Shown here: positions 1-14,239 of the stretch, piece after piece
Numbering within the stretch: position 1 is the stretch's first letter
Layout: the number at the start of each line of letters is the position of its first letter
Assembly: GCA_902384455.1 (NCBI GenBank)
Contig: CABMCB010000008.1
Span: 1-14,239, forward strand
Direction of reading: 5' to 3'
Origin: an uncultured archaeon
GTDB taxonomy: Archaea > Altiarchaeota > Altiarchaeia > IMC4 > SCGC-AAA252-I15
DNA: 14,239 nucleotides
The notes under the pieces: model-generated
What the model saw: the letters and a program-made list of their open reading frames with translations, nothing else
Told to the model about the DNA's origin: nothing
Databases searched by the model: none
Position numbers and translations under genes: made by a program

Positions 1-2
1 AC

Positions 3-380
3 AGGAGCGTGCTTGCCGTAAAGATTAACGACGGTAGCGGGGAGTTGTCGGATGCGGGCAAAATAAACATCGCCGACGGGCGGTGGCATCACATTGTTTT
101 TGTGCGGGATAGGGCGGGCAGGGAAGTAAGGGGTTATGTTGACGGCGTTTTGGACGTGAGGTTTTCGGATTCTAAGGGGGACGTTTCGGATACTTCAAGG
201 CGGCTGGTTATAGGGAATTCCAATCCGCTTCAGGACGGCTCTTTCGTGGGCAGGATTTTCGGCGTAAAGACTTATTCCCGAGCGTTGTCTATTGTTGATG
301 TTCAAGGTCTGTATGCTTCGAATTTGGATGCCGTAAATTCAATTCCTGAACCGGTTGGTCCGGCGGAGGTGGGGGCATGA
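3..380 (+). CDS. LamG / concanavalin A-like lectin-glucanase domain protein, C-terminal part (5'-truncated by the window)
   Basis: The frame is open from base 3 (AGG AGC GTG CTT...) to TGA at 378-380. The translation has the LamG-type motifs DGRWHHIVFVRD, YVDGVL, LVIG and G-x-I-x-x-V-x-x-YSRALS. It starts mid-domain, so GTG at 9 is probably not the true start. Confidence 0.85.
   Translation, partial: RSVLAVKINDGSGELSDAGKINIADGRWHHIVFVRDRAGREVRGYVDGVLDVRFSDSKGDVSDTSRRLVIGNSNPLQDGSFVGRIFGVKTYSRALSIVDVQGLYASNLDAVNSIPEPVGPAEVGA
365..371 (+). promoter_or_regulatory. Shine-Dalgarno site (GGAGGTG) for the giant CDS; ATGA start/stop overlap at 377-380
   Basis: GGAGGTG lies 5 nt upstream of ATG 377, and that ATG overlaps the TGA of the upstream gene, which indicates translational coupling. 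Confidence 0.8.
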
Positions 381-3300
381 GGAAGGCGGTTCTCTTAGTT
401 TTGGCGCTTTTTGTGGCGTCCGCGCTTATTCCTGCGGTTTCGGCGTCAGACGCATTCACCGCTTACCGCTCAAATACGGGAACGAACACTCTCGCTTCGC
501 CTAAAATTCGGTTCTGGAATTCTACGACCAGCAGCTGGGGCTCAGAGGTCGAGCTGGCGGCAACTGTTTCCGGCTCAAACGTGCAGTTTGCGATAATAAA
601 ATCTTCGCCGGTGTCGTCTAAGCTTGTTCTTGTGACAGAGCAGGCAGACGGCACCATCGACGGATACGTCTGCATGGCAAACTGCACGGTCGCGACTTCA
701 TGGACTGCGGCCGCCATAGGAGCAGTATGGTCTGGGGGCGGTGCTCAAGACCAGAGGCGTTTTGACGTCGAGTTTGAACGTAAAACAGGGACTGCGGTCG
801 TTGTTTACGGCATTGTAAGCACAAATGCCGCGCAGGATTTGGCGTATATGGTGCTGCCTGAGAACGGAACCACTTTCACCGGAGTCCCAGAGCAATACAT
901 AAACGACGCAGGGCATAACAACGACATCCAGTACGAATGGGTCCGAATGGACGCCAACCCCCTAAACTCAAGCCAGGAACTCATTGTCACAGGATACGAC
1001 GTAAACGACCACGACATAAACGCATGGGTTTGGAACGGCGCAGCATGGGGCAACGCACAGTCGATTACAGACGCAGCTACCTCCACAGGAGACTACGAGG
1101 CACTCGCGGTAAAGTACACGACCGACGGAACACAGGGAATGGTCATGGGCGGAGACGGCGGCAGCGGAAGCGTAGCCACATACTTCTGGACCGGAGCAAC
1201 ATGGACTAATTCCCCAGACTTCGACGTAGATTCAGGCGACGGAAACGACGTCCAATGGATAAACCTGAAAGCAGACCCAGCATCAAACACCAAACTCCAG
1301 GCGGTACTCATAGACAGCGGAAGCGACCTACACACAGCATACTACGACGGCACCTACTGGAATCTAATAAGCAACATAGACGCAGGAGTAGACGTAAACA
1401 CACGGCGACCAGGAGACGTAGAATGGGAACCAACCGGCTCCGTAGGATGGCTCGTCTGGGACACAGACACCACAGGAACCACACAAAGCACAAGATACTG
1501 CAACCCACAATGCGGAGGAGCAACAACACTAATATCAACATACGCAGGAAGAGGCCGATATACGACTTTATACCGGAATCCGACTTCTTCTGATGCTGTG
1601 AGGGTTTTGGGTGAGAGGGTAAACGACAACACAGTCACAGGGTCATTCTACAGAAACGATACTGCGTGGACGAACTACGGCGACAACGCCATATCAACAG
1701 ACATAACATCGACGACATGGGAGTCCTATTCCATCTCTTTCAGGCGCGATTGGAGGCAGCCGAGTTTGCAGTTCGTAGACATCACTCCCGCAAGCGGCAT
1801 AACAAACACCACCACCAACTGGGTCTACGTGAACGTCACATCCAGCGAAGAACTGCAAAAGGCCTACCTGGAGTGGAACGGAGTCAACACGACAATGTAC
1901 GGCGCAAGCCTCAACTGGTATTATAATATGTCTGGTTTGGGCAATGGTTCGTACAGTTATAAGGTTTACGGGGAGGATATTGCGGGTTTCTGGAATGTGA
2001 CTGGAACAAATACTATAATTATACTTGACCAGCAGGCTCCGACGTACACTAATGTGGTGGAGTTGTTGTACGGGGCAGCAAGCACGGAAGTCCACAGAAA
2101 CGAAACCCTTAATTTGAGTGCGGCATGGGCTGACAACTTCAAGTTGGTTTACGCGTGGTTGGAGACTAACGAGAGCGGTAGTTGGGCGAACAAGTCGTCG
2201 TATCTTTCGCCTATGGCAATATCTGGCATAAGCAACATCAGCAATTTCATGTGGAGCAACAGCACGTTTTTGCCAGGCAGGTTCATCAGCTGGCGCATCA
2301 ACGCCAACGACACAGGAGCCAACGTGAACAGAACTCCGATATACAATTTCACTGTTTGGGGTTGGGCGAACACGTCCACGGTGCTGTGGGCTGGCACAGT
2401 CCTGAACCGCAACCCAGTCAACGTATCCTGTAAAGTGTTGGATTCGGTGTCTGGCGCGGGATTAAGCAATTACGTGGTCAGCGTGTACAATGGTTCTGCG
2501 CTTATTGCGTCGGGCTCAACGGACGCGCAGGGCTGGTTCAACACCACCTATACTCCCGTCTATCAAGGCGCCTCAAACATATTCTGCAACGTAACAGACA
2601 ACGCCTCGCAGTTCTACAACAAAACAGGCAACTCGTTTGTTGCGCTTCAAATCAACGAAAGCTACAAAGTAAACGTCACAGTATTCGGGCAAGACAATGC
2701 GGTATTCAACAACGCGACCGTAACTTTCACCAACGCAGGCGGCTACACAGTTAGGGAAGGAAACGGAAGCGTCACAGCATACCTCATTCCCAACGCCACA
2801 TACGACATAGCAATAAGAGCAGTCACAACCACGTCCGGCATACTGTACGCGCGGATGTTCACTTTCAACGCCACCAGCGAAGGCATATACATGCCTGCGC
2901 AAGTCGTCGAAAACTACGCGGGCAACCTGCTTTCAGGCATCCAAAACATAACCCCCGTATTCGCCCTAAACGACACAGGCATAGCCTACAACAGAAGCAG
3001 AATCACGCTAGTCAAAGACGGCGTACTCATCACCCGGATAATGCGATGTGCAAGCTGGAACTACTCCTCCGGCCTTTGCGTAGGAAACAACTGGGAGGCC
3101 AACGTTACTTCGGATTACGGGATGGAGTCGAACTCAACTCACGTCTGGTTCAACGTGACATCAATGCAGGCGTACGCAGGCGCAGCACGCACACCCGCGC
3201 CAAACCTCACCCAAATAAAAGTCTACGACCTCAAAGGATACTCCAACACGCACACCGACGGAATACTAATAGACTCCGGATTAAACAAGACGTTCACCCT

Positions 3301-6300
3301 AAACGGCGGAAAACAATACCGCTTCGAATTCTACGTCAACAACACCGGAGACACCAACTGGATAATCGACACAAGCGACATCGTACACTTCAACGGCACA
3401 AACAACACATGGGCCGTCAACTATACCAACGACGTATGGTACAACGACAGCTCCCTCATATACACCGGCGGATCAGGGCTAAACGGCGGAAACGTAACAT
3501 GGAACACCACACTTGACGGGTCGGTTCCGGCATACAGCACGGCAGTCTTCTACGTAGTCATCAACATAAGCGGAACCGCAAACTACAGCGTGACGTTTTT
3601 GGCCAACGACACGTCGTCAGTCAACGGAAGCACGCAAGACGCAAGCTGGCTTAGGGTAAGCCAGGAACCAGTCAACCCGCTGTACTCTAACGTGGTGCAG
3701 CTTTTGAACGGGGCGGCGGCGACAATACTGCATCGCAACGAGACGATGAACCTATCGTCCAACTGGCGCGACGACATGAACATGTCCGCGGCAATGCTTG
3801 AGACAAACGAGTCCGGACTGTGGGTAAACAAAACATCATACGGCTCGCCGATGGCATTAACCGGATACAACAACATAAGCAGCTTCCTGTGGGCAAACAG
3901 CACTTTCGTGCCTGGCCGGTCTATAGGCTGGAGAATCAACGCCAACGACACAGAAGGAAACGCAAACAGCACCCCCATAGATTCGTTCACCATATGGGGC
4001 TGGGCCAACACGTCCACGGCGCTAAACGTCTCAAGCGTGCTAGCGCACTACCCCGTCAGCGTCTACTGCCGAGTGTTTGACACCCAAGACGGCACTGGAC
4101 TATCCGACTACGTAGTCAACGTATCCAACGGCTCCACAATATTCTCCTCAGGAGCAACAAACGCCAACGGATGGTACAACGTGACATACGTTCCCCCAGT
4201 AAACGGCACAACCACAATATCCTGCCTCATAAACGACAACACCAGCCAATTCTACAACGCAATATCCAACTCCTCCAAACAACTAGAAGTAAACGCAACA
4301 TACATCACCAACCTGACCGCATACCTCTCAGGCACCACCATCTCAACCAACACCACAATAACATTCATCAACGACGCAAACCAAAACGTAAGCCAAGAAA
4401 ACGGCAGCCTACAAACATACCTCAAAGCAAACTTCCTATACGAAATAGACACACGCTCAGTAACCACAAACTCAGGAATCCAATACGCAAACATATACAA
4501 ATACAACGTCACAGCAGACCACTACATAACCACCCAACTAATCGAAACATACGCCGGCACACTACCCCAAACAATACAAAACTTCTCCGCCATACTCGCC
4601 ATAAACGACACAGGACTAACATACAACACAACAAAAATAGTACTCGCCAAAAACGGGCTAACAATAACCCGAATACTACAATGCCCAACATGGAACTACT
4701 CCTCCAGTCTATGCCTAAACAACAACTGGATAATAAACGCACCCACAACACTCAACGCAGAAGAAAACACAACCCACATATGGTTCAACACAACCAACAT
4801 ACAAGCATACACACTCGGCGAAGGAAAACCAATACCAAACATAACCAACATACGCATGTACGACCTCACAGGCCTAACCAACTACCAAACAGGCGGACTA
4901 CTACAAGACGAAGGACTAAACAAAACATTCGGCCTATACTCCAACACAATATACCGCTTCGAATTCTACCTAAACAACACAGGAGACACAAACTGGACAA
5001 TAGACACAGCAGACCTCATATACTACAGCGGCCTAAACGCGTCGTGGCCCATAAACTACTCCGGCCAAGTCTGGTACAACGACACAGTAAACACGCATAC
5101 CACCGGTTCAGGAAGCGGAAACGTCACGTGGAACACCACACTGGGCGGCACAGTGCAACCAGCAGGACTACCCACATTCTACTTCGTAGTCAACATAACT
5201 TCCACTGGCGCATACCCCGTAGTATTCTTCGCAAACAACAGCGAAACAAACTCAGGAAGCACAGACGCAAGCAGACTATCAGTCACACAACGGCCATCGC
5301 CGTCCGCCCCGAACATGGTGGTCGCATACACATCCAGCACCGGAACAAGCGGAACAAGCTCGCCTAAAATAAAGTTCAGAAACGACACCGACGCCACAAT
5401 ATTCGACCCAGAAATAGAACTGCCGACCGCCGGCTCACCAGTCAGATACGTAATCATAAAATACTCGCCCGTATCCGGAAAAATGGTCCTGATATCAGAA
5501 AGCGACGACGGCTGGCTGGACGCATACGTCTGCCTTGCCAACTGCCGGCAAACAAGCTCATGGACAGTCACAAACAACATAGGTAGGGTATGGACTACTG
5601 CGGCAGCCGAAAGGAGGTTTGATTTTGAGTTTGAGCCCGCAACAGGCGACTTGGTGCTTGTGTACGGCGTAATAGACTTGGACACAACCCACGACATAGC
5701 ATACAAGGTGCTTCCTGACGCGTCAACCAGCTTCCCGGGAATAACCGAGCAATACATAGACGACACGGGACACGCTTCAAACATCCAGTACTCTTGGATT
5801 AGGATGGACCGCAAACCTCTAAACAACACTGAAGAACTGGTTCTGGTAGGATACGACTCAACCGACAGCAACGTGAACGCCTGGGTGTGGAGCGGAAGCG
5901 CATGGGGGAACAACCAGGAAATAACCGCCGACGCATCATCAACAGGCGGATACGAAGCAATCGCCGTAAGGTACGCCGCAGACGCAAGCAAAGCGATGGT
6001 TATAGCAGGCGACGGAGCAAGCGGAAACGTAGCCACATACTATTGGGCGTCAAACGCATGGACAAACTCCGCAGACTTCGACATAGACGGCACAGCAAAC
6101 GACGCCCAATGGATAAACCTGAAAGCCGACCCCGCAACAGACGACATGCAAGCAGTCATAGTTGACTCAGCAAGCGCCCTCCACACGTCCTACTGGGACG
6201 GAAGCGCATGGACAGTGACAAGCCAAGTAGACACGGGATTGGACGTAAACGCAGAAAGAGACGCAGACTTCGAGTGGGAGCCAACCGGCTCAGTAGGTAT

Positions 6301-8893
6301 GCTAGTATGGGACACAGACACCACAGGAACAACGCTAAGCCTAAGAAGATGCGCGCCCCAATGCACCGGCACAATAATCACAAATTCAACCTACGCCGCA
6401 AGAGGACGATACATAACAATGTACTCAAACCCCGACCCCACAAGCCCAATCAAAATCATAGGCGCACGCCTAAACAGCAACGTCGACTTAGGGCTATTCC
6501 GCTGGAACACCACAGAATTCACAAACTACGGCGACGCAGTAATGACAGCAGACGCAACATCCGACGTATATGAAGGATACTCAGTCGCATTCCCCCGCGA
6601 CAAACGCCCACCAGCAATATCGTACGTAAACATCACACCTGAAAACAACACACTACTCACAGACCAAAACTGGGTCTACATAAACATCACATCAAACGAA
6701 GAACTCGCAACAGCACGCATAGAATGGGCAGGCACAAACGGAACAATGAGCGGCACAAACACCAACTGGCACATAAACAAAACAAGCATCGCCGACGGAA
6801 CATACACATACAAAGTATTCGGAAACGACACCGCAGGATACTGGAACTCCACAGACAGAAGAACAGTAACAATAGACACAACCGGCCCAACATGGACCAA
6901 CAACAGAACCTCCCCGCCATCCGGCTCAACATACACCCCCGGACAAAACTACACATTCAACGTCACATGGACAGACGCAACCACCGCAGTAGACAAAGTA
7001 TACATAGAAGAAAACTTCACAGGAACATTCCAAAACATAACCCTAACATCCAGCGGAAACAACGTCTACAACTACACATTCCAACACCTAAAAGCAGGCA
7101 CATACTCATGGCGGATGTACGCAAACGACACAGCCCACCACTGGACCCAAACACCCTTCTTCACATACACAGTCGCCAAAGCCCAAGCAACCATAAACCT
7201 AACACTAAACGGCGCAGCAAACAACATCAGCATCTGCCCCACACAAATGGCCAACATATCCGCAGGCCTAATAGCGCCACCATCAGGCTACCTAGAACTA
7301 TACAACGACTCAGTCCTAATCAACAACGGCACCTCACTACCACTCGAAAACAGGACAAACTACACCGACGTAGGACGACACAACATCACAGCATACTACC
7401 CCGAAACAGAAAACTACACAAACACGTCAACAACCTTCTGGGTATTCTCCCTAGACTGCCAAGCACCCACATACTCAAACGTAATGCAACTACTATACGG
7501 CATCCAAAGCAACATCGTACACCGCAACGAAACAATGAACCTGTCCGCCAACTGGGCCGACAACTTCAACCTATCCTACGCCACCCTAGAAACAAACGAA
7601 TCAACAGGCGGCCAATGGATGAACCAGACAGGTTACGGCTCCCCGATGGCCATAACCGGAACAAGCGCTCAAAGCAGCTTCATCTGGACCGTCGACTCCG
7701 CCCTCCCACCCGGAACCGTAGTAGGATGGAGACTCCACACAAACGACACAGCAGGCAACGTAAACACCACAACACCAATCCAAACATTCACCATCTGGGG
7801 CTACAGCAACATAACATGGACAACGCCAGTAGGCCTAAACTACACTCCCGGAACGATAATACCCCTAGTCTGCCAAGTGGCAGACACCGATTACGAAGAC
7901 CTGATAAACGGCTACGCTGTAAACTTCTACGTCAAAAACACGACCACAGTAACATTCCTAGGCACAAACACCAGCAACACAACAGGACACGCCCACTTCA
8001 ACTGGAACACAACAAACTGGAGCTCAGGCCTATACAACGTCTCCTGCAACATAACCGGCGACTCAAACGTCTACTACAACTCAACTGCCACAAACCAAGG
8101 ATGGGCCAACATAACGCTCACAAGCGAAGCCATAACCGGCGTAATAACCGGACACATGAACCTGCCCCCTGAACTATCACTAACGAACGTAGGCCAAAAC
8201 AAAACATTCACAGTCAACGTCACAGTCACATGCGCAGGCGACTGCGGCTCAGTCACCGGGGCGCTACGCTACAACGTAAGCTCAATAGAACCAGACACCA
8301 ACGTCCTAACAAGCTCAACTACCCCAATGTACATACTCACAGAAACAAATCCCCAAAGCTGCTCAAACAACCCACTAGTCGACACAAACTGCACATTAAC
8401 ATGGACAGTAAACGCAACAGGCGACTTACTATCCACATGGAACCTCGACACCAAACTAACCGCAACAAAAGCCGCACAAAACGAAACCAACAACAGCGCA
8501 ATAAAAATAAACATAGTGCTAATCCTCAACCTAAGCACACCCAGCATAGACTGGGGCATACTCGACCCGCAAACAACGTGCGCCCCAGCCCCAACAAACC
8601 TCACCGTAACAGTAGACCCAAACAGCAACGACGCAGACGCACTATGGATACGCGGCGACAACCTGACAACAACGCCAACCAACGGATACGTAATCCCAAT
8701 ATACAACGTAACATGGTGCAAATGCGGAAACTGCGGACTAGGAACCAGAACAAACGAAACATACGAAGAACTACTTAGGCCAGCACCCGCAGGAGTCAGC
8801 ACAAACGTAACATTCTGGATAGACGTACCGGCAGTGCCGTACGACCACTACACAAGCCAAATATACATAATGGCAAACACAACAAGCCCCTAA
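377..8893 (+). CDS. Giant (2838 aa) secreted surface glycoprotein / adhesin-like protein: signal peptide, two beta-propellers, many Ig-like domains, C-terminal pilin/WxL-like domain
   Basis: Uninterrupted 8.5-kb ORF with a strong SD site and a Sec-type signal peptide (MRKAVLLVLALFVASALIPAVSA). Internal repeats give the order SP-A-B-(C-D-E-F)x2-A-B-G-H-C-D'-I-J. It is rich in beta-strand residues (Thr/Asn/Trp/Tyr) and N-x-S/T sequons and has no C-terminal TM helix. The ORF itself is certain; the function is inferred. Confidence 0.9.
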   Translation: MRKAVLLVLALFVASALIPAVSASDAFTAYRSNTGTNTLASPKIRFWNSTTSSWGSEVELAATVSGSNVQFAIIKSSPVSSKLVLVTEQADGTIDGYVCMANCTVATSWTAAAIGAVWSGGGAQDQRRFDVEFERKTGTAVVVYGIVSTNAAQDLAYMVLPENGTTFTGVPEQYINDAGHNNDIQYEWVRMDANPLNSSQELIVTGYDVNDHDINAWVWNGAAWGNAQSITDAATSTGDYEALAVKYTTDGTQGMVMGGDGGSGSVATYFWTGATWTNSPDFDVDSGDGNDVQWINLKADPASNTKLQAVLIDSGSDLHTAYYDGTYWNLISNIDAGVDVNTRRPGDVEWEPTGSVGWLVWDTDTTGTTQSTRYCNPQCGGATTLISTYAGRGRYTTLYRNPTSSDAVRVLGERVNDNTVTGSFYRNDTAWTNYGDNAISTDITSTTWESYSISFRRDWRQPSLQFVDITPASGITNTTTNWVYVNVTSSEELQKAYLEWNGVNTTMYGASLNWYYNMSGLGNGSYSYKVYGEDIAGFWNVTGTNTIIILDQQAPTYTNVVELLYGAASTEVHRNETLNLSAAWADNFKLVYAWLETNESGSWANKSSYLSPMAISGISNISNFMWSNSTFLPGRFISWRINANDTGANVNRTPIYNFTVWGWANTSTVLWAGTVLNRNPVNVSCKVLDSVSGAGLSNYVVSVYNGSALIASGSTDAQGWFNTTYTPVYQGASNIFCNVTDNASQFYNKTGNSFVALQINESYKVNVTVFGQDNAVFNNATVTFTNAGGYTVREGNGSVTAYLIPNATYDIAIRAVTTTSGILYARMFTFNATSEGIYMPAQVVENYAGNLLSGIQNITPVFALNDTGIAYNRSRITLVKDGVLITRIMRCASWNYSSGLCVGNNWEANVTSDYGMESNSTHVWFNVTSMQAYAGAARTPAPNLTQIKVYDLKGYSNTHTDGILIDSGLNKTFTLNGGKQYRFEFYVNNTGDTNWIIDTSDIVHFNGTNNTWAVNYTNDVWYNDSSLIYTGGSGLNGGNVTWNTTLDGSVPAYSTAVFYVVINISGTANYSVTFLANDTSSVNGSTQDASWLRVSQEPVNPLYSNVVQLLNGAAATILHRNETMNLSSNWRDDMNMSAAMLETNESGLWVNKTSYGSPMALTGYNNISSFLWANSTFVPGRSIGWRINANDTEGNANSTPIDSFTIWGWANTSTALNVSSVLAHYPVSVYCRVFDTQDGTGLSDYVVNVSNGSTIFSSGATNANGWYNVTYVPPVNGTTTISCLINDNTSQFYNAISNSSKQLEVNATYITNLTAYLSGTTISTNTTITFINDANQNVSQENGSLQTYLKANFLYEIDTRSVTTNSGIQYANIYKYNVTADHYITTQLIETYAGTLPQTIQNFSAILAINDTGLTYNTTKIVLAKNGLTITRILQCPTWNYSSSLCLNNNWIINAPTTLNAEENTTHIWFNTTNIQAYTLGEGKPIPNITNIRMYDLTGLTNYQTGGLLQDEGLNKTFGLYSNTIYRFEFYLNNTGDTNWTIDTADLIYYSGLNASWPINYSGQVWYNDTVNTHTTGSGSGNVTWNTTLGGTVQPAGLPTFYFVVNITSTGAYPVVFFANNSETNSGSTDASRLSVTQRPSPSAPNMVVAYTSSTGTSGTSSPKIKFRNDTDATIFDPEIELPTAGSPVRYVIIKYSPVSGKMVLISESDDGWLDAYVCLANCRQTSSWTVTNNIGRVWTTAAAERRFDFEFEPATGDLVLVYGVIDLDTTHDIAYKVLPDASTSFPGITEQYIDDTGHASNIQYSWIRMDRKPLNNTEELVLVGYDSTDSNVNAWVWSGSAWGNNQEITADASSTGGYEAIAVRYAADASKAMVIAGDGASGNVATYYWASNAWTNSADFDIDGTANDAQWINLKADPATDDMQAVIVDSASALHTSYWDGSAWTVTSQVDTGLDVNAERDADFEWEPTGSVGMLVWDTDTTGTTLSLRRCAPQCTGTIITNSTYAARGRYITMYSNPDPTSPIKIIGARLNSNVDLGLFRWNTTEFTNYGDAVMTADATSDVYEGYSVAFPRDKRPPAISYVNITPENNTLLTDQNWVYINITSNEELATARIEWAGTNGTMSGTNTNWHINKTSIADGTYTYKVFGNDTAGYWNSTDRRTVTIDTTGPTWTNNRTSPPSGSTYTPGQNYTFNVTWTDATTAVDKVYIEENFTGTFQNITLTSSGNNVYNYTFQHLKAGTYSWRMYANDTAHHWTQTPFFTYTVAKAQATINLTLNGAANNISICPTQMANISAGLIAPPSGYLELYNDSVLINNGTSLPLENRTNYTDVGRHNITAYYPETENYTNTSTTFWVFSLDCQAPTYSNVMQLLYGIQSNIVHRNETMNLSANWADNFNLSYATLETNESTGGQWMNQTGYGSPMAITGTSAQSSFIWTVDSALPPGTVVGWRLHTNDTAGNVNTTTPIQTFTIWGYSNITWTTPVGLNYTPGTIIPLVCQVADTDYEDLINGYAVNFYVKNTTTVTFLGTNTSNTTGHAHFNWNTTNWSSGLYNVSCNITGDSNVYYNSTATNQGWANITLTSEAITGVITGHMNLPPELSLTNVGQNKTFTVNVTVTCAGDCGSVTGALRYNVSSIEPDTNVLTSSTTPMYILTETNPQSCSNNPLVDTNCTLTWTVNATGDLLSTWNLDTKLTATKAAQNETNNSAIKINIVLILNLSTPSIDWGILDPQTTCAPAPTNLTVTVDPNSNDADALWIRGDNLTTTPTNGYVIPIYNVTWCKCGNCGLGTRTNETYEELLRPAPAGVSTNVTFWIDVPAVPYDHYTSQIYIMANTTSP
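452..2029 (+). repeat. Propeller A plus Ig-like B, copy 1 (homologous to 5315-6877)
   Basis: Shares SPKI, YVC-x-ANC, RRFD-x-EFE, EQYI, QWINLKADPA, EWEPTGSVG-x-LVWDTDTTGTT, RGRY, TNYGD and NWVY-x-N-x-TS-x-EEL with copy 2. Short exact DNA matches remain, e.g. gggacacagacaccacaggaac. Confidence 0.95.
2030..3665 (+). repeat. ~546-aa four-domain module (C-D-E-F), copy 1 of a tandem pair
   Basis: The motifs HRNET-x-NLS, WRINANDT, WGWANTST, C-x-x-WNYSS-x-LC-x-x-NNW, GLNKTF, YRFEFY-x-NNTGDTNW and NVTWNTTL all recur about 1638 nt downstream. Confidence 0.95.
3666..5290 (+). repeat. ~546-aa four-domain module (C-D-E-F), copy 2
   Basis: Colinear protein homology with 2030-3665. Confidence 0.95.
5315..6877 (+). 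repeat. Propeller A plus Ig-like B, copy 2
   Basis: Colinear protein homology with 452-2029. Confidence 0.95.
7454..8120 (+). repeat. Third copy of Ig-like domain C plus a diverged domain D
   Basis: QAPTYSNVMQLLYG...HRNETMNLSANWADNF...LETNES...YGSPMAITG...FTIWG matches copies 1 and 2. It is followed by C-x-V-x-D...Y-x-V...SCNIT...YYN. Confidence 0.9.
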
Positions 8894-8922
8894 AAACAAG
8901 GCAAAAAAAGGCGATATAAACC

Positions 8923-9864
8923 ATGGAAAACCAATTAAAACGTATGGACAAAAGGGCCAAGACGACAACAATAACCCTCCTAATACTCGCAACTCTAACG
9001 TCAACCGCCCACGCAGCAACCCTAACCCTCGGAAGCATCACAGACATATCCCGCCTAACAATACCCGCCGGAGGAGACGGCACATTCCAAGCCTCATTCT
9101 TCACCCTAGAATCAACCCCCGTAGAAATAACATTCAACGTAGAAGCACCCCCAGAAGTCATGGTAAGAATCGACCCACAAAACATCACAATAACATCAAA
9201 CTCAACCGACTGGCCAAACGAAGGAGGCTCATGGTACGTCCTATCCGACACCGGAACATACATACGAACATACCCCGTAAAAGTCAGAGTCAGAATACCC
9301 TCAATACTAACCCAAAACGGATACAAAATAAAACTCACCGCAATAGCAAAAAACGCGCGAAGCGCATCCGCACCAGGAATACAACAAAAAGTAGCCCAAT
9401 CACGCGAAATAACATTCTACGCCTACACACCCGGACCCATAGAAGGATTCCCAACAACAAACGACCAAAACACCCAAAACTCAGGCACAACCGGAACAGA
9501 AACCGGCCCATACATACCAGCCTCAGACAGAAGCACAGACCAAGGAGGCCAAGCAAACAGCCCCTCAGGAAACTACCCCAACAACCCCGCAAACCCCATA
9601 AACACCGGAGACACAAACAACCAGAATACAGGAAACAACAATCCCACAGGCAACAACCAACAAAACACCCAAACAACAACGAAACAACAACAAAACAATC
9701 AGCAGACACACACAACCACAAAAACACCCACAGCAGACATAATAGACGCCACAAAACCCCCAAAAACAACCAGCAGCCCACTAATCACAATCGCCGCAAT
9801 AGCCATTTTAGCGGCAATCGCGCTCGTAATAGCATACGTCATACACGCTAAATGGAAAAAATAA
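8923..9864 (+). CDS. Membrane-anchored exported protein: Ig/chaperone-like domain, N/Q/T/P-rich linker, C-terminal TM helix (alternative start ATG 8944)
   Basis: It has a signal peptide (KRAKTTTITLLILATLTSTAHA), a ~140-aa beta-rich domain, a low-complexity linker at ~9450-9780, a hydrophobic segment LITIAAIAILAAIALVIAYVI and a basic tail HAKWKK. Codon style matches the neighbouring genes. Confidence 0.88.
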   Translation: MENQLKRMDKRAKTTTITLLILATLTSTAHAATLTLGSITDISRLTIPAGGDGTFQASFFTLESTPVEITFNVEAPPEVMVRIDPQNITITSNSTDWPNEGGSWYVLSDTGTYIRTYPVKVRVRIPSILTQNGYKIKLTAIAKNARSASAPGIQQKVAQSREITFYAYTPGPIEGFPTTNDQNTQNSGTTGTETGPYIPASDRSTDQGGQANSPSGNYPNNPANPINTGDTNNQNTGNNNPTGNNQQNTQTTTKQQQNNQQTHTTTKTPTADIIDATKPPKTTSSPLITIAAIAILAAIALVIAYVIHAKWKK

Positions 9865-12800
9865 GACTGATAGCAGCCGCACTACTAATCATAGCAAGCG
9901 CCAGCTACGCATCAGCCGTCGCCCCAGAAATAAACCACGTAACACACTACCCAGAATTCACAATACTCGGAAAAAACGTCACAATAAACGCCACAGTCAC
10001 AGACGCAGACGGCAACCTACTTCTGATAACAGTAAGAATCACAGACCCATACGGAACAGCCAACAACTACATGATGAACCCCGCCAACGGCACAACAACA
10101 CCCTACGGCGGACTATACACCTACGCATACGCCCCAAACATGAGCGGAATATACGACTACCAGATAATCGCAATGGACGCCCTCGGCGAATCAACAAGCA
10201 CCAACGCATCCTCCTTCTACTCCGTAGACCTGGGCGGATTCAGAATAGACAACCTAACAATAAACGTAGAAGTAAAAGCAAGCTGCTGCGGACTAATAAG
10301 CTACTTCTACGCACCCGACTACATAATCCGAAACCAAACAGTCGTATTCCTAATGTTCTTCAGCAACTGCGGCAACATACGACTCAGCCACTTCCACGAC
10401 ATATACGTCACAGACAACGAAGGCAACGTACTAGCAAACCTAACCGGCTCAGGATACCCCTCAGACCCAGTAGAACCACTAGAAGAAACATTCTTCTTCA
10501 CATTCTGGGCTACAGCAGGCTCACCACCCGGAAACTACACAGTAATAGGATACACAGACTACGACAGCATAGTATCCTTCCAAGAAAACCAAACATTCAC
10601 CCACTACACAAACCTCACAGACAACCCCTCATACACCTGCTTCCAAAACTCCACAAACGTCATCTGCACAAACATAACCCAAAACTCATGCGAAAAACAA
10701 TACGGCCCAACAATACACATAACAACAGACCAAGCCACCAGCACACCCCTACCCAACCAAAACACAAGCACCCAAGCATACAACGGCACATTCGACATAG
10801 ATGGCGCAATACACAACGTATACACCTGCATAGCAAACACATGCAGCGAATACTGCCAAGCATGCATAAGCAAAGACGAAAACGTCACACCCGACGAATG
10901 CGGCAGAAAAGGAGAAGACCTAACAACAGTCCCATACCGCATAAACACCATAGAAACAAACGGACTAGACGCAAGCTTCCAACGCTACGAAGAAACATGC
11001 GACTTCACAAAAACCACATACAACTGCACATACACCCCCGACAGCGGCTTACTATGCAGCCAAACAGTATACTGCTCAGGCCGAGCAATACGGACTAAAG
11101 TAGTCCAGCTTATAGAGTCGTTCGGTCAGACAGAAAAATTCATGCCAAGCCCAGACATACTCCTCATACGGGAAGTGCCCTCAAGAATCAACCAGAAGTT
11201 TACAGAATGCGACCCGTCCGACCCATGGAGCAACTGCTCATCCGGCAGAGTCAAACTGTTCGCCTACAACCGGGGGCAAAGAGACGTCCTAAACCTGCAC
11301 GTAGACGACCAAAGCGAAAGCACATTTTGCTACCCCGGAAACGGCGACTGCTACCCGCTCGACTACAAATGCGTGAACAGCCCCAACTACGACTGCTTCA
11401 AAGGCAAAGCAGGAATCAACACCACAAACCTAATACAATACAACCGCAACGTCACAGCAGGAGAAACCCTCAACTTCAGCATACAATCCAAAGAAGGATA
11501 CCTGCAAAAAAACGCAATACTACAGATGTTGCCGCCCTCCGCAGCAACATGTCAAAACATAACTCCCACAAGCACACGCCAAGAAACAGACGGCAGCAAA
11601 ACATACAACTTCACATACACAGTACCCTCCGCCGGAAACTACATATACCGCCTCACATCCACGGACAAATTCGGAGAAACACTATACGGAGAACCAAACC
11701 TCCTCACCACCGGCGCATCAAACAACCCCGCAACAAGCCCGCAGATAACAAACACCACACTCTACAACTACCTCTTCTTCAACCAGAGCATAGCAATCGA
11801 AGTGAACACATACGACGCCCAAGACGACATCTACAACGTACAAGCCGAAATACTCACCCCAAACAACATAACCCGAATACCAATGTACAACGGCAGCTTC
11901 ACGCTAGCAATGACCAGAGGACTAACCCCGCTCACTACCGTCCTATCAAACCTTTTCGCCTCGCCCCAAGCCTACTCACAAAGCTACACGGTGCCGACAC
12001 ACAGCGAATACTACGTCCGAGTAAGAGTTGAAGACGCCACCGGAAACGTCGTATACACTCCGTTCTACTTCATAAACAACACGCTCTACATAACCGAAAA
12101 CCAAACAAGCCGAATACAATTCCAAACACACCAGGCAGTCAAAGTAGGCGACTACCAGATGTTCGAATACGACATAATACCCTTAAACAACCAAACCCTC
12201 TACACCCAAATAAACGCAACAACCCCCAACTACTACCTCTTCAACGCCACAGCCACATACTACCTGAGCATCCTCTCATTCAACCAGACCGAAGCAAACA
12301 CAACACTCAACATCAGCCAATACTTCAACATACTCCCCGCAGACCAAGGATACATGAGCAAAGAAGACGACCCCACATACAACATGCCAGAAAGCAAAAA
12401 AATGCGGCTATCAAACGTAACCGCAGTACAATACACATTCGACCTCATACCCGAAACACCCGAAGAAGAACGAACCCACCCCGGAAACGAAACAATCAAC
12501 GCCACACTAACAATAACCTCCCTAGCCGGCGACATAAACCAAACAAACCCATGGCAACTACACATGTCCGTACCCCAAGTCTGGAACATAACAACATGCG
12601 CCCCACCCCCAACATACACATGCGAAATAATCACACGAACACAAATAGAACTAAACTCAACAAACCCCCTACCAACAGGACAAAACACCACAATAAACCT
12701 CACACTACAACCAACAGGCGGCCTCTACACCCTGCCCACAAACAAAAGCTTAGGGACAATCCTTAGCAGAACATACCACCAGGAAGACATTCCGGGGCTG

Positions 12801-14239
12801 TTCACCGTAAGCCGCCAGTACGTAAGGCGAAACGTAACCCAAAACGTAACCCAAAACATAAGCGTACCCCAAAACATAAGCATACCCCAACCCCTACCAA
12901 CTCAAGGGCCCAACATACTCACAATAAGGGAAACACCCCACTTCCTAAACCAAAACGAAAACTGCGACCCCCAAAACCCCTGGCAAACATGCTACTACAC
13001 AGACGTAAGGCTAATACTATACAGCAGAGGAATAGAAAACGCAACCCGCACAACCACATACGACTTTGCCAAACCAGAAAACTGCGCGCCAACAAACACA
13101 TGCAGGCCGACGGCACTGCGCTGCAGCAACACCACCGAGTACCTCTGCGACATATGCCCGCTAAACATAACGCTACTAACAATAAACACGACGACTACGG
13201 GCGGACAGGCGACAGTGAACGCCACACTAACGCCTTCAACGGAAGTTAAAAACGCAGTGCTGTCAGTATACTCAGACTCAACCGGCTGGACAGCGTACAG
13301 CCCAAATTCAACGCAAGAAGCAGGAAATCAACGCCTGTACACATATAGTTTCCCCCTCCCCGCGGGCTCAGACGTGCTGTTGCGCCTTGACGCAACCGAC
13401 ACATACGGCACAACAATCTCATACTCTCCCGACCCAATAAGAAAATCCAACAGCACACCAGCAGCAACACCCCCCACAATCAAAAACCAAATAATAGCGT
13501 ACACGCAGGAAAACAGGACCGCAATTTTCAGAGTGAACGTAAGCGACACAGCAGACGACGTAACCTCAGTAACACTCGACCTAATGAGGCCGGAAAGCAA
13601 TCTTGCAGACTCATACGTGCTGACGGAAATCGAAAACTACAGCCGCCCATTCATACTAAGGCTGTTTGCCAGCCAAGACGAGCGCACATACCAACGCAGC
13701 ATAGAACTACCAGTAACAGGACTATACATATACCGGTACAAAGTCCAAGACAACAACGGCAGCATAACATACTCCGACTGGACGACGCTATCCACATACC
13801 ACGTGGCATCATCAGACGAACTCTACTGCATAAGATTCACCCTCCTTAAGGACCTCCCGCCACAAGACTTCGTCATACTAACATACGACCTCGCCCCAAC
13901 AAACAACACCCAATACTACACGCAAAAACCCGAATCACCAGCGTACGTGTACAACGCAACAAGCCTGTTCTACCCGCCAAACGCGATAAGAGCAAACTTT
14001 ACTGAAGCTGGCGGAACATGGTTTTTGACGTACAACCAAAGCGCGTTCCGCGCAGAAGAAGACTACGCCCCATTCAACCCACCGATAAACCGCTACGCAT
14101 ACCTCAGAAACATATCCGCATTCCACTACTACCTAGACACAGACCCAACAAACACAAGCATAACATACTCCGACTGGACGACGCTATCCACATACCACGT
14201 GGCATCATCAGACGAACTCTACTGCATAAGATTCACCCT
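9852..14239 (+). CDS. Large secreted Cys-rich multi-Ig-domain surface protein, >1460 aa, 3'-truncated (absent from the supplied ORF track)
   Basis: Translated by hand from ATG 9852: MEKIRLIAAALLIIASASYASA|VAPEINHVTHYPEFTILGKNVTINATVTDADGNL... I found no stop codon before the window end (...SDELYCIRFT). It has a signal peptide, overlaps the previous gene by 13 nt, uses the same A/C-ending codon bias, and carries many sequons and an internal repeat. Confidence 0.9.
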   Translation, partial: MEKIRLIAAALLIIASASYASAVAPEINHVTHYPEFTILGKNVTINATVTDADGNLLLITVRITDPYGTANNYMMNPANGTTTPYGGLYTYAYAPNMSGIYDYQIIAMDALGESTSTNASSFYSVDLGGFRIDNLTINVEVKASCCGLISYFYAPDYIIRNQTVVFLMFFSNCGNIRLSHFHDIYVTDNEGNVLANLTGSGYPSDPVEPLEETFFFTFWATAGSPPGNYTVIGYTDYDSIVSFQENQTFTHYTNLTDNPSYTCFQNSTNVICTNITQNSCEKQYGPTIHITTDQATSTPLPNQNTSTQAYNGTFDIDGAIHNVYTCIANTCSEYCQACISKDENVTPDECGRKGEDLTTVPYRINTIETNGLDASFQRYEETCDFTKTTYNCTYTPDSGLLCSQTVYCSGRAIRTKVVQLIESFGQTEKFMPSPDILLIREVPSRINQKFTECDPSDPWSNCSSGRVKLFAYNRGQRDVLNLHVDDQSESTFCYPGNGDCYPLDYKCVNSPNYDCFKGKAGINTTNLIQYNRNVTAGETLNFSIQSKEGYLQKNAILQMLPPSAATCQNITPTSTRQETDGSKTYNFTYTVPSAGNYIYRLTSTDKFGETLYGEPNLLTTGASNNPATSPQITNTTLYNYLFFNQSIAIEVNTYDAQDDIYNVQAEILTPNNITRIPMYNGSFTLAMTRGLTPLTTVLSNLFASPQAYSQSYTVPTHSEYYVRVRVEDATGNVVYTPFYFINNTLYITENQTSRIQFQTHQAVKVGDYQMFEYDIIPLNNQTLYTQINATTPNYYLFNATATYYLSILSFNQTEANTTLNISQYFNILPADQGYMSKEDDPTYNMPESKKMRLSNVTAVQYTFDLIPETPEEERTHPGNETINATLTITSLAGDINQTNPWQLHMSVPQVWNITTCAPPPTYTCEIITRTQIELNSTNPLPTGQNTTINLTLQPTGGLYTLPTNKSLGTILSRTYHQEDIPGLFTVSRQYVRRNVTQNVTQNISVPQNISIPQPLPTQGPNILTIRETPHFLNQNENCDPQNPWQTCYYTDVRLILYSRGIENATRTTTYDFAKPENCAPTNTCRPTALRCSNTTEYLCDICPLNITLLTINTTTTGGQATVNATLTPSTEVKNAVLSVYSDSTGWTAYSPNSTQEAGNQRLYTYSFPLPAGSDVLLRLDATDTYGTTISYSPDPIRKSNSTPAATPPTIKNQIIAYTQENRTAIFRVNVSDTADDVTSVTLDLMRPESNLADSYVLTEIENYSRPFILRLFASQDERTYQRSIELPVTGLYIYRYKVQDNNGSITYSDWTTLSTYHVASSDELYCIRFTLLKDLPPQDFVILTYDLAPTNNTQYYTQKPESPAYVYNATSLFYPPNAIRANFTEAGGTWFLTYNQSAFRAEEDYAPFNPPINRYAYLRNISAFHYYLDTDPTNTSITYSDWTTLSTYHVASSDELYCIRFT
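11151..14156 (+). repeat. Diverged ~586-aa internal repeat in the fourth gene (copy 1 from 11151; copy 2 from 12909, incomplete)
   Basis: PDILLIREVPSRINQKFTECDPSDPWSNC...VKLFAYNRG matches PNILTIRETPHFLNQNENCDPQNPWQTC...VRLILYSRG at an offset of 1758 nt. Later paired motifs are RLTSTDKFG/RLDATDTYG, PATSPQI/AATPPTI, LFAS/LFAS, VEDATG/VQDNNG, YDIIP/YDLAP and FNAT/YNAT. Confidence 0.85.
12831..12890 (+). repeat. Short in-frame tandem repeats: 2 x 12 bp (AACGTAACCCAA), then 2 x 18 bp (AACATAAGCRTACCCCAA)
   Basis: Read directly from the sequence. It encodes NVTQ-NVTQ-NISVPQ-NISIPQ. Confidence 0.9.
13761..14239 (+). repeat. Exact 83-bp direct repeat: 13761-13843 equals 14157-14239 (second copy runs to the window end)
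   Basis: The sequence agcataacatactccgactgg...taagattcaccct is identical in both places. The offset is 396 nt, which is in frame. Confidence 0.97.

Follow-up and report, generated by a model that had tools for sequence, protein, structure and literature searches.

How does an archaeon keep hold of a secreted protein of some 300 kDa that has no anchor of its own? That question is posed by a 14,239-nucleotide stretch of DNA (the window) from an uncultured member of the Altiarchaeota (contig CABMCB010000008.1 of assembly GCA_902384455.1). The original prediction was that the protein ends in an incomplete Ig fold, which the membrane-bound product of the next gene chaperones or anchors. That overall interpretation is partly supported by the analysis described here. 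The locus is best read as a surface-display cassette of three genes, preceded by the end of another:

3..380, + strand: upstream gene, 3' end only (the contig start cuts it), with a LamG/concanavalin-like domain at the C-terminus (translation; Pfam)
377..8893, + strand: giant secreted surface protein P0001, 2838 aa (ORF, translation)
377..445, + strand: signal peptide of P0001, aa 1-23, ...AVSA/S (cleavage site by eye from the sequence)
8102..8497, + strand: penultimate beta-sandwich of P0001, with Cys, aa 2576-2707 (alignment of relatives)
8498..8542, + strand: conserved inter-domain strand/linker of P0001, AIKINIVLILNLSTP, aa 2708-2722 (alignment, column conservation)
8516..8890, + strand: putative C-terminal docking domain (CTD) of P0001, aa 2714-2838 (family search, AlphaFold2, fold matches, couplings)
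8876..8884, + strand: terminal N-x-S/T sequon in the CTD, N2834-T-T, three residues ahead of the stop (sequence)
8923..9864, + strand: membrane-tethered partner P0002, 313 aa (ORF, AlphaFold2, homologues)
9016..9432, + strand: ectodomain of P0002, aa 32-170, predicted complete PapD/MSP/ASH/WxLIP-type beta-sandwich (AlphaFold2, Foldseek, VIA)
9319..9426, + strand: final two strands of P0002 (133-144, 158-168) and tip 145-157, the candidate donor hairpin (AlphaFold2, conservation)
9451..9777, + strand: disordered tether of P0002, Thr/Asn/Gln-rich, aa 177-285 (pLDDT 27-34)
9778..9858, + strand: C-terminal transmembrane helix of P0002, aa 286-312, followed by KWKK (sequence, AlphaFold2)
9852..14237, + strand: third cassette gene P0003, truncated where the contig stops, at least 1462 aa (translation, phmmer)

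The gap between P0001 and P0002 is 29 nt, P0002 and P0003 overlap by 13 nt, and the organism's own genome holds a single copy each of the CTD and the partner. The upstream product matches Laminin_G_3 in Pfam (E 6.6e-14) and, weakly, TafC in NCBIfam (22.5 bits, far under the cutoff of 410).

A giant protein without an anchor

P0001 proved to be as anchorless as claimed. Its translation opens with a Sec-type signal (MRKAVLLVLALFVASALIPAVSA/S) and has no hydrophobic C-terminal stretch, no Cys behind the signal and no PGF motif; the strings originally quoted from it are all present, base 8516 corresponding to codon 2714. The protein carries 153 N-x-S/T sequons and is internally duplicated (aa 19-559 resembles 1640-2175, and 555-1098 resembles 1101-1640), and its body yields only weak Ig-like Pfam matches, every one under cutoff.

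The ~125-residue terminal domain, singled out at the start as distinct, is a real family, still unnamed. A phmmer search of 1.84 billion representatives returned 99 proteins at E<=1e-3 (36 at E<=1e-10). All but two of the 98 besides the window's own protein fit the CTD profile, and in 95 of these 96 the domain ends within eight residues of the protein's C-terminus. That it stays terminal while the proteins bearing it vary from 137 to 5297 aa favors the strand-complementation mechanism proposed below; the attachment modules of chaperone-usher (CU) and WxL systems are also strictly terminal on variable payloads, according to the accessible text of a recent preprint (10.64898/2026.10.17.759780). 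Two motifs often seen in pilins and WxL domains, 'DFG' and a C-terminal P/Y/G pattern, turned out to be conserved columns of the CTD across 81 paired sequences: 'IDFG', with F at 98% and G at 93%, and 'P....Y.G', with P at 95%, Y at 100% and G at 91%. An N-x-S/T sequon lies within the last seven residues of 82 of 94 complete representative CTDs, and in 112 of 191 unique CTD tails, the 'GV..G..P' clade included. Ahead of the CTD, the relatives share a block, ...C..G.CG...RYN...C...W.VNATG..., and the family's conserved C-terminal module is two domains, a Cys-containing beta-sandwich and the CTD, joined by a strand/linker whose I2711 is 99% conserved. Neither the CTD nor the partner has a significant Pfam or NCBIfam match, and no Pfam or PDB profile backs placing them by sequence in the WxL, SCPU, DUF916 or PapD families.

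Is the last strand missing?

The CTD might be a complete, stable Ig-like domain, with the partner a non-covalent anchor that binds it surface-to-surface or edge-to-edge, rather as cohesin binds dockerin. We regard such docking, without completion of the fold, as possible but doubtful. The AlphaFold2 monomer model speaks for it, being compact and very confident (pLDDT 94.6, pTM 0.83), as do the structural matches of lowest rmsd, namely ASH and the GH123 N-domain (rmsd 2.1-2.6 over 99-102 residues), both of them complete sandwiches. The pilin likeness that had been anticipated came through in part. The best Foldseek matches are indeed CU pilins (CfaB, CsuA/B, Fim, Pap, Caf1), along with TasA. 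Every one of them, however, has E >= 3.8e-3, and the pilin matches are weak (TM 0.4-0.57, Z about 7), at a level the tool rates common.

Where those alignments end is what argues against a complete domain. The match lists of the CTD and partner models share 18 complete PapD/MSP/ASH/GH123/WxLIP targets. On every one of these, the CTD alignment ends ahead of the target's last strand, 11-32 target residues before the partner's (..1781 versus ..1798 in 6fvi, ..99 versus ..126 in 1grw, ..96 versus ..128 in EcpB), the ranges giving the first and last aligned residue only. On pilin chains, the CTD alignments reach the last listed residues (FimA ..159, FimH ..279, PapA ..163). Residue couplings came from mean-field DCA on 189 sequences (Meff 159; noisy below about rank 30), which recovered the Cys36-Cys87 pair as a sanity check. 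The top pair, 58-135, puts the CTD's terminal strand beside strand C, again at odds with docking alone; residues 109-116 couple to strands B and D, with almost nothing between them and 130-135. An internal strand, 96-102, is coupled with both the terminal strand (pair 97-133) and strand A (pair 16-102). It could occupy the G position from within, and its couplings fit docking without completion. The strictly free C-terminus (95/96), typical of strand-complementation systems, points the other way. Structural alignments and couplings together suggest, as indirect evidence, that the last strand is absent, in line with the incomplete fold originally predicted, and that the CTD is probably a pilin-like Ig sandwich without its last (G) strand.

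A tethered partner and a proposed mechanism

P0002 has the architecture ascribed to it, namely one beta-sandwich, a disordered linker of ~110 aa and a C-terminal helix, and it starts with a signal peptide. The AlphaFold2 model places these at helix 2-26 (the signal), sandwich 33-170 (pLDDT 77-96), disorder 177-287 and helix 286-312; Met8 is a possible alternative start. Foldseek gave 134 matches to the ectodomain at E<=1e-3, among them FimC (1.8e-5), Caf1M (1.1e-4), SafB (2e-4) and PapD (2.1e-4), values similar to those given for ElrE in the accessible part of the Elr preprint (10.64898/2026.10.17.759780). By VIA it aligns with the WxLIP structure 9i1y at Z 11.3 (rmsd 2.6, 112 residues) and with CU chaperones at Z 9-10.6. 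The suggested kinship with PapD and DUF916 was borne out as a PapD-like fold, not as sequence, for neither a PapD nor a DUF916 profile matched. The ectodomain is predicted to be a complete PapD/MSP/WxLIP-type sandwich.

Its candidate donor hairpin is modeled with low confidence (pLDDT falls to 60-70 in blocks 141-160 and under 50 at 153-155). In this respect, the loop joining its final two strands resembles the WxLIP hairpin, which, in the part of the report available, becomes ordered upon binding (PMC10599100). The hairpin carries a Q-x-R and x-F-x-F pattern conserved across the partner family; K137, R161 and E162 are invariant in Altiarchaeota partners and are not >=80% conserved over all 81 partners. 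A flexible last hairpin on a PapD-like partner counts against docking without completion, while the long tether, suggestive of a stalk, counts in its favor.

The mechanism we propose runs as follows. P0001, itself anchorless, would be exported via Sec, and the ~125 residues at its end would form a pilin-like Ig domain that has no G strand because its final strand occupies the F position. P0002, a complete PapD-like sandwich that a C-terminal helix and a long, pliable tether keep at the membrane, would bind the CTD through beta-strand complementation. The missing strand would come from its last hairpin, which is long and flexible, and would lie alongside the CTD's C-terminal strand. This complementation might hold the ~300-kDa adhesin permanently on the cell. 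Or P0002 might keep the CTD folded until its hand-over to the third, membrane-embedded protein. For this second case, ElrE, ElrA and ElrB would offer a parallel in WxL pili, as would PamC/D, PamT and PamR in CPR pili. A CTD without its last strand, complemented by tethered P0002, which anchors the adhesin or hands it on, is the best explanation we have, and we give it an even chance of being right. Against it count the compact, confident CTD monomer, the weak pilin matches, the internal strand 96-102, the limited conservation of K137, R161 and E162, and the CTD loci with no detected partner; so long a tether also suits a stalk better than a chaperone acting at the translocon, and P0002 has one Ig domain, whereas PapD and WxLIP have two.

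Neighbors that stay together

Conserved synteny, proposed at the outset as a check, is plain to see, the pairing being nearly constant across several groups of very small archaea. A partner homologue directly follows the CTD gene in three clades. It does so at 6 of the 8 Altiarchaeota loci whose DNA continues downstream and 12 of 13 Nanohaloarchaea loci, and at 59 of 68 metagenome loci a partner-profile match starts within 400 nt downstream. In a first listing of loci, the next gene mostly begins -34 to +20 nt from the end of the CTD gene. Of 61 Altiarchaeota genomes, 8 carry the CTD and 7 the partner, and the Altiarchaeota and Nanohaloarchaea partner sets are homologous (hhalign probability 99.2, E 9.3e-20). 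This linkage fits docking and strand complementation equally well.

Downstream, P0003 has a signal peptide and matches its relatives at 1e-96 to 1e-233 (phmmer), and the full-length relatives terminate in one or two transmembrane helices. In one clade, the cassette is flanked by genes for proteins of ~255-265 aa that start with a MinD/ParA-like GKGGVGKT motif, as judged by eye.

Could the genes simply encode co-expressed parts of a surface structure, the CTD binding the third-gene product, the S-layer or a glycan, or a host cell, and P0002 doing something different? We think this unlikely. The third gene is conserved too (at 39 of the 46 metagenome loci long enough to hold it, and in Altiarchaeota and Nanohaloarchaea loci), its product has NEW3/HYDIN-like Ig domains close to the membrane, the MinD/ParA-like neighbors hint at a larger machine, and the partner went undetected at 2 of 8 Altiarchaeota and 9 of 68 metagenome CTD loci. 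Set against this, the gene that comes right after the CTD gene in three clades, often overlapping it and behind widely differing payloads, is the partner; each of the seven strong partner matches across the 61 genomes of the phylum has a CTD gene immediately upstream; and the partner's fold class is that of known strand-donating chaperones. That the third gene is conserved and its product membrane-anchored also speaks for the strand-complementation mechanism; this product, overlooked in the original prediction, is more likely than the partner to be the final anchor.

Relatives among known pili

The closest known systems are WxL/Elr pili and the Pam pili of CPR bacteria, whose membrane-anchored chaperones are described in the accessible text of two 2026 preprints (10.64898/2026.10.17.759780; PMC13278184). 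There, the WxL pilus system is reported as restricted to Bacillota (10.64898/2026.10.17.759780) and Pam pilins as exclusive to CPR (PMC13278184); we found no archaeal counterpart of either in the literature. As far as the sources available describe them, WxL (Elr/Csc) clusters comprise WxL pilins, the large tip adhesin ElrA, the DUF916/DUF3324 chaperone ElrE (WxLIP) and the anchored donor ElrB (10.64898/2026.10.17.759780; PMC10599100). [quoted passage not shown] Unlike them, it has no Pfam WxL or DUF916 match, no W-x-L motifs (one W-[IL]-D in the family), no sortase or LPxTG and no small pilins in its own genome; its partner has one Ig domain and a disordered tether in place of DUF916 plus DUF3324, and its hosts are archaea without peptidoglycan rather than Bacillota.

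With Pam, on the accessible description (PMC13278184), the cassette shares a single-membrane cell without a transenvelope machine, PapD/FimC-like chaperones bearing a C-terminal transmembrane helix, two-domain subunits with a truncated Ig end domain (again probably, in the cassette) and a membrane-anchored terminal component, which in Pam is the terminator PamR. Pam pilins, however, are small and polymerize via a linker strand, and the chaperones have two domains; the likeness is by description only. Classical and archaic CU pili (Fim, Pap, Caf1, Csu, CFA/I) are alike in fold class, the CTD resembling the pilins and the partner the chaperone N-domain, and in the strictly C-terminal attachment domain. 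The cassette differs in having no usher, periplasm, N-terminal extension or sequence similarity, and in a partner that is single-domain and membrane-tethered. Sulfolobus threads, AbpA bundling pili, cannulae and Tat-fimbriae are likewise archaeal, Ig-like and heavily glycosylated, their subunits joined by donated strands. In the accounts available, these filaments are chaperone-free homopolymers of small subunits, whereas the cassette pairs a giant single-copy adhesin with a dedicated membrane-tethered partner.

At one locus (L047), a 209-aa ORF whose C-terminal tail looks CTD-like by eye precedes a gene matching the partner profile (E 9.7e-5). A true polymerizing pilus on the model of the two-domain Pam pilins, the linker strand donated head to tail into the next subunit's CTD and the partner serving as assembly chaperone, would suit that locus, the short family members with signal-peptide-like N-termini (288-450 aa) and the minimal two-domain module with its highly conserved linker strand, as the accessible text describes for PamA/B (PMC13278184), but is very improbable: the organism's own genome, with its lone CTD gene and no small pilin paralogue, does not support the pilus once envisaged here, a homopolymer of 300-kDa subunits is unlikely, and among the 98 representatives there is no stand-alone CTD with a signal peptide, the short ones being fragments.

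With an adhesin whose CTD would be completed by a tethered partner that it presumably contacts, the cassette has the look of an archaeal counterpart to the pilus systems without an usher newly described in bacteria.

The contig and its giant protein

The genome amounts to 2.41 Mb in 103 contigs, of which the window is one in its entirety. ORF calling fills it with four genes, all on one strand:

3..380, + strand, end of an upstream gene cut at the contig start, encoding a LamG-domain C-terminus (Pfam match)
377..8893, + strand, P0001, the giant surface protein of 2838 aa (ORF)
8923..9864, + strand, P0002, its 313-aa membrane-tethered neighbour (ORF)
9852..14237, + strand, P0003, third gene product, 1462 aa or longer, running off the contig end (ORF)

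The genes are tightly packed: 29 nt separate P0001 from P0002, and P0002 and P0003 overlap by 13 nt. P0001 has a Sec-type signal peptide at its N-terminus and carries 153 N-x-S/T sequons and 28 cysteines; inspection of its sequence found no hydrophobic or lipobox anchor. It is made up of duplicated modules of ~540 aa. Residues 19-559 resemble 1640-2175 (45-61% identity), residues 555-1098 resemble 1101-1640 (~50%), and a third, partial copy lies at 2364-2571. These repeats emerged from self-queries with 200-aa windows; full-length P0001 against itself by blastp returned the identity match alone. No family could be assigned to the modules. The original prediction had set the start of a distinct C-terminal domain (the CTD, aa 2714-2838) at base 8516, which is indeed codon 2714 of P0001. 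It had also described P0001 as having a signal peptide without an anchor and P0002 as a sandwich with a C-terminal transmembrane (TM) helix, and the translations and the predicted model bear this out.

The contig has some peculiarities of its own. The truncated gene at 3-380, with its LamG end, weakly matches the haloarchaeal TafC fimbrial tip family (22.5 bits, where the family cutoff is 410). From about 2.5 kb onward the + strand is strongly A+C-rich, with AT skew up to +0.57 and GC skew down to -0.45, unlike the first 2 kb of the P0001 gene, where GC skew is at or above 0. At the far end, a perfect 83-nt direct repeat occupies 13761-13843 and 14157-14239, the second copy ending exactly where the contig does. 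The last 26 residues of P0003 therefore duplicate an earlier stretch, and the repeat is probably an assembly break within a repetitive gene.

A domain found at the ends of proteins

Searching 1.84 billion representatives with phmmer, we found 99 proteins related to the CTD at E ≤ 1e-3, 36 of them at E ≤ 1e-10. Leaving out our own protein, 96 of 98 match the CTD profile; the remaining two are repeat-type matches without it. The domain is a terminal one: in 95 of the 96 relatives it ends within 8 residues of the protein C-terminus, the exception being a single relative (P0041) in which a partial CTD is followed by an unrelated tail. CTD-bearing proteins are 137 to 5297 aa long, and the ones below about 230 aa are fragments that begin inside the preceding domain. 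Forty have a signal-peptide-like N-terminus; two of these (143 and 172 aa) are fragments, and the remaining 38 measure 288 to 5297 aa.

Profile and phmmer searches gave neither the CTD nor P0002 a Pfam, NCBIfam or PDB sequence match. The pilin/WxL-like motifs named in the original prediction, a 'DFG' near the start and 'P...G-x-Y...I' toward the C-terminus, turned out to be conserved columns of the family: across 81 CTDs paired with their partners, the conserved columns include IDFG (F 98%, G 93%), N2777, [YF]W.D.P (W 95%, P 95%) and Y.G (Y 100%). Immediately upstream is a conserved unit consisting of a Cys-containing sandwich and a strongly conserved linker strand (I2711, 99%). To judge from sequence, the last strand of the CTD probably ends in an N-glycan, since an N-x-S/T sequon falls within 7 residues of the end in 82 of 94 complete representative CTDs (8876-8884 in the window); one clade carries ...GV..G..P in its place.

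The company the domain keeps

A word-based homologue search with P0002 returned itself alone, and an alignment-based search returned 7 clusters. Of 61 genomes of the phylum Altiarchaeota, 8 have the CTD and 7 have the P0002 family, the carriers being our own genome and one other family (CTD in 7 of its 22 genomes, P0002 family in 6 of 22). All 7 strong P0002-family matches in the 61 genomes lie directly downstream of a CTD gene. Synteny of the two genes, a point on which the original prediction turned, is borne out in three groups of relatives. In the first, 6 of 8 loci with downstream DNA have the CTD gene followed by a homologue of P0002 (phmmer 1e-23 to 1e-32) and then one of P0003 (1e-96 to 1e-233); L014 and L018 have different genes after the CTD gene, and two further CTD genes at contig ends fall outside this count.

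The second group came from an alignment of the subfamily of 450-600-aa CTD proteins, which led to 13 loci, 11 of them titled Nanohaloarchaea or Nanohalarchaeota. In 12 of the 13 the next gene encodes a protein of 212-253 aa in which a sandwich follows the signal peptide and is joined by an acidic linker to a C-terminal TM helix; in the 13th our start-codon choice rule had shortened the next gene. By hhalign, these small proteins are homologues of the P0002 family (probability 99.2, E 9.3e-20, 154 columns). The Nanohaloarchaea cassette then continues with a 540-737-aa protein bearing two terminal TM helices. One locus, L031, comes from a record titled Colwellia polaris MAG; its cassette is 45% identical to the Nanohaloarchaea ones and sits among the same neighbours, and the contig was likely mis-binned into a bacterial MAG.

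Searching with a third CTD subfamily yielded 80 metagenome loci, 68 of them with at least 650 nt downstream. A match to the partner profile, on the same strand and starting within 400 nt, follows the CTD gene in 59 of the 68, and in a first listing the next gene mostly starts between -34 and +20 nt from the CTD gene end. By eye, 6 of the 9 loci lacking a partner match still have a small ORF with a terminal TM helix. A third gene of ~410-430 aa comes next in 39 of the 46 metagenome loci with room for it, and its profile matches the third genes of Altiarchaeota and Nanohaloarchaea at E 1e-5 to 1e-10. Kin are included in all these locus counts and are not independent. The gene order holds although the payloads differ widely.

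Examined as a possible donor strand, the N-terminus of the mature third protein varies with the group: an alternating V-x-V-x-V in Nanohaloarchaea, ITGF...VSIKEK in the metagenome clade and, in Altiarchaeota, PP.I..V...P, which resembles an ordinary first Ig strand. In the metagenome clade its other end is a conserved cytoplasmic tail, ...RRKK.RPKL[IL]RE..EE. Six loci of that clade (L045, L074, L083, L092, L061 and L047) have, on the flanks of the cassette, genes for proteins of ~255-265 aa that open with what looks by eye like a MinD/ParA-like GKGGVGKT motif, and an anchored protein of ~800 aa upstream of it. Taken together, these features suggest that a cytoplasmic ATPase may be involved. 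L047 also holds a 209-aa ORF (9087-9713) with a tail that looks CTD-like by eye (...YLRYWLD.....PSGVYNTTYLIRAVE...), followed at 9743-10459 by a second partner-family gene (profile E 9.7e-5); the ORF is a possible stand-alone subunit in this relative.

A chaperone-like partner on a tether

In P0002 the signal peptide is followed by a beta-sandwich, then by a Thr/Asn/Gln-rich stretch, and last by a C-terminal helix (286-312) with KWKK after it. AF2 models a single sandwich at 33-170 (pLDDT 77-96) and then 110 disordered residues; the loop between the final two strands, 145-157, has low pLDDT. Against the PDB, Foldseek gave 134 matches to this model at E ≤ 1e-3, including MSP and ASH domains and the chaperones FimC (1.8e-5), Caf1M (1.1e-4), SafB (2e-4) and PapD (2.1e-4). 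By VIA, HYDIN-like/ASH domains score Z 11.6-11.9 and chaperone-usher chaperones Z 9-10.6. The ElrE-type protein WxLIP (9i1y_A) ranks fourth, with Z 11.3 and rmsd 2.6 over 112 aligned residues, tied with ASH/HYDIN domains. The ESM Atlas points to NEW3/COG1470-type sandwiches and one WxLIP cluster. The expectation of a chaperone-like ectodomain agrees with the predicted model, whose matches include chaperones of the PapD type.

Is the terminal domain truncated?

The CTD model, built from 36 sequences, has a pLDDT of 94.6 and a pTM of 0.83. Foldseek found nothing for it in the PDB at E ≤ 1e-3. The list is headed by CfaB (3.8e-3), followed by CsuA/B, Fim, Pap, Caf1 and Saf pilins and TasA, with TM scores of 0.4-0.57. 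The proposal that the domain is pilin-like in structure stands in that pilins and TasA head this list, but none does so at a significant E-value. In VIA the pilins score about Z 7, a level the tool calls common, and Z 8.7-8.9 is reached by the GH123 N-domain and by an ASH/PapD-like domain.

The points where the alignments stop bear on this indirectly. For all 18 complete PapD, MSP, ASH, GH123 and WxLIP chains listed for both models, the CTD alignment extends to the CTD's own final residues and stops 11-32 target residues before the partner's. The last target residues for CTD and partner are 1781 and 1798 in 6fvi, 99 and 126 in 1grw, 105 and 134 in 6tqr, 96 and 128 in EcpB, 99 and 128 in CfaA, and 139 and 158 in WxLIP. 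Alignments of the CTD with pilins reach the last listed chain residues (FimA 159, FimH 279, PapA 163, CsuA/B 152-155), which we take to be the true C-termini of those chains.

Mean-field direct coupling analysis (DCA) of 189 unique CTDs (Meff 159) ranks 58-135 first, a pair that joins strand C to the terminal strand. Positions 109-116 are linked with strand B (45-114, 44-111, 45-112) and strand D (79-112) but hardly at all with 130-135; the pairing of A with B (18-47) and the Cys36-Cys87 pair also come out. From alignments and couplings together, we lean somewhat toward a truncated fold, in which the terminal strand of the CTD would act as Ig strand F without a subsequent G. A complete, self-contained domain is nearly as credible. 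The monomer model is compact and confident, and complete domains give the lowest-rmsd matches. DCA also couples an internal strand, 96-102, to the terminal strand (97-133) and to strand A (16-102); this strand might therefore fill the G position.

Mutual information between the proteins, over 81 CTD-partner pairs, is dominated by clade-marker columns. M2832 in the last strand of the CTD and E162 in that of the partner ranked third, a pair to which we give no weight as evidence.

Relatives in logic, not in sequence

The original prediction had looked to the WxL, DUF916 and PapD families, and no profile places either protein in them. WxL (PF13731) was not matched by the CTD in hmmscan at E up to 10, nor by ten members of alignment A2 at E up to 1. 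According to PMC10599100, the WxL domain has two Trp-x-Leu motifs. The CTD family lacks these and has a single conserved Trp (W2814, 95%) in [YF]W[IL]D.P. It does share with WxL domains a C-terminal position on large adhesins and clustering with a TM-anchored Ig partner, and in a language-model atlas WxL is the nearest named cluster, at 0.81, a lead only. In Pfam, neither P0002 nor 12 Nanohaloarchaea partners match DUF916 (PF06030) or DUF3324, the partner has no match to a PapD-like chaperone (PF00345 + PF02753), and alignment A4 had 0 matches to PDB sequence profiles at E ≤ 10. The predicted partner shares with WxLIP/ElrE the first-domain fold, a flexible hairpin and a C-terminal TM helix; it differs in having one Ig sandwich and 110 disordered residues instead of two tandem Ig domains. 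Compared with PapD-like periplasmic chaperones it is single-domain, and the N-domain fold alone matches; its R161 and K137 are candidate equivalents of the conserved Arg/Lys pair in those chaperones. Unlike chaperone-usher pilins, the CTD follows 2700 residues of other domains and has no N-terminal donor extension. Neither the window nor any of the loci viewed shows an usher-like (large beta-barrel) gene.

Two bacterial systems offer the closest comparison, both of them donor-strand pili that lack an usher and use chaperones anchored in the membrane, and each the subject of a 2026 preprint. Enterococcus has the Elr WxL pilus, whose WxL pilins are primed by ElrE (DUF916/DUF3324 and a TM helix) and in which ElrB serves as an anchored donor; the authors report that it is limited to Bacillota (10.64898/2026.10.17.759780). 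An earlier paper had predicted that the WxLIP hairpin inserts (PMC10599100). In CPR bacteria, the Pam pilus relies on PapD-like chaperones held by TM helices, and its terminator too is anchored in the membrane (PMC13278184). Our cassette shares the logic of both: tip adhesin, tethered chaperone-like protein, membrane base. It differs from them in its archaeal host, in a single-domain partner on a long tether, in having no sequence membership in the WxL/WxLIP families and in the absence of small pilins from its own genome. Searches of main texts on donor-strand pili in archaea, on WxL or DUF916 in archaea and on donor strands in DPANN turned up no account of an archaeal counterpart.

A proposed display cassette

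Gene linkage and predicted fold class strongly support the view that the CTD and its tethered neighbour work as a functional pair. A donor-strand mechanism would be plausible for the two, with some indirect backing. The 'pilus' of the original prediction is not borne out in this genome, in which no paralogues turned up other than weak Ig-like matches at E ≥ 2.5e-4; 'adhesin display cassette' fits the locus better.

More tentatively, and with more doubt than belief on our part, Altiarchaeota, Nanohaloarchaea and other DPANN-like lineages may own an usher-free, chaperone-type strand-complementation display of at least three genes. A tip adhesin of any size would end in a truncated Ig domain, a PapD-like single domain on a tether would complete it, and the third component would be the membrane base.

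The cassette bears on how giant surface proteins without anchors stay on archaeal cells and on how DPANN-type archaea attach to hosts and surfaces. It offers a concrete pair, a docking domain and a tethered partner, found in at least three archaeal groups and carrying payloads of some 140 to more than 5000 residues. Were their contact to be strand complementation, two unnamed protein families would gain a function, and a mechanism reported only in 2026, in monoderm bacteria, where it was described as restricted to Bacillota or to CPR, would extend to archaea. In that case the CTD profile would serve to catalogue which surface proteins these uncultured lineages display. If the three-gene display is real, then together with the WxL and Pam pili it would make membrane-anchored donor-strand assembly a general single-membrane solution in both domains. 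It would also be a leading candidate for the means by which episymbiotic archaea grip their hosts.
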